NCBI GenBank assembly: GCA_031459875.1
Contig: JAVKHQ010000001.1
Location: 32,001 to 96,000 of the forward strand
DNA length: 64,000 nucleotides
Direction: 5' to 3'
Source of the DNA: Candidatus Fervidifonticultor sextus
GTDB taxonomy: Bacteria > Sysuimicrobiota > Sysuimicrobiia > Sysuimicrobiales > Humicultoraceae
The position numbers and the translations under genes are program-made. Below, one piece after another: positions 1-64,000 of this stretch (within the stretch, counting starts at the first letter, position 1; every line of letters starts with the position of its first letter). The notes below the pieces were generated by a model. The model had not been told where the DNA came from and made no database searches. It worked only from the letters and a program-made list of their open reading frames with translations.

Positions 1-279
1 GCTCTCGTTGACGCGGTGGAGGGCCTCGGCGACCGTCCGGGTGACCTCGTCCAGTCGGGAGGTCATCTGCGCCTGCAGGGCGTCGGTCCGCTCGGCGAGC
101 GCCCGCGCGGTCCCCTCAAGGCTCTGGCCCACCTGGCCGCGCAACGCATCGATCTGCTGCTGCATCACCAGCAGCGCGGCCTCCGGGCCGGCACGCCGGC
201 GTGCCACGAGGAGGCTTGCGGCGGTCGCGGCGGCGACCCCAACCAGGATCGCGATCAGCACCACCAGCGCGTCGGGCAT
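1..279 (-). CDS. Probable DNA recombination protein RmuC family, N-terminal part only (runs off the window start)
   Basis: Not in the ORF track. ATG at 279 reads MPDALVVLIAILVGVAAATAASLLVARRR...MQQQIDALRGQVGQSLEG...: an N-terminal TM helix followed by coiled coil, open to position 1 and starting 7 nt after the helicase stop. The RmuC call rests on architecture only. Confidence 0.55.
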   Translation of the reverse strand, partial: MPDALVVLIAILVGVAAATAASLLVARRRAGPEAALLVMQQQIDALRGQVGQSLEGTARALAERTDALQAQMTSRLDEVTRTVAEALHRVNES

Positions 280-286
280 CCCGGGT

Positions 287-3200
287 CTAGTCCTCCCTGG
301 CGGTGTACGGGCAGATCGAGGCGAAGGCGCAGTACCGACACGCCCGGTAGTAGTCCGGCGTCGCCAGGAAGCGCTGCGTGCGGATTCCCGCCGCGGCCCG
401 TTCGATGGCCTCGGCGGCCTCGTCCAGCATCGGCCGGGTGGGCGCCGTGGCCCCCACCAGGACCTGCCGGGCTCCGAGGAAGTGCAGTTCCAGGCGGTCG
501 GGCAGCCGGCCGTAGTGCCGCTCATAGGCCAGCGCGTAGATCGCCAGCTGCAGGCTCTCCCTAGCCCGCCGGTCGGCATCCTTCTGCGTGCGCACATCGC
601 TGGTCTTGAAGTCGATGATGATGACCTCGTCACCGCCGTCGCGGCGGCGGATGTCCACCCGATCCCACCGGCCGCGCACCCGGGTGGCGCCCACCTGGAA
701 CGAGAACCGGCTCTCGACCATGGTCGGGGTCGCCCCGGTCGCCTGCTGGAAGGCGAAAAACGTCGCCAGGACCTCGCGGCCTTCCGCTAGGCGCTGGTCC
801 TCGTGCTCCCGGCTCACGAAGCCCTCCGTGACCCAGGCCTGCTCGAAGGCCCGGTACAGATCCTCCAGGGTGACCGGCTGCCCGCGCGAGCGGCGGCGGT
901 TGTACTCCATGGCGCCGGCGTGCACGGCGGTCCCATAGACGACCCGGTGATCGCGCAGCAGCGGGACCCGCAGGACGTGCGCGTACTTGTACTTCAGCGG
1001 ACAGACCTGGTAGTCGTCGACCTGACGGAAGGAGAGGTGGATGGGCGCATCGGCCGGCACGATCCCTGGCAGCCCGACCAAGATCCCGGGCGGATCGGCC
1101 GGCGGCGCGTGGCGCGCGATGGCTTCCAGCGGTGAGGCGCGCACCGCGTCCAGGTCGACCCCGGGTTCGTCCAGGGCCTCCAGGACGAAGCGACTGACCT
1201 TGCGCGCGCGGATGCGGCCGTAGTCCCGGCCGCTGGTGAGAATCAACCGCTCCCGCGCACGGGTCATCCCCACGTAGAAGAGCCGCCGCTCCTCCTGCAG
1301 GTGGCTGTCGCCGGCGGGCAGGACCTCCTTGTCGCGGACCAGATCATCGGGGAGCTCCAGCGGCTCGCTGCGTGACCGCGACGGAAACTTGTCCGCCACG
1401 CAGTTCACGATGAAGACGATGGGGAACTCCAGGCCCTTGGCCTTGTGCACGGTCAGGATGTGGACGCCATCAAAGTCGGGGTCGGGATCGGGCGTCGGCG
1501 GATCGTCGCCGGCCGCGATCAGGTCCTCCATGCGACGCACGAACTCGGGCACCCGGTCGTACACGGCGACATCACCGTGGCGCGCCACGATGTCGAACAG
1601 CCGCGCCAGGTTGGCCACCCTGGCTTCGTCGCCGGGCTCCCCCGAGGTGGCCAGACGGCGGATGTAGCCCGTGCGGGTGACCAGGTACTCGTAGAGCACG
1701 CGGCCGGTGGCGTGATGGCGCATCAGGGTGCGCATCTCGTCCAGGTCCTCCACCAGCCGCGCGATGGAGGCCCGGCTCTCCGGGGAGATCTCGGCTGCCA
1801 GTTCGTCGAGGTCCCGGGGGGGCCGGTCCTCCTGCAGGCGCCGGAACAGGAACTCCAGGGACCGGTTGCGGCGGTGGGCGTGGCTCAGCGCGCGCGCCAT
1901 GTCCGTGGGGTGGATGAGGTAGAGCGGTGAGGTGCCCAGGTAGTAGAGGCTGAGGTTGTCGGCGGGATCGGCCAGGACACGCAGGAACGCCATGGCCAGC
2001 CGGACTTCCTCGCGATCGTAGAGGCCGCGCGTGCCCGAGAACCACCAGGGGATCGCGCGCAGGTTGAGGGCGCGCATGAACGGTTCGGCGTCCTGGTTGG
2101 CCCGCACCAGGATGGCACAGTCGCGGGCGCGGCCACCCCCGGCCAGGTGCTCGGCGATCATGGCGGCAACGGCGTCGGCCTCGTCGCTGAGGGTGTCGAA
2201 GTGGAGGTGCCGGACGGGCGGGCCGCCGGACTTCTGCGCCACCAGGCGCTTGTCCAGTTGGCTGCGGATCTCGAGGCGGTCCGGGTTGTTGTGCTGGATG
2301 AGCCGGTAGGCCGCATCGAGCACCGTCTGGGGGGAGCGGAAGTTCGCGGTGAGCACCACCTGGGCTGCGTCGGGATACGCGGCCGTGAAGCCCAGGATGT
2401 TGCTGATGGCCGCGCCTCGGAACTTGTAGATGGACTGGTCGTCGTCGCCCACCACGGTGATGTTGCGGTGGGGCGCCGCCAGCAGTTTGACCAGCTCGAA
2501 CTGCGCATGGTTCGTGTCCTGGAACTCGTCGACCAGGATGTAGCGGAAGCGGTCCTGGTAGCGCCGCAGGATGTCGGGGCGGTCCCTGAAGAGCCGGAGC
2601 GGCAGGGCGATGAGGTCGCCGAAGTCTACCCGGCCCGCTGCGCGCAGCAGGCGCTGATAGGCGGCGTAGACCCGCGCGAGTTCCAGGTGCGCTCCCGCGG
2701 CCTGGCACAGCTCGGGCTGAGGGGTGGCCTCGGCGGCGGCCGCCAGCCGGAGGGCGTAGGCTTCGTAGGTCTCGGGGGAGATGTCTTCGTCCTTGGCCCG
2801 GCTGATCAGCGACAGGATGGCATCGATATAGCGCGTGGGATCTCCCGGCGGCCGGTAGCGCTCTAGCGGCATCTCGAACAGCCGGTCGCGGAAGAAGATG
2901 AACTGCTCGGCCCTCGACAGCACCCGGAAGTCCGGCCCCAGCCCGGCCTCCAGCGCCTGCTCCCGCAGGACGCGGTCACCAAATGCGTGAAACGTGCTGA
3001 TCCAGGTGTCCACGTAGCCGTAGGGGACCAGCTGGTCCACCCGGAGTTCCATCTCGGCCGCGGCCTTCTCGGTGAAGGTGAGCGCGAGGATCTCGGCAGG
3101 CCGGGCGCGTCGCGTCGCGATCAGCCAGGCGATCCGCCTGGTGATCACCAGCGTCTTGCCCGTGCCGGCGCCGGCGACGATGAGGAGCGGTCCCTCCCCG

Positions 3201-3319
3201 TGGGTGACCGCAGCGACCTGGGCGTCGGTCAGGCCCTCCAGCGCCCGCTCCGCGGCCTCGGGACCCACACCGGGGAGGCGCGCCTCGAAGATGTCCAGCG
3301 CCAGCTGACCTCCCGGCAT
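287..3319 (-). CDS. UvrD/PcrA-type SF1 helicase fused to a C-terminal PD-(D/E)XK nuclease with four Fe-S-type cysteines (AdnB/AddA-like)
   Basis: Walker A AGAGTGKT, DEFQD, VGDDDQSIYKFRGA, TVHKAKGLEF and EERRLFYVGMTRA; C-terminal GRWDRVD..IIDFKT..QLAIYA; cysteines in CPLKY and CRYC...CP. Start is 3319 or 3349. Confidence 0.9.
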   Translation of the reverse strand: MPGGQLALDIFEARLPGVGPEAAERALEGLTDAQVAAVTHGEGPLLIVAGAGTGKTLVITRRIAWLIATRRARPAEILALTFTEKAAAEMELRVDQLVPYGYVDTWISTFHAFGDRVLREQALEAGLGPDFRVLSRAEQFIFFRDRLFEMPLERYRPPGDPTRYIDAILSLISRAKDEDISPETYEAYALRLAAAAEATPQPELCQAAGAHLELARVYAAYQRLLRAAGRVDFGDLIALPLRLFRDRPDILRRYQDRFRYILVDEFQDTNHAQFELVKLLAAPHRNITVVGDDDQSIYKFRGAAISNILGFTAAYPDAAQVVLTANFRSPQTVLDAAYRLIQHNNPDRLEIRSQLDKRLVAQKSGGPPVRHLHFDTLSDEADAVAAMIAEHLAGGGRARDCAILVRANQDAEPFMRALNLRAIPWWFSGTRGLYDREEVRLAMAFLRVLADPADNLSLYYLGTSPLYLIHPTDMARALSHAHRRNRSLEFLFRRLQEDRPPRDLDELAAEISPESRASIARLVEDLDEMRTLMRHHATGRVLYEYLVTRTGYIRRLATSGEPGDEARVANLARLFDIVARHGDVAVYDRVPEFVRRMEDLIAAGDDPPTPDPDPDFDGVHILTVHKAKGLEFPIVFIVNCVADKFPSRSRSEPLELPDDLVRDKEVLPAGDSHLQEERRLFYVGMTRARERLILTSGRDYGRIRARKVSRFVLEALDEPGVDLDAVRASPLEAIARHAPPADPPGILVGLPGIVPADAPIHLSFRQVDDYQVCPLKYKYAHVLRVPLLRDHRVVYGTAVHAGAMEYNRRRSRGQPVTLEDLYRAFEQAWVTEGFVSREHEDQRLAEGREVLATFFAFQQATGATPTMVESRFSFQVGATRVRGRWDRVDIRRRDGGDEVIIIDFKTSDVRTQKDADRRARESLQLAIYALAYERHYGRLPDRLELHFLGARQVLVGATAPTRPMLDEAAEAIERAAAGIRTQRFLATPDYYRACRYCAFASICPYTARED

Positions 3320-3329
3320 GGCGGCAGGA

Positions 3330-4007
3330 TCAGGCGGCGGGGTCGGCATCAGAGGACCCGGCGCGGCCCATGAGCACAAGCACGGTGTGGGCGATCACAT
3401 CGGGCGCAAACCCGCGGCGCTGGAGCCACATGCCCAGACGACGGCGGGCGACATCGGGCGGGAGCCCCTGCAGTCGGCGCAGGCGCCCCCGTGCCTGTTC
3501 CAGCGCGAGGGCTTCCTCCGCGCCCTCCGGCAGCTCGGCCGCGATGGCCTCGGCCACGATGGCGGGAGCCACCCCTCGGGCCAGCAGCTCGGCGCGCAGG
3601 CGTCGGGGGCCGCTGGGCCGCAGGGCCATCCGGTCTCGAACCCACGCCCGGGCGAACCGGGCGTCGTCGATCCACCCCGCGCGGTGCAGTTCGGTCATCA
3701 CCGCCACGATCGTTTCACGATCGAATCCCCTGCGGCGCAGCGCGGCTATGAGCTCAGCCCGGCTGCGCAGGCGGCGCTCCAGCAGGCGGAGGGCAGCGGC
3801 GCGCGCCCGCTGCCGCACCGCCGCACCGGCGATTTGGGCCACGAGCTCCGCACTGACCTCGGCGCCCCCGGTCAGGCCCAGCGCCCGGACGGTGTCCGCG
3901 TCGAGGCGAAAACTCCCCAGGCCCTCGAGGTCCACCCGATACAGGTGGGGGCGCCGTGGCAGGGGGCGCACCTGCGCCACTCGTGCAACCGATCCCTCCC
4001 CGCTCAC
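3330..4007 (-). CDS. recX: Regulatory protein RecX
   Basis: RLRSRAEL, GWIDDARFARAW, GPRRLRAELLARGV and LQRRGF; lies directly downstream of recA. Confidence 0.92.
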   Translation of the reverse strand: MSGEGSVARVAQVRPLPRRPHLYRVDLEGLGSFRLDADTVRALGLTGGAEVSAELVAQIAGAAVRQRARAAALRLLERRLRSRAELIAALRRRGFDRETIVAVMTELHRAGWIDDARFARAWVRDRMALRPSGPRRLRAELLARGVAPAIVAEAIAAELPEGAEEALALEQARGRLRRLQGLPPDVARRRLGMWLQRRGFAPDVIAHTVLVLMGRAGSSDADPAA

Positions 4008-4040
4008 CGCCCGTCGTCCAGGCGCCGGCCCCGGTGGACC

Positions 4041-5108
4041 CTAGCCGCGGGTCCGCACGGGCAGCGGGCGTCCCGGCGGCTCGGCCGCGGGCGCCATCTC
4101 GGCGGCAGTCTCCCGGGGGCGCAGGATCCCCCGGGCCTCGCGCACCCGGCGGTCGATCTCGCGGGCCACCTCCGGGTTGTTGTCCAGGAACTCCCGGGCA
4201 TTGTCGCGGCCCTGGCCCAATCGCAGGTCGCCGTAGGTGAACCAGGTGCCCGATCGCGTGATCAGGCCCATGGCCGTCGCCACGTCGAGGATGCTCCCGG
4301 TCCTCGAGATGCCGTGGCCGTAGAAGATGTCGAACTCGGCTTCGCGGAACGGCGGGGCCAGTTTGTTCTTCACGACCTTGACGCGGGCGCGCATCCCCTT
4401 GACCTCGTCGCCACTCTTGAGGTTCTCGGTCTTGCGGATCTCCATCCGCACCGACGCGTAGAACTTCAGGGCACGGCCGCCCGTCGTCGTTTCCGGCGAG
4501 CCGAACATCACCCCGATCTTCTCACGAATCTGGTTGATGAAAACCACGGTGGTGTGCGACTTGCTGATGGTCCCCACCAGCTTGCGCAGGGCCTGCGACA
4601 TCAGGCGTGCCTGCAGTCCCACGTGGGCATCGCCCATCTCGCCTTCGAGTTCGGCACGGGGGACGAGCGCCGCCACGGAGTCCACCACCACCACATCCAC
4701 CGCGCCGCTGCGGACCAGCGTCTCGGCGATCTCCAGCGCCTGCTCGCCGGAATCGGGCTGCGAGAGCAGGAGGTTGTCCACGTCCACGCCCACGGCGCGC
4801 GCGTAGGTCGGGTCCAGCGCGTGCTCGGCGTCGATGAAGGCTGCCACGCCGCCCTCGCGCTGGGCCTCGGCGATAATGTGGTAGCCCAGCGTGGTCTTGC
4901 CCGAGGCCTCCGGGCCGTAGATCTCCACCACGCGCCCACGGGGCACGCCGCCCACGCCCAGGGCCAGGTCCAGTCCCAGGGCGCCGGTCGGGATCACCTC
5001 GACTTGGAGTCTGGCCGAGGCCTCGCCGAGCTTCATGATGGACCCCTTGCCAAACTGCTTCTCGATCTGCGAAAGGGCCAGGTCCAGCGCCCGCTGCCGA
5101 TCCGTCAT
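4041..5108 (-). CDS. recA: Recombinase RecA
   Basis: [38 protein letters not shown] and [19 protein letters not shown]. Confidence 0.99.
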
Positions 5109-5144
5109 GGTCCCCGACCTCCTGCACGGCGTGGGATACCGAAA

Positions 5145-5173
5145 AGGTTACCAAACAAATGTTCGGATGTCAA
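5145..5173 (-). promoter_or_regulatory. recA sigma-A promoter with a LexA (SOS/Cheo) box in the spacer
   Basis: Minus strand reads TTGACA (5173-5168), 17 nt, then TAACCT (5150-5145) with a TGn extension. The spacer holds CGAACATTTGTTTG (5165-5152), matching the Gram-positive GAAC-N4-GTTY LexA box. Confidence 0.88.
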
Positions 5174-5228
5174 CCCCCGAAAATCCAGCCTGCCCGTGCC
5201 GATCTACCACATTTAGGGGTTCAACCCC

Positions 5229-5810
5229 TTACGAATTCAATCCCTGGCCCAGGGACACCTGCTCCCACGGGGTGTAGATGGGTCCATCGGGGGTCAGGCG
5301 GCTCTCCATCACGGTCAGCGCCCGGACGTGTTCTGGGCCAATGACGACGTTCCGGAACCGGTGCAGCACGCGGACCAGGTCGCCCCACTGGCGGTCGTCC
5401 CTGGACCGGCCCAGCGTCAGGTGCGGCCGGAAGTGGCGCTGGTCGGCCGGGAATCCCTCCCTGGCCAGTGCACGGGCCAGGGCGGCGGCAAGATGCTCCA
5501 GCGCTTCGGCGCCCTCGGTGGTCCCGACCCAGACCACCCGGGGCCGCTCAAAGGTGGGAAAGGCGCCCAACCCGGCAATGGTGATCAAGAACGGCGCGCA
5601 GGCCTGAGCGACCTCCCGCGTGGCCGCGGTCGCGCGCGCGACTTGGGCGGCGGAGATCTCGCTGAGGAAGCGCAGCGTGAAGTGGAGGTTGGCGGGTCGC
5701 ACCCACCGCAGCCGCGCTCCGGCCGACCGCATCTGCTCCTGGAGATCGGCGAGGCGCCGCCGGGTCTCGTCGCTCAACTCCACGGCGATGAACGTCCTGT
5801 GCTGCGTCAC
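5229..5810 (-). CDS. thpR: RNA 2',3'-cyclic phosphodiesterase (2H phosphoesterase)
   Basis: Two HxT motifs (LHFTL, PHLTL), RTFIAV and PRVVWVG; cinA-thpR-recA context. Confidence 0.93.
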   Translation of the reverse strand: MTQHRTFIAVELSDETRRRLADLQEQMRSAGARLRWVRPANLHFTLRFLSEISAAQVARATAATREVAQACAPFLITIAGLGAFPTFERPRVVWVGTTEGAEALEHLAAALARALAREGFPADQRHFRPHLTLGRSRDDRQWGDLVRVLHRFRNVVIGPEHVRALTVMESRLTPDGPIYTPWEQVSLGQGLNS

Positions 5811-7045
5811 CGGCGCAACAGGGCGAGCCGAATCAGGTTGAGCGCCGCCTGGGTCGCCAGGTGGCGGATCCCAGCCCGCCCGGCCCCGTCGCCGAACCGC
5901 AGTTCCTCCGACCGGACGCCCGCTGGCGAGACCATGGCCACGTAGACGAGTCCGACGGGCTTGTCCGGTGTGGCGCCGGTCGGGCCGGCGATGCCGGTGA
6001 CCGCGACTGCGAGGTCGGCCCCGGCGCGGCTCCGGGCTCCCAGGGCCATCGCCTCCGCCACGGGGGCGCTCACCGCGCCGTGCGCGGCGATGAGCTCGGC
6101 CGGCACGCCAAGGTCGCGGACCTTGGCGTCGTTGCTGTACGCGACCCAGCCTGACAGGAGGAACGCGGAACTCCCGGGCGTCTCGCTCAGGCGCGCGGTC
6201 AGCAGCCCGCCAGTACAGGACTCGGCGACGGCCAGCGTCAACTGCCGCTCGATCAGGAGCCGGGCCACCACCCCCTGGAGCGTCTCGTCATCGGCCCCGA
6301 AGACGGCGTCCCCCAGCCGGGCGCGCAGGCGCTCCTCCATGTCGTCGATCAGCGTGGCGACCTCCTCGGGCCTCCCCTTGGCCGTGATGCGCAGGTGGAC
6401 CTCGCCGAGCCTGGCCAGTGGTGCGACGGTGGGGTTGGTCCCGTGAATGAGGTCGCGCACGCGCTCCTCCACCACGGATTCGCCCAGGCCGGCCACGCGC
6501 AGTACGCGCGAGCGGATCACGACGTCCCCGGTCCTGGCCCGCAACCACGGAATCAGGCCCTCGGCTACCAGGCCTTCCATCTCGTGCGGCACGCCGGGGA
6601 ACACGAAGATCGTCTTCTCGCCGGCCACCACGCGGAGCCCGGGGGCCGTGCCGCGGCGGTTGGGGATTACCTCTGCGCCCCGGGGGATACGGGCCTGGCG
6701 GAAGATGGACTCCGGCGGCCTGCGCCGGCGCGCCTCGAAGAACGCCCTCAGCGACTCCGCGAGGGCCTCATCGAAGACCAGCGGAAGTCCCACCGCCTCC
6801 GCGACGGCCTCCACTGTCAGGTCGTCCTCGGTGGGACCCAGCCCGCCGGTCATGACCACCAGGTCGGCCCGGCTCAACGCCAACCGCACGGCCGCCTGCA
6901 CGCGTTCCAGGTTGTCGCCGACCGTCTGCTTGTGGCGTACGTCCACCCCGTGCTCGGCCAGCAACCGGGCGAGGAAGACTGCGTTGGTGTCGGTGATCTG
7001 GCCCAGGAGCAGTTCGGTCCCGACCGAGATGATCTCAGCACGCAT
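5807..7045 (-). CDS. cinA: Competence/damage-inducible protein CinA (MocF-like domain plus PncC NMN deamidase)
   Basis: VGTELLLGQITDTN, GGLGPTEDDLT, AESCTGG and HGAVS. Confidence 0.96.
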   Translation of the reverse strand: MRAEIISVGTELLLGQITDTNAVFLARLLAEHGVDVRHKQTVGDNLERVQAAVRLALSRADLVVMTGGLGPTEDDLTVEAVAEAVGLPLVFDEALAESLRAFFEARRRRPPESIFRQARIPRGAEVIPNRRGTAPGLRVVAGEKTIFVFPGVPHEMEGLVAEGLIPWLRARTGDVVIRSRVLRVAGLGESVVEERVRDLIHGTNPTVAPLARLGEVHLRITAKGRPEEVATLIDDMEERLRARLGDAVFGADDETLQGVVARLLIERQLTLAVAESCTGGLLTARLSETPGSSAFLLSGWVAYSNDAKVRDLGVPAELIAAHGAVSAPVAEAMALGARSRAGADLAVAVTGIAGPTGATPDKPVGLVYVAMVSPAGVRSEELRFGDGAGRAGIRHLATQAALNLIRLALLRR

Positions 7046-7066
7046 CTGGTGAGGAGCCCCTGAGTC

Positions 7067-7888
7067 CTAGCGAGGAGTGTCCCCGGTGAATGTGCGGTCC
7101 ACCACTTCTCCGATCTGGCCAAGCGCGCCGACGGGTCTCCCGTTGGCCGTCACCTGCACTGCGCCGGCGTTGCCGGCGCGCAGCGAAACCGTCGCACGGC
7201 CCTGCCAGCGTTGAGAGTCACCGGCCACCAGGAAGCCCTCGAAGACCAGCTGGTCGTCCACGACCACCCGCAGCCACGAACGGGCCGAGGCCTGGACTTC
7301 CACCGTCACCCCCGCCGGTGCGGCGGGCTCACCGGTCGGTCCGGAGACGGTCGTGGGGACCTGGGGCTGCGGATTGGCGCTCATCGTCACCGGTGCCGAA
7401 GAGACGGTGCCGCCGGGTGGCAAGTCGGGCGGCGCGGCCGCCGGGGCCGACTCACTGAACTCCCGGAACTGCCGGTAGGAATAGAGGGCCAGCGCCCCCC
7501 CTGCGATCAGCACGCACACGGCCGCCATCGCCGTCCACCTGCGCCACCTCGACCGGGGGACCGCCGGGGTCACCGCCGCATCCAGACGGTGCAGGGACTC
7601 GACGGTCCCCCCGGCCCCGGCCGACATCACGGCGTTCAGACGCCGGATCAGGGGTTCCGGATCCAGGCCGAGTTCCTCGGCCACCCGGCGGAGGAACCCG
7701 CGCGCAAACGGCAGCGGGGGGAGTTCGTCGAAGCGCTCGTCCTCGAGGGCCCTCAGGTACTTGACCCGGACTTTCGTGCGGGCCTGCAGGTCGGCCAGCG
7801 AGACCCCGCGCTCGGCCCGCGCGCTCCGGAGGGTATGCCCGATTCCCTCTCCGGTGGCCCGTTCGCGGGGAACGGAAGACGTGGTCAC
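7067..7888 (-). CDS. rodZ: RodZ-like HTH-TM-DUF4115 cell-shape protein
   Basis: N-terminal HTH (IGHTLRSARAERGVSL..TKVRVKYLRALE), a single TM helix and C-terminal SWLRV..LRAGNAGAVQVTANG. The track start at 8401 overlaps psuG; GTG 7888 is preferred, GTG 7906 is an alternative. Confidence 0.85.
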   Translation of the reverse strand: MTTSSVPRERATGEGIGHTLRSARAERGVSLADLQARTKVRVKYLRALEDERFDELPPLPFARGFLRRVAEELGLDPEPLIRRLNAVMSAGAGGTVESLHRLDAAVTPAVPRSRWRRWTAMAAVCVLIAGGALALYSYRQFREFSESAPAAAPPDLPPGGTVSSAPVTMSANPQPQVPTTVSGPTGEPAAPAGVTVEVQASARSWLRVVVDDQLVFEGFLVAGDSQRWQGRATVSLRAGNAGAVQVTANGRPVGALGQIGEVVDRTFTGDTPR

Positions 7889-7897
7889 GTGCCCGAT

Positions 7898-7923
7898 CTT
7901 CAGCACTCCGGCGGCATTTCCCT
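7898..7923 (-). promoter_or_regulatory. SigH-like promoter motif upstream of rodZ
   Basis: AGG-N19-GAAG ending 9 nt before GTG 7888; one of about 10 copies of this motif in the window. Confidence 0.5.
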
Positions 7924-7932
7924 CCGCGCCCC

Positions 7933-8868
7933 CTAGGATGACGCGGCGCGCTCCTCGGAGAACCACGCTGCGGCGATCTCGGCTGCCAGGCGCGCGTTGG
8001 CCTCGAGCAACGCCAGGTTCGTCTCCACCGTCCGGCCTCCGGTGGCCTGGGCCAGCGCGTTCAGCAGGAAGGGCGTCACCTCCGGGCCGGCGACCCCCTC
8101 CCTCCGGGCACGCGCCATCGCATGGGCCACCGCGTGGTCCAACTCCGGCGCGGCCAGCGCTACCCCAGCCGGTGGCGGCTGCACCACCAGGAGGGCGGCC
8201 TGACCTCCCATCCGCGTCCAGGCCCGCGCCATCGCCGCGATCTCCGCGGGGTGATCCACCCGGTGCGGGACCGACAGGCCGCTTTCGCCCGTCAGGAACG
8301 CCGGCAGCGTTCCGGTCCGGTAGCCCACCACCGGCACACCGAGCGACTCGAGGGCCTCGGCGGTCCGGCGGTGGTCGCAGAAGACCTTGGCGCCCCCGCA
8401 CACGACCACCAGAGGATACCGGCTCAACGCCACCAGGTCCGCCGAGACGTCACCCGTGCCCTCGGCGCCCAGAAGGACGCCGCCGATGCCGCCCGTGGCC
8501 ATGACCCGGATGCCCGCCGCGTGCGCGATGGCCAGCGTTCCGGCCACGGTGGTGCCGCCGGACCGCCGCCGGGCCACCGCGAACGGGAGGTCGCGCTCGG
8601 AGAGTTTCAGGACCTGGGGCGCTGTGAGGAACTGCCACTCCCCCAGGTCGATGCCGACTTCCGCGCGGCCGTCTCTGACCGCGACCAGCGCCGGAAGCGC
8701 CCCGGCCTCCTCAACCGCTGCTCCCAGCCGGGACGCCAGGCGGGCCGACGCTTCCGCCGGGAGGCCGTGCGAGAACACCGCGCTCTCCAGCGCGACCACC
8801 GGCCGGCTGCCAGCGAGCGCCGCCGCGACCCTGGGAGTCACAACAAGCCAGTCGGGCGCCGGACGCAT
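7933..8868 (-). CDS. psuG: Pseudouridine-5'-phosphate glycosidase family protein (divergent)
   Basis: VVALES..SHG, GGTTVA, ATGGIGGV, DVSADL, GAK and VTPFLL; adjacent PfkB kinase. Confidence 0.88.
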   Translation of the reverse strand: MRPAPDWLVVTPRVAAALAGSRPVVALESAVFSHGLPAEASARLASRLGAAVEEAGALPALVAVRDGRAEVGIDLGEWQFLTAPQVLKLSERDLPFAVARRRSGGTTVAGTLAIAHAAGIRVMATGGIGGVLLGAEGTGDVSADLVALSRYPLVVVCGGAKVFCDHRRTAEALESLGVPVVGYRTGTLPAFLTGESGLSVPHRVDHPAEIAAMARAWTRMGGQAALLVVQPPPAGVALAAPELDHAVAHAMARARREGVAGPEVTPFLLNALAQATGGRTVETNLALLEANARLAAEIAAAWFSEERAASS

Positions 8869-9776
8869 CAGGTCCCCTGCAGCACGGCGGCCAGGTCGGC
8901 CGGTGTGTTGTCCTCCGAGCGCACCACGAGCGAGGCCGCCGCGGCGGCCAGGTGGGCGGTGCGGTCAGGTTCCATCCTGGCCAGGTGCGCGTGCGCCGCC
9001 ACCGCCGCCACGGCATCCCCGGCTCCGGTGGGATCCACGACGACGACCTTTGGGGCCGGCGCGAAGGCTTCCTCCTGGGCCGTGACAATGCCGACCCCGC
9101 CGCTGCCCAGCGTGACCACCACGCACGCCACGCCATCGGTGAGCAGGGCGGCCCCCAGCGCCTGCCAGCTCAAGGTCGGCGGGAGTCCGGTCAGCGCCAG
9201 CGCCTCGGCGCGGTTGCAGACCACGACCGCGGCTCCTGCGAGCACGGATCTCAGGTGCGGCGCTTTCGCCGGCGAGGTCGCCAGCAGGACCCGTGGCCGC
9301 CCGGCGGCCATGGCCGCCAGCGCGCGCTGCGCCGTCTCGGACAGGTTGGCGTCGCTGATCACCAGAGCCGCCGTCTCCACGAGCGGCCGCCAGGCCTCCA
9401 GGTCGTCGACGACGAGGGCCTCAACGGCACCCGCATCGGCCACGCACCAGGCCTCGCCGTCCTGAGGTCCCACGGAGACGAACAGCCCGGTCCGGGACGT
9501 CCGCCTCACGTGCCCGACCTCCACGCCGGCCGCCGACGTCACCTGGAGCAGCCAGTCGCCGAGCGGGTCGGTCCCCACGGCGGATAGGAGCACCACGCGG
9601 TGTCCCAGGCGCGCCAGATTCACGGCGACGTTGCGGCCGGCCCCCCCGGGCAGGATCCTGACCGTCCCGGGCAACGAGATCCCCGGCGCCCAGCCCGCGC
9701 GCGCCGTCGCGCGCACATCCACCAGCGCGCCGCCCACTGTCACGATCTGCCCGCGGACAGGCGGATTTGGGCTCAT
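8868..9776 (-). CDS. PfkB-family carbohydrate/nucleoside kinase, probable pseudouridine kinase
   Basis: PGGAGRNVA, NRAEA and DPTGAGDA; TGATG overlap with psuG. Confidence 0.85.
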   Translation of the reverse strand: MSPNPPVRGQIVTVGGALVDVRATARAGWAPGISLPGTVRILPGGAGRNVAVNLARLGHRVVLLSAVGTDPLGDWLLQVTSAAGVEVGHVRRTSRTGLFVSVGPQDGEAWCVADAGAVEALVVDDLEAWRPLVETAALVISDANLSETAQRALAAMAAGRPRVLLATSPAKAPHLRSVLAGAAVVVCNRAEALALTGLPPTLSWQALGAALLTDGVACVVVTLGSGGVGIVTAQEEAFAPAPKVVVVDPTGAGDAVAAVAAHAHLARMEPDRTAHLAAAAASLVVRSEDNTPADLAAVLQGT

Positions 9777-10602
9777 GCCGTCCCCTGGTCAGCCGGCGGC
9801 CGGTGGCCCGCCAGCCGGAGGGCCTCGTTGACGAGGTGCTGCTTGGCAAAATCCCCTCCGCTCACCCAGCGCAGGAGGCCCTCGCGCCCCAACACCTCGC
9901 GCCGGATCTGCGAGGGCGACCGGCCCGCCGCTGCCAGCTGCCAGACGCGGGCGCAGAGGCCCTCCCAGTAGGCCAGCTTGGCCGCCAGCGCCCGCTGCCC
10001 ATCATCGATCACCGCGCCGAGGCTGCAGAACAGCCGCCGGACCGGCAGCGCCGCGACATGTCGCAGCGACGCCAGACTCTCCCCCAGGTGTTCGTCCCGG
10101 CGCAGGTACTTCACGCGCTCGCCCAGATACAGGTCGGCAGCGAACAGCCAGCCTGTGCGTTCTTCGAACAGGACTACCTGATCAGGGCTGTGCCCCGGGG
10201 CGTGGATCACGCGGAAGGCGTAGCGGTCGGTGGTGAGCTCTCCCCCCAGTGGTTCGGGGTCACAGGGAGGCGGGGTGCCCCACACGACCCTCCGGTAGAT
10301 CGGGAGGTGCGGGTCGGGATGGCGCAGCCGCTCGATCCCCAGGGGATGGATCCTGGCCCGCAAGCCGGCGCGCGCTCCGACCGCGGCATTGCCGCCCACG
10401 TGGTCCTCATGGTGATGGGTGTTGACGACCTGCCTGACCGCATAGCCGTCCAGCGCTGCGGCGAACTCCGCGGCAGTGTGCGCGCACCCGGTGTCGATCA
10501 CCAGGCCATCCACGTGGAAGGCGCAGACCCAGTACAGCGGCCGGCCGAAGGCCACGCGCGCCATGCGGAACTGCGTCACCGGGCCGTAGGTCCTGACACG
10601 GA

Positions 10603-10606
<4 letters not shown>
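9773..10606 (-). CDS. Metallo-beta-lactamase-fold hydrolase
   Basis: VIDTG, THHHEDHVGGN, APGHSPD and LFAAD. The likely start is GTG 10606 (GTGA overlap with the permease stop); the track ORF extends upstream into the permease gene. Confidence 0.85.
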
Positions 10607-11586
<980 letters not shown>

Positions 11587-11588
11587 CG

Positions 11589-12731
11589 CTAGCTCCCTTC
11601 CGCCACCGCGGCGATCGGGGATCCACCCAGCGCGCGCTCCGCCTCGCGCTTGCGGTGGACCCGGACGTACCGTGTGAGCAGTTCGTAGGCGACGACGATG
11701 GCCAGGATGATGACCGCCTGCAGGATGGTGATGACCTCGCGGGGGACGCCGGCGAAGACCTGGACGCCCTGGGCCCCGCGATCCAGGAATCCGAAGAGGA
11801 GGGCCGCCGGGATGATCCCCAGCGGGTGGTTGCGGGCCAGCAGCGCGACCGAGATGCCGGCGAAGCCCAGCCCCTTGGGGAAGTCGATGTCGAAGTAGCC
11901 GAAGAAGCCCAGAATGTCCGACAGGCCGACCAGGCCGGCGACGGCGCCGGCGGCCATGAACATCACGAACCGGACCCGGTCCAGGCTGATTCCCGCCGCC
12001 TCGGCGGCGGCCGGGTTTGAGGCGACGGCCCGCACCTCATAGCCGAAGCGGCTGCGGGCCAGCACGTAGGCGGCCCCAGCGCACATCACCACCCCCACCA
12101 CCAAAAACCAGTTCAGCGCCGAGTGCTCGGGGATCTCCAGGCCGATCCGCTGCAGCAGCGGCCCCAGCAGGGGCATCCGCGCGCTGTCGGGCAACAACGG
12201 GGTCCGGACGCGGGGCGTACCGGCCTGGGTCGGATCGCGGAAGACGTCGGCCAGCAGGTAGAGGACCAGCGCCCCGGCGATGTAGTTCATCATGATCGTC
12301 GTGATGACCTCGTGGGCGCCGCGCCGGAGCTTGAGGGCGATGGGCACGAAGGCCCACAGCGCCCCCCCGGCCGCGCCGGCCAGCACCGCCAGGGGCAGGT
12401 GGACGCCCGCCGGCAGGCCGCCGATGGAGAACCCCACCCAGGCCGCGGCGAACGCGCCGACGTAGTACTGGCCCTCGACCCCGATGTTCCACACGGAGGC
12501 GCGGAACGAGAGCGCCACCGCCAGACCCGAGAAGAGCAGCGGCGTGGCCTTGAAGCAGATCGCCGCCAGGCTGTCGAGGCGCGCGAGGCTGAAGCGCACC
12601 ATGATGGCGTACACCTCCAGCGGGTTCTGCCCGAGGGCGAGGATGATCCCGGCCGCGATCAGGGCTCCCGCGAGGATGGCGATCAGCGGGGCGAGGATCT
12701 GGAGGAGGCCCAGCCGGACGCGTGCGCTCAT
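11589..12731 (-). CDS. Nucleoside/sugar ABC transporter permease (NupB-like)
   Basis: NIGVEGQ, HEVITTIMMNY, GYEVRAV and GISVALLARNHP. Confidence 0.92.
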   Translation of the reverse strand: MSARVRLGLLQILAPLIAILAGALIAAGIILALGQNPLEVYAIMVRFSLARLDSLAAICFKATPLLFSGLAVALSFRASVWNIGVEGQYYVGAFAAAWVGFSIGGLPAGVHLPLAVLAGAAGGALWAFVPIALKLRRGAHEVITTIMMNYIAGALVLYLLADVFRDPTQAGTPRVRTPLLPDSARMPLLGPLLQRIGLEIPEHSALNWFLVVGVVMCAGAAYVLARSRFGYEVRAVASNPAAAEAAGISLDRVRFVMFMAAGAVAGLVGLSDILGFFGYFDIDFPKGLGFAGISVALLARNHPLGIIPAALLFGFLDRGAQGVQVFAGVPREVITILQAVIILAIVVAYELLTRYVRVHRKREAERALGGSPIAAVAEGS

Positions 12732-14251
12732 GCGGGCGGCCCGGCGGGCGTGGTGCCGGTCATGTAGAGCCCGAGCTCGCGGGGCGTACTGGCCCCGCGG
12801 GGGAACTCGGCGACGATCTGCCCGGCGTGGATGACCCCGATGCGGTCGGCCAGCGAGAGGATCTCGTCCAGCATGGCGGAGACCAGCAGGACCGCCATGC
12901 CGGCTGACCGCGCCTCCAGGATCTGGCGCCGGACGAACTCGGTGGCGCCGATGTCCAGCCCGCGCGTGGGCTGGGCGGCCACGAGCACCCGGGGGGCAAA
13001 CCCGAACTCCCGGGCGACCACAACCTTCTGCTGGTTGCCCCCGGACAGCGCCAGGACCGGGGTCCGCAGGGACGGGGTCCGCACGTCGAAGCGCGCCACC
13101 CGGTCGGCGGCAAACTGGATGGCCGCCGCCCGGTCGAGGAAGGCGCCGCGGCCGAACTCCGCCCGCACGTGGTGGCCCAGGATGAGGTTCTCCCAGACCT
13201 CCATGGGCAGGACGAGGCCGCGGCGGTGGCGGTCCTCGGGGATGTGGGCGACGCCGAGCAGCCGGATACCGCGCGGGCCGGCCCGCGTGACGTCCTGCCC
13301 GGCAACGCGCAACCGGCCGGAGACGAACGGCCGCAGGCCGACCAGGGCTTCGACCAGTTCGGACTGCCCGTTGCCCTCCACTCCGGCGAGCCCGTAGATC
13401 TCCCCTGCCCGCACCGCCAGCGACACCCCGCGCACCGCCGGCCGGCCGCGGCTGCCCATGACCACGGCGTCGTCCACCTGGAGCCGGGCTTCGCCCGGCG
13501 TCACGTCCGCGACCGGGAGATCCATCAGCACCGGGCGGCCTACCATCATCTCGGCGATCTGGGCCTTGGTGGCTCCCGCGGCGGCCAGCGTGCCGGCCAC
13601 GCGCCCGCCCCTCAGGACGGTGATCCGGTCGGCGATCGCCAGCACCTCTTCCAGAATGTGGCTGATGAAGACGACAGTCTTGCCCTCCGCCCGCAGCCGG
13701 CGCAGGTTGGCGAAGAGGTCGTCCACCTCCTGGGGGGTGAGCACGGCGGTCGGCTCGTCGAGGATCAGCACCTCGGCGCCCCGGTAGAGGACCTTGATGA
13801 TCTCGACCCGCTGCTGCTCGCCCACCGACAGCCCCTCCACGGCGGCATCGGGATCGACCGCCAGGCCGTACTGGTCGGCCAGCCCGGCGATGCGGGCGCG
13901 GGCCCGGGCCAGGTCCAGCCGGCCGGCGCGGGCGGGCTCGGACCCCAGCATCACGTTCTCAGCCACGGTGAACCGGGGGATCAGCATGAAGTGCTGGTGG
14001 ACCATGCCGATCCCCAATTGAATCGCGGCGCGGGGCGAGTCGAGCACCACGGGACGGCCGCGCACGGCGATGGATCCCTCGTCGGGCTGGTAGAGCCCGT
14101 AGAGGATCTTCATCAGGGTGGACTTGCCGGCGCCGTTCTCGCCGACCAGCGCGTGGATCTCCCCGGGCTCAATCGCCAGCGAGATCCGGTCGTTGGCGAC
14201 CACGCCGGGAAAGCGCTTGGTGATCCGGTGCAGTGCGACGACCGAGGCCAT
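12728..14251 (-). CDS. Nucleoside/sugar ABC transporter double-domain ATPase (NupA-like)
   Basis: GENGAGKST, GMVHQHF, LILDEPT, LSGGNQQK and QPTRGLD. Confidence 0.95.
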   Translation of the reverse strand: MASVVALHRITKRFPGVVANDRISLAIEPGEIHALVGENGAGKSTLMKILYGLYQPDEGSIAVRGRPVVLDSPRAAIQLGIGMVHQHFMLIPRFTVAENVMLGSEPARAGRLDLARARARIAGLADQYGLAVDPDAAVEGLSVGEQQRVEIIKVLYRGAEVLILDEPTAVLTPQEVDDLFANLRRLRAEGKTVVFISHILEEVLAIADRITVLRGGRVAGTLAAAGATKAQIAEMMVGRPVLMDLPVADVTPGEARLQVDDAVVMGSRGRPAVRGVSLAVRAGEIYGLAGVEGNGQSELVEALVGLRPFVSGRLRVAGQDVTRAGPRGIRLLGVAHIPEDRHRRGLVLPMEVWENLILGHHVRAEFGRGAFLDRAAAIQFAADRVARFDVRTPSLRTPVLALSGGNQQKVVVAREFGFAPRVLVAAQPTRGLDIGATEFVRRQILEARSAGMAVLLVSAMLDEILSLADRIGVIHAGQIVAEFPRGASTPRELGLYMTGTTPAGPPA

Positions 14252-14289
14252 GCGTGTGGCGGGGGCGGCCGCCGCCCCCGCGGGTCGGG

Positions 14290-15348
14290 CTACTTCAGCG
14301 CCTTGACGAAGGCCTCGAGCTGCTTGCGGTCGGATGGGACCTTGATCTTCCCGGCGATGATGTCTTTCTTGAGGGCCTCCAGGCGCGGGATGATGTCCTT
14401 GATCATCTCGCGGTTGTGGTCGTTGACCGCGTAGCCGACGCCGCCCTCCCTCAGCCCGAAACTCCGCACCCCGGCCCGGTAGCGCCCGCCCACTAGGTCC
14501 TTGATGGTCTCGTAGACGGCCACGTCGACCCGCTTCATCATGCTGGTCAGGATCTGCGCCCGCTGGTCCGGTTTGGCGGTCAGCGACTGGTCCGCGTCCA
14601 CGCCGATGGCCAGTTTCTTCTTGGCCACCGCGGCCTCGAAGACGCCGATCCCGGTGCCGCCGGAGGCGTGGTAGATGATGTCGGCGCCCCGGTCGTACTG
14701 GGCCGTGGCCAGCTCCTTCCCCTTGACCGGATCGCGGAACGCCTCGCCGGTGGTCCCGGCGTAGTCCGAGAACACCTCGATGGACGGCCTGACGTACTTG
14801 GCGCCCGCGATGTAGCCCGCCTCGAACTTCTCGATCAGGGGAATCTTCATGCCGCCCACGAACCCGATCTTCCCGGTCTTGGACTTCAGGGCGGCGGCCG
14901 CGCCCACCAGGAACGAGCCCTCGTGCTCGTTGAACAGCAGGCTGACGACGTTGGGTTCCTTGTCGATGAAGCCGTCCACGATGCCGAACTTCACGCCGCG
15001 GAAGGCCCGGGCCACCCGCGTGATGCTGTCGGTGAACAGGAATCCGATGCCGAAGATCAGGTCGTACTTCTCCCCCGCCAGCAGCCGCAGCAGTTCCTCC
15101 CGGTTCTCCCCGCCGGCGGTGGGTTCCAGATCCTTGACCTCGATCCGGTCCCGGAAGTCCTTCTGGGCCCGTGAGAGACCCTCGTAGGCCATGTCGTTGA
15201 ACGAGAGGTCGCCGCGCCCCCCCACGTCGTAGACCATGCCGACGCGCAGCTTTTTGGCCTGAGCCCCGACCACTGCCGGCCCGACGGACCAGACCAGGCC
15301 CACCAGCACCATTACGACCGCCGCCGCACGCAACGCGACGCGCTTCAT
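14290..15348 (-). CDS. BMP-family nucleoside-binding protein
   Basis: GGRGDLSFN, GFVGG, GVDADQ and SMMKRVD; signal peptide ends AQA with no lipobox Cys; start MKRVAL at 15348 with an AAAGGGGTG RBS. Confidence 0.92.
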   Translation of the reverse strand: MKRVALRAAAVVMVLVGLVWSVGPAVVGAQAKKLRVGMVYDVGGRGDLSFNDMAYEGLSRAQKDFRDRIEVKDLEPTAGGENREELLRLLAGEKYDLIFGIGFLFTDSITRVARAFRGVKFGIVDGFIDKEPNVVSLLFNEHEGSFLVGAAAALKSKTGKIGFVGGMKIPLIEKFEAGYIAGAKYVRPSIEVFSDYAGTTGEAFRDPVKGKELATAQYDRGADIIYHASGGTGIGVFEAAVAKKKLAIGVDADQSLTAKPDQRAQILTSMMKRVDVAVYETIKDLVGGRYRAGVRSFGLREGGVGYAVNDHNREMIKDIIPRLEALKKDIIAGKIKVPSDRKQLEAFVKALK

Positions 15349-15390
15349 CGCTCTCACCCCTTTCCGTGGCGAACGTGGTGCAGGGGGGTA

Positions 15391-15417
15391 CTTCTGGCCG
15401 GACGAAGGAGAGTCCTG
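15391..15417 (-). promoter_or_regulatory. SigH-like promoter motif upstream of the BMP/nucleoside operon
   Basis: CAGG-N19-GAAG in the ftsK-bmp gap. Confidence 0.5.
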
Positions 15418-15421
15418 TGGA

Positions 15422-17836
15422 TCACTGCGGGGCGGCCGGCTTCCGTCGCAGCATCCGCTCCAGGTCATCCAGTCCGATGAGAACCTCACGGGGATTGCTG
15501 CCCTGGACCGGCCCCACCACGCCGCGCGCCTCCAGCTCGTCGATCAGACGCGCGGCGGTGACATAGCCGATGCGCATCTTGCGCTGCAACAGGGAGACCG
15601 ACCCGTACCCGGAGCGGACCACCAGCCGTGCTGCTTCGATGAGCCGTTCGCTGTCCTCGGCGTCGTCGGGCGCCGCAGACCGCTGGGCCTCGACCAGCTG
15701 CGCATCGTAGACCGGCCGCCCCTGCCGCCGCCACCACTCCACCACCGCCCGGATCTCGTCGTCGCCGATGTACGCCCCCTGCGCACGGATCGGGCGCGCC
15801 GCGCCCAGGGGCAGGAAGAGCATGTCGCCCCGCCCGAGCAACTTCTCGGCGCCCGGCATGTCGATGACCACCCGGCTGTCTACCTGACTGGAGACCGCAA
15901 ACGCCAGGCGCGACGGGATGTTGGCCTTGATGAGCCCGGTGATGACATCCACCGACGGCCGCTGGGTGGCCACCACCAGGTGGATGCCGGTGGCGCGGGT
16001 CATCTGCGCCAGCCGGCAGATGATGTCCTCGAAGTCGGCCGGCGCCACCATCATCAGGTCGGCCAGCTCGTCGATGATGATGACGATGTAGTACAGGGGT
16101 TCGACGTCGGCCAGCTGGTTGTAGCTCTGAATGTTGCGTGCGCCGGCCTGCGCGAACCGCTCGAACCGCTGCTCCATGACCCGGAGCATGTCCTTGAGGA
16201 CGCTGGCCGCCTGGCGCGGGTTGGTCACCACCGGGGTCAGCAGGTGCGGGATCTCGTTGTAGTCGGTGAGTTCGACCCGCTTGGGATCGATCATGACAAA
16301 CCGCACCTGCCGCGGTGTGCTGCGGAACAACAGGCTGGCGATCATCGCATTGAGGGCCACCGACTTCCCCGACCCTGTGGCCCCGGCGATCAGCAGGTGG
16401 GGCATCTCGGTGAGGTCCGCCACGATGGGGTGGCCGGCGATGTCCTTGCCGATCCCCACCACGAGCGGCGAGGTCGCCTTCTGGAAGATCTCCGAGGTCA
16501 GGATTTCGCGGAGGTGCACCAGGCTCGCCCGCTGGTTGGGGATCTCGATGCCCACTGCCGACTTCCCGGGAATGGGGGCTTCGATGCGGACGCTCTGCGC
16601 GGCCAGGTTGAGGGCGATGTCCTGGGTCAGGCTGGTGATCTTCTGGACCCTGACCCCGGGCTCGGGCTGGACCTCGAAGCGCGTCACGACCGGGCCCACC
16701 TCCCAGTGCACCACCCGCACCTTGACCCCGAAACTCTCCAAAGTCTGCTCCAGGGCCCGGGCGGTATCCGCCGGGTCGATCCGGGCCTTCGTCCGGGACG
16801 TCCCGGCATCCCCCATGACTGACAGCGCCGGGAGGCGGTAGTCTGCGTCCTCAAACGCCAGACGCGCCTGCCCGGCCTCAGGGGCAGGCTTGGTGGAGGA
16901 GCGCCGGGCCGCCCCGCGGCGGCGGTCCTGGGCGGGAGGCTCGCCTGGAGAGGGCCGGGGGCCCTCTGGGCCCCCTTCCAGGGGTTCCCGGGCCGCCGGG
17001 GCGGGTTGGGCATCGCCCACCCCCGTCTCGGCGGGCCTGGGGGCCTCCAGCGGGCCCTCAGGCGGCGTTCCCAGGCCCGCCGGGGCACCTGCCGGGACAG
17101 ACAGCGGTTCGGCCATGGCTTGGCGCGGCCAGGCAGCGTGGCCGCGCTCCGCCAGACGGCCCATCCAGCCCGCGGCGGTCGCGCGCAGGTGGACCAGGCC
17201 GCGTCCGGCCGCGCGGACGCCGGCTGCCGCGGCCGGCCCTGCGGCGGCCCAGAGCCGCTTCGTGCCCTTCCCAACCAGCCTGACTGCGAGGAGGACCCCC
17301 TCTCCCAGCCACCCCAACAGGAAGAGGATCCCCCTGCCCGCGGCCCTCAGCCCGGCCCCCAGTGAGGCCGTGGTCACGCCGGTCAGCAGCCCCAGGCCGG
17401 TCGCCGCCAGGATCCCGATGATCACCCACATCCCCGGTCTGCCGAGGAGACTGGCCGCCGCCCAGGTCAACCCTGCACCCACCAGCCCGGCGCCGGCGCC
17501 CTCCTGTCCGCCGGCCAGCAGGTCCCCCGAGACCATTCTGGCATGGACCGCCATCAGCACCGAGACGGCCGCCATCAGGATCCCGCTCACGCGTCGGGTG
17601 AACCGCGCCCGTGCGCCCGCAGCCACGAGGACCATCCCCGCCAGGAACAGGCAGGCCGGGACGGCCACTGCCGCGACCCCGAAAAGCCGGCGCTGCCAGA
17701 CGGCCAGCACGACCGCGATGCCCGTCGCGCCCGGCAGGTACGAGATCGCCAGCAGCACGCCGGCCAGGGCGACCGCCAGGCCGGCGGCCGGCTTCCGGCT
17801 GTGGAAAGACCTGTCGCGTCCGCGTCGGCTGGACAT
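15422..17836 (-). CDS. ftsK: DNA translocase FtsK/SpoIIIE
   Basis: N-terminal TM helices, PHLLIAGATGSGKS, IDELADLMM, ATQRPSVDV and a gamma domain (SVSLLQRKMRIGY..AARLID); ATG 17836 with a GAGG RBS. Confidence 0.97.
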   Translation of the reverse strand: MSSRRGRDRSFHSRKPAAGLAVALAGVLLAISYLPGATGIAVVLAVWQRRLFGVAAVAVPACLFLAGMVLVAAGARARFTRRVSGILMAAVSVLMAVHARMVSGDLLAGGQEGAGAGLVGAGLTWAAASLLGRPGMWVIIGILAATGLGLLTGVTTASLGAGLRAAGRGILFLLGWLGEGVLLAVRLVGKGTKRLWAAAGPAAAAGVRAAGRGLVHLRATAAGWMGRLAERGHAAWPRQAMAEPLSVPAGAPAGLGTPPEGPLEAPRPAETGVGDAQPAPAAREPLEGGPEGPRPSPGEPPAQDRRRGAARRSSTKPAPEAGQARLAFEDADYRLPALSVMGDAGTSRTKARIDPADTARALEQTLESFGVKVRVVHWEVGPVVTRFEVQPEPGVRVQKITSLTQDIALNLAAQSVRIEAPIPGKSAVGIEIPNQRASLVHLREILTSEIFQKATSPLVVGIGKDIAGHPIVADLTEMPHLLIAGATGSGKSVALNAMIASLLFRSTPRQVRFVMIDPKRVELTDYNEIPHLLTPVVTNPRQAASVLKDMLRVMEQRFERFAQAGARNIQSYNQLADVEPLYYIVIIIDELADLMMVAPADFEDIICRLAQMTRATGIHLVVATQRPSVDVITGLIKANIPSRLAFAVSSQVDSRVVIDMPGAEKLLGRGDMLFLPLGAARPIRAQGAYIGDDEIRAVVEWWRRQGRPVYDAQLVEAQRSAAPDDAEDSERLIEAARLVVRSGYGSVSLLQRKMRIGYVTAARLIDELEARGVVGPVQGSNPREVLIGLDDLERMLRRKPAAPQ

Positions 17837-17841
17837 CCCTG

Positions 17842-18648
17842 CTACCTCACCGTGGCCAGCACCACGAGGCCGACCGCCCAGCAGTAGACGCTCATGTACA
17901 GCAGCCGACCGCGCCGGACGATCTCCAACAGCCACCGGATCGCCAGCGCGCCGAAGATGGCCGCTGTCACGGCACCCACCAGCAGGTGGAGCGGGGCGTA
18001 GCCCACCTGGGCCGCTTCACCGGCGTCCTTCATCGCGAAGGCGCCGGCCCCCAGGATTGCCGGGATGGCCATGAGGAAGGAGAGCCTGGCGGCCTCGGTC
18101 CGTCGCAGCCCCGACCCGATCCCGGCCACGATAGTGGCTCCAGAGCGCGAGATGCCCGGGATGATCGCGGCGGCCTGCGCGAGGCCCATCACGACACCGT
18201 CCCGCAGCGTGGCCTCTCCTGCGGCCCGGTGCCCGCGTTCGCGGCTGGCCAGGAGGATCAGCCCGGTCACCATGAGCTGGTAGGCGGTGCCGCGGACCGA
18301 CAGGAACGTCCGCTCCAGCGGCCCGGCAAACGCCAGACCCAGCGCGCCGGTGAGGACGGTTGCCACCACGATGACCGCCGCCATTCGACCGTCGGGGGTA
18401 CTTTGTCCTCGGAACACGACAGCCGGCCGCGCGATCACCTCAGGCAGGGCCCGCACCAGCCGGCTGACATCCGGCCAGAACATGAAGATCGCCGCCGCGG
18501 CGGTGCCCAGGTGCAGCACCGCCTCGAGCACGAGTCCGGGCCGGGGGATGCCCAGGTAGTGCTCGACAAAGAGCAGGTGGGCACTGCTGCTGACGGGAAG
18601 GAACTCGGTCAGCCCCTGGACGAGGCCGAGGACCACGAGGTCCCGCAT
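17842..18648 (-). CDS. uppP: Undecaprenyl-diphosphate phosphatase
   Basis: QGLTEFLPVSSSAH, PGISRSGATI and SFLMAIP; start MRDL at 18648. Confidence 0.95.
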   Translation of the reverse strand: MRDLVVLGLVQGLTEFLPVSSSAHLLFVEHYLGIPRPGLVLEAVLHLGTAAAAIFMFWPDVSRLVRALPEVIARPAVVFRGQSTPDGRMAAVIVVATVLTGALGLAFAGPLERTFLSVRGTAYQLMVTGLILLASRERGHRAAGEATLRDGVVMGLAQAAAIIPGISRSGATIVAGIGSGLRRTEAARLSFLMAIPAILGAGAFAMKDAGEAAQVGYAPLHLLVGAVTAAIFGALAIRWLLEIVRRGRLLYMSVYCWAVGLVVLATVR

Positions 18649-18720
18649 GGCGGCGCTCCTGCGTCTGCTGCGTCGAAGGGTCCGATGCTTACCATGTGGC
18701 GACCGACCCACCGTACGGAC

Positions 18721-18746
18721 GTTCGACGGCGCGGGCCATTGCCCTG
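18721..18746 (-). promoter_or_regulatory. SigH-like promoter motif upstream of uppP-ftsK
   Basis: GCAGG-N18-GAAC in the dapA-uppP gap. Confidence 0.5.
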
Positions 18747-18794
18747 CCGGGTGAGGCCGTCGACGCTGCTGGCGAAGGACCGTGCGTCGCGGCG

Positions 18795-19688
18795 TCAGGC
18801 GGGTGTCGGCACCAGATTGAGCTGGTGCAGGACCGCCCGGATCTGTTCCTCCTCCTTGGGCGTCGCATCCACCAACGGCAGCCGCACGCGGCCGCAGTCG
18901 AAGCCCGCCAGGCGCATGGCGGCCTTCACCGGGACGGGGTTGGTCGTGATGAACAGCACCTTGAACAGCGGCCACAGCCGGCGGTGGATCGCCAACGCGT
19001 CCGCAGGCCTGCCCTCGAAGTGGGCCCGGATCATCTCCTGGATCTGTCGGGCCACCAGGTGCCCGGCCACGCTGACGACCCCGGTCGCGCCCACCGCCAG
19101 TTTCGGCAGGGTCAGGCTGTCGTCTCCGCTATAGATGAGGAAGCGGTCGGGCGTCCGCACGCGGATGTCGGAGACCTGATCCAGGCTGCCGGCGGCCTCC
19201 TTGAGGGCCACGATGTTGGGAATCTCTGCCAGGCGCGCGATGGTCTCGGGCGTGCAGTTCACGCCGGTGCGGCCCGGGATGTTGTAGAGCATGGCCGGCA
19301 GCGGCGTGCTCTCGGCGATGGCCCGGAAGTGCGCGTACAGCCCGTCCTGCGAAGGTCGGTTGTAGTACGGGTTCACCAGCAACAGGCCGTCGGCCCCGGC
19401 CCGGTGGGCCTCCTGGGAGAGGTGGATCGAGTGGGCCGTGTTGTAGGTCCCGGTGCCGGCGATGACCTTGCCGCGGTCCCCCACGGCCTCCTTAACGGTG
19501 CGAAACAGGCGGATCTTCTCGTCGTCGGACAGCGTCGGCGATTCCCCGGTGGTCCCGGCGACCACCAGGCCGTCGTTGCCGTCGTCGATCAGGCGCCGGG
19601 CGAGCGCGGCCGCCTTCGGGTAGTCCACCTCGCCGCGGCTGTCGAACGGCGTCACCATGGCGGTGATCACATGACCGAAGAGCGCCAT
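18795..19688 (-). CDS. dapA: 4-hydroxy-tetrahydrodipicolinate synthase
   Basis: TAMVTPF, GTTGES, LYNIPGRT, ALKEA, YSGDD and TNPVPVK. Confidence 0.96.
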   Translation of the reverse strand: MALFGHVITAMVTPFDSRGEVDYPKAAALARRLIDDGNDGLVVAGTTGESPTLSDDEKIRLFRTVKEAVGDRGKVIAGTGTYNTAHSIHLSQEAHRAGADGLLLVNPYYNRPSQDGLYAHFRAIAESTPLPAMLYNIPGRTGVNCTPETIARLAEIPNIVALKEAAGSLDQVSDIRVRTPDRFLIYSGDDSLTLPKLAVGATGVVSVAGHLVARQIQEMIRAHFEGRPADALAIHRRLWPLFKVLFITTNPVPVKAAMRLAGFDCGRVRLPLVDATPKEEEQIRAVLHQLNLVPTPA

Positions 19689-19739
19689 CTCCTCCCCTCC
19701 TTCCTCCCCCACCTCCTGCCGGTTTCGTCCGGCGTTTCC

Positions 19740-20804
19740 CTAGCGCGCTGCGGCCCGCGGCCGCGTGGGCATCAGCCCGGCGGCCAGCAGGGACTCGGCG
19801 ATCTGGATCGCGTTCAGCGCCGCGCCCTTGCGGAGGTTGTCCGAGGCCATCACCAGGCGCAGGGCCCGGGGGTCGAACGGATCGGCCCGCAGACGCCCCA
19901 CGTAGACGGGATCGCGGCCCGCCGCCAGGTGCGGGGTGGGCACGCGGTCGCTGGCAGGATCGTCCACCACCTCGACCCCGGGGAACGCCGCCAGGACGTC
20001 CCGGGCCTCCGCAGGGTTCAGCGGCCGGTCCAGGTCCAGGTGCACGGCCAGGGTGTGTCCCACCAGCACGGGCACCCGCATGGTCGTCACGCTGACGGCG
20101 ATGTCCGCCGCCAGGATCTTGCGTGTCTCGGCGACGACCTTCGCCTCCTCCTCGGTCTCGCCGTCTGGCTGCCACTTCCACTGCGGCCGCACGTTGAAGG
20201 CGACAGGATTGGGCACCCCGGCCGCGGTCGCGATGCGGTCGAGATCGCCGCTCTCCAGCGCCTCGGGGACCTCCAGCAGGCGCCGGGTGTGGTCGAGCAG
20301 CGCCCGCATGTTGTCGAGCCCGCCGCCGGAGACCGACTGATACGTGGCCACGACGCACCGCCGGATCCCCGCGGCGTCGTGGAGCGGCTTGAGCGCCATC
20401 ACCAGCGCGGCCGTGGTGCAGTTCGGGTTGGCAATGACCCCCTGGTGCCCGCGCAGGGCCTGGCCGTTGACCTCGGGCACCACCAGCGGCACGCGGGGAT
20501 CCATCCGCCAGGTGGACGAGTTGTCCACCGCCACCCCGCCGCGCTCGGCGACCGCCCAGGCGTAGCGCCGGCTGGCGTCGTCGCCGCCGGCGAACAGGAC
20601 CAGGTCGGCGTCCAGCAGCCCCTCGCCCGTTTCTTCCACGACGAGCGGCTTCCCCCCAAACAAGATCTCCTTTCCCGCGGACCGGGCGGTGGCAAACACC
20701 CGCAGGCGGGCGATGGGGAAGCGGCGTTCCTCCAGGATGCGGACCATGGCGCCGCCGACCACTCCGGTGGCGCCGACGACAGCGACGTGCAGGCCGGGTT
20801 CCAC
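19740..20804 (-). CDS. asd: Aspartate-semialdehyde dehydrogenase
   Basis: VGATGVVG, DNSSTWRM, NPNCTT, TYQSVSG and DNLRKGAALNA. Confidence 0.97.
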   Translation of the reverse strand: MEPGLHVAVVGATGVVGGAMVRILEERRFPIARLRVFATARSAGKEILFGGKPLVVEETGEGLLDADLVLFAGGDDASRRYAWAVAERGGVAVDNSSTWRMDPRVPLVVPEVNGQALRGHQGVIANPNCTTAALVMALKPLHDAAGIRRCVVATYQSVSGGGLDNMRALLDHTRRLLEVPEALESGDLDRIATAAGVPNPVAFNVRPQWKWQPDGETEEEAKVVAETRKILAADIAVSVTTMRVPVLVGHTLAVHLDLDRPLNPAEARDVLAAFPGVEVVDDPASDRVPTPHLAAGRDPVYVGRLRADPFDPRALRLVMASDNLRKGAALNAIQIAESLLAAGLMPTRPRAAAR

Positions 20805-20823
20805 GATGCCTCCTCCCTGCGTA

Positions 20824-21630
20824 TTAGCGTAATGCTAGCAGATGCTCCAGTCCGTAGACCAGTCCCTGCAGGTCGCCCACCCGCCGGATGGCGAGCAGCA
20901 GGCCGGGCATGAACGACTCTTCATTGAGCGAATCGTGCCGGATGGTCAACGTCTGGCCCGGGCCGCCAAAGATGATCTCCTGGTGGGCGACCAGCCCGGG
21001 CAGGCGCACGCTGTGGACGCGGACGCCGTCGCTGGTCCCCCCGCGCGCCCCGATGACCAACTCTTCCTCCTTGACCGCCGGCGCCGGCGGATCGCCCCGC
21101 GCCTCCGCGATCAGCCGCGCGGTCCTAAGCGCCGTGCCCGACGGCGCGTCGCGCTTACGGTCGTGATGCAGTTCGATGATCTCCGCGTGGGGGAGAAACC
21201 GGGCGGCGGTCCGGGCGAACTCCATCATGAGGACGGCGCCGACGGCGAAGTTGGGGGCGATCACGGCGCCGACCCGCCGCTGCGCGGCCAGGGCGGTGAG
21301 GGCGCCGATTTCCTCCGTGGAGAGGCCGGTGCTGCCGACCACCGGCCGGACGCCGGCCTCGAGTGCGGCCCTCGCGTGCTCGCCGGCGGCGCGGCCCGGG
21401 GCGAACTCCACCAGGACGTCAGGCTGCGCCGCCACCACGGCGTCGAACTCGGCCGTGATCGCCACACCCAGGGGACCGGCGCCGGCCACCTCGCCGGCGT
21501 CCTGCCCGACGCCCCGCTCGCGGCCCAGCGCCGCCACCAGGCGGAGGTCGGGCTCGCGGGCGATGGCGCGCACGGCCGCGCGGCCCATCCGGCCCGCGGC
21601 GCCGCTCACGGCGATCCGAATGGGATCCAT
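20824..21630 (-). CDS. dapB: 4-hydroxy-tetrahydrodipicolinate reductase
   Basis: GAAGRMG, APNF, ELHHDRKRDAPSGTA and HSVRLPG. Confidence 0.97.
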   Translation of the reverse strand: MDPIRIAVSGAAGRMGRAAVRAIAREPDLRLVAALGRERGVGQDAGEVAGAGPLGVAITAEFDAVVAAQPDVLVEFAPGRAAGEHARAALEAGVRPVVGSTGLSTEEIGALTALAAQRRVGAVIAPNFAVGAVLMMEFARTAARFLPHAEIIELHHDRKRDAPSGTALRTARLIAEARGDPPAPAVKEEELVIGARGGTSDGVRVHSVRLPGLVAHQEIIFGGPGQTLTIRHDSLNEESFMPGLLLAIRRVGDLQGLVYGLEHLLALR

Positions 21631-21680
21631 TTGGAAGGAGGGATTCGACGCGAGGAGGTCACCCTCCCGCGTGGTGTACC

Positions 21681-21850
21681 CTACTGCGCGATGCCGACGA
21701 CGCGACCAAGACCCCCGACGCCTTCACCGCGGCCACCGGGTACCACCGCAAGGCTCCGGGGATCCTCTGCGTGGCGGGCGGGGTGATGCCGGCGGAGGGC
21801 GGGGGCACCCCCGCCCGGCGGTGGACCCTGGTTTACACCGCCGTCGTCGC
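21681..21850 (+). pseudogene. Possible decayed 5' fragment of an integrase-type (ISNCY-like) transposase
   Basis: A start-less plus frame with nearly all G/C third positions reads LLRDADDATKTPDAFTAATGYHRKAPGIL...RRWTLVYTAVV. From memory this resembles the transposase N-terminal motif K..ILDEF.A.TGYHRK.A..LL. Confidence 0.4.
21797..21816. terminator. GC hairpin just downstream of the M16 peptidase stop
   Basis: Perfect inverted repeat GGGCGGGGG-CA-CCCCCGCCC; no U tract. Confidence 0.35.
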
Positions 21851-23146
21851 GACGGGCGCAGGAGTGAGACGGGCGAGCGAGGCGGTAAACGTCCGCTCCA
21901 GCTCCGCCCGGGAGGCCGCCTGGGTGCCAAACGGCCCGATGGCCGCCATCGCCATCTGGTCCGGGGTGAAGATCTCCGTCGCCATCTTCGCCACGTCGGC
22001 GGCGGTGACCGCGTCGATGCGCGCCAGGATCTCGTCGAACTCGATCTGCCGGCCGTAGTAGAGTTCGGAGCGGGCGAGTTTGCTCATGCGGCTGCCCGTG
22101 CTCTCCAGCGAGAGCATGATGCTACCCTTCAGCGACTCCTTGGCCCGGTGCAGTTCGGCCTCGTCCAGGGCGGCCGGCAGCCGCGCGATCTCCTCGATGG
22201 TGAGCCGCATCACCTCGGGCGCGTTCTCCGGGCTCATGGCGGCGTAGATCACGAACAGCCCGCCCTCGCGGTAGGAGGCCGAGTACGACGCGATGGTGTA
22301 GACCAGGCCGCGCGTCTCGCGGATCTCCTGGAACAGGCGGCTGCTCATCCCCCCGCCCAGGAGGTTGTCGAGGACCGCCAGCACGTAGCGGTCCTCGTCG
22401 CCCTGGGCCCGGCCGCGGGTGGCCAGGCACAGGTGGACCTGTTCGATCTCCTTGGTCTTCAGGTTCACGGCCGGCGACGGGGTCGGGATCTCCGTGGGCA
22501 GGTGGGTGGTCCGACCGTCCCACCCGGCCAGGTGCTGGGCCACGAGGTCCACCACGGCCTCGTGGCGGATGTCTCCGGCCACGCTGATGACGATGTTGTC
22601 CGGCCGGTAGCGCTTCTCGATGTAGCGGACGAAGTCTTCGCGGGTGAGTTTCGCCACGGCTTTGCGCGTACCGATGACCGAGCGTCCCAGCGGGTGGCCG
22701 TCCCAGATCGTCTGGGTGATCAGGTCCTGGACCACCTCGTCGGGGGAGTCCTCGTAGGTCTTGATCTCCTCGATGACCACCTGGCGCTCGCGTTCGATGG
22801 CGTCGGGGTCGAACGCCGAGTTCAGCAGCATGTCGGCCAGCAGTTCGACGATGGCGGGCAGGTGGTTGGCCAGGACCTTGACGTAGAAGCAGGTGTGCTC
22901 CCGGTCGGTGAAGGCGTTCATCTGGCCGCCCAGGGCGTCCACCGCCTGGGCGATCACCAGCGCCGAGCGGGTGTGGGTGCCCTTAAAGAAGAGGTGCTCC
23001 AGGAAGTGCGAGATCCCGTGCTGGCTGGCGGGTTCGTACCGCGAGCCGGTTCCCACCCAGATCCCCAGCGAGGCCGTGCGGACCTGGGGCATGGCTTCGG
23101 TGACCACCCGGATGCCGTTGGGGAGCACGGACTTCGCAAGCTCCAT
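21833..23146 (-). CDS. M16B family zinc peptidase (MlpA-like)
   Basis: HFLEH inverted zinc motif, NAFT and LGGGMSSRLFQEIRE.RGLVY; follows pnp. Confidence 0.95.
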   Translation of the reverse strand: MELAKSVLPNGIRVVTEAMPQVRTASLGIWVGTGSRYEPASQHGISHFLEHLFFKGTHTRSALVIAQAVDALGGQMNAFTDREHTCFYVKVLANHLPAIVELLADMLLNSAFDPDAIERERQVVIEEIKTYEDSPDEVVQDLITQTIWDGHPLGRSVIGTRKAVAKLTREDFVRYIEKRYRPDNIVISVAGDIRHEAVVDLVAQHLAGWDGRTTHLPTEIPTPSPAVNLKTKEIEQVHLCLATRGRAQGDEDRYVLAVLDNLLGGGMSSRLFQEIRETRGLVYTIASYSASYREGGLFVIYAAMSPENAPEVMRLTIEEIARLPAALDEAELHRAKESLKGSIMLSLESTGSRMSKLARSELYYGRQIEFDEILARIDAVTAADVAKMATEIFTPDQMAMAAIGPFGTQAASRAELERTFTASLARLTPAPVATTAV

Positions 23147-23161
23147 GGCAGCCTCCCGGTT

Positions 23162-25411
23162 CTAGGGATGCGGTCGCCTCGCCGGCCGGGGGCCGCCGCG
23201 GCGCCGCGGCGGCCGCCCATCGCGGGGCCGACTGCCCGGCCCCCGCAGGCCCCGCGGCCGCGACGAGACGTCCACGGGCTGGCGGTCCTCGTACCGCTCG
23301 TCCCAGCCCTCCGGCGGCGGCTTCGTCCCGCGGTGGGTCAGGTTGATCCGGCCCATGCTGTCGATCTCTTTGACCTTGACGTCGATCTCATCGCCGACCT
23401 TAACCACGTCCTCGACCTTGTTCACATGGTCGTAGGACAGCTCCGAGATGTGGACGAGGCCCTCCTTGCCCGGCGAGAGTTCCACGAACGCGCCGAAGTT
23501 CATCAGGCGCGTCACGCGGCCGCGGTAGGTGTCGCCGACCTGCACCTCGTGGACCAGCGCCTCGATCATGGCGGCCGCGCGCCGGGCCGCCTCCTCGTTG
23601 ACCGAGGCGATGGTGACCCGGCCGTCCTGCTCGATGTCGATCTTGGTGCCGGTCTCGGCCGTGATCTTGTTGATGACCTTGCCGCCGGGCCCGATGACCT
23701 CCCGGATCTTCTCGGGGTTGATCTGGATCGTCACGATGCGCGGGGCGTAGGGCGACAGGATCGTGCGCGGCGCGGGGATGGCCTGGGCCATGGCGTCCAG
23801 GATCACCATCCGGGCCTCCCGCGCCTGGGCCAGGGCCTCGGCGAGGATCGCCCGCGACAGGCCGGCGATCTTGATGTCCATCTGGAGGGCTGTCACCCCG
23901 CGGCGGGTGCCGGCGACCTTGAAGTCCATGTCGCCCATGGCATCCTCGATCCCCTGGATGTCGGTGAGGACCGCATAGCGGCCGTCTTGGCCGCTGACTA
24001 GGCCCATGGCGATGCCGCCGACCGGCGCCCGGATGGGCACGCCAGCGTCCATCAGGGCCAGGGTCGAGCCGCAGACCGAGGCCATGGATGTGCTGCCGTT
24101 GGACTCCAAGACCTCGGAGACGATCCGGATGGTGTAGGGGAACTGGTCCTCGGGCGGGATCATCCGCTCCAGCGCCCGCTCGGCCAGCGCGCCGTGCCCC
24201 ACCTCGCGCCGGCCGGGGCTGCGCAGGGGTCGGACCTCGCCCACGGAGAACGGCGGGAAGGAGTAGTGATGCATGAACCGCTTGAACTCGCGGATGCCGA
24301 TGTCGTCCAGTCGCTGCTCGTCTTCGCCCGTGCCCAGCGTGACGATGGAGAGGACCTGGGTCTGTCCCCGCTGGAACAGCCCGGACCCGTGGGTGCGGGG
24401 CAGCAGCCCCACCGCGCACGCCAGCGGCCGGATGTCTTTGGGCCCGCGGCCGTCGGGCCGCACGCCGTCGACGAGGATGCGCCGGCGGACCTCCTCCTTG
24501 ACGATGGCGGTGATGACCTCGCCGATGCTGCCGGCCTGATCGGGGAACTGCTCTACCAGCTTCGCCGAGACTTCGGCCTCGACCGCCCGCAGCGCGTCCT
24601 CGCGCGCCAGTTTCTCCGGGTGCGACAGGGCGTCGCGTACCAGCGGCAGGGCGGCCTCCCGGACGGCGGCCTCCAGGGCCGGATCGGGCGCAAACAGGGT
24701 GACCTGGCGGGGCGGCTTCCCCGCCACGGCCTGCAGCTGGCGCTGGGCGGCGACGATCCGCCGGATCTCGACCTGCGCCAGATCGATGGCGTCCAGGAGC
24801 TGCTCCTCCGGTACCTCGTCGGCACCGGCCTCGACCATGATGATGGCCTCCTCGGTACCCGCCACGATGAGGTCGAGCCGGCTCTCCTCTTCCACCTGGC
24901 GCATGGTGGGGTTGATCACCAGCCGGTCGCCGATCAGGCCGACGCGCACGGCCCCGATCGGGCCGCCGAAGGGAATCCCGGAGATGACCAGGGCCGCCGA
25001 GGCCCCGTTCATGGCCGCGACCCCGGGGTCGTGCTCCTGGTCGGTCGAGAGCACGGTGGCGATGACCTGGACGTCGTTGCGGAACCCTTTGGGGAACAGC
25101 GGCCGGATCGGCCGGTCGATGAGCCGAGAGGTCAGGATGGCCCGCTCGCCGGGCCGGCCCTCCCGCTTGAAGAACCCCCCGGGGATCTTCCCGGCGGCGT
25201 ACATCTTTTCCTCGAAGTCGCATGTCAGCGGGAAGAAGTCGATCCCCTCCCGCACCGTCTCGGACATGGTGGCCGTCACCAGGACGACGGTCTCGCCCAT
25301 GGTGACGGTCACGGCGCCGTGGGCTTGCCTGGCGAGCAGACCCGTCTCGAAGACGATCCGCTCGCCGCCGACCTCGGCCTCGGCGCGACGAACCAGCGAT
25401 GCCAGATCCAT
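23162..25411 (-). CDS. pnp: Polyribonucleotide nucleotidyltransferase
   Basis: [35 protein letters not shown], and KH and S1 domains. Confidence 0.99.
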
Positions 25412-25491
25412 TCGATTGACCGTCCTTCCTGTGCTGTTTCAGGTATGCAGGCTCCGGCGGTGCGCGTGCGCGGAGGTGCGCGCCGGGCAGG

Positions 25492-25758
25492 CTACCGCCG
25501 CAGTCCCAACTCGTCCACCAGACGCCGGTACGTGGAGATGTCCGTCCGCTCGAGGTAGGCCAGCAGCCGGCGTCGATTCCCGACCATCTTGAGCAAGCCC
25601 CGCCGGGAGTGGAAGTCCTTGGGGTGGGCCTTGAGGTGCTCGGTGAGCTGGTTGATCCGCTCGGTCAGCAGGGCCACCTGGACCTCCGGGGACCCGGTAT
25701 CCCCACCGTGCCGCCGGTACTTCCCGAGGATCGTCTGCTTGGCCTCAGATTTGAGCAT
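25492..25758 (-). CDS. rpsO: 30S ribosomal protein S15
   Basis: [32 protein letters not shown] 25758 with a GGAGG RBS. Confidence 0.98.
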
Positions 25759-25850
25759 CGGGGTTCCTCCTGCGCCGTTGCGCGTCCGGTCCGTCGCCCA
25801 GAGCCGAGGCGCCGCTGGAGGAGCGGACGTCCCCGCTCGGGCCACCGACC
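25759..25850 (-). promoter_or_regulatory. Structured rpsO 5' leader, probable S15 autoregulatory element
   Basis: Long irregular hairpin (GGUC/GACC, GCCC/GGGC, GAGC/GCUC, CCGCU/AGCGG) with an apical CCUCC loop complementary to the SD. Confidence 0.55.
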
Positions 25851-25879
25851 ATACTAGCACAGCCCCGTCCTCCCCACAA
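25851..25879 (-). promoter_or_regulatory. sigma-A promoter of rpsO
   Basis: TTGTGG-17-TAGTAT with a TGn extended -10. Confidence 0.6.
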
Positions 25880-25923
25880 ACCATCTTTGTCATGGTTTTG
25901 GCTGTAGATATAACAATATCTAA

Positions 25924-26865
25924 CTATTTCGCCAACCTGTTACCGATTTCGAGCACCTCACGGGTCCTCGCGATGTCGGCGGCCATCTGGGCCTTGAGTG
26001 CGTCCACGCCGTCGAACCGGCGCTCGTCCCTGAGCCGTTCGACAAACGCGAGTTCCAGAGGTTGCCCGTAGAGATCCACGTCGGCGTCGAGGAGATGGGC
26101 CTCCACGGTCAGGCGGTCTCCACCGAACGTGGGGCGCAGGCCGACGTTGACCGCGGCGCGGTGCGTCTGGCCCCGGGCTGTGGCGTACGCGGCGTAGACG
26201 CCCCTGGCCGGAACGACCTTTTCTGCGGGCACCAGGAGGTTCGCGGTCGGCACGCCCAGCCGGCGGCCGCGGCCCTCGCCCGGCACCACCGTGCCGCGAA
26301 TCGAGTACCATTGGCCCAGCCACTCGCCGGCGGTCCGCACATCCCCCTCGCGCAGTCGGTCCCGGATCGCAGTACTGCTGATGACCGTCCCCGCGTTGGT
26401 CACGGGCGGCACGACCGTGACGCCGATGCGCCGCCGAGCGGCCCAGGCCTCCAGGAACGCCGGCGTCCCCTCCCGGTCCCGACCGAAGGCGTGGGTCGAC
26501 GAGAGCACAAAACGGCGGGGGCCGATCCGGTCTGCCAGCAGGTCCAGCCAGTCCGCCGCGCTCATCTGCCGCACCGCCTCTGTGAACCGCACGACCACGA
26601 GCATGTCGACTCCCATGGCGGCCAGCAGCGCGACGCGTTCTTCCAGGGTCGTCAGGAGGAAGGGCGCCTCCGGCGGCGCAATGATAGTCAGAGGGTGCGG
26701 GTCAAAGGTCAGGACGACCGCGTCCCCATCCTCCTGCGCGGCCGCCTCGCAGACCGTCCGGATCACCGCCCGGTGGCCCAGGTGCACGCCATCGAACGTC
26801 CCCAGGGCAAGGCAGACCGGCCGGCCGCAAGGACGGTACGCGTCGAGCCCCTCGACGATGATCAT
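25924..26865 (-). CDS. ribF: Bifunctional riboflavin kinase/FAD synthetase
   Basis: GTFDGVHLGH, TFDPHP, ISSTAIR, GVPTAN, RPTF and VEAH. Confidence 0.96.
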   Translation of the reverse strand: MIIVEGLDAYRPCGRPVCLALGTFDGVHLGHRAVIRTVCEAAAQEDGDAVVLTFDPHPLTIIAPPEAPFLLTTLEERVALLAAMGVDMLVVVRFTEAVRQMSAADWLDLLADRIGPRRFVLSSTHAFGRDREGTPAFLEAWAARRRIGVTVVPPVTNAGTVISSTAIRDRLREGDVRTAGEWLGQWYSIRGTVVPGEGRGRRLGVPTANLLVPAEKVVPARGVYAAYATARGQTHRAAVNVGLRPTFGGDRLTVEAHLLDADVDLYGQPLELAFVERLRDERRFDGVDALKAQMAADIARTREVLEIGNRLAK

Positions 26866-27809
26866 GGCGTCCCGGGCCCGCGCAGGACCCTGAACGGGCG
26901 GAGCCGCCCGGCCTCCACCCGGGCCAGCGCCAGCAGCCCGCGGCTGTCGCGCACGCGGATCGGCCGCGACGGCGGCAGGCTGGCCCAGCCCGGTACCTGG
27001 AACAGCGGCAGCGGTCGGCCGTCCAGCACCTGATGCCGCTGCAGGGCCGTGACCTCGACGGCTGGCAGATCCTCAAGGGCCTCGTCCATGGACGCCAGGA
27101 ATGTGGGCAGTCGGTCGTCGGCCACCGCGGCCGCGGCCTCCTCCAGCGTCAGGCTGTCGCGCACGTGGAAGCGCCCGACCCGGGTGCGCAGCACGAACGA
27201 CGCGTGCGCGCCGGTCCCCAGCCGCTGGCCGAGGTCGCGCGCCAGCGCCCGGATGTAGGTCCCCTTGGAGCATTCGACCTGCACCAGCGCCGAGGCCCGC
27301 ACCCCGGGGGTGAAGTCCAGCAACCGGCACTCGGTGATCTCCACCCGGCGCGGCTCCACGTCCACCACGTCGCCCCTGCGGGCGGCCTCGTAGAGCCGCT
27401 GACCGCCCCTGCGCACCGCGGAGACCATGGGGGGAATCTGGTCGAATGCTCCCACGAAGCCCGCCAGCGCCGCCTCAACGGTCGCGCGGTCGAGGGACGA
27501 CGCATCGGCTTCGCCGGTGACCGCGCCGTAGGCGTCCCCCGTGTCGGTCGCCACGCCGAAGGTGAACTCCGCCCGATACCCCTTGCGCTGATCGGTGAGG
27601 AACTCGGCGATGCGGGTCGCGGCCCCCAGACAGCAGACCAGCACGCCGCAGGCCCCCGGGTCCAGGGTCCCGGTATGGCCGACGCGCCGCATGCCGAGCA
27701 GCCGCCGCAGTTCGTCGATGACGTCGTGGGACGTCATGCCCGGCGGTTTGAGCAGGTTGAGGACGCCGACGAAGGGCGCGGGTCCGCTAGCAGCCTTCCG
27801 GGGCGTCAT
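26862..27809 (-). CDS. truB: tRNA pseudouridine(55) synthase
   Basis: KPPGMTSHD, VGHTGTLDP and CSKGTYIR; start ATG 27809. Confidence 0.96.
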   Translation of the reverse strand: MTPRKAASGPAPFVGVLNLLKPPGMTSHDVIDELRRLLGMRRVGHTGTLDPGACGVLVCCLGAATRIAEFLTDQRKGYRAEFTFGVATDTGDAYGAVTGEADASSLDRATVEAALAGFVGAFDQIPPMVSAVRRGGQRLYEAARRGDVVDVEPRRVEITECRLLDFTPGVRASALVQVECSKGTYIRALARDLGQRLGTGAHASFVLRTRVGRFHVRDSLTLEEAAAAVADDRLPTFLASMDEALEDLPAVEVTALQRHQVLDGRPLPLFQVPGWASLPPSRPIRVRDSRGLLALARVEAGRLRPFRVLRGPGTP

Positions 27810-28776
27810 CAGGCCCTCCGGTGACCTCGAGGGCGGCGGCGTCCAGGGCACGGCGCACCACCTCCCGCAGCGCGCCGCTGACTTCCGCGCCGGCCGCGGC
27901 GCGGTGCCCGCCCCCACCCAGGGCCCTCGCCACGCGGTCCGCTCTGGCCCCGTCCCGGGTGCGGATCGATACGCGCACCCCTCCTTCCCGGTCCTCAAAG
28001 GTCATCGCCACCCGGACGCCGGCGATCGTCCGGAGCACGCCTGCAACGCCCGAGGCCTCTTCGGCCGTGGCGCCGGCGGCGGCCAGCATCGCCGGGGTGA
28101 TCAACGTCGTCGCCACCGCGCCGCCGTGGTGGAGCGTCAGGCCGGCGAGCGCGTGGCCCAGCAGGCGCAGGGCCGATGGGGGCCGGTCCTCGTAGACGGC
28201 GCGCACAATCTCGTGGATCGTCACCCCTCGCTCCACCAGGTCAGCGGCCAGGCGCAGGGTCCTGGGCGTCGTGTTCGCGTACCGGAAGGCGCCCGTATCT
28301 GTCACCAGCGCCGTCAGCAGCCCGAGCGCGATGGGCCGATCGATGGGGGCGCCCAGACGGGCGATCAGGTCGGCCACCTGCTCCCCCACCGCCGCGGCGG
28401 CCGGATCCCAGTCCGTGAGGTGCGCGTAGGGGGTGTGGTCGGCGTGGTGGTCGATGGCCGCGATGACCCCGGCCCGTCGGATCGCCGCCTCCAGGGGGCC
28501 GCACCGATCCAGGCTGCTGCACTCCATGGTCACGGCGACCTCGACGGCATCGGCGTCATCCACGCCGGCGACAACCCCTCCGGCTCCGGGGAGGAACCGG
28601 AGCGAGGGGGGGACGCCGTCTGGGCTGGCCACCGTGGCGGCCACACCGAGGCGATCCAGGGCCGCCGCCAGCGCGAGTCCGGCGCCGAGGCAGTCGCCGT
28701 CGGGACCCACATGGCAGACGATGAGGACGCGCCGGCTAGCCCGCAGCGTCCGGGCGATGGCCGCCCGCTCCTCCAC
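27787..28776 (-). CDS. DHH/DHHA1 bifunctional oligoribonuclease/pAp phosphatase (NrnA-like)
   Basis: HVGPDGDC, IDHH, TDTGAF and GGGGH..AAG; rbfA-truB context. Confidence 0.9.
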   Translation of the reverse strand: MEERAAIARTLRASRRVLIVCHVGPDGDCLGAGLALAAALDRLGVAATVASPDGVPPSLRFLPGAGGVVAGVDDADAVEVAVTMECSSLDRCGPLEAAIRRAGVIAAIDHHADHTPYAHLTDWDPAAAAVGEQVADLIARLGAPIDRPIALGLLTALVTDTGAFRYANTTPRTLRLAADLVERGVTIHEIVRAVYEDRPPSALRLLGHALAGLTLHHGGAVATTLITPAMLAAAGATAEEASGVAGVLRTIAGVRVAMTFEDREGGVRVSIRTRDGARADRVARALGGGGHRAAAGAEVSGALREVVRRALDAAALEVTGGPDDAPEGC

Positions 28777-29122
28777 CCGATCCCTCCTCGACCTCCCGCA
28801 TCAAAGAGACGACGCGGGTGCCGCGTTCGATGGACTTGTCGAGGCGAAAGAGGATCTCGGGCACGAACCGCACCTGGAGCCGCGCGCCGAGGGCAGAGCG
28901 GATGTGACCCCGCGCGCGCTCCAGTCCCTCCATCGAGCGCTGCTTGGCCAGATCGTCCCCCAGCACGCTGACGAAGATCTTGGCGTGCCGCAGATCGGCG
29001 CTGACCACCACGTCGGTGATCGAGACGAACCCGATACGCGGGTCCTTGAGTTCACGCTGGATGATCTCGCTGGCCTCGGTGCGGATGACCTCGGCGAGGC
29101 GCTCGGCGCGGGTGGGAGGCAT
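28736..29122 (-). CDS. rbfA: Ribosome-binding factor A
   Basis: KDPRIGFVSIT.V.VSADLRHAKIFVS and VPEILF..D.S. Start is 29122 or 29137. Confidence 0.95.
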   Translation of the reverse strand: MPPTRAERLAEVIRTEASEIIQRELKDPRIGFVSITDVVVSADLRHAKIFVSVLGDDLAKQRSMEGLERARGHIRSALGARLQVRFVPEILFRLDKSIERGTRVVSLMREVEEGSGGGAGGHRPDAAG

Positions 29123-29137
29123 CGTGGCTGGCTCCAT

Positions 29138-29425
29138 CTATCGCATCTCGATCTGGACGTCCATCAGGACCACCTCGCCCTGGTGGTCGACGAAGTCGGC
29201 CACCCGCGCAAGGACAGCATGGGCGTGCCGGGCGGAGGTGGAGATACAGGCAAAGGCCAGCGTCGCCCGCCGCCACTGCTCATGGTGGTCCACCTCGGCG
29301 GCGCTCACGCGGAACCGCTGCTGTGCCCGCTCGATCAGGCTCGTGATCGCGCGGCGCTTGTCCTTCAGCCCCCGCGCGCCCGGCAGGCCCACTTCGACCC
29401 GTGCGACCCCCACGACGATGGACAC
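29138..29425 (-). CDS. DUF503 (YlxP-like) protein
   Basis: LKDKR, RFRVSAAEV and QWRRATL; lies between infB and rbfA. Confidence 0.9.
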   Translation of the reverse strand: MSIVVGVARVEVGLPGARGLKDKRRAITSLIERAQQRFRVSAAEVDHHEQWRRATLAFACISTSARHAHAVLARVADFVDHQGEVVLMDVQIEMR

Positions 29426-29429
29426 GTCC

Positions 29430-31994
29430 CTACGCCGACACCTGCTGGACCTCGTAGGCTTCGATCACGTCACGTTCTTTGATGTCATTGAACCGCTCCA
29501 GCGCGATCCCGCACTCGAACCCCTCGGCGACTTCGCGAACGTCCTCCTTGAACCTCCGCAGCGAGGCGATGCGGCCCTCGTAGACGACGGCGCCGTCGCG
29601 GATCAGCCGGGCCATGGCCCCGCGCACGATGCGGCCGCCGGTAACGTACGAACCCGCCACGGCGCCCAGCCGGGAGATCACAAACACCCGGCGCACCTCT
29701 GCCTGACCCAGCACGACCTCCTGCGTCTTGGGCGCCACCAGGCCCTTCTGGAGTTGCGCCAGGTCGTCCAGCACCTCGTAGATAATCCGGTGCAGCCGCA
29801 CGTCCACGCGCTCCGATTCGGCCACCTGGCGCACGTGCGCCTCCGGCCGCACGTTGAACCCGATCACGATCGCGCGGCTGGCCGCAGCCAGCATGATGTC
29901 CGACTCGGACACGTTGCCGACGCCAGCATGCAGGATCGAGATCTTCACCTCGGGCGTTGTCAGTTTCGGCAGTGCGCCAGTCAGCGCTTCGATGGAGCCA
30001 TGGGTGTCCGCCTTGAGGACCAGGCGCAGTTCCTTTGGCCCCTCCTCCCCCGCGGCTTCCACGCCGGCGGGGCGGGCTGCGGCCTGCTCGGCGGCCCGCC
30101 GCCGCTCCCGCCGCTCGTCTGCCACCGCCCGGGCCATCCGCTCGTCACGGACCACCTCGAGCAGGTCACCGGCGACCGGCACATCCACCAGGCCGAGGAC
30201 CTCCACGGGGACGGACGGGCCCGCCTGCACGCGGCGTTCGCCCCGGGCATCCATCATGGCCCGAACCCGGCCGTAGGTCTCGCCGGCGACTACCGCGTCG
30301 CCGACCCGCAGCGTCCCCTCCTGCACCAGGACGGTGGCGACGGGCCCCCGCCCGCGGTCCAGACGCGCCTCGATGATCGTCCCGCGCGCCGGCCGGTCCT
30401 CCTCTGCGCGCAGGTCCTGGAGGTCGGCGACCAGGAGGATCATCTCCAGCAGGTGCTCCAGCCCGGTCCGCTGCCTGGCCGAGACCGGCACCACGATGGT
30501 GTCTCCGCCCCACTCCTCGGGGACCAGGCCGAGGTCGGCCAGTTGCTGCTTGACCCGGTCAAGGTTGGCCTGGGGCAGGTCCACCTTGTTCAGGGCGACG
30601 ACGATGGGCACGCCCGCTGCGCGCGCGTGATTGACGGCCTCCACCGTCTGCGGCATGACGCCGTCGTCGGCGGCGACCACCAGCACCGCGATGTCGGTGA
30701 CCTGGGCGCCCCGCGCCCGCAGCGTGGTGAACGCCTCGTGGCCCGGGGTGTCGATGAAGACGATCTTCCGGCCCCCCCACTCCACCACCGAGGCGCCGAT
30801 GTGCTGGGTGATCCCGCCGACCTCGGCCTCGGCGACCCGGGTCTGGCGGATGGCGTCCAGCAGCGACGTCTTGCCGTGATCTACGTGCCCCATCACCGTG
30901 ACGACCGGCGGTCGGGGTGGCGCGCCGGCACCTGCGGCGACCGTCAGCCGCTCCATCTTCCGGGCCGGCGCCTCCGCCGCCTCCGACGGCATCCGACGGA
31001 CGACGGTGCCGAACGACTCCGCCACCGCGGCGGCCAACTCCAGCGGGACCTGCTGGTTGATGCCGGCCAGCACGCCCCTGTCCAGGAGCCGGCGGACGAC
31101 CTCGCCCGCCGGAGCCTGGAGGCGGGCGGCGAGCTCGCCCACCGCAATCGGACCGCTCAACTCGATCTCGCTGGCAACCTGGGGAGCCACCTCCACCGGT
31201 GCCGGTTCGGCCCGGCGCACCGCCGGCCGTCTTCGACGGATCGGCCGGAGGGTGGGCCGCCGGGGCTGGACCTGGGGCCGGCCCGCCGGCTTGCCCTCGG
31301 GCGCGCGGCGCCGCTCAGGGGGCTGGGCCCTGGGCGGGACCGGCTTCTCGGGCACTGGAAGGAGGGGCCCGGCGGGCGGGACGACCTCGCGCGGCACCTC
31401 CCGGGGGCCCTCGCGCCGCGGAGGCCGGACCGGCTCGATCCGGACCCCGGCGGGTTCCTCGGGCGCGGGGCGCGTGGGGGCGCGGGGCGCCTTGGGGACC
31501 TCGACGGGGGGTGCCGCAGGGGCTGCCGACGCTGCAGGCGCTGGAGCGGCCGGCGCCACTGGAGTTGGCGCGGCCTGGGCCGGTGCGGCCGGCCGGGGAA
31601 TCACCCGGGGCGGCGCGGCCTCGGCCGGCGCCGCTGGCGGTGCGGCCTGCAGCGAAGGGGCCGCGGTACCCGGCGCGGCGGGCGCCGGGACTTGGGCTGG
31701 AGGCGGCGGGATGAGGATCTTGCGCACGCCCAGGATCCGCTCGCCGGTGGGCGTCTTGGACTCGGGCCTGGGGGGCCCGGCCGGAGCCGGCGGGGGAGGC
31801 GGGGCGGGCGCTGGCGCAGCGGCGGCCTTCTTGCCCTTGGGCCGCGTGGCCACGATGTGCGCGCGCACACGCTCCTCCTGGACGACCGTCAGGCTGCTGC
31901 TGTGACTCTTCACCGGCACCTTGAGCGATGCCAGGACGTCCATCAGTTCCTTGGCGGTGAGCCCCAGTTCTTTCGCCAGTTCGTACACCCGCAT
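29430..31994 (-). CDS. infB: Translation initiation factor IF-2
   Basis: [10 protein letters not shown], Pro/Ala-rich linker, [20 protein letters not shown] and NKVD. Confidence 0.99.
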
Positions 31995-32006
31995 CCAGCG
32001 GCCTCC

Positions 32007-32300
32007 TTACGTCCTTCCCTGCGCCTGCCCTGCCCGGCTCGCCACGGCCGCCCGCAGGTCGGCGGCCGTCGGCTCCGGGATGGGGACCTCGAGCGCGTGC
32101 TGGAGGCGTCCCTCGCGCACCGCGATCTCGGCACAGTCGCCGGACGGGCAGACGTAGGCACCGCGGCCGGAGACCTTCCCGGTCGGATCGACGCGCACCT
32201 CCCCCCCCGGCGTGCGGACCACGCGGATCAACTCGCGCTTGGGTCGCATCTGGCGGCACGCCACGCACTGGCGCTGCGGAATGTGACGGACCTTCGGCAT
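32007..32300 (-). CDS. ylxR: YlxR/RnpM family RNA-binding protein
   Basis: PQRQCVAC, KRELIRVV and GRGAYVC. Confidence 0.92.
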   Translation of the reverse strand: MPKVRHIPQRQCVACRQMRPKRELIRVVRTPGGEVRVDPTGKVSGRGAYVCPSGDCAEIAVREGRLQHALEVPIPEPTAADLRAAVASRAGQAQGRT

Positions 32301-32316
32301 GGTCCTCCGATGGTGG

Positions 32317-33498
32317 CTAGGCCGGCTGCTCCTCCGCGGCAGGCCTCGACACCGCGGGCTCGGCCTGCGCGGCCTCGGGCTTCGCGATCCTGGGGCTCGC
32401 CGCGTCGGCCGGCGCCGCTTCCTCTTCAGGGAGGTCGATGAAGATCTTCTGGGCCTCGATCTCCCTGATCTGCGTCTCGCTCTTGATGTCGATACGCCAG
32501 CCGGTCAACTTGGCGGCCAGGCGGGCGTTCTGTCCCTCGCGCCCGATCGCCAGGGAGAGCTGGTGGTCCGGCACCACGACCAGCGCGGTCTTGGTCGCCT
32601 CGTCGATCTCCACCCGGACGACCTTCGCCGGCGAGAGCGCGGCCGCGGCAAACTGGGCGACGTCCGGACTCCAGGCCACGATATCGATCTTCTCGCCGCG
32701 CAGTTCGTCCACGATCGCCTGCACCCGCGCCCCCTTGGGGCCCACGCAGGCGCCCACGGCGTCCACGTTGCGGTCGCGCGAGGCCACCGCGATCTTGCTC
32801 CGGGTGCCCGCCTCGCGGGCGATGGCCTTGATCTCCACGATCCCCTCGTAGACCTCGGGGACCTCGATCTCGAACAGGCGCTTGAGCAGCCCGGGGTGCG
32901 TCCGCGAGACGACGATCTGCGGGCCGCGGGTGCCCTGCCGGACCTCGACGACGTAGGCTTTGACCCGCTCCCCCTGCCGGTACGATTCCCTGGGGATCTG
33001 CTCGGGAGGCGGCAGGACGGCCTCGATGCGGCCCAGGTCGAGGTAGACGTTCTTCCGCTCGATGCGCTGCACGACGCCGGTCACGATGTCGCCCTCGCGG
33101 TCGCGGAACTCCTTGTAGACCAGTTCCCGCTCGGCCTCGCGCAGCCGCTGGACGACCACCTGCTTGGCCGTCTGAGCCGCGATCCGGCCGAAGTCCTTGG
33201 GCGTGACCTCGACCTCCACCATCTCGCCCACCTGCGCGGTGGGGTCCCACTCGCGGACCTGGGCCAGCGCGATCTGCAATGTGGGGTCCTCCACCTCCTC
33301 GACGACCGTGCGGACCTGGTAGGCCCGCATCTCGCCCGTGGTGCGGTCCATCTCGATCCGCATGTTCTGAGCGGTGGCGCCGAAGTTCTTCTTGTAGGCC
33401 GACAGCAGGGCCGCCTCGATGGCCTCGATGATGACGTCCTTGCTGATGCCCTTCTCCTCTTCGATCTGCTCCAGCGCCCGCAGCAGCTCCAGATTCAC
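32317..33498 (-). CDS. nusA: Transcription termination factor NusA
   Basis: FGRIAAQTAKQV, AREAG.RSKIAV and SLAIGREGQNARLA. Confidence 0.99.
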   Translation of the reverse strand: MNLELLRALEQIEEEKGISKDVIIEAIEAALLSAYKKNFGATAQNMRIEMDRTTGEMRAYQVRTVVEEVEDPTLQIALAQVREWDPTAQVGEMVEVEVTPKDFGRIAAQTAKQVVVQRLREAERELVYKEFRDREGDIVTGVVQRIERKNVYLDLGRIEAVLPPPEQIPRESYRQGERVKAYVVEVRQGTRGPQIVVSRTHPGLLKRLFEIEVPEVYEGIVEIKAIAREAGTRSKIAVASRDRNVDAVGACVGPKGARVQAIVDELRGEKIDIVAWSPDVAQFAAAALSPAKVVRVEIDEATKTALVVVPDHQLSLAIGREGQNARLAAKLTGWRIDIKSETQIREIEAQKIFIDLPEEEAAPADAASPRIAKPEAAQAEPAVSRPAAEEQPA

Positions 33499-33502
33499 GG
33501 GT

Positions 33503-34012
33503 TCACGCGCCCCCCTTGAGGAAGTCCTCCCGCAGGTCGTCCATGTCTACCGCCAGGTGCGCCCGGGCGACGTCGGCCAGCGGCAGGTGGACGGCCTGCC
33601 CCTCGACCTCCAGCACGACCCGATCCTGCTCCAGTCCCAGCAGCCGGCCCTTCCACCGCCGGCGGCCGCGGACGGGCCGGTGCGTGGTCACCTCCACCTT
33701 GCGGCCGGCGAACCGGCGGTAGTCGGCCTCGCTGCGCAGCGGCCGATCCAGGCCCGGCGAGGCCACCTCCAGCGTGTAGGCATGCGGGATGGGGTCGTGG
33801 AGGTCCAGCGCCCGGCCGAGTTCCTCCGCGACCAGCGCGCAGTCATCCACGCTGACCCCGACCTCGCGATCCGGGTACTCCACGCTGACCCTCACGATCG
33901 TCCGTCGTCCCTCGCCGAGCACGTCCAGTCCGGCCAGGGCCAGCCCGTGCCGTTGCGCCACGGCATCGGCCAGGTGCTCGACCTGGCCGGCCCACACGGG
34001 TCGCCTGGTCAC
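33503..34012 (-). CDS. rimP: Ribosome maturation factor RimP
   Basis: VSVDDC and YTLEVASPGLDRPL. Confidence 0.95.
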   Translation of the reverse strand: MTRRPVWAGQVEHLADAVAQRHGLALAGLDVLGEGRRTIVRVSVEYPDREVGVSVDDCALVAEELGRALDLHDPIPHAYTLEVASPGLDRPLRSEADYRRFAGRKVEVTTHRPVRGRRRWKGRLLGLEQDRVVLEVEGQAVHLPLADVARAHLAVDMDDLREDFLKGGA

Positions 34013-34035
34013 GGCCTGCCACCTCCCGCCGCCAT

Positions 34036-34065
34036 AAAAAACGAGCGGGCCAACACACCCACTCG
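34036..34065 (-). terminator. Intrinsic terminator/attenuator in the rimP-nusA leader
   Basis: CGAGTGGG-loop-CCCGCTCG followed by TTTTTT, between the promoter and the rimP RBS. Confidence 0.8.
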
Positions 34066-34122
34066 CGTCACCGCATCGGCCGACGGAACGCCGGCCGCGT
34101 TCTGCAGCGGTCTACCGGTGTG

Positions 34123-34152
34123 ATGCTACCACATGGCGCCTCAGGCAGGCAA
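34123..34152 (-). promoter_or_regulatory. sigma-A promoter of the rimP-nusA-infB operon
   Basis: TTGCCT-18-TAGCAT with a TGn extension. Confidence 0.6.
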
Positions 34153-34158
34153 GTCTTT

Positions 34159-35475
34159 CTATGGATACAGCCGGTTCAGCAGCCGCGGGAACGGGATCGT
34201 CTCGCGCACGTGCTCCAGGCCGCAGATCCACGCCACCGTCCGCTCGATGCCAACCCCGAATCCGGAGTGCGGCACCGAGCCGTAGCGGCGCAGGTCCACA
34301 TACCACCGGTACGCCTCGGGCGGCAGGCGGTGCTCGGCGATCCGCTGTTCCAGCAGCGCCCGGTCGTGGATGCGCTGGCCGCCGCCGATGATCTCGCCGT
34401 AGCCTTCAGAAGCCAGCAGGTCGGCGCCCAGGACGACCTCGGGCCGCCGGGGATCCGGCTGCATGTAGAAGGCCTTGCACTGCGCCGGATAGCGGTGGAT
34501 GAAGACCGGCCGGTCGAAGTGCGTGCTCAGCGCGGTCTCCTCGTCCCCGCCCAGGTCCTCCCCCCAGGCCACGGACATCCCCTTGTCGGCCAGGAGGTGC
34601 AGCGCCTCGTCGTAGGAGATCCGGGGGAAGGGCGGGACAGCCCGCTCCAGCGGTCCGATGTCCCGCTCCAGGGTCTCTAACTCGTTGCGGCAGCGGTCCA
34701 GCACCCGGGCCACGACCGCGGCCACGAAGTCCTCAGCCAGCGCCATGCACTCGTCCAGCTCCATGAACGCGGCCTCGGGCTCCAGCATCCAGAATTCGAT
34801 GAGGTGGCGACGGGTCTTGCTCTTCTCGGCGCGGAAGGTGGGACCGAAGCAGTAGACCCGGCCAAACGCCATGGCTGCCGCCTCGTTGTAGAGCTGGCCC
34901 GACTGCGTCAGGTAGGCGGTCCCCAGGTCGAAGTACTGGGTGGCAAACAGGGTGGTCGTCCCCTCGGCCGCCGCCGGGGTCAGGATCGGCGCGTCCACGC
35001 GCAGGTAGCCGTGACCGTCCAGGTAGTCGGTCATGGCGCGGATGATCTCGGCGCGCACCCGCATGATGGCGTGCTGCCGACTGCTGCGCAGCCAGAGGTG
35101 CCGGTGGTCCATGAGGAACTCGACCCCGTGCTTTTTGGGCGTGATGGGATAAGGCTCGGCCTGGTGGAGCACGCGCATCGAGGTCACCGCCACCTCGACC
35201 CCGCCCGGCGCGCGGGGATCCGCCCGCACCGTCCCGGTGAGGACCAGGCTGCTCTCCTGGGGCAGGTGGTCGGCCTGCACGAACGTCTCCTCGGACACGT
35301 CCTGCCGGGACATGACGGCCTGGACCACGCCCGTGCCGTCGCGCACCAGCAGGAAGTGGATCTTGCCGCTGCTGCGGCGGTTGGACAGCCAGCCCCGGAG
35401 TTCCACCGTCTTCCCGAGGTGTCCGGACAGCGCCTCGATCTCAACCCGCAGCGCGGCCTGCTGCCTCTGGCTCAC
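34159..35475 (-). CDS. asnS: Asparagine--tRNA ligase
   Basis: [39 protein letters not shown] and GEIIGG. Confidence 0.96.
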
Positions 35476-35496
35476 GCCCTCACCTTCCTCGCACGA

Positions 35497-35522
35497 CAGG
35501 AAGCGCGGTCGGCCCGTGGAAT
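35497..35522 (+). promoter_or_regulatory. SigH-like promoter motif upstream of the HAD gene
   Basis: CAGGA...GAAT with 18 nt between AGG and GAA, matching the B. subtilis SigH consensus. Confidence 0.6.
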
Positions 35523-35543
35523 CTCCACAGAGGACCTGTACCG

Positions 35544-36188
35544 ATGCGCGAACCCCCCATCCTGCTGATCTTCGACTTCGACAACACCCTGATCGATTCC
35601 CGGATCGACTTCGCGCACCTCCGCGGCGCCCTCATCGACCTGCTGGAGGCCGCGGGTCCCCTGCCAGGCCCGCGGGAAGCGCTGATGCGCCTGCCGATCC
35701 GCGACCTGCTGGAGCAGGCCGCGGGTTCCCCGGACCTCACCCGGGCCATGTGGGCGACCATCGAGGCCTTCGAGGCCGTCGGGCTGCAGGACGCCCAGGC
35801 CATGCCACACGCCAGGGCGGTGCTGGCGGCCCTCGCCGCCCGCGGCCTGCGACTGGCGCTCCTCACCAACAACGCCGGACCTGCCACCGCGGCGCTGCTG
35901 GACCGCCTGGGACTGGCGTCGGCGTTCGACCTCACGGTCAGCCGCGACGACGTCCCGGCGTTGAAGCCGGATCCATCGGGCATCCGCCTGATCCTCGAGC
36001 GCCTGGGCCCGGCGCGCGCAGTCTACCTGATCGGCGACTCGTGGATCGACGGCCTGGCCGCGCAGGCGGCCGGGGTCCGTTTCGTGGGCTTCGGCGGCCG
36101 CCGCGCCGAGGTGGAAGCCAGGGGCATCCGACCCTGGGCGTGGGTCACCGACCTGCGCGAACTGCTCGACCTCGACTGGGCCGTTTGA
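35544..36188 (+). CDS. HAD-superfamily hydrolase (phosphoglycolate phosphatase-like)
   Basis: FDFDNTL, LLTNN, KPDP and IGDSWID. Confidence 0.9.
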
Positions 36189-36224
36189 GCCGCCCGATCC
36201 CGGGCCGGCCGGCGACCGGCCACC

Positions 36225-36722
36225 CTACCAGAGGTGCGAGAACTTCGCCGCGAACCGGCGCTCCAGTTCCTCCCGGTGGAGGTGGTAGACCGGACACTCG
36301 CGCAACATGCAGACGTGCAGCGCCTGGTTGCAGAAGGCGTCGGGAACCTCCCAGCACGCAGGGTTGACGTAGTACGCGGCGCACACCCCCCTGCGCGGGT
36401 GGACGCCGGAGACATCCAGGGGCACGCCTGGCAGCGCGGGGGCCGCCGGCTTCGGGGCAGGAGCCGCCGGCGCAGGAGGCGGGAGGGGTGCCGCGATCGG
36501 GCCGGCGGCGGGGTGGGCCGGCGGCACCACGGCCGCCGGCTGCGGGACCGCCGCCCGGTTTGCCGGATCGCGGATCAGCCGCAGGATGGGCCGGTCCGCG
36601 CGCTCGTCAGCCTCGGCCCCGGAGGGCTCGGCGCCCTGGCCGGCGAGCGCTTCCATCTCCTGCGAGGCCGTCTCGATCAGATGCCTAACGCCGCGCCGCA
36701 GCTCCTCGCGCGCCTTTGGCAT
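36225..36722 (-). CDS. Hypothetical ParA partner protein with a Cys-rich C-terminal domain
   Basis: 165 aa, overlapping the parA stop, with a GAGG RBS. N-terminal LRRGVRHLI, a Pro/Ala linker, then C-terminal CAAYY..CWE....C......C....CPVY. Confidence 0.75.
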   Translation of the reverse strand: MPKAREELRRGVRHLIETASQEMEALAGQGAEPSGAEADERADRPILRLIRDPANRAAVPQPAAVVPPAHPAAGPIAAPLPPPAPAAPAPKPAAPALPGVPLDVSGVHPRRGVCAAYYVNPACWEVPDAFCNQALHVCMLRECPVYHLHREELERRFAAKFSHLW

Positions 36723-37500
36723 GGGCGATCACCTCTTGGGCCAGGCTGGCGTACTCTTTGGCGCCCCGCGAGTCGGGATTGGTGACGAACAGCGGCACGC
36801 CCTTCATCGACGACTCCACCAGCTTGATGTTGAAGTGGATCGTCGTCTGGAAGACCTTTTGGGGGAAGAAGTCGTGGATGCCTCCCACGATCTCCTTGCT
36901 GATCGTGGTCCGCGAGTCGTACATCGTCGGCAGGACCCCCAGGATCTCGACCTCGTGACCGACCTCCTCCCGCACCATCTTCAGGGTCTTGAGCAGCTGG
37001 CGCATCCCGAGCAGCGCGTAGTAGTGGGTCTGGATCGGAATGATGATGGCCTCGCACGCCACCAGCGCGTTGAGGGTCAGCAGGCCCAGCGACGGGGGGG
37101 TGTCGATGAGGATGAACTCGTAGCGTTCCCGGACGCCGCCCAGGCGCCGTCGCAGCGAGTTCTCGCGGCCGATGCGCGCGGCCAGTTCCAGTTCCGCCGC
37201 GGCCAGGTCGATGGAGGACGGAGCCACGTCCAGCCGCTTGACCGTCGTCGGGCGGATGATCGCCTCCAGGGGCAGGCCTTCCTCGTGATCGGAGCCGACG
37301 AGGACGTGGTAGATTGTACGCTCCAGCGTCGCCGGGTCGATCCCGACGCTGACCGTGGCGTTCGCCTGCGGGTCCAGGTCGATCAGCAGGGTGGCGTGCC
37401 CCGCCGCAGCGAGGGAGGCGCTGAGGTTGACGGCCGTCGTGGTCTTGCCGCAGCCGCCTTTCTGGTTGACGAGTCCGATGACCAGCGCCTGACCGCTCAC
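36685..37500 (-). CDS. ParA/Soj-family ATPase (orphan)
   Basis: Deviant Walker A NQKGGCGKTTT, DLDPQAN, IDTPPSLG and LPTMYDSRT; GTG 37500 with a GGGGGAG RBS. Confidence 0.93.
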   Translation of the reverse strand: MSGQALVIGLVNQKGGCGKTTTAVNLSASLAAAGHATLLIDLDPQANATVSVGIDPATLERTIYHVLVGSDHEEGLPLEAIIRPTTVKRLDVAPSSIDLAAAELELAARIGRENSLRRRLGGVRERYEFILIDTPPSLGLLTLNALVACEAIIIPIQTHYYALLGMRQLLKTLKMVREEVGHEVEILGVLPTMYDSRTTISKEIVGGIHDFFPQKVFQTTIHFNIKLVESSMKGVPLFVTNPDSRGAKEYASLAQEVIAHAKGARGAAARR

Positions 37501-37554
37501 AGCACTCCCCCAGACACACGCCTGGAGGGGCGGGTGTCCCGCGTTCCCCTCGCA

Positions 37555-37581
37555 GTTCGACCCCGTCGGAACAATATCCTG
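37555..37581 (-). promoter_or_regulatory. SigH-like promoter motif upstream of parA
   Basis: CAGG-N19-GAAC (CAGGATATTGTTCCGACGGGGTCGAAC). Confidence 0.55.
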
Positions 37582-37589
37582 TTGGGGGT

Positions 37590-37619
37590 TTGCACCCCCC
37601 TGCGCGCGTGGACCATAAT
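37590..37619 (+). promoter_or_regulatory. sigma-A promoter of fbp
   Basis: TTGCAC-18-CATAAT. Confidence 0.55.
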
Positions 37620-37664
37620 GAGGAGGAGGGTACGACACCGCGGGTCTACTCGGGGGTGAAGGGG

Positions 37665-38786
37665 ATGCGGGTCACCGTGAGTGTCATCAAGGCCGACATC
37701 GGCAGCGTCGGCGGTCACACCCTGCCAAGTCCTGAAGTGCTCGGTCTGGTCCGGGAGCGCGTCGCCGAAGCCTGCGGGCGCCTCCTCCTCGACGGCCACG
37801 TCTGCCACACCGGCGACGACATCTGCCTCATCATGACCCACACCCACGGCGTGGGGCACGGCCCGGTGCACCAGCTGGCCTGGGAGGCGTTCCGGGCCGG
37901 GACCGAGGTCGCCACACGCCAGGGGCTCTACGGCGCCGGACAGGACCTGCTCAAGGACGCGTTCTCCGGCAACGTGCGGGGCCTGGGTCCGGCCTCGGCG
38001 GAGATGGAGTTCGAGGAGCGGCCCAATGAGGCGCTGATCATCCTGGCGGCCGACAAGACCGAACCCGGCGCGTTCAACCTCCCCCTCTACCTGGTCTTCG
38101 CCGATCCCATGTACTCGCCCGGCCTGTTGCTCTCCGAACCCCTGCACAGCGGGTTCCGGTTTCGAATCATGGACGTGGACCACACCGCGGGAGACCGGAC
38201 CATCACCCTGGATGCCCCCGAGCGCCTCTACGACATCGCCGCGCTGCTCCGGGACACCCACCGGTTCGTGGTGGAGTCCATCTGGTCGCGGCGCTATCCC
38301 GACGAGCAGGCCGCCGCGGTGTCCACGAGCCGGCTGCGCAACATCGCGGGCAAGTACGTGGGCAAGGACGATCCGGTGGCCGTCGTGCGGGTCCAGAAGA
38401 TCTTCCCGGCCACCGAGGAGTTCGGGCCGGCATTCGCCCTGGGCCAGTTCGTCGCCGGGGATACCCGCGGCAGCCACCACCTGCCGCTGATGCCGGTGCC
38501 GATCAACACGCCGGCGTCCACCTACTTCTGCTGCCCCATGGTCTCGGCGCTGGGGATCTCGATGCACGACGGCCGGCTAGCGGCGTTCACCGACCTGTTC
38601 GGGGATCCCTTCTGGCACCGCGTGCGGGACCGGGTCGCCGACAAGGCGATGGAGATGCGCAAGCAGGGGTTCTTCGGCCCCGCGATGCTGCCCATGTCGG
38701 AACTGGAGTACGGCGGCATCGTCGCGCGGCTGGAGAAGCTGGAACGCGAGTTCACCGTGGCCAAGGTGCCGGTCGAGACCGGCTAG
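37665..38786 (+). CDS. fbp: Fructose-1,6-bisphosphate aldolase/phosphatase (class V FBPase)
   Basis: KADIGSVGGH, GDDI, GLYGAGQDLL, DKTEPGAFN and IAGKYVGKDDP. Confidence 0.96.
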   Translation: MRVTVSVIKADIGSVGGHTLPSPEVLGLVRERVAEACGRLLLDGHVCHTGDDICLIMTHTHGVGHGPVHQLAWEAFRAGTEVATRQGLYGAGQDLLKDAFSGNVRGLGPASAEMEFEERPNEALIILAADKTEPGAFNLPLYLVFADPMYSPGLLLSEPLHSGFRFRIMDVDHTAGDRTITLDAPERLYDIAALLRDTHRFVVESIWSRRYPDEQAAAVSTSRLRNIAGKYVGKDDPVAVVRVQKIFPATEEFGPAFALGQFVAGDTRGSHHLPLMPVPINTPASTYFCCPMVSALGISMHDGRLAAFTDLFGDPFWHRVRDRVADKAMEMRKQGFFGPAMLPMSELEYGGIVARLEKLEREFTVAKVPVETG

Positions 38787-38813
38787 ACGGCGTGCGGTCC
38801 GCTCCGCGGCCCC

Positions 38814-38960
38814 TCAGTGGCCGCCGGAGTCGGGCTCCTTGAGGATGGCGCGATCGACGAACCGAATCAGCCCGGGCAGGAGCGCCGGCAGCAGGGCTCC
38901 GATGATGATCATGGTCCCCAGCGCCCAGAGGACCAGCAGAACCGCCTGCCGTTCCGACAT
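38814..38960 (-). CDS. Small single-TM protein (48 aa)
   Basis: GAGGAGG RBS plus ATG 10 nt after the cca stop; MSERQAVLLVLWALGTMIIIGALLPALLPGLIRFVDRAILKEPDSGGH. Confidence 0.7.
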   Translation of the reverse strand: MSERQAVLLVLWALGTMIIIGALLPALLPGLIRFVDRAILKEPDSGGH

Positions 38961-38970
38961 CCCGACCTCC

Positions 38971-40203
38971 TCACCCCGGATCTGACCGGAGTCGGTCTGA
39001 CCCTTCTGCGGGGGGCGGAGGCGCTCCTGCCGGCCATCGGGCCAGCACCCACGCCCGGGCCTCATCGCGGGTGACGATCTCTCCCCGGGCCCGTGCCTCC
39101 TCCACGGCCTCCAGGATCGCCGAGAACCCGGGACCGGGTCGGTACCCCAGCGCCACGAGGTCGTCCCCTGACAGCAGCCCGAGCGCCGGGCGGCGGGCGT
39201 CGGGCCGCGCGGCCAGGGCTTCGGCCGCGCGCCGGTAGGCCGCCAGGTCACCGCCTCGGACTGTCGTCTCGACGCGGTAGAGTTCCACGAGATCGGCGGG
39301 GTCGACGCGGTCCAGCAGGCTCTTGAGCGCGCCGGCGCGCATCGTGGGGATCTCGGGCACGCGACCGTAGCCCGCGACCAGTCCGGCCACAGCCCGGACT
39401 TCCACGTTGGAGAACCGTAGACGGCGGCAGATCGCCGCGGCGCGCTCCGCTGAGCCGACTGGCAGGAGCAGGGCTGCCACCGCGAGCGCCGGCGACGGCC
39501 GTGTGAGGCGGTGGAGCGTCCGGCACGCCCGCGCCACCACCTCCGGGTCGGCCACTTCCGGCAGCACCGCGGCCAGCAGCCCGGTTTGCTGCAGCACACG
39601 CACCCCCTCGGCGCGGCCGGGAGCCACCAGCAGGCGGACCAGTTCGTCGCGGATGCGCTCCCGGCTCACCGAGGTCACGGTCTGGGCCAGCGCGCCCAGC
39701 GCCTGCAGCGTGCCCTCCTCGATCGAAAAGCCCAGTTCGGCCGCCAGGCGGACCGCCCGCAGCAGGCGCAGGCGGTCCTCGGTGAACCGGACCGTCGGAT
39801 CGCCGACGGTTCGGATGACCCCGCGCTGCAGGTCAGGGAGGCCGCCCACGTGGTCGATCACCTCGTCGGCGGCAGGATCGTAGAGCAGCGCGTTGATCGT
39901 GAAGTCCCGGCGCCAGACATCGGAGGCGGCATCGGCGGACGCCACAGACGCGGGCCGGCGGCCGTCGAGGTAGGGGCCTTCGGTGCGGAATGTGGCCACC
40001 TGATAGGGATGGCCGTCGGCGACCACCGCGACCACCCCGAACGCCGCCCCGACCGGCACGGTCCGATCGAAGCACGAGGCCACCACCTCGGGAGGCGCTG
40101 CCGTCACGATGTCGAGGTCGGCAGGAATCCGGCCGAGGAGCAGGTCGCGGACCACCCCGCCGACCAGGTAGGTCTCCCAGCCGGCCTCACGCAGGCGGGC
40201 CAC
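38971..40203 (-). CDS. cca: CCA-adding tRNA nucleotidyltransferase (class II, no HD domain)
   Basis: LVGGVVRD, DLDIVT, RRDFTINAL, EDRLRLLRA and SRERIRDEL. The true start may lie upstream of 40203. Confidence 0.88.
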   Translation of the reverse strand: MARLREAGWETYLVGGVVRDLLLGRIPADLDIVTAAPPEVVASCFDRTVPVGAAFGVVAVVADGHPYQVATFRTEGPYLDGRRPASVASADAASDVWRRDFTINALLYDPAADEVIDHVGGLPDLQRGVIRTVGDPTVRFTEDRLRLLRAVRLAAELGFSIEEGTLQALGALAQTVTSVSRERIRDELVRLLVAPGRAEGVRVLQQTGLLAAVLPEVADPEVVARACRTLHRLTRPSPALAVAALLLPVGSAERAAAICRRLRFSNVEVRAVAGLVAGYGRVPEIPTMRAGALKSLLDRVDPADLVELYRVETTVRGGDLAAYRRAAEALAARPDARRPALGLLSGDDLVALGYRPGPGFSAILEAVEEARARGEIVTRDEARAWVLARWPAGAPPPPAEGSDRLRSDPG

Positions 40204-40298
40204 GATCGCCAGACCGGGCCGCAGCCGCGCCGGCAGGCGTCGCGCCAGCGCGTCTTGGGAGCCCGCAGGCCCCTTGCCGGCAGGAACCGGGGGTGAGT

Positions 40299-40628
40299 CT
40301 ATGCTTCCGGACGCTCCTCGGCCTGGCGGCGCAGTTCCCGGGCTTTCTCCTCCAGGGCCTCGCGGCCGCGCTCCACCATCTCGCGCAGGCGCGCGGCGCT
40401 CTCGTCCAGCCTGGACCGGCCGCGCTGGGTCAGCTCCTCAGCAGTGTCGCGCACCCTGCGGACGACCTCATCGGCGCGCTGGCGCGCCCGGTCGCGGAGT
40501 TCCTCGGCTTCGCGGGCCAGGCGGTCGCGGGTCTCCTCGCCGGAGTGCGGCGCGAATAGCAGCGCGATCGCCGTGCCCAGCAGGCCGCCGATGATGAACC
40601 CGGCGATGAAGTCAGTGCGGTTGCTCAT
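40299..40628 (-). CDS. YtxH-domain protein
   Basis: FIAGFIIGGLLG..ALLFAPHSGEETR followed by coiled coil. Confidence 0.9.
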   Translation of the reverse strand: MSNRTDFIAGFIIGGLLGTAIALLFAPHSGEETRDRLAREAEELRDRARQRADEVVRRVRDTAEELTQRGRSRLDESAARLREMVERGREALEEKARELRRQAEERPEA

Positions 40629-41724
40629 GGCCCCTCATCTCCTCTCCAGGATGCTGCCGTTCGATGATCCCGCCGCCGAGGACGACGTCGCCGGCGTAGA
40701 ACGTGACGGCCTGCCCCGGCGCCACCGCGCGCTGCGGCGCCTCGAACTCGACCAGGACGCGGCCGTCATCGCGCAGGTGCAGGACCGCCGGCACATCGGC
40801 CGCCGCATGCCGGACCCGGACGGTGACCCGCGGCGGCGGTGGGGGCGGCAGGATCCAGTTCACGCGGCCCAGCAGGACGGACGGGCAGTGCAGATCGCCC
40901 GGCCCGCCGACCACCACCGCGTTCCGCTCCGGGTCGATGGCGACCACATAGCGGGGCCCGCCGCCCCCGACCCCCAGTCCGCGGCGCTGGCCGACGGTGT
41001 AGCGCCCGATGCCGGCATGGGTGCCCACTACCGTCCCGGTCCGGTCCAGGATGGGCCCCGGCCGCGCGGCCTCAGGCCGGCGCGCAGCCACCAGGTCGCC
41101 GTAGTGCCCGGCCGGCACGAAGCAGATCTCCTGGCTGTCGGGTTTGTCGCTGACCGGCAGCCCCAGGCGTCGCGCCAGGTCCCTGACCTCGTCCTTGGCA
41201 TAGCCGCCGACCGGGAACCGCAGTCGCGCCAGTTGGGCCTGCGTGAGCGCAAACAGGACGTACGACTGGTCCTTCCGGGGGTCGGCCGCCCGCAGCAGCA
41301 GGTGGCGGCCGGCGGCCTCGTCGCAGACAATGCGGGCGTAGTGGCCGGTGGCGAGCGCCTGGCACCCCAGCCCCTCTACCTTCTCCAGCAGGACCCGGAA
41401 CTTGACCGCCTGGTTGCAGGCGATGCAGGGGTTGGGGGTGCAGCCCCTGGCGTACTCGTCAACGAAGTAGTCGATCACCGCGCGCTCAAAGGCCTCACGG
41501 AGGTTGAGGACGTAGTGCCGGATCCCGAGCCGCCGTGCCGTGGCCCGGGCGTCTTCGATGGCGGTGATCCCGCAGCAGGCGCGGCTGCCTGACTCCGGAG
41601 CCGGGAGCCACGACGGCCACAGGTTCATGGTGACCCCGATGACCTCCCAGCCCTCCTCCACCAGGAGGGCGGCGGCGACCGCGCTGTCCACCCCGCCGCT
41701 CATCGCCACGGCAATCCGTGACAT
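40612..41724 (-). CDS. mnmA: tRNA 2-thiouridine(34) synthase
   Basis: AMSGGVDS, TPNPCIACN, ATGHY, KDQSY and DSQEICF. Confidence 0.97.
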   Translation of the reverse strand: MSRIAVAMSGGVDSAVAAALLVEEGWEVIGVTMNLWPSWLPAPESGSRACCGITAIEDARATARRLGIRHYVLNLREAFERAVIDYFVDEYARGCTPNPCIACNQAVKFRVLLEKVEGLGCQALATGHYARIVCDEAAGRHLLLRAADPRKDQSYVLFALTQAQLARLRFPVGGYAKDEVRDLARRLGLPVSDKPDSQEICFVPAGHYGDLVAARRPEAARPGPILDRTGTVVGTHAGIGRYTVGQRRGLGVGGGGPRYVVAIDPERNAVVVGGPGDLHCPSVLLGRVNWILPPPPPPRVTVRVRHAAADVPAVLHLRDDGRVLVEFEAPQRAVAPGQAVTFYAGDVVLGGGIIERQHPGEEMRGHEQPH

Positions 41725-41752
41725 CCTCTGTGCACCCTGCCCTCCGAATTGC

Positions 41753-41782
41753 ATGCTAGCAGGCGCTCTCGCGGCGTGTCAA
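41753..41782 (-). promoter_or_regulatory. sigma-A promoter of mnmA-ytxH-cca
   Basis: TTGACA-18-TAGCAT with a TGn extension. Confidence 0.75.
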
Positions 41783-41810
41783 AACGCGCCCCCGCGTGTG
41801 GAGGTTCACC

Positions 41811-43154
41811 TCACCGAGGGGATTCCCCGCGGTCGTCGTCCGCAGTCACCCCCGTCCCCCACCACTCCTCCAGGCGTCGCCTGATGGCGCCCTCGGCACC
41901 GTGCGGGGTCGGCCGATAGTACCGGCGGGGCGCAAATCCCTCAGGCCAGTACGACTGGCGCACGAACCCGCCAGGGAACGCGTGGGGGTACTGATACCCC
42001 ACGCCGTGTCCCGCCTGCGCCACCGCCCGAGGATGGCTGGCATCCCGGAGATGCCGTGGGGGCGGGTCCGCGCGCTGCTCCTCGACGTCGCGGGCCGCCT
42101 CGCCGATCGCGGTGACCACGGCGTTGCTCTTAGGGGCCGTCGCAATGTAGATGGCGGCCTCGGCCATGGGGATGCGCGCCTCTGGCAGGCCCACGTACTC
42201 CACCGCGTGCGCCGCCGCTGTTGCCACCACCAGGGCCATGGGGTCGGCCAGACCCACGTCCTCGGCGGCGTGGACGACCATCCGCCGGGCGATGAAGCGC
42301 GGGTCCTCTCCGGCGGCCAGCATCCGCGCCAGCCAGTAGACCGCGGCGTCGGGATCCGACCCGCGCAGGCTCTTGATGAAGGCCGAGATCACATCGTAGT
42401 GCTGATCCCCCTCGCGGTCGTACCGCACGGCGCGGCGCTGACCGGCGTCGGCGACCACCTCGACGGTGATGCGACGGCGGCCACCGGCCTCGGGGGCGAC
42501 CGCGGCCGCAGCCTCCAGCGCGTTGAGGGCCACCCGCGCGTCGCCGTTGCTGAGGCGGGCCAGGTGCGCCAGGGCCTCGCCGTCGACGTCGAAGGGCTCC
42601 CCGCCCAGGCCGCGCGGATCCACCAGTGCCCGCTCCAGGATGGTCCGGATCTCCGCTTCGCTGAGCGGCTCGAGTTGGGCGACCTGCGACCGCGAGACGA
42701 GGGTGGCGTTGACCTCGTAGAACGGGTTCTCGGTCGTGGCCCCGATAAGGATCAGCGTGCCGTCCTCCACATAGGGCAGCAACACATCCTGCTGCGCCTT
42801 GTTGAACCGGTGGATCTCGTCGATGATGAGCAGGGTGCGCTGCTGGTGGAAGGCGCGGCGGTCCCGCGCCTCGGCGATGATCTTCTTGAGATCCGCCACA
42901 CCCGCGGTCACCGCATTCACCTGCTCCACGTGGCTGCGCGTCCGCGCGGCGATGATGAGCGCCAGCGTGGTCTTGCCCACGCCGGGCGGGCCCCAGAGGA
43001 TCAGGCTGTGCACCTGGTCCTCCTCGATCGCCGCCCTGAGCGCCCGGCCGGTTCCGATGAGATGCTCCTGCCCGACAAACTCGTCCAGCGTCCTGGGCCG
43101 GACCCGGGCCGCAAGCGGCGCAGTCGTGATCCTGGCGTCGTCGAAGAGGGCCAC
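41811..43154 (-). CDS. rarA: Replication-associated recombination protein A (MgsA)
   Basis: PLAARVRP, WGPPGVGKTT, DEIHRFNKAQQD and SAFIKSLRGSDPDAA; GTG 43154 with a GGAGG RBS. Confidence 0.96.
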   Translation of the reverse strand: MALFDDARITTAPLAARVRPRTLDEFVGQEHLIGTGRALRAAIEEDQVHSLILWGPPGVGKTTLALIIAARTRSHVEQVNAVTAGVADLKKIIAEARDRRAFHQQRTLLIIDEIHRFNKAQQDVLLPYVEDGTLILIGATTENPFYEVNATLVSRSQVAQLEPLSEAEIRTILERALVDPRGLGGEPFDVDGEALAHLARLSNGDARVALNALEAAAAVAPEAGGRRRITVEVVADAGQRRAVRYDREGDQHYDVISAFIKSLRGSDPDAAVYWLARMLAAGEDPRFIARRMVVHAAEDVGLADPMALVVATAAAHAVEYVGLPEARIPMAEAAIYIATAPKSNAVVTAIGEAARDVEEQRADPPPRHLRDASHPRAVAQAGHGVGYQYPHAFPGGFVRQSYWPEGFAPRRYYRPTPHGAEGAIRRRLEEWWGTGVTADDDRGESPR

Positions 43155-43194
43155 GGCACCTCCCGGGTCCATCCTAGCACGGAAGCCGCGCGGG

Positions 43195-43219
43195 AGGACG
43201 CCGACGCACCGGCGCGAAG
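43195..43219 (+). promoter_or_regulatory. SigH-like promoter motif upstream of the radical SAM gene
   Basis: AGG-N18-GAAG ending 8 nt before GTG 43228. Confidence 0.5.
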
Positions 43220-43227
43220 ACCACGTC

Positions 43228-44445
43228 GTGGGCCCAGGGCGCCCCGTTCGCATCGCCTGCAAGCCCGAGGCCGTCGTCGTCACCTGTGGCGACGGCGACG
43301 AGGCCATCTACGCCTTCGACCACGCGGGCCGCCTCTTCACGGCCTGGCTGAGGGGCCGGCTCTTCCGGCGCGCGCTCGACGGCCGGATCATGGAGAAGCG
43401 CACGGATCGCTCGGACCGGCGTCCGGTGCGCCACCGGCGGTTCCTGACCCCCGACGAGGGCGCCGGGCTGCTGGATGCCTCTGCGGCGGCCGCCGGCGAG
43501 GCCATGGCCGCGCTGCACAGCGGGAGGGCCGAACTGCTGTGGTCGATCCCCGGGCCCGAGGATCGGGCATGGGCTGCAGCCCTCCTGGAGGCGGCGGCCC
43601 GGTTCGATGCCAGGGCGGCCGAGGTGGACAGCGCGCGCTTCGCAGAGGCCTACACGCCGGTGGCGATCCTCCCTCCCGACCGCTACCGCTCGCTGGTCAT
43701 CCAGGTCACCGAAGGCTGTCACTGGAACCGGTGCACGTTCTGCACCTTCTACCGCGACCGGCGCTTCCGCATCAAGACCGATGCGGAGTTCGCCGCCCAT
43801 GTGGACGCGGTCGCCCGGTTCTTCGGGCCGGGGCTGAGCCTGCGCCGCGGCATCTTCCTGGGGGACGCTAACGCGCTGTTCCTCCCGGTGGAGATCCTGC
43901 TCCCCAGGCTCGACCTCCTGGCGCGGCGCCTGGCCCGGCACGCGACCGACCTCGCGGCCTTCATTGACGTGTTCACCGGACACCGCCGCGCGGCCAGCGA
44001 CTTCGCGGCCCTGGGCGCGCGGGGGCTGCGGCGGATCTATGTGGGCCTGGAGAGCGGCGACGACGAGACGCTGGTCTTCCTCAACAAGCCGCAGACCGCG
44101 GCCCAGGCGACGGACCTCGTCCTGACGGCCAAGCAGGCGGGCCTGGGCGTGGGGATCATCGTGATGGCGGGGGTGGGCGGCCGCCAGCGGTGGCGGCGGC
44201 ACGTCGAGGCCACCGTGGCCACGCTGGGGGCCATGCGGCTGGGCGCCGGGGACCTGGTGTACGTCTCCGCGTTCACGGCGCCCCACGACGGCCCCTACGC
44301 CCAGCGGGCGCGCGCCGATGGGACCGAGCCGCTCACTCCCGACGAGGTCGAAGACCAGGTGGACGAACTGCTGAAGGGGGCTGCCCGCGTGACGGCCCCG
44401 GGCATTCGGGCCGCGCGGTACGACATCGAGGAGTTCCTGTACTGA
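43228..44445 (+). CDS. Radical SAM protein of unknown function
   Basis: GCHWNRCTFC (CX4CX2C), IFLGDANAL and YVGLESGDD. Start is uncertain. Confidence 0.85.
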   Translation: MGPGRPVRIACKPEAVVVTCGDGDEAIYAFDHAGRLFTAWLRGRLFRRALDGRIMEKRTDRSDRRPVRHRRFLTPDEGAGLLDASAAAAGEAMAALHSGRAELLWSIPGPEDRAWAAALLEAAARFDARAAEVDSARFAEAYTPVAILPPDRYRSLVIQVTEGCHWNRCTFCTFYRDRRFRIKTDAEFAAHVDAVARFFGPGLSLRRGIFLGDANALFLPVEILLPRLDLLARRLARHATDLAAFIDVFTGHRRAASDFAALGARGLRRIYVGLESGDDETLVFLNKPQTAAQATDLVLTAKQAGLGVGIIVMAGVGGRQRWRRHVEATVATLGAMRLGAGDLVYVSAFTAPHDGPYAQRARADGTEPLTPDEVEDQVDELLKGAARVTAPGIRAARYDIEEFLY

Positions 44446-44449
44446 CTTG

Positions 44450-44652
44450 CCGGCGCGGATTCTCCGCCGTGCCGTGCGGGACGAAGTCCCCGAACCCTAC
44501 TCTCGTAGGTGGGTGCCCTCCCGGAGGCTTCGGACCTGCCCGCACCGCCTGCCCGCGGGACCATCGTCCGCCTCCGGAGGTGGGCTCCCCGGGTCGATGT
44601 GTTGGATCGGGACTTTGCGCCCCGCCTCGCACACGGCAGAGAACCCGCTGCC
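44450..44652 (-). ncRNA. ssrS: 6S RNA
   Basis: About 200-nt rod with a closing stem (GGCAGCGGGTTCTC/GAGAATCCGCGCC), a central bubble and GGGAGCCC...GGGCACCCACC. It has its own promoter and lies between aspS and rarA as in Bacillota. Confidence 0.88.
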
Positions 44653-44658
44653 AGACTT

Positions 44659-44687
44659 ATCGTAGCACCCGTCCCACCGCCCGGCAA
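44659..44687 (-). promoter_or_regulatory. sigma-A promoter of 6S RNA
   Basis: TTGCCG-17-TACGAT with a TGn extension. Confidence 0.75.
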
Positions 44688-46460
44688 TCACACGATCTCG
44701 ATGTGGACCTCGCGGAGCACGGCAGGGTCTACCGGGCTGGGCGCGCCGGTCAGGAGGTCGGCCGCACTGGCCGTCTTGGGGAAGGCGATGACCTCCCGGA
44801 TCGTGGCCTCGCCGGCCAGCAGCATGACGAACCGGTCCATGCCCAGGGCGATCCCGCCGTGGGGCGGCGCGCCGTACTGCAGGGCGTCCAGCAGGAACCC
44901 GAAACGCGCCTGCGCCTGCTCCGGGCCGATGCCCAGCAGGGCGAACACCTGTTCCTGAAGCGCGCGCTCATGGATGCGGATGCTGCCCCCGCCCAGCTCG
45001 ACGCCGTTGAGGATGAGGTCGTGGGCTTTGGCCCGCACTCGTTCCGGCGCAGTGGACAGCAGCGGACGATCCTCATCCATCGGCGCCGTGAACGGGTGGT
45101 GGACGGCCACATACCGTCCTTCCTCCGCGCTGTACTCCAGCAGCGGAAACCCGGTGACCCAGAGGAAGCGGAACTCACGATCCCGCGCGCGCAGCCCGGC
45201 CCGGTCGGCCGCTTCCAGGCGCACCCGTCCCAGGGCAGAGGCCACGGTGGCCTCGGGACCGGCCGCGAGCAGGATGAGGTCGCCTTCCCGTGCCCCGGTC
45301 CGTGCCGAGACCTCCGCGACTTCGCCTTCGGCCAGATGCCGCGCAAGCGATCCCCGGGGGCCGCCGGGCCCCAGGGCCAGTGAGGCCAGCCCCGCCGCTC
45401 CGGCGGCGACCGCGGTCTGGGCCAGGGCATCCAGATCCCGGCGGCTCATCCCGGCCGCACCCGGAACGCGCAGGGCCCGGAGCACGCCGCCTGTGGCGGC
45501 GGCCTCCCGGAACCGCTCCACGCCGCTGGCCCCGGCCAGATCGGTCAGGTCCGTGATCTCCAGGTCCACGCGCAGGTCGGGCTTGTCGGAGCCGTACCGG
45601 AGCAGGGCCTCGGGGTAGGCGAGCCTGGGGAAGGGCCGCGCGACGCGGCCGCCCAGCACCCGCTCGATGACGTGGGCCACCATCGCTTCGGTGACCGCCA
45701 GCACGTCGTCCTGCTCGACGAAACTCATCTCGATGTCGATCTGGGTGAACTCGGGCTGCCGGTCGGCCCGCAGGTCCTCGTCGCGGAAGCACCGCGCGAT
45801 CTGGAAATACCGGTCCGCCCCGCCGACCATCAGGAGCTGCTTGAACAGTTGCGGCGACTGGGGGAGGGCGTAGAACTTGCCGGGCTGGAGCCGGCTCGGC
45901 ACCAGGAAGTCCCGGGCGCCCTCCGGCGTGCTGCGGATCAGCATCGGCGTCTCGACCTCGATGAAGCCCATCCGGTCCAGAGCCTCGCGCACCGCCATGC
46001 ACGTCCGGTGGCGCAGGGTCAGGTTGCGGATCATGCGCGGCCGGCGCAGGTCCAGGAACCGGTAGCGCAGCCGCAGGGCCTCGTCCACCTCGGCCTCGTC
46101 GGCCGGCAGGAATGGCGGGGTCAGGGACGCGGACAGGACCTCCAGACGCCGGGCCCGGACCTCGATCTCGCCGGTCGCCAGACGCGGGTTGCTCGTGCCC
46201 TCGGGGCGGCGCGCCACGGCCCCGTCCACGCGCACGACGTACTCGGCACGCACGCCTTCGGCTACCTGGGCGGCGGCGGCCCCGTCGGGGTCGGAGGGGT
46301 TGACCACGATCTGCACGATGCCGTCCCGGTCGCGCAGGTCCAGGAAGATCAGGCCGCCGAGATCGCGGCGGCGCTGGACCCATCCGGCGAGCCGGACCGG
46401 CGTCCCGATGTGGTCGGGCCGCAACTCGCCGCAGGTGTGCGTGCGCATCGCGGTCTTCAT
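44688..46460 (-). CDS. aspS: Aspartate--tRNA ligase
   Basis: RTHTCGEL, STPEGARDF, LPQSPQLFKQ, FRDEDLRADRQPEF and GAPPHGG. Confidence 0.99.
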   Translation of the reverse strand: MKTAMRTHTCGELRPDHIGTPVRLAGWVQRRRDLGGLIFLDLRDRDGIVQIVVNPSDPDGAAAAQVAEGVRAEYVVRVDGAVARRPEGTSNPRLATGEIEVRARRLEVLSASLTPPFLPADEAEVDEALRLRYRFLDLRRPRMIRNLTLRHRTCMAVREALDRMGFIEVETPMLIRSTPEGARDFLVPSRLQPGKFYALPQSPQLFKQLLMVGGADRYFQIARCFRDEDLRADRQPEFTQIDIEMSFVEQDDVLAVTEAMVAHVIERVLGGRVARPFPRLAYPEALLRYGSDKPDLRVDLEITDLTDLAGASGVERFREAAATGGVLRALRVPGAAGMSRRDLDALAQTAVAAGAAGLASLALGPGGPRGSLARHLAEGEVAEVSARTGAREGDLILLAAGPEATVASALGRVRLEAADRAGLRARDREFRFLWVTGFPLLEYSAEEGRYVAVHHPFTAPMDEDRPLLSTAPERVRAKAHDLILNGVELGGGSIRIHERALQEQVFALLGIGPEQAQARFGFLLDALQYGAPPHGGIALGMDRFVMLLAGEATIREVIAFPKTASAADLLTGAPSPVDPAVLREVHIEIV

Positions 46461-47761
46461 GCTCCCCCCTCCCCGCCCGTTGGCGCTGGCGCGGGGACGC
46501 CCAGGCGCGAGGTCAGCGCAGGAATGAGGTCGGCGCGGGGGATGCGGCTCTGGGCGCCGCTGGCCATCTCGCGGAGCGTGACGCTGCCGGCGGCCAGTTC
46601 CTCCTCGCCCAGGACCAGGGCGAACCTGGCGCCGAGGCGGTCGGCATGCCTGAGCTGGCCGCGGAGGTCGCGTCCCAGCAGATCGCCCTCAGCCCGCAGC
46701 CCCGCGGCGCGCAACGCATCGAGCAGGCCGATCCCCTCGCGCCGCGCGGCCCCGCCGGTGGTGACCACCATGACCTGCACCTGCCGATCCGCCGGCCGGA
46801 TCAGGCCGTCGTCCCCGGCGACCAGCAGCAGCCGGTCCAGGCCGAAGCCGAAGCCCACGCCCGGGGTCGGCGGGCCGCCCAGTTGCTCGGCCAGCCCGTC
46901 ATAGCGGCCGCCGCCGAACATGGCGTTCTGCGCGCCCAGGCGACCCGAGAAGACCTCCACCGCCGTCCGCGTGTAGTAGTCGAGGCCTCGCACGATGAAG
47001 GGATCCATCACGTACCGGACGCCCAACAGGTCGAAGTGCTCCCTGACGCCGTCGAGATGGGCGGCACAGGCCTCGCAGAGGTAGTCGATGCTCTTCGGCG
47101 CGCCGCGGGCCACCCGGTGGCAGCCCTCGCGCTTGCAGTCCAGGACCCGCAGCGGGTTGTGCGCCAGGCGACGCCGGCAGTCCGCGCACAGCTGGTCGGC
47201 GCGCGGCTGGAAGTAGTCGCGCAGGGCGTCCAGGTACCGGGGCCGGCACACGGCGTCCCCGACGCTGTTCAGGTGGACCTCGACCTGGGTCAGGCCCACC
47301 GCCTGCAGCAGCCGGACCGGCAGGGTCAGCACCTCGGCGTCGGCCGCTGGAGCGGCGCTGCCGATGATCTCGGCCCCAAATTGCACGTGCTGCCGGTAGC
47401 GGCCCTTCTGCGGCCGGTCGTAGCGGAACATCGGCGCGACGTAGTAGAGCTTGCACGGCTGCGGGGACTGGCGCAGGCCGTGCTCCAGGTAGGCCCGCAT
47501 CACCGCCGCCGTGCCCTCGGGCCGGAGGCTGAGGGAGCGCCCGCCTCGATCGGCAAACGTGTACATTTCCTTCTCGACCATATCGGTGGTCTCCCCGACG
47601 GTCCGCTGGAACACCTCGGTGTGCTCGACCACCGGCGTGCGGATCTCGCGGAAGCCCCATCGGGCCGCCAGGTCGTGGATCGTCGCCTCCAGGGCCTGCC
47701 AACGCTCCACTTCACCCGGCAGGATGTCGCGCATCCCGCGGGGCGCCTGAATCGCCGCCAT
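46457..47761 (-). CDS. hisS: Histidine--tRNA ligase
   Basis: PRGMRD, LRPEGTA, RPQKGRYRQ, RGLDYY and GGRYDGL; ATG 47761 with a GGAGGAGG RBS. Confidence 0.99.
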   Translation of the reverse strand: MAAIQAPRGMRDILPGEVERWQALEATIHDLAARWGFREIRTPVVEHTEVFQRTVGETTDMVEKEMYTFADRGGRSLSLRPEGTAAVMRAYLEHGLRQSPQPCKLYYVAPMFRYDRPQKGRYRQHVQFGAEIIGSAAPAADAEVLTLPVRLLQAVGLTQVEVHLNSVGDAVCRPRYLDALRDYFQPRADQLCADCRRRLAHNPLRVLDCKREGCHRVARGAPKSIDYLCEACAAHLDGVREHFDLLGVRYVMDPFIVRGLDYYTRTAVEVFSGRLGAQNAMFGGGRYDGLAEQLGGPPTPGVGFGFGLDRLLLVAGDDGLIRPADRQVQVMVVTTGGAARREGIGLLDALRAAGLRAEGDLLGRDLRGQLRHADRLGARFALVLGEEELAAGSVTLREMASGAQSRIPRADLIPALTSRLGVPAPAPTGGEGGA

Positions 47762-47792
47762 CTGTCGCCTCCTCCTACCCTGTCGCGCACCC

Positions 47793-48047
47793 AAAACAAA
47801 GCGCTCCCGTCCCGGCAGGGACGAGAGCGAGACTCCCGCGGTGCCACCCTGGTTCCCGGCCTTCGACACCTCGGCCGGGCCCTCATCGCGATCACGGGCG
47901 AAACCCGGGCGGTCGCCGCGCCGACGCGACGCCGCCGGCTCGGGGGCGTCATTCGGACCCGGGGTGCCTGAGGGCGTTTCCAGCTGTCGCGGCGTGCGCG
48001 CCCTCTCTCTGATAGGACCGGACCCTACTCTTCCCGTCCTCGCCGGC
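47793..48047 (-). promoter_or_regulatory. T-box riboswitch (Asp specifier) controlling hisS-aspS
   Basis: Stem I with AGUA, AGAGA and GCUGGAA; specifier loop GAAU-GAC (47950-47948); T-box AACCAGGGTGGCACCGCG (47854-47837); terminator hairpin with U tract (47829-47793). Confidence 0.93.
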
Positions 48048-48067
48048 CGTGCTGCGAAACTAGCGAT

Positions 48068-48096
48068 AGATTACCCCCGGGCCATCCGCGGGTCAA
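48068..48096 (-). promoter_or_regulatory. sigma-A promoter of the T-box leader
   Basis: TTGACC-17-TAATCT overlapping the end of the upstream permease gene. Confidence 0.7.
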
Positions 48097-48946
48097 GCAG
48101 GTCTCTGATGCCATCCCCCAACAGGTTGAACCCCATCACCGTCATGAAGATGGCCAGGCCTGGGTACAGCGACAGCCACGGTGCCTGTCCCAGATAGTCC
48201 CGTCCGGCAGCCAGCATCGAACCCCAGGACGGCGTCGGCGGCTGGGCCCCCAGGCCCAGAAACGAGAGGCTCGCTTCGGCGAGGATGGCGCTCCCAAGCC
48301 CCAGCGTGACCAGCACGACGACGGGCGCCACGGTGTGGGGCAGGACGTGCCGGACCATGATCCGCGCGTTCGACGCGCCCAGGCTGCGGGCGGCCTCGAC
48401 GAAGTCCTGCCCCTTGATCGCCAGGACCTGGCCCCGCACGACCCGCGCCAGCCCCGTCCAGCTCACCAGACCCAGGGCCACGAACACGTTGGAGAGGCTG
48501 GGTCCGAGGACCGCCATCACCGCGATGGCGAACAGCAGACCGGGAAACGCGAAGATCACCTCGGCGGCGCGCATGATGACCTGGTCGGTGACCCCGCCGT
48601 AGAACCCCGCCACCATCCCCAGGGTCACCCCGATCGCCAGCGCGGACGCCTGCACGGCGACGCCCACCCCGAGGGAGACGCGGGCACCGTAGACGATGCG
48701 GCTGAAGACGTCCCGGCCGAAGGGATCGGCCCCCAGCAGGAACGGCCCGCCGGGCGGGCGGAGGTGGTTGTTCAGGTCGGCGTCACGCACCGGGTCGAAC
48801 GGCGCCATCCACGGCGCCGCCAGCGCCGTCGCCACCAGCAGGCCCACCAGGACGCCGCCGACGGTCAGGTTGCGCAGGCGCCAGGCCCGCCGCCACGGCG
48901 CCCGGGGGCGCGGCGGCGTTGGGATCGTCGGAGTCGGCGCGCTCAT
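48071..48946 (-). CDS. Peptide/nickel ABC transporter permease (OppC/DppC-like)
   Basis: LGADPFGRD, FVEAARSLGAS and EASLSFLGLG; ATG 48946. Confidence 0.93.
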   Translation of the reverse strand: MSAPTPTIPTPPRPRAPWRRAWRLRNLTVGGVLVGLLVATALAAPWMAPFDPVRDADLNNHLRPPGGPFLLGADPFGRDVFSRIVYGARVSLGVGVAVQASALAIGVTLGMVAGFYGGVTDQVIMRAAEVIFAFPGLLFAIAVMAVLGPSLSNVFVALGLVSWTGLARVVRGQVLAIKGQDFVEAARSLGASNARIMVRHVLPHTVAPVVVLVTLGLGSAILAEASLSFLGLGAQPPTPSWGSMLAAGRDYLGQAPWLSLYPGLAIFMTVMGFNLLGDGIRDLLDPRMARG

Positions 48947-49887
48947 TCGTACCGGATCCGGGGATCCAGCCACGCGTAGGACAGGTCTACCACCAAGTTC
49001 AGCACGATGAACGCCGTGGCGATGAACAGCACGCAGCCCTGCGCCATGGGCAGGTCGCGCACCCCGATGGAGTCCACCAGCAGCCGGCCGATTCCCGGCC
49101 AGGAAAATACCCGCTCGGTGATCACCGCGCCGGAGAGCAGCCCGCCCATCTGCACGCCGACCACCGTGACGATGGGGATCGCCGCATTCCGCAGCGCGTG
49201 CACCACGATCACCCGCGCGCCGGCCAGCCCCTTGGCCCGGGCGGTCCGGATGTAGTCCTGCCGGATGACCTCCAGCATCGAGGAGCGGGTGAGGCGGGCG
49301 ATGACCGCGGCCACCCCAGTGCCCAGGGTGAGAGCGGGCATGATCAGGTAGGGGATCGCCGGCCCGTAGCCCGAGGGCGGCAGCCAGCGCCATTGCACCG
49401 CCAGCAGGTAGATCAGCAGAATCCCCAGCCAGAAGTTCGGCACCGAGACGCCCACAGTAGCCAGCATGATGCTGGCCGAATCCACCAGGGAATTCTGGCG
49501 GAGCGCGGCGGCAATGCCTAGCGGGACCCCGATGAGCACCGCGATGGCCAGGGCCGCGCCGGCCAGCGTCGCCGTCGCCGGGAATCGTTCCAGGACTGAG
49601 CCCAGGACGCTCCGGTCGGTGCGGTAGGAGACCCCCAGGTCCCCCCGCAGGGCGTTGCCGAGGAACTTCAGGTACTGGACAGGCGCCGGGTCGTCCAGCC
49701 CCCACTTGGCGCGGATCCGGCGCGCCGCCTCCGGATCCACCGTCGCGACCTTCTCTTCCATCAGGAGCAGGACGGGATCGCCCGGCACGATCTGCATGAG
49801 CACAAAGGTGACAAGCGTCACCCCGATGAAAACCGGGACGGCGAGCAGGAGCCGCCGGAGGACGAATGCGCCGAGCCCGCCTGTCAC
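48943..49887 (-). CDS. Peptide/nickel ABC transporter permease (OppB/DppB-like)
   Basis: GDLGVS, DYIRTARAKGL, HALRNA and ERVFSWPGIG. Confidence 0.93.
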   Translation of the reverse strand: MTGGLGAFVLRRLLLAVPVFIGVTLVTFVLMQIVPGDPVLLLMEEKVATVDPEAARRIRAKWGLDDPAPVQYLKFLGNALRGDLGVSYRTDRSVLGSVLERFPATATLAGAALAIAVLIGVPLGIAAALRQNSLVDSASIMLATVGVSVPNFWLGILLIYLLAVQWRWLPPSGYGPAIPYLIMPALTLGTGVAAVIARLTRSSMLEVIRQDYIRTARAKGLAGARVIVVHALRNAAIPIVTVVGVQMGGLLSGAVITERVFSWPGIGRLLVDSIGVRDLPMAQGCVLFIATAFIVLNLVVDLSYAWLDPRIRYE

Positions 49888-49903
49888 CGGGAGGGCGACC
49901 GCG

Positions 49904-51499
49904 CTAGCGCCCTGGCGCGATCCAGACCCGGTGCATCGGCTGGTAGTCCATCTCCACCGGGTTGCCGATCAACCCCCGGATGTGGGGCTGGTGCACCAGG
50001 GCTGCCTTGTTGTAGTTGAAGAAGAACCAGGGGGCGTCGGCCACGATGAGCCGCTCGGCCTCCTGGCAGAGCCGGACCTGCTGCCGCGGGTTGAAGGTGC
50101 GCTCGGCCTCGTCCAGCAGCGCGTCCACCCGGTCGTTCTTGTAACGCATGCGGTTCCCGGCCGGTCCGAAGTTGCGCGACCGGAAGGGGCCGAGGTAGCT
50201 CACACAGTTGGGACCGCCGCCGTGGGAGAGCACCCAGGTGGGGATTTCGTTCCTGCCCGCGCGGTCCAGCATGACCCCGAAATCCTGCTGGACGATCCGG
50301 CCGCGGATGCCCACGTCCGCGAGATACCGCTGGAATCCCTCCAGCCACCGGCCGATGACCGGACTCGTGGAGCCATGGAGCTCGAGGTCGAACCCGGCCG
50401 CCAATCCGGCCTGCGTCAGCAGTTCCCTGGCGCGGCCCGGGTTGTAGTCATACCCCTTCAGGTCCTTGTTGTAGGCGGCGTGGCTGGGCGGGAACACCCC
50501 GGTGGCCACCAGGGCTTTGCCCTGGAGGACCGTGCGAACCATGGTGGTCTTGTCGATGGCGTGGTTGATCGCCTGGCGGATCCGGACGTCGCCCAGCGGT
50601 GGTTTCGTCACATTGAGCCCGATGTGCCGGGTGAAGAGCTCGGGGACCTCGATCACGTAGGGCTTCCAGGCCGGGTCGTCGGCGTACCGGCGGTAGGTCA
50701 CGTCGCTGAGCAGCATGTAGTCCAGCCGCCCCGTGTCGAACTCCGCCTGGGCGGTGGCCGGATCCGGGATAATGCGGAACTCCAGCGCGCTGATGTACGG
50801 CCGTCCCTCCCAGTAGTCGGGGTTCTCCCTGAGGAGGATGGTGTCGTCCGGATGCCAGGAGACGAAGACGAACGGCCCGGACCCCACGGGCCGTCGGCCG
50901 AACTCCCGACCCAGCCGCTCGACCTCGTCCCGCGGCACGATGAAGAACGCCAGGTTGGTGAAGTTGAGCGGGAACGTGGCGTCTGCCACGGAGTTGGTGA
51001 TGGAGATGGTGTAGCGGTCCGTCACCCTGATCCCGCTGACATCCCGGGCCTGCCGGGCCGCGTACTCCTGGGCGCCGACGATGCGGTCGAACGAGCGGAA
51101 GAACGGGGAGGCGGTCTCCGGGGCCAGGATCCGCTCAATGGTATACCGGACGTCCTCGGCGGTCATCTCCCGGCCGTGGTGGAATCGGATGTTGCGGCGC
51201 AACCGGAAGGTGATGGTCCGTCCGTCGCTGCCAAGCGACCAGGTCTCGGCCGCGCCGGGCTGCATCTCGAACGTCCTGGGGTCGAGCCGGAGCAGCGAGT
51301 CGAACAGGTTCATCTTCACCGAGATGGCGCGGACGGTGTTGGTCTGCGCCGGGTCGAGGTTGGCCGGGTCGCTGGGTAACTGCCTGCGGAAATGCCCGCC
51401 ATAGACCGGAGCCTGTGCACCGAGGGGCTGCGTGACCGCGGTGCCCAGCCCCACCGCCGTGACGAGCAGGACGAGGATCCCGATCAGGTGCCCCTTCAT
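49904..51499 (-). CDS. Peptide ABC transporter substrate-binding protein (family 5)
   Basis: Signal peptide ending AQA, NLDPA, FHHG..MTAEDV, GSGPF and RIRQAINHAID. Confidence 0.92.
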   Translation of the reverse strand: MKGHLIGILVLLVTAVGLGTAVTQPLGAQAPVYGGHFRRQLPSDPANLDPAQTNTVRAISVKMNLFDSLLRLDPRTFEMQPGAAETWSLGSDGRTITFRLRRNIRFHHGREMTAEDVRYTIERILAPETASPFFRSFDRIVGAQEYAARQARDVSGIRVTDRYTISITNSVADATFPLNFTNLAFFIVPRDEVERLGREFGRRPVGSGPFVFVSWHPDDTILLRENPDYWEGRPYISALEFRIIPDPATAQAEFDTGRLDYMLLSDVTYRRYADDPAWKPYVIEVPELFTRHIGLNVTKPPLGDVRIRQAINHAIDKTTMVRTVLQGKALVATGVFPPSHAAYNKDLKGYDYNPGRARELLTQAGLAAGFDLELHGSTSPVIGRWLEGFQRYLADVGIRGRIVQQDFGVMLDRAGRNEIPTWVLSHGGGPNCVSYLGPFRSRNFGPAGNRMRYKNDRVDALLDEAERTFNPRQQVRLCQEAERLIVADAPWFFFNYNKAALVHQPHIRGLIGNPVEMDYQPMHRVWIAPGR

Positions 51500-51557
51500 G
51501 ATGCCACCCCGTGTGAGAGCCGGCTGATGGGACCCCATGCCGGCGCCACGTCATGGG

Positions 51558-51584
51558 GTTCTGGCCCCGCGCAACCCGTCCCTG
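51558..51584 (-). promoter_or_regulatory. SigH-like promoter motif upstream of the peptide-binding protein
   Basis: GCAGG-N19-GAAC. Confidence 0.5.
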
Positions 51585-51611
51585 CCCGGGGCTGTGATCG
51601 CGGTCCGTCGC

Positions 51612-51638
51612 CAGGAAACCCGACGGCACGACGCGAAC
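51612..51638 (+). promoter_or_regulatory. SigH-like promoter motif upstream of the nucleotidyltransferase
   Basis: CAGG-N19-GAAC. Confidence 0.5.
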
Positions 51639-51680
51639 TGGCCCATGGATCCATCTCTGGTCCGGAGGGAGTCGGTCGCG

Positions 51681-52388
51681 GTGAAAGCCATCATCCTGGC
51701 CGGCGGCAGGGGCGAGCGGCTCCGCCCATTCACGGAGGATCGCCCCAAACCCATGGTCCAGGTCCTGGGCGTCCCGATCCTGGCCTACCAGCTGCACTGG
51801 CTCCAGACGCAGGGCACCACCGAGGTGGTGATGGCCTGCGGATACCGCCGCGAGGTGATCCAGGACTACTTCGGTAACGGCGAGAAGTGGGGGATGCGCA
51901 TCCACTACGCCGTGGAGGAGGAGCCCCTGGGCCGCGGTGGCGCCATCCGTCATGCCTTCGGCTACCTGAACCCCGCCCCCGACCTCGTCATCGCCACCAA
52001 CGGCGACGTCATCACCAACCTCCGGCTGGCTCCGGTCATCGCCCAGCACCGGGACCAGGGCGTCCTGGCCACCGTGGTCCTGACCCCCTATGTGAGTACC
52101 TACGGGCTGGTGGAGGTTAACGCCGAGGACCGCGTGATCGCCTTTCACGAGAAGCCCACGCTGCCGTACTGGATCAACGCCGGCATCTACGTCCTCTCCC
52201 GCGAGGTCATCGCCGCCTTCCCCGAGGTGGGCGACCACGAGACGACCATCTTCCCGCGCCTGGCCGAGCAGCGGAAGCTGGGGGCTTACCGGTCGCGCGA
52301 CTACTGGCGCGCCGTGGATACGGTGAAGGACCTCACCGAGGTGAGCCGGGAACTGGAGCGCCGGCTGCTGACGTCGTTCCTCGCCTGA
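51681..52388 (+). CDS. Sugar-phosphate nucleotidyltransferase family protein
   Basis: AIILAGGRGERLRP.T..RPKPM, EPLGRGG, NGD and INAGIY; GTG 51681 with a GGAGG RBS. Confidence 0.92.
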   Translation: MKAIILAGGRGERLRPFTEDRPKPMVQVLGVPILAYQLHWLQTQGTTEVVMACGYRREVIQDYFGNGEKWGMRIHYAVEEEPLGRGGAIRHAFGYLNPAPDLVIATNGDVITNLRLAPVIAQHRDQGVLATVVLTPYVSTYGLVEVNAEDRVIAFHEKPTLPYWINAGIYVLSREVIAAFPEVGDHETTIFPRLAEQRKLGAYRSRDYWRAVDTVKDLTEVSRELERRLLTSFLA

Positions 52389-52424
52389 GCGGACGCTCCC
52401 GGGGGTCGAGGCTCGAGCCCGCCT

Positions 52425-53222
52425 TCACACCAGGCGACGCCGCAGCGCGGCGCTGACGGTGTCGATGACCGTGACCGCCGCGACGATGACCAGCAGGGCC
52501 ATCCCGACGACCTCCCAACGGCGGAATTGCAGCGCCTGCACCATGATCGTCCCGATGCCCCCGGCACCGACCAGCCCCAGGACGGTGGCGGCGCGGGCAT
52601 TGATCTCGAACCGGTAGAGCGACAGCGCCAGAAACTCCGGGAGCACCTGCGGCAGCACCGCGAACCAGAAGACCTTGACGCGGCTGGCCCCGGCCGCGCG
52701 CAGCGCCTCCAGGGGGCCGGGATCGATGGTCTCGACCACGTCGGCGTAGAGCTTCCCCAGGCTGCCGGTGGAGTGCAGGCCGATGGCCATCATCCCGGCC
52801 AGCGCGCCCGGTCCGTACGCCGCGACGAAGAAGATCGCGAGGATGATCTCGGGAAACGTCCGGATCAGGTTGAGGATCTGTTTGCCCATGTAGGTGGACG
52901 CCGCGTGGGGGCTGATGTTTCGCGAGGCCACGAACGCCAGGGGAAAGGCCAGCACCATCCCCAGGGTCGTCCCCAGCAGTGCCACCTGCACCGAGACGAC
53001 CATTCCTCCCAGCGACCGGCCCGCCCAGGTCCAGTCCGGCAAGAGCATCAGCCATACGATCCGCGCCAGCAGCGGCAGGCCCTCCAGGAAGCGGACCAGA
53101 CTGGCCTCCACGCCGCGGGCCGCCCAGGCGAACACCAGCGCGAAGAGGGCTGCGCCCAGCCATCGCTTCCACCGGCCGGGTTCGGTCAGGGGGATCGAGG
53201 GCGTGGAGGCCTGCGATGTCAC
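52425..53222 (-). CDS. phnE: Phosphonate ABC transporter permease
   Basis: RTFPE, GKLYAD, EALRAAGA and RFEINARAATVLGLVGAGGIG. Start is uncertain. Confidence 0.92.
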   Translation of the reverse strand: MTSQASTPSIPLTEPGRWKRWLGAALFALVFAWAARGVEASLVRFLEGLPLLARIVWLMLLPDWTWAGRSLGGMVVSVQVALLGTTLGMVLAFPLAFVASRNISPHAASTYMGKQILNLIRTFPEIILAIFFVAAYGPGALAGMMAIGLHSTGSLGKLYADVVETIDPGPLEALRAAGASRVKVFWFAVLPQVLPEFLALSLYRFEINARAATVLGLVGAGGIGTIMVQALQFRRWEVVGMALLVIVAAVTVIDTVSAALRRRLV

Positions 53223-53244
53223 GCCGACACCGAGTCCACGGACG

Positions 53245-53997
53245 TCAGACCAACCGCTGGCGGACCCGGACGCTGAGGGTGTCAATGAGGACCACGGCCC
53301 CCAGGGTCACCACGATGATGGCCAGGGCGCTCTGATACCGGAAGAGGTTGAGCGCGGTGAGGAGCAACTGGCCGATGCCGCCCGCCCCGACCAGGCCCAG
53401 GATGAACGAGACGCGGACGTTGATCTCGAACACGAAGAGCGTGTAGCTGAGATAGGCCGGCAGCACCTGAGGGACGACCGCATACCGCACGGTCTTGAGC
53501 CGATTGGCGCCAGCCGCCTCCAACGCCTCCAGGGGCCCGGGGTCGATGGCCTCCAGGCTCTCGCTGGTCAGCTTGGCGATGACCGCCGTGGAGAACACTG
53601 TCAGGGCCAGGATCCCCGCGAAGGGGCCGATGCCCACCACCGCCACGAGGATGGCCGCATAGAGGAGCTCCGGGATCGTCCGCAGGAGGTTGAGGAGGCC
53701 GCGCGCCCCGTAGTAGAGCCAGGCCTGCCGCGTGACGTTCCGGGACGCCAGCAGGATGAGGGGGACGGCCAGCAGCGCGCCCTGCGTCGTCCCCACCAGC
53801 GCCATCTGGAGCGTCTGGACGATTGGCTCGACCAGGACCGGCAGCACGGCCCAGTTGGGCGGGAACATGTCGCCCAACAACGCGAAGAAGTTCGGGAGGC
53901 CCTGCCACAGCACGCGGGGGGAGACGCCGATGGCCGCCGCACTCCAGGCGTAGAGGCCCGCCGCCGCCACCCCGGCCAGGAGGGCCCTGGTCTTCAC
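53245..53997 (-). CDS. phnE: Phosphonate ABC transporter permease
   Basis: RTIPE, AKLTSE and FEINVR...LGLVGAGGIG. Confidence 0.92.
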   Translation of the reverse strand: MKTRALLAGVAAAGLYAWSAAAIGVSPRVLWQGLPNFFALLGDMFPPNWAVLPVLVEPIVQTLQMALVGTTQGALLAVPLILLASRNVTRQAWLYYGARGLLNLLRTIPELLYAAILVAVVGIGPFAGILALTVFSTAVIAKLTSESLEAIDPGPLEALEAAGANRLKTVRYAVVPQVLPAYLSYTLFVFEINVRVSFILGLVGAGGIGQLLLTALNLFRYQSALAIIVVTLGAVVLIDTLSVRVRQRLV

Positions 53998-54773
53998 CCG
54001 GCGCCTCCCCGGAAGTCGTCGGCCCTCAGCGCCCGCCCGTAGATCTGCTCAAACGTCGCGTCGTCCACGGCCCCGGCCGGTCCATCGTAGACCACCTCGC
54101 CCTGCCGTAACCCCACGATCCGCTGGGCGTACTCGCGGGCCAGGTCGATAAAGTGGAGGTTGACAAGTACGGTGATCCCTTCCTGGTTGATCCGACAAAG
54201 GTCGCGCATCACCAGGTGGGACGTCGGCGGGTCCAGGGAGGCCACCGGCTCATCAGCCAGGATCACCTTGGGCTCCTGGGCCAGCGCGCGCGCGATGCCG
54301 ACGCGCTGCTGCTGGCCGCCGCTGAGGGCGTCGGCACGGACAAAGGCCTTGTCGTGGATCTCGAGTTTGCGCAGCGCGTCGAAGACGAGCTCCAGGTCGG
54401 TCCGGGAGAACAGCCCCAGCAGCGCCCGCCACGTCGGGACCCGGCCCACGCGTCCTGCCAGGACGTTGCGGAACACCGAGGACCGCTTGACGAGGTTGAA
54501 CGTCTGGAAGATCATCCCGATCTGCTGGCGGACTTCCATCAGGCGCGTCGGGGAGGCCGCGGTCAGGTTTTCGCCCTCGAACCAGACGGTGCCCGCCGTA
54601 GGCTCCACCAGACGGTTGACGGTGCGCAGCAGCGTGGACTTCCCGGCACCGCTGAGGCCCACGATGGCGACGAACTCGCCGCGGTCAACGGCCAGGTCAA
54701 CCCCGCGCAGGGCCCAGACGTCGCCAGGGTACCGGACCTGGACGCCTCGGAGCTCGATCTGCGGGGGGCTCAA
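53994..54773 (-). CDS. phnC: Phosphonate ABC transporter ATP-binding protein
   Basis: GLSGAGKST, LSGGQQQRVGIARAL and ADEPVASLDP. Confidence 0.95.
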   Translation of the reverse strand: MSPPQIELRGVQVRYPGDVWALRGVDLAVDRGEFVAIVGLSGAGKSTLLRTVNRLVEPTAGTVWFEGENLTAASPTRLMEVRQQIGMIFQTFNLVKRSSVFRNVLAGRVGRVPTWRALLGLFSRTDLELVFDALRKLEIHDKAFVRADALSGGQQQRVGIARALAQEPKVILADEPVASLDPPTSHLVMRDLCRINQEGITVLVNLHFIDLAREYAQRIVGLRQGEVVYDGPAGAVDDATFEQIYGRALRADDFRGGAG

Positions 54774-55657
54774 ATCCTGATCTTGTCCCTCATGACGCTG
54801 TAGGTCTTCCGGATGATCTCAAATTCGGTGCCGTCCGACTTAGCGTAGCCGACCACGTTGTAGAGGGCTTCCAGGACCTGCACGCCGCCGGGGTGCTTGC
54901 CAAGGTCGACGAACGCCGCCTGGATCTTCGCGACCAGATCCTCGGGCAGCCCGCGGCGCACGGCGACGCCGTCGTTGGGGATGGGGCTGCTGCGGACCAG
55001 GATCTTCACCACCTGTTCGGCGTCGGGCAGCTCCCGCCTGATGTCGGGAATGGCGTTGTCGTGCGTGGCGCTGGCGTCCACGTCCCGCTTGTAAACGGCC
55101 ACGACCGCGGCGTCGTGCGACCCGGCGAAGATGGTGCGCAGGTCGCGCTCCGGGTTGATCCCTGCCTCCAGCAGCATCATGTAAGGGAACAGGTAGCCGG
55201 ACGTGGATGCCGGATCCACGAAGGCGAACCGGCGTCCCTTCAGATCCGCGATCGTCTTAAACGGGGAGTCGGCCCGCACGTTGATCGCCGCATGGTAGCT
55301 CGTCACGAAGTGACCCCGGGTCCGCCGGATGGACTTGGCGATGATCACCACCTTGTGGCGCTCCTCTGCCAGGACGAGGGCGAACGGCCCGAAGATGCCG
55401 ATATCGGCGCGGCCGGTCCCCATGGCTTCCACCAACCCCGTGAAGTTGGTGGCCACGAAGGGCTCGACCGGGATGCCGATGCGGTCGGAGAGCATCTTGG
55501 AGAGCGGGCCGAGGTTCTCCATCATGCGGCCGATCTCACGGGACGGGACCATGCCCAGAATCAGCTTCTGGGGCGCCGGCCCTGCCTGGATGCCCGGGCC
55601 TGCCACCCCCGCCAACAGCGCTGCCGCAAGGAACGCGCCAAGCCACCTGTACGTCAT
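54770..55657 (-). CDS. phnD: Phosphate/phosphite/phosphonate ABC substrate-binding protein
   Basis: Signal peptide, DPASTSGYLFP, GSHD and IPND; ATG 55657 with a GGAGGAGG RBS. Confidence 0.92.
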   Translation of the reverse strand: MTYRWLGAFLAAALLAGVAGPGIQAGPAPQKLILGMVPSREIGRMMENLGPLSKMLSDRIGIPVEPFVATNFTGLVEAMGTGRADIGIFGPFALVLAEERHKVVIIAKSIRRTRGHFVTSYHAAINVRADSPFKTIADLKGRRFAFVDPASTSGYLFPYMMLLEAGINPERDLRTIFAGSHDAAVVAVYKRDVDASATHDNAIPDIRRELPDAEQVVKILVRSSPIPNDGVAVRRGLPEDLVAKIQAAFVDLGKHPGGVQVLEALYNVVGYAKSDGTEFEIIRKTYSVMRDKIRI

Positions 55658-55733
55658 CGTGGTCCCTCCTCCAAAGGCTCGCCAACCACATTGTAGCCGC
55701 TTCACACATCACCCCGGAAGGAGCTATTTCGAC

Positions 55734-56375
55734 TCAGGGAGCGGCCCCCTGCCTCAGGGCGGTCTCGCCCGACAGGGAGTTCAGCGTGACGAGGACGGGC
55801 CGCCTGTCCGTCACCTCGAAGATCGTCAGCGACCCGGGGGAGAGGTCCATGCGCCGCATCGCGTCCAGCGGCAGGTCCAGCAGCCGGCAGATCAACGCCA
55901 GGAGCGGGTCCTGGTGGGAGACCAGCAGCGTGGTCCCGCCGGCGGATGCGTACTCGCAGGCCGCCAGCCACATGCGGTCCCCGATGGCCGCGACCGACTC
56001 CATCCCGGGCAGGGTCATCCGCGTGGGCGCCGTCCGCCAGGTCCGCCAGGCCTTGGGGAAGCGCGCTATGATCTCGCCGACCGCCAGCCCCTCCCACGGG
56101 CCCATGGCGGTCTCGATGATCCGCTCGTCCGTGATCACCGGCCGGTCCACGCGCCGTCCGATGATGGTCGCGGTCTCCACCGTGCGCTCCAGCGGGCTGG
56201 CGACGATGCGGTCCGGCGGCGCCGTCGCCAGCCGTTCGGCCAGCGCCGCGGCCTCGGCGCGGCCGCGGGCGTTGAGGGAGATCCCGGGCAACCGCCCGGC
56301 CAGGCGGTTGGCGGGCGGGACCAGCCAGTCCGTGTGCCCGTGGCGGACCAGCAGCAGCCGGACTCCCTCACGCAT
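55734..56375 (-). CDS. Histidine phosphatase (phosphoglycerate mutase-like) family protein
   Basis: VRHG, SPLER..ETA, E..MG.WEG and LVSH. Confidence 0.9.
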   Translation of the reverse strand: MREGVRLLLVRHGHTDWLVPPANRLAGRLPGISLNARGRAEAAALAERLATAPPDRIVASPLERTVETATIIGRRVDRPVITDERIIETAMGPWEGLAVGEIIARFPKAWRTWRTAPTRMTLPGMESVAAIGDRMWLAACEYASAGGTTLLVSHQDPLLALICRLLDLPLDAMRRMDLSPGSLTIFEVTDRRPVLVTLNSLSGETALRQGAAP

Positions 56376-56811
56376 CCGTGTCCAGGACGATGGTGACCGG
56401 GCCGTCGTTGTGGATCTCGACCAGCATCGACGTGCGGAAACGGCCGGTGGCCACGGTCAGCCCCAGGTCGCGGAGGCGCGCCGCCACGCGATCCACCAGC
56501 GGCTCCGCCTGCTCCGGCGGGGCGGCCCGCAGGAAGGACGGCCGGCGGCCCCGGCTGACGTCGCCGTAGAGGGTGAACTGCGAGACCACCAGCACCCCGC
56601 CGCCGGCGTCGAGCACCGAGCGGTTCAGCCGGCCGGCGGCATCGTCGAAGATGCGCAGGTGCGCGATCTTTCCCGCCAGAGCGTCGGCCTGTGCCGGGCC
56701 GTCTGCGACCGAGACCCCCACCAGGACCGCCAGCCCCTGCTCGATGGCCCCTACAGTCTCTTCCCCGACCCGCACGGCCGCGCGCCGGACGCGCTGGACC
56801 ACCGCCCTCAT
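56368..56811 (-). CDS. dtd: D-aminoacyl-tRNA deacylase
   Basis: MRAVVQRV, SQFTL, GRRPSF and NDGPVT. Confidence 0.98.
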   Translation of the reverse strand: MRAVVQRVRRAAVRVGEETVGAIEQGLAVLVGVSVADGPAQADALAGKIAHLRIFDDAAGRLNRSVLDAGGGVLVVSQFTLYGDVSRGRRPSFLRAAPPEQAEPLVDRVAARLRDLGLTVATGRFRTSMLVEIHNDGPVTIVLDTDA

Positions 56812-56831
56812 CGACGAGACCCGACCGGCGC

Positions 56832-58019
56832 CTATGTGCGGCGTACCGGTGCCAGCTGGGCCAGGCGGCGGCGGACCTCGGCCAGCGTCTGGGGCTTCTT
56901 GGGAAACGCGAAGCGGATCAGCCGGCGCCCGGCGGCCGGATCGCGGTAGAAGCTGCTGCCGGGGACCGCCCCCACGCCGATGTGCTCGATCATGCGGCGG
57001 GTGAAGACGACGTCGTCGTCATCTCCGAAGCCGTCGATGCCGGCCATGATGTAGTAGGCGCCCCTGGGAACTAGGCACCGGAAGCCCACCCCGGAGAGGA
57101 TGGCCAGCAGGTCGTCCCGCTTCGCCTGGTAGGACGTGCTCAACTCGCGATAGTACGACGGAGGGAAGGCCAAAGCGACCGCCCCGGCCTCCTGGAGGGC
57201 CGCCGCCGCCCCGACCGTCAGGAAGTCGTGGGCGCGCCGGATGCCGTCGCTGATCGCGTCGTTGGCGGTCACCGCCCATCCCACGCGCCAGCCGGTCACG
57301 CTGTAGGTCTTGGACATGCTGTTGATGGTGACCGTCCGCTCCGCCATGCCCTCCAGTGAGGCCAGGCTGACGTGCACGGCGCCGTCGAACAGGATGTGCT
57401 CGTACACCTCGTCGGTGATGGCCAGTACGTCCCGTTCCCGGCACAGCGAGGCGATCACCTCCAGTTCTTCGCGGGTGAAGACTTTCCCGGTGGGGTTGTG
57501 CGGTGTGTTGACGATGATGGCCCGGGTCCTGGGTCCGAAGGCCGCCGTTAGCTCGTCCCGGTCGAACGGCATGCCCGGGTCCGAGAGGTCCAGCCGCACG
57601 TACCGGAGCCGCGCGCCGGAGAGCAGCGCGTCCGGGCCGTAGTTCTCGTAGAAGGGTTCGAAGATCACCACCTCGTCACCGGGGTTGACCACCGCCAGCA
57701 GGGTGGCCATCATCGCCTCGGTGGCGCCGCACGTCACCGTGATGTGGCGCTCCGGATCGACCGCCATCCCGTTGGACCAAGCGACCTTCCGCGCAATGGC
57801 CTCCCGCAGCCGAGGGGACCCCCAGGTGATGGCGTACTGGTTCCAGCCGTCGCGCAGTGCCCGGACCGCCGCCTCCAGCAGTTCGGCCGGCGGGTCGAAG
57901 TCGGGGAATCCCTGCGCCAGGTTGATCGCCCCGTGCAGGGTACACAGGCGGGTCATCTCGCGGATCACCGACTCGGTGAAGAGATCCACGCGGGCGGCGG
58001 TCGGACGCGGCACGGTCAT
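56832..58019 (-). CDS. PLP-dependent class I/II aminotransferase (YbdL-like)
   Basis: NLAQGFPD, NTPHNPTG, DEVY and SKTYSVTGWRVG. Confidence 0.93.
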   Translation of the reverse strand: MTVPRPTAARVDLFTESVIREMTRLCTLHGAINLAQGFPDFDPPAELLEAAVRALRDGWNQYAITWGSPRLREAIARKVAWSNGMAVDPERHITVTCGATEAMMATLLAVVNPGDEVVIFEPFYENYGPDALLSGARLRYVRLDLSDPGMPFDRDELTAAFGPRTRAIIVNTPHNPTGKVFTREELEVIASLCRERDVLAITDEVYEHILFDGAVHVSLASLEGMAERTVTINSMSKTYSVTGWRVGWAVTANDAISDGIRRAHDFLTVGAAAALQEAGAVALAFPPSYYRELSTSYQAKRDDLLAILSGVGFRCLVPRGAYYIMAGIDGFGDDDDVVFTRRMIEHIGVGAVPGSSFYRDPAAGRRLIRFAFPKKPQTLAEVRRRLAQLAPVRRT

Positions 58020-58044
58020 CCTCCTCGGGATCGGGCGGTCCCGC

Positions 58045-60249
58045 TCAGGTGGGGACGACCCGGGCGACGCTGAAGACCTCGGGCACCTTCTCGAGTTTCT
58101 GCATCACGGCGTGGAGTTGTCCCACGTTGCGGATATCCAGCACCAGGTTGGTGACGGCGACCTTGTCTTTCCTGACGCGGGAGTTCACCGACAGGGCATT
58201 GGTCTTCGTCTCGGCCACGGCGGCCATGATGTCCTTGAGGAGGCCGACGCGGTCGAAGGCCTCGACCTCGATCTCCACCTGGTAGGACCCTTCCTGGAAG
58301 GTCTCCCACTCCACCTCCAGCAGGCGCTCGGGGTGAGCCCGCAGGAACGCGATGTTCGGGCAGTCGCTGCGGTGGACCGTCACCCCGCGGCCGCGGGTGA
58401 TGTACCCGACGATCCGGTCGCCCGGCAGCGGGGTGCAGCACCGGGCGAAGTGCATGAGCACGTTGTCGGCGCCTCGGACGCGGACGCCCTGGGGGCTGGG
58501 CGGCGCCGCCGGCGCGGCCGGGATCGGGACATCGTCCGCCTGCGGCGGTGCCTCCCCCCGCAGCGCCTGGGCCACCTGGAGGATCGAGAGGTCGCTGTTG
58601 CCCACGGCGGCCAGCAGGTCTTCCTCGCTGCGCATGCCGAACTTCTCGGCCACCTGGAGCAGCCGCTCGAGCTTCATGGCGGCGGCCACGGCGCCGGTCC
58701 GGCGCAGCTCACGCTCCAGCAGCTCCCGGCCGCGAGCAACGTTTTCCTGGTGGCGCTCGTGCTTGAACCACTGCTTGATCTTCGACCGGGCGTTGGACGT
58801 GACCACGAAGGTCAGCCAGTCGCGGCTCGGGCCGGGGCTGGACTTGCTGGTCACGATCTCCACGATGTCGCCGGTGGCCAGCTTCTGTGACAGCGGCACC
58901 AGCCGGCCGTTGACCTTGGCGCCCACGCAGTGGTGGCCCACGTCGGTGTGGATGCGGTAGGCGAAGTCCACCGGCGTGGCCGCGGCCGGCAGGTCGATGA
59001 CGTCGCCCTTGGGGGTGAAGACGAAGACCTCGTTGGAGAACAGGTCGAGCCTCACCGACTGGACGAACTCCCGGGCGTCGGCCAGGTCCTTCTGCCACTC
59101 CAGCAGTTGCCGGAGCCACGCCAGCTTCTGGTCGGCCTCGGCGCTCTGCAGCCGGCCCTCCTTGTACTTCCAGTGGGCGGCGATGCCGCGTTCGGCCTCC
59201 TCGTGCATCTTGTGGGTCCGGATCTGGATCTCCAGCGGCTCCCCCTCGTAGATCACGGCGGTGTGCAGGGACTGGTAGCCGCTGGTCTTGGGGGTGGCGA
59301 TGTAGTCGTCGAACTCGCCGGGGATCGGCTTCCACAGGGAGTGGACGACGCCCAGGGCCGCGTAGCAGTCCTTGACATCGTCCAGCAGCACCCGGACGCC
59401 CAGGCGGTCGTAGATGCGGGCGACGGACTGGCCCGCGTACTTGGGCCGCTGCATCTTCTGCCAGATGCTGTAGATGTGCTTGGGCCGTCCGGTGATGTGC
59501 TTGGGGTCGACCTTGATCCCGGCCCGGGTGAGTTCGCGGTAGAGCACGGTGCACACCCGGTCGACGATGGTCTGCCGCGCGCCCTCGGCCTGGGCCAGTT
59601 GCCGCGTGATCTCCTCGAAGGTCTCGGGGTGGAGTTCGCGGAAGGCCAGGTCCTCCAGTTCCTTCTGGAGGCTGCCGATGCCCAGGCGCTCGGCCAGCGG
59701 GGTGTAGATGTCCAGCGTCTCCTGGGCGGTCCGCCGGCGCTTCCACTCCGGCAGCGCCACGATGGTCCGCATGTTGTGCAGGCGGTCGGCCAGCTTGATG
59801 AGCACGATCCGGATGTCGTTGGCCATGGCCAGGAACATCTTGCGCAGGTTCTCGGCCTGGCGTTCTTCCCGGCTCTGCCACTCGATCTTGCCCAGTTTGG
59901 TGACGCCGTCGACGAGCGTGGCGATCTCCGCACCGAAGCGCTCGCGCAACTCCGCCGGCTCGACGCCGGTGTCTTCCAGGACGTCGTGCAGGAGGGCCGC
60001 GGCCACGGTGGTGGGATCCAGATGGAGATCCGCCAGGATCTTCGCGACGGCCACCGCGTGGGTGATGTACGGCTCGCCCGAGATACGGGTCTGGCCCTCA
60101 TGCGCCCTCGCCGCGGCCAGGTACGCCTCGCGGACGAGATCCAGGTCAGCCTTGGGGAAGCGCGTGCGCAGGGTCGCAATGATGCCCTGGACCTCGGGCG
60201 GCAGGTCCTGGAAACTGCCCTGGTGTCGGCGCAGGTCCAGCCACTTCAC
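58045..60249 (-). CDS. relA: Bifunctional (p)ppGpp synthetase/hydrolase Rel
   Basis: HD (LHDVLED), KLADRLHN, RPKH, GYQSLHT, EIQIRT, and TGS, CC and ACT domains. Confidence 0.97.
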   Translation of the reverse strand: MKWLDLRRHQGSFQDLPPEVQGIIATLRTRFPKADLDLVREAYLAAARAHEGQTRISGEPYITHAVAVAKILADLHLDPTTVAAALLHDVLEDTGVEPAELRERFGAEIATLVDGVTKLGKIEWQSREERQAENLRKMFLAMANDIRIVLIKLADRLHNMRTIVALPEWKRRRTAQETLDIYTPLAERLGIGSLQKELEDLAFRELHPETFEEITRQLAQAEGARQTIVDRVCTVLYRELTRAGIKVDPKHITGRPKHIYSIWQKMQRPKYAGQSVARIYDRLGVRVLLDDVKDCYAALGVVHSLWKPIPGEFDDYIATPKTSGYQSLHTAVIYEGEPLEIQIRTHKMHEEAERGIAAHWKYKEGRLQSAEADQKLAWLRQLLEWQKDLADAREFVQSVRLDLFSNEVFVFTPKGDVIDLPAAATPVDFAYRIHTDVGHHCVGAKVNGRLVPLSQKLATGDIVEIVTSKSSPGPSRDWLTFVVTSNARSKIKQWFKHERHQENVARGRELLERELRRTGAVAAAMKLERLLQVAEKFGMRSEEDLLAAVGNSDLSILQVAQALRGEAPPQADDVPIPAAPAAPPSPQGVRVRGADNVLMHFARCCTPLPGDRIVGYITRGRGVTVHRSDCPNIAFLRAHPERLLEVEWETFQEGSYQVEIEVEAFDRVGLLKDIMAAVAETKTNALSVNSRVRKDKVAVTNLVLDIRNVGQLHAVMQKLEKVPEVFSVARVVPT

Positions 60250-60282
60250 CGTCTGTCACCACACCGGTACGATGCCTGCACC

Positions 60283-60308
60283 ATTCGGTGCGGGGGTGCA
60301 GAGCCCTG
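60283..60308 (-). promoter_or_regulatory. SigH-like promoter motif upstream of rel
   Basis: GCAGG-N18-GAAT. Confidence 0.55.
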
Positions 60309-60325
60309 CTCTGGCCCCGACAGGA

Positions 60326-63300
60326 CTACGCCCCGACCAGATCCGCCAGGATCGCCGAGGGGCGGCCCTCAGCCCAGGCCCGCAGATCCTCCCACGCGGC
60401 CCTCGCCCGCCGGCCTTCGCGGTACCGGAGCGAGCGCTCCAAGTCTGCCCGCTTGGCCGGATCCGCCAGCGCGTAGCGCACCCCGGCGCCTTCATCGCCC
60501 TCGGAGGTGATCAGTCCGGCCTCCAGGAACACCTCCACCGCCGAAGCCAGCGTCCCGGCGTCAAGACCCGCCTCCGAGACGCAGGGAGGCGGCCCGTCGA
60601 GCCAGGTCCAGGAGCCGTCCTGGGCGATCCCTCTGAGGTGATGGTAGCACCGGACGAGGGCCTCGCGCGATGGGTGGAGCGCGTCCAGGGCGGCCTGGAC
60701 GGCATCCAGCGCTGCCGGGCCGTAGGCGAGTTCGACAACCGTCCCCTGACCGCTCGCGGTGGCCGCCCCCAGGCTGTCTGCGGCCAGGAGCCGGGAGGGC
60801 GGCAGGCCGGTGGCCACGACCCGTGAGACGTCACGAGGCAGGGCGGGGTGCACGAAGAGCGACCCGGCCACGATCGCCACCAGCGCTCCAGCCGCGTAGA
60901 GATCCTCCAGCACCCGACGCAGGACTGCTGGCAGGCCGTCGTGGTAGTAGGCGATGCGGTCGGCCGCATCTGGGGACAGGGCGCGCAGCCTGCCGGCTTC
61001 CTCCACCGCCGCACCGGCGCCGGACGTCACCATCAGAACCGTCTCACCGCGTCCGCCGGCCCGCGCCAGGTGAACGGGCTCCCCCCGGCCGCGGCGATCG
61101 ACGATCCGCAGGTCCGTGCGCAGCGGAGGGCTGCCGATCACGCCATCCATGCCCAGCAGCGACGCGGCGCCGCGGAGACGGGGTTCCGAGACGGGTCCGG
61201 CCAGGAACCTGACCCGGTCCCCGAACGCTTGGCGCAACCGATCCAGGTCTTCCTCGCCGGTGAGCCAGTCCATCACGGCGACGAGACTTTCGGGAAAGAG
61301 GCCGCCGGCGCACAGCCGCTCGACCGACGCGAAGATCACGTCGATCTCCCGACGCTGCGTGCGGTTGAGGATCCGCGCGGCCGCTGGCACCGGGAGGGCG
61401 CCGTGGAGCAGTGCTGGCCGCAGGCCGAGCCCGCAAAGCCAGGGACTTGCGAGGCCGTACCACGCTTCCACCTCGGCCGCCCGGGGGAGCACGACCGCCA
61501 CCGGCCCCTCCCCCCGCGCGCTCAGCCCGACGGCGGCCGCCGCACAGGCGACCACCAGCCCTCGACCGGGCCCCAGCCTCACCGCGGCCCGGCCGCCGGC
61601 GAGGAGGACGTCCAGGGCCTCCCGCTGGGCAGGGGAGAACGGGCGGCCCCGGAGCCACCGTGCGGTGAGCACCGAGGCGACGTCGGGCGGCGCCGGCCGG
61701 ATGCGCCAGCCGGCCCCTCCTTCTCCCTCGCTTTGCGGCTCCTCGCGCTCGATGAGGATGTTCAGCCCCCATGCGTGGTCGCCGCCGCCGGTGAGTCCCA
61801 CCGCGGTGGCGACGTACCGGCCGCCCGCGTCCATCGCCGGAGCCAGCCGCGCCGCCAGCGGGGCGCGGAGGAATCCCAGCTGCCCACCGTCGCGGCGACA
61901 GACCCTGACGGCGTGGGGATCATGCGGGTTGGTCGGATCACGGACCAGGCGGAGACGTTCGCCCGGCTGCACCCGGGGGAGGATCGCCTGGCGCCCCTCG
62001 AAGGTCACGCCCACCACCTTCGTGTGGAACGCCGGTGACCACTCGACCTCAAGGCGGGACCGATCCAGGTAGTCCCCCGCGCGGGCAAACAGCCGGTCCA
62101 GAACGGTCCTGGTGTCGGCGGCGACGGCCTGGAGATCCACCTCAGGGGTCCAGAGGTGCTCGATGACCAGCCGGACGCCCTCCCCATCGCGCCACCGGTC
62201 CCTCTCCACGGTGTAGGCGATATCTACCCGTGCCTGGGTGAACGCCAGCAACTCGGCGCGATCGCCCTGCCGGAAGGCAATCGCCTCCGCCGTCCGCGCG
62301 CCGTCGCTTAGGACGAGCCGGAGGTGTTCGCCGCCTCCGACCAGGCGCGTCTCCACTGCGCGCAGGCCCCTGGTCAGGAACATCGGCGGCGGGTTCCCCG
62401 CGCCGAAGGGCGCCAGGCGCTCGATCTGCGCGGCCAGGTCCACCGAGAGAGCCTCCAGGCCGAGCTCGGCGTCGAGATCGGCCGTCGGGATGAAATCGTC
62501 GGGGCCCAGCCGGCTGGCCACGGCCTCCTGGAACGCCGCGGCGAACTGCCCCACGGCGTCCCGGTGGACGGTCAGGCCAGCGGCTGCGGCGTGGCCACCG
62601 AATCCAACCAGGTGCGAGGCGGCCGCGGCCAGGGCCTCCACCAGGTGCAGCGGCGGGATGCTGCGCGCAGACCCCTTGCCTGTCTTCCCGCGCAGGGCGA
62701 TGACGACGGAGGGGCGCGTGTAGCGCTCGACGAGGTGCGACGCCACGATGCCGACGACCCCGGGATGCCAGCCCTCGCTGGCCAGCACGATCGCCGGTTG
62801 ATCGGCCAGCCGGTCGCGCTCGATGCGATCCACGGCCTCCGCCAGCACCTGATCGCACAGCCGCCGCCGCTCCTGGTTGAGGCGGTCCAGCAGGACCGCA
62901 AGCTCGCGGCACTCCTCGGGATCGTCGCTGGTCAGCAGGCGGACCGCGGAGGAGGCGTGGGCCAGCCGGCCGGCGGCATTGAGGCGCGGAGCCAGCACGT
63001 GGGAGAGATCGCGCACGCCCAGCGGCGGTTGGACTCCGGCCACCTCGAGGAGGGCCCTCAGCCCGGGAGTGGCGGGAGCGGCCAGGCGGCGCAGGCCCTC
63101 GGCGACGATCCGGCGGTTGTCTTCCAGCAGCGGGACGGCGTCAGCCACGGTGCCCAACGCCGCCAGCGCGATCAGGTCCAGCCCGGCGTCATCGAGCGCG
63201 AGCCGGGCGAGCAGACCCCGGCATGCCTGGTAGGCCAGCCCGGCGGCGCAGTAGTCGGTGGCGGTGCCGTCGACCCTGGGATTGACCAGGACGGCCGCGG

Positions 63301-63826
63301 CCGGGAGCGGTCCTGTCGGCAGATGGTGGTCGAGGATGACGAGGTCGAGGCCCGCCTGGGCCGCTGCTTCAGCCGCCGCGGCGGCGCCGGTCCCGCAATC
63401 CACCGCCACGATCAGGCCGGCGCCTCCGGCGGCCAGGCGCTCCACCACCGACGCATGCAACCCGTAGCCCTCGGTCTGGCGGTCCGGGACGTAGAAGTCG
63501 ACCCGGGCCCGGGCGCGCCGGAGGACGCGGACCAGCAACGCGGTGGCGGTCACCCCGTCGGCGTCGTAGTCCCCGTAGATGACAATGGGCGCCTCAGCGC
63601 GGACGGCATCGAACAGGCAGCGCACCGCCCGCTCCATCCGGGCCACCGCGAAGGGGGAGTCCAGGTCCTCCGGCCGCGGATCGAGGAATGCGCGCGCCCG
63701 CGCCGGGTCGCGGACCCCGCGGCGGATGAGCACCCCGGCGATCAGCGGGGAGCACCCCAGCGCCGCGGCCAGGCGGCCGCTCTCTTCAAAATGTTCGGGG
63801 TGCAGGCGCCAGCGCGGAGCGGTCAC
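60326..63826 (-). CDS. recJ: RecJ ssDNA exonuclease fused to HIRAN and degenerate SF2 (RecQ-like) helicase domains
   Basis: GDYDADG, DCG, DHH, PRLNAAGR, GSARS, GGHAAAAG and PFGAGNP; HIRAN at about 62029-61748; helicase-like C-terminal half. Confidence 0.93.
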   Translation of the reverse strand: MTAPRWRLHPEHFEESGRLAAALGCSPLIAGVLIRRGVRDPARARAFLDPRPEDLDSPFAVARMERAVRCLFDAVRAEAPIVIYGDYDADGVTATALLVRVLRRARARVDFYVPDRQTEGYGLHASVVERLAAGGAGLIVAVDCGTGAAAAAEAAAQAGLDLVILDHHLPTGPLPAAAVLVNPRVDGTATDYCAAGLAYQACRGLLARLALDDAGLDLIALAALGTVADAVPLLEDNRRIVAEGLRRLAAPATPGLRALLEVAGVQPPLGVRDLSHVLAPRLNAAGRLAHASSAVRLLTSDDPEECRELAVLLDRLNQERRRLCDQVLAEAVDRIERDRLADQPAIVLASEGWHPGVVGIVASHLVERYTRPSVVIALRGKTGKGSARSIPPLHLVEALAAAASHLVGFGGHAAAAGLTVHRDAVGQFAAAFQEAVASRLGPDDFIPTADLDAELGLEALSVDLAAQIERLAPFGAGNPPPMFLTRGLRAVETRLVGGGEHLRLVLSDGARTAEAIAFRQGDRAELLAFTQARVDIAYTVERDRWRDGEGVRLVIEHLWTPEVDLQAVAADTRTVLDRLFARAGDYLDRSRLEVEWSPAFHTKVVGVTFEGRQAILPRVQPGERLRLVRDPTNPHDPHAVRVCRRDGGQLGFLRAPLAARLAPAMDAGGRYVATAVGLTGGGDHAWGLNILIEREEPQSEGEGGAGWRIRPAPPDVASVLTARWLRGRPFSPAQREALDVLLAGGRAAVRLGPGRGLVVACAAAAVGLSARGEGPVAVVLPRAAEVEAWYGLASPWLCGLGLRPALLHGALPVPAAARILNRTQRREIDVIFASVERLCAGGLFPESLVAVMDWLTGEEDLDRLRQAFGDRVRFLAGPVSEPRLRGAASLLGMDGVIGSPPLRTDLRIVDRRGRGEPVHLARAGGRGETVLMVTSGAGAAVEEAGRLRALSPDAADRIAYYHDGLPAVLRRVLEDLYAAGALVAIVAGSLFVHPALPRDVSRVVATGLPPSRLLAADSLGAATASGQGTVVELAYGPAALDAVQAALDALHPSREALVRCYHHLRGIAQDGSWTWLDGPPPCVSEAGLDAGTLASAVEVFLEAGLITSEGDEGAGVRYALADPAKRADLERSLRYREGRRARAAWEDLRAWAEGRPSAILADLVGA

Positions 63827-63835
63827 CGCCGAGCG

Positions 63836-64000
63836 CTACGGCGTCCGGTCAGGCCCCGGGGGGAGATCCTGGGCCCGCGCCTCCAGTGCCCGCAGCCGGG
63901 CCTGGGTCTCCCGCAGCCGCGCGCGCAGGTGCCGCTGGCCGAGCGCGCTGCTGACGAACACCAACAGGCCCCCGATCACTGCCGCGCCCAACACGGCCAG
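63836..64000 (-). CDS. LapA/DUF1049-family membrane protein, C-terminal part (runs off the window end)
   Basis: Not in the ORF track. Reads ...LAVLGAAVIGGLLVFVSSALGQRHLRARLRETQARLRALE...*: a TM helix plus coiled coil, upstream of recJ like B. subtilis yrvD. Confidence 0.65.
   Translation of the reverse strand: MAVLGAAVIGGLLVFVSSALGQRHLRARLRETQARLRALEARAQDLPPGPDRTP

Follow-up and report, generated by a model that had tools for sequence, protein, structure and literature searches.

Why a genome with a canonical soj-parB pair should carry a second Soj-like ParA gene, whose 3' end overlaps a small gene that does not encode a ParB, is the question raised by this locus of Candidatus Fervidifonticultor sextus, a bacterium from hot springs that is uncultured. 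The locus was analysed within a stretch of 64,000 nucleotides, the whole of which is called the window here, and by comparison with genomes of the same phylum, Sysuimicrobiota (CSP1-3).

A second Soj-like ATPase

The gene parA2 (36685..37500, minus strand) starts at a GTG codon at 37500 behind the sequence GGGGGAG and encodes a Soj-like ATPase of the ParA/MinD family (271 aa). Its product scored above the Pfam cut-offs for AAA_31 (2.6e-55; 187.5 bits, cut-off 27) and CbiA (5.9e-22; 78.4 bits, cut-off 25.4), and matched no NCBIfam equivalog at its cut-off, the best being ParA_partition (102.3 vs 180). ParA2 is 48% identical to the Soj of its own genome, and its best solved relative is the ParA of M. 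xanthus (8ray_B, 7.5e-58). The deviant Walker A motif KGGCGKT (37441..37461, minus strand), which the initial annotation had described as intact in a Soj-like ParA, is indeed intact (NQKGGCGKTT), with Cys at the variable position. The Walker A lysines K14 and K19, the signature lysine among them, were found in 25/25 ParA2 orthologues, as were the residues of Motif 2 and Walker B (D41, D43, N47 and D133) and the P-loop cysteine C17, where the Soj of the same genome has Val. A preprint assigns non-specific DNA binding to R238 of M. xanthus ParA (bioRxiv 10.1101/2025.03.14.642875); the equivalent ParA2 residue is K226 (K in 24/25 orthologues, R in 1/25). With its catalytic residues intact and a basic residue at the R238 position, ParA2 looks like an active ATPase. 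In an RNA-library run, one 253-nt contig fell on parA2 at 37100-37352 with 3 differences, and none fell on the partner gene; the run comprises contigs only and is neutral on expression.

The window had been reported to hold no parB or parS, and neither of these components of a canonical ParABS locus was found adjacent to parA2: the sole ParB_N match of the genome lies on contig C6, beside the canonical soj, and a search of the window with the parS consensus gave 0 matches at up to 3 mismatches. ParA2 is thus an orphan, as it had been termed, only in the local sense, because the genome has canonical soj-parB elsewhere; every genome compared also retains that pair.

The overlapping partner gene

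The partner gene (36225..36722, minus strand; 165 aa plus stop) begins MPKAREELRRGVRHLI, and its product continues through a Pro/Ala-rich middle to a five-cysteine end, as first described. The product represents an undescribed protein family. Searches of Pfam and NCBIfam (E up to 1), PHROGs and PADLOC assigned it to none of their families, and every one of 168 relatives was unnamed or a 'hypothetical protein'. The ESM Atlas returned only its own cluster (0.94; the next was at 0.76), a Foldseek comparison of the full-length model with the PDB gave a single row (E 5.7), and the VIA wide fold search reached a best Z of 2.5. Of specific candidates, the ParB_N CTPase domain and HTH of ParB/Spo0J were absent (Pfam and NCBIfam, E up to 1), and there was no Pfam match to MinE. 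With regard to the type Ib ribbon-helix-helix, the partner gave no Pfam match, an all-helical model and nothing above Z 2.5 in the fold searches.

The initial annotation had the parA stop codon overlapping the start of this ORF; the overlap stands, with an extent of 38 nt and not a mere touching of the two genes. Within these 38 nt (36685..36722, minus strand) one frame encodes the C-terminal tail of ParA2 and the other residues 1-13 of the partner, whose ATG precedes the parA2 stop (TAG, within partner codons 12-13) by 38 nt. An identical 38-nt overlap was found in 54/55 loci. Among its 39 distinct sequences, 36 substitutions altered ParA while remaining synonymous for the partner vs 1 of the opposite kind, a further 19 being non-synonymous and 5 synonymous in both frames. 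Within the overlap, selection acts on the partner frame. Conservation of the partner extends past the overlap through residues 14-26, and a Shine-Dalgarno sequence, GAGGTGAT (36728..36735, minus strand), was read from the sequence inside the parA2 coding region, its GAGGT being kept across the overlap loci listed. A frameshifted or fused ParA tail was rejected as an explanation of the partner, because the stop codon of parA is conserved, as is the start codon of the partner, and selection favours the partner frame.

Distribution, surroundings and promoter

The C-terminal domain of the partner (below) occurs as a single copy in 89/94 Sysuimicrobiota genomes, and in 53/54 of the high-quality ones. 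Comparison of coordinates by eye across 41 relatives, all with a partner gene, placed a ParA2 orthologue (69-100% identical) next to it in 40; in the exception, G038, the two genes are on different contigs. Likewise, parA2 lies directly upstream of the partner gene in 56/57 public loci. The conservation of this neighbourhood, which had been named as a check on the initial proposal, was therefore found, and throughout the phylum parA2 and the partner gene are a core feature present in single copy. Because it is conserved across the whole phylum, the pairing is more than chance.

The pair is divergent from fbp (FBPase_3, 4.4e-154), as annotated at first, and by eye fbp was present at 35/57 loci and a HAD hydrolase gene at 40/57. 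An origin in anti-phage defence or a mobile element was rejected, since this is a core gene pair with conserved synteny with fbp and the HAD hydrolase gene. Between the convergent partner and HAD-hydrolase genes lies a GC-rich palindrome (36194..36219, inverted repeat I7), possibly a bidirectional terminator; no T-run terminator was called near the operon.

A promoter-like motif, AGGATAT-N12-GTCGAAC (37555..37580, minus strand), is located 54 nt upstream of the parA2 start, and its core columns were invariant in 9/9 aligned upstream regions. The corresponding regular expression was found upstream of parA2 in 31/53 loci, 2 of them probably by chance, and the strict motif is unique in the genome. 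The motif may resemble the B. subtilis sigma-H consensus; the genome encodes a SigH orthologue, and the SigH-like promoter proposed at the outset is upheld to this extent. One sigma-70-like site was found, inside parA.

A ParB-type motif and the ParA2 pocket

According to the preprint on M. xanthus, ParB's motif for binding ParA comprises residues 11-19 and binds as a helix; binding requires each of L11, L15, L18 and I19, and ATPase stimulation requires R13; and two juxtaposed motifs are needed for efficient ParA activation (bioRxiv 10.1101/2025.03.14.642875). The partner carries a putative ParA-binding motif of this type at residues 5-16, REELRRGVRHLI (36675..36710, minus strand; L8, R10, G11, V12, L15 and I16), with the spacing of M. 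xanthus L11, R13, L15, L18 and I19. The pattern L8-x-[RK]10-G11-Φ12-x-x-Φ15-Φ16 was kept in 49/49 distinct partner N-termini, and in a whole-genome scan a motif near the N-terminus was clear only in the partner and in ParB, where it reads ALGRGLGALIP. The AF2 model places a helix at partner residues 2-28 (pLDDT 81-90).

The pocket of ParA2 was mapped to that of M. xanthus ParA by sequence alignment with 8ray_B. The residues V116, L150, L152, L155, L187 and L192 of the latter correspond to L104, L138, L140, L143, M175 and V180 of ParA2, and all six positions were hydrophobic in 25/25 orthologues; Y81, D110 and E117 correspond to Y64, D98 and E105, likewise kept in 25/25. The ParB-like peptide proposed for the partner is accordingly conserved, has the exact spacing of the ParB motif and is accompanied by a matching, conserved pocket. 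Near this site ParA2 has its own features, H65 in place of E82 and L, V or I at position 164 in place of E176 (both in 25/25 orthologues), changes that could mean a different use of the pocket. Since the pocket of the canonical Soj is very like that of ParA2, and the motif of ParB resembles that of the partner, cross-talk or another pairing may occur.

Several points were counted against the module proposed below. The partner motif is embedded in what is predicted to be a long helix rich in Arg and Glu, and not in a Gly-rich flexible tail, and G12 of ParB is replaced by Arg in the partner. The two-motif requirement seen in M. xanthus was a further such point as far as the partner is concerned. 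Co-variation between the pocket and the partner motif was uninformative because both are too invariant. A co-fold of a ParA2 dimer with 2 ATP, 2 Mg and partner residues 1-60, with their own alignments, scored 0.01 vs a mark of 0.32 and speaks neither for nor against binding.

Linker and five-cysteine domain

The Pro/Ala-rich linker (36405..36638, minus strand) is predicted to be disordered (pLDDT 47-66, no secondary structure) and varies in length, and it accounts for most of the length variation of the family (72 to 355 aa). Within it lies a second short motif, RPILRL[VI]R[DE] (36567..36593, minus strand), found as P[IVLF]LRL[VI] in 41/53 proteins with a K variant in 5 more, and diverged in deep-branching clades.

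The C-terminal domain (36228..36389, minus strand) has the pattern GVC-x8-CWE-x5-C-x6-C-x4-CPVY...HLW, with cysteines at residues 114, 123, 131, 138 and 143. All five are kept, as the original proposal demanded, in 52/53 proteins, the sole exception being a masked record. The AF2 model (pLDDT 83.4, pTM 0.66) is all-helical without a strand; it gave 0 rows in Foldseek and a best Z of 2.5 in the VIA wide search, and the best E in a profile search of PDB sequences was 0.42. The domain is nearly neutral in charge, as counted by eye, which was listed against the module.

The likeness of this domain to CW-motif domains, pointed out in the initial annotation, proved to be a remote homology to small two-CW-like proteins. 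These proteins (P0180, P0182, P0183 and P0184) were found at HMM E-values of 3.2e-6 to 9.6e-5 among 1.84 billion proteins, and hhalign aligned the domain with them at 98.0% (E 1.7e-13, 47 columns), over the second half of the two-CW-like units and with the pattern C-AY-x5-CWEV-x3-C-x6-C-x4-CPVY-x-x-x-E-x-[IL]E. The partner differs in lacking the first CWE-x-x-x-C, with one CW (C123-W124) and five Cys vs two CW and seven Cys, and its two-CW-like relatives differ in not lying beside ParA genes. At E up to 1, NF045718 itself (cut-off 35 bits) matched nothing in the genome, the partner included; it also missed four members of the partner family at E up to 10, and the bridging proteins P0180 and P0182 scored only 14.7 and 12.8 bits on it. 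A word-based homologue search with P0180 found only P0180, and a literature search for 'two-CW domain' found no paper on the domain. P0173, P0177 and P0179 were rejected as relatives, being repeat or low-complexity matches. The two-CW-like relatives adjoin genes for SOD, a multihaem cytochrome, CobW and DUF5714-CMD (an AhpD-like CMD). The C-domain would most likely hold a metal or Fe-S centre, to judge from its cysteines and the gene context of these distant relatives.

A proposed dedicated ParA/partner module

The observations made here (gene pairing, conservation, the match of motif and pocket, and selection on the partner frame) are consistent with parA2 and its partner forming a dedicated two-protein module alongside canonical Soj-ParB-parS, a reading that we consider probable, with appreciable room for others. 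The pair looks like a new positioning system. In the mechanism that we infer, ParA2 would be an active, nucleoid-binding, ATP-sandwich ParA, and the partner, not itself a ParB, would present the chromosomal ParB-type ParA-binding motif at its N-terminus. As a short amphipathic helix, this motif would dock, through L8, V12, L15 and I16, where the dimer interface of ParA2 forms its hydrophobic pocket, and R10, acting on the Y64/D98/E105 site, would bring about ATP hydrolysis and thereby free ParA2 from the nucleoid, in the way that ParB acts on ParA. The flexible Pro/Ala linker would connect the motif to the five-cysteine helical domain, which may cluster the partner or attach it to a positioned cargo. 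A candidate cargo-positioning system had been proposed initially, and this interpretation is partly supported: all of its computable predictions came out as expected. The surroundings of the operon yielded no cargo, DNA site or iteron, which was counted against the module.

Compared with canonical Soj/ParB, ParA2 is likewise of the Soj type, with the same hydrophobic pocket and Tyr/Asp/Glu arginine site, and the partner, like ParB, begins with L-x-R-G-Φ-x-x-Φ-Φ. However, the partner lacks the ParB_N CTPase, HTH and dimerisation domains and has the Pro/Ala linker and five-Cys domain instead, with no parS; its motif is rich in Arg and falls within a predicted long helix; and ParA2 has a Cys in the P-loop and, at two positions that are acidic in Soj-type ParAs, H65 and a hydrophobic residue 164.

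Systems in which an orphan ParA/MinD ATPase works with an adaptor of its own are described at review level (McdA-McdB, PomZ-PomX/Y, ParC/PpfA with chemoreceptor adaptors, and MipZ; PMC10241942, PMC11407121), and the first of these articles states that the charged N-terminus of ParA/MinD partners contacts the ATPase while the remainder binds cargo (PMC10241942). The present pair shares with these systems a ParA-family ATPase encoded with a non-ParB partner and, by analogy, a charged N-terminus expected to activate the ATPase with the rest expected to bind cargo; McdB likewise has a long disordered segment. In contrast, the known adaptors have no sequence relation to the partner and no usable sequence family, the partner's peptide is not system-specific but follows that of canonical chromosomal ParB, and the pair belongs to the core genes of an entire phylum and has no tie to an organelle operon. 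With type Ib plasmid partition (ParF-ParG, delta-omega) it has in common a two-gene operon, small ParA then small partner, and a partner with an N-terminal activating tail (putative here) and a compact C-terminal domain. The parA2 pair, however, is chromosomal and vertically inherited with conserved synteny, and its C-domain is Cys-rich and modelled as all-helical, probably not ribbon-helix-helix, with no centromere repeats found.

Alternative readings

The pair could instead be a second DNA-segregation system, in which the partner would be an unconventional centromere-binding protein whose zinc-type Cys module marks a chromosomal site that ParA2 segregates. The Soj-like character of ParA2, the basic residue at the DNA-binding R238 position and the ParB-type motif would all suit such a role, and an N-terminal activating tail with a small C-terminal domain recalls type Ib proteins. 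By eye, a GTTCg-N8-CGAAC-like dyad is also present in the conserved sequence upstream of parA2, but the strict upstream motif occurs only once in the genome, and around the operon there were no repeats or iterons beyond chance-like pairs within coding sequence. The C-domain, moreover, lacks a basic character and matched no fold or family that binds DNA, the proteins distantly related to it stand alone in redox/metal gene contexts, and a canonical ParABS is already present; we regard this reading as improbable.

A similarly improbable reading is positioning of the division site or of a protein cargo in the manner of MipZ or PomXYZ, with the partner linking a ParA2 gradient to the divisome or another assembly and replacing Min. 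Neither MinC nor MinD exceeded its cut-off in any of 94 genomes of the phylum, and the genome studied here (96% complete) has FtsZ and no MinE or DivIVA match, next to a pair that is core throughout the phylum; but many bacteria without Min use no ParA for this purpose. The loose SigH-like regular expression of the parA2 type matched at only 8 places in the genome, one of them before ftsE, yet five random genomes gave 0-5, so that the count is barely above chance, and the genes following the matches (ftsE, a Lar_N protein, GATase, a transposase, an HTH-TPR protein and unknowns) have no common theme. Neither sequence nor synteny links the pair to FtsZ or divisome genes, its neighbours being fbp and the HAD hydrolase gene.

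Less likely again would be a regulatory switch without cargo, in which the Cys domain would be a sensor of redox state or metal that toggles ParA2 through the ParB-like peptide, ParA2 acting elsewhere, for example in replication initiation. In B. subtilis, Soj acts on DnaA. The five invariant cysteines, the SOD, AhpD-like CMD, cytochrome and CobW genes beside the distant relatives and the invariant Cys in the ParA2 P-loop are in keeping with such a switch; ParA activation needs paired motifs, and a redox- or metal-dependent dimer could supply the pairing. A long linker of variable length, however, is more typical of tethers and adaptors.

That the two proteins are merely co-transcribed and do not meet, with the N-terminal helix self-associating or binding a third protein and its likeness to ParB coincidental, is the least likely of these readings, for although an amphipathic helix such as this could form a coiled coil, and the fold search gave only generic coiled-coil matches (Z about 2), the strict overlap of 38 nt persists throughout the phylum, each of the five motif positions matches in 49/49 N-termini, the ParA2 pocket is conserved and the motif is clear genome-wide only in ParB and the partner.

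Implications

A bolder reading may also be framed: the Cys domain would be a metal- or redox-dependent dimerisation switch, substituting for the CTP-driven clamp closure of ParB by pairing two motifs, and ParA2 would position the divisome or another assembly under SigH. The chance that all of this holds together seems slight. If true, it would be redox-gated ParA positioning in which a ParB peptide has been joined to a sensor module of unrelated origin, in a phylum with FtsZ and without MinCDE or DivIVA.

The module itself would represent a natural transfer of the short ParA-docking peptide of ParB onto an unrelated protein, and would show how new ParA positioning systems originate and how a single cell keeps two almost identical ParA pockets free of cross-talk. 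The pair is compact (271 aa and about 130-190 aa) and would suit an in vitro study of specificity, for which H65 and L164 are candidate determinants. It would also offer a first functional handle on an uncharacterised family of cysteine-rich domains, and would bear on the basic organisation of the cell in a phylum that is widespread, uncultured and devoid of the Min system.

The ParA2–partner gene pair

In the window, two overlapping genes are encoded on the minus strand. The first, parA2, starts with a GTG at 37500 that follows GGGGGAG, stops with a TAG at 36685–36687 and encodes 271 aa; the second, the partner gene, opens with an ATG at 36722, which is 38 nt upstream of the parA2 stop, ends at 36225 and encodes 165 aa, with its Shine-Dalgarno sequence, GAGGTGAT, inside parA2. 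ParA2 belongs to the Soj-like ParA/MinD ATPases and is typical of them (Pfam AAA_31, 2.6e-55; CbiA, 5.9e-22), and its closest solved relatives are Myxococcus xanthus ParA (8ray_B, 7.5e-58) and Thermus thermophilus Soj (1e-52). All catalytic residues are present, in keeping with the intact KGGCGKT described in the initial annotation, and Lys or Arg occupies the position equivalent to the DNA-binding R238 of M. xanthus. The deviant Walker A motif, KGGCGKT (37441–37461), carries Cys in 25/25 ParA2 orthologues and Val in the Soj protein of Candidatus Fervidifonticultor sextus; the Cys co-occurs with a Cys-rich partner.

No parB was found within the window, nor any match there to the parS consensus with up to three mismatches allowed, as had been proposed. 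The further description of ParA2 as an orphan applies to the window but not to the genome, which carries one canonical soj-parB pair on a different contig, its ParB beginning ...ALGRGLGALIP; ParA2 is therefore a second ParA and not the sole one. The operon is, as previously noted, divergent from a fructose-1,6-bisphosphate aldolase/phosphatase gene, fbp (FBPase_3, 4.4e-154), and a HAD hydrolase gene converges on it. The fbp gene (37665–38786) scored 512.8 bits against NF041126, slightly below the cut-off of 520.

Dual-coding overlap and architecture of the partner

The parA2 stop falls inside partner codons 12–13 (xTT AGG) in 54 of 55 loci, so that the reported overlap of the parA stop with the 165-aa ORF is a phylum-wide, 38-nt dual-coding region (36685–36722). 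Among 39 distinct overlap sequences, 36 substitutions were synonymous for the partner and changed ParA, one did the reverse, 19 changed both proteins and five were silent in both. The 36 versus 1 pattern indicates that the ParA2 tail is a passenger and the partner frame is selected, and that the overlap is not what makes the encoded peptide look conserved; on these alignments, the ParB-type motif in this region is under purifying selection. Among the distinct sequences, codon 12 of the partner ends in T in 39/39 and codon 13 reads AGR in 38/39, because the embedded parA2 stop is preserved.

The partner could be assigned to no family in Pfam, NCBIfam, PHROGs or PADLOC. In alignments, three conserved parts stand out, with Pro/Ala-rich stretches of highly variable length between them, and members of the family are 72 to 355 aa long. 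Part one comprises residues 5–26, where R5, E7, L8, R9, R10, G11 and R13 are invariant across 49 distinct N-termini and positions 12 (V/I/L), 15 (L/F/V/I) and 16 (I/L) vary; residues 2–28 are predicted to be helical (AF2; pLDDT 81–90 across the first 20 residues). Part two, RPILRL[VI]R[DE] (36567–36593), lies inside the disordered linker and was found in 41 of 53 proteins, with a K variant in five more; most of the phylum retains it, and in deep clades it has diverged. Part three, the C-terminal ~55 residues, has the pattern GVC-x8-CWE-x5-C-x6-C-x4-CPVY...F-x-x-K-x-x-x-x-W. Its five cysteines were present in 52/53 proteins, the exception being a masked record, which bears out the compact five-Cys domain of the initial annotation. 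Folded alone (56 sequences), this C-domain gave a confident all-helical model (pLDDT 83.4, pTM 0.66).

A ParB-type motif and its pocket on ParA2

In M. xanthus ParB, L11, L15, L18 and I19 are each needed for ParA binding and R13 for ATPase stimulation; the motif is a short helix docked at the interface of the ParA dimer, within a pocket of V116, L150, L152, L155, L187 and L192, with R13 near ParA Y81, E82, D110 and E117, and two juxtaposed motifs are needed for efficient activation (bioRxiv 10.1101/2025.03.14.642875). The partner has L8, R10, V12, L15 and I16 at identical spacing, with G11 at the position of G14, in 49/49 N-termini. Residues of ParA2 were mapped via alignment to 8ray_B (chain index + 19 = residue number). 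The pocket equivalents L104, L138, L140, L143, M175 and V180 are hydrophobic in 25/25 orthologues, and the arginine-site equivalents Y64, D98 and E105 are likewise kept in all 25, so that a matching pocket is conserved. Two positions differ from Soj-type ParAs in 25/25 orthologues: the E82 equivalent is His65 (Asp in the genome's own Soj), and the E176 equivalent is Leu, Val or Ile at 164 (Glu in Soj). Positions 65 and 164 are candidate specificity determinants that would separate the two systems.

Scanning the whole genome for ORFs that carry the motif close to their start returned the partner and ParB together with six others; by eye, five of these seem spurious and one resembles a sigma factor. 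The N-terminus had been read as the activating peptide; its ParB-type spacing and the matching ParA2 pocket stand, and activation is predicted from them.

The cysteine domain and its two-CW-like relatives

Comparison of the C-domain with solved structures gave 0 rows in Foldseek and a best Z of 2.5 in VIA, and its sequence had no PDB match; the search for a partner family thus yielded neither a family nor a similar solved structure. From a representative search came four relatives whose matches are weak yet significant (P0180, P0182, P0183 and P0184; E 3.2e-6 to 9.6e-5), small proteins with one or two units of CWEI-x-x-C...C-AY-x5-CWEV-x3-C-x6-C-x4-CPVY, with which the C-domain aligned over 47 columns in profile–profile comparison (98% probability, E 1.7e-13). 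The invariant five-Cys domain is, by this comparison, homologous to two-CW-like proteins, and represents a truncated form of such a module, having a single CW and five Cys rather than two CW and seven Cys. Against NCBIfam NF045718 ('two-CW domain'), whose cut-off is 35 bits, two of the four relatives fell far short at 14.7 and 12.8, and the partner gave no score. The suggested resemblance to a CW motif hence holds at the level of these relatives but not of NF045718 itself; no paper on the 'two-CW domain' was found among those searched.

On metagenome contigs L071–L080, the relatives never adjoin ParA, and lie after riboflavin biosynthesis genes or beside CheW/MCP, superoxide dismutase or multihaem cytochrome genes. 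The tandem two-unit form adjoins DUF5714-CMD fusion genes and CobW. From such neighbours, and from the way the Cys pattern closes with CP, the C-domain may hold a metal or redox cofactor. As a family, these small Cys-rich proteins are uncharacterised and occur in redox or metal gene contexts.

Distribution of the pair

The partner is present in 41/41 related genomes, each with a ParA2 orthologue (69–100% identical) and a second, Soj-like ParA (36–51% identical). Coordinates compared by eye place the orthologue against the partner in 40/41; in the exception, G038, they are on separate contigs, the partner at a contig edge. Likewise, parA2 is directly upstream of the partner in 56 of 57 public loci, the exception (L068) being cut by a contig end, which establishes the neighbourhood conservation of an intact Soj-type ATPase and an obligatory overlapping partner gene. 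Counted by eye, fbp accompanies the pair in 35/57 loci and HAD in 40/57, and this conserved synteny points to vertical inheritance.

The C-domain profile matched 89/94 genomes of the phylum Sysuimicrobiota (CSP1-3) (53/54 of high quality), with a single full copy per genome and an extra partial match in one; these tallies, and those for MinC and MinD, include the unpublished genomes G013 and G022, which the alignments exclude. Full-length partner was not found outside the phylum. Among 5.8 billion proteins, 168 matched it at E ≤1e-3, all of them unnamed or 'hypothetical', the source MAGs carrying labels such as Armatimonadota or 'bacterium'; among 1.84 billion representatives, 67 clusters matched, 57 at E ≤1e-10.

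A SigH-like motif upstream of parA2

A promoter-like motif, AGGATAT-N12-GTCGAAC (37555–37580), precedes parA2 by 54 nt. The core is unchanged across 9/9 aligned upstream regions, the pattern precedes parA2 in 31 of 53 loci, deep clades included (two of these probably by chance), and the strict form occurs once in the genome. The Bacillus subtilis sigma-H consensus is RNAGGAWWW, 11–12 nt, RNNGAAT, which the motif fits, and we take it to be a putative SigH site. The genome encodes a SigH orthologue (G000:C24:11816-12409; TIGR02859, 351.6 bits, cut-off 294.8; NF006148, 368, cut-off 208), and no Spo0A C-domain was found in it. The proposed SigH-like promoter coincides with this conserved motif in a SigH-bearing genome, its assignment to SigH being presumed from the consensus. 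A looser pattern gave eight sites, versus 0–5 in random genomes, among which no clear regulon was seen; one precedes ftsE (G000:C8, L081:206-889; TIGR02673, 274.3 bits vs 264.85).

Proposed function

According to PMC10241942, the ATPase of a ParA/MinD system is contacted by its partner's charged N-terminus, while cargo is bound by the remainder of that protein, and the layout of the partner here fits this general rule. The motif would dock at the ParA2 dimer interface, where R10 would trigger ATP hydrolysis, and the nucleoid would serve as the ParA2 matrix. Since efficient M. xanthus ParA activation needs two juxtaposed motifs, dimerisation or clustering of the partner is expected, and the Cys domain readily suggests itself for this role; this domain may bind metal and may either cluster the partner or tether it to cargo.

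MinC and MinD were over cut-off in 0/94 genomes of the phylum and MinE and DivIVA had no match in the Ca. F. sextus genome (96% complete), where FtsZ is present. As cargo, a DNA site, the divisome of this Min-less phylum or another protein assembly may be considered; there could also be none, the pair acting as a pure switch. The main text of the paper describing the phylum (PMC11604079) does not mention Soj, partition, cell division, FtsZ or sporulation, and contains 'ParA' only within 'parameter'; literature searches for ParA together with CSP1-3 found nothing related. From its sequence features, we class the pair as a putative ParA/partner positioning module, in which the partner family is new and the ParB peptide appears to have been reused.
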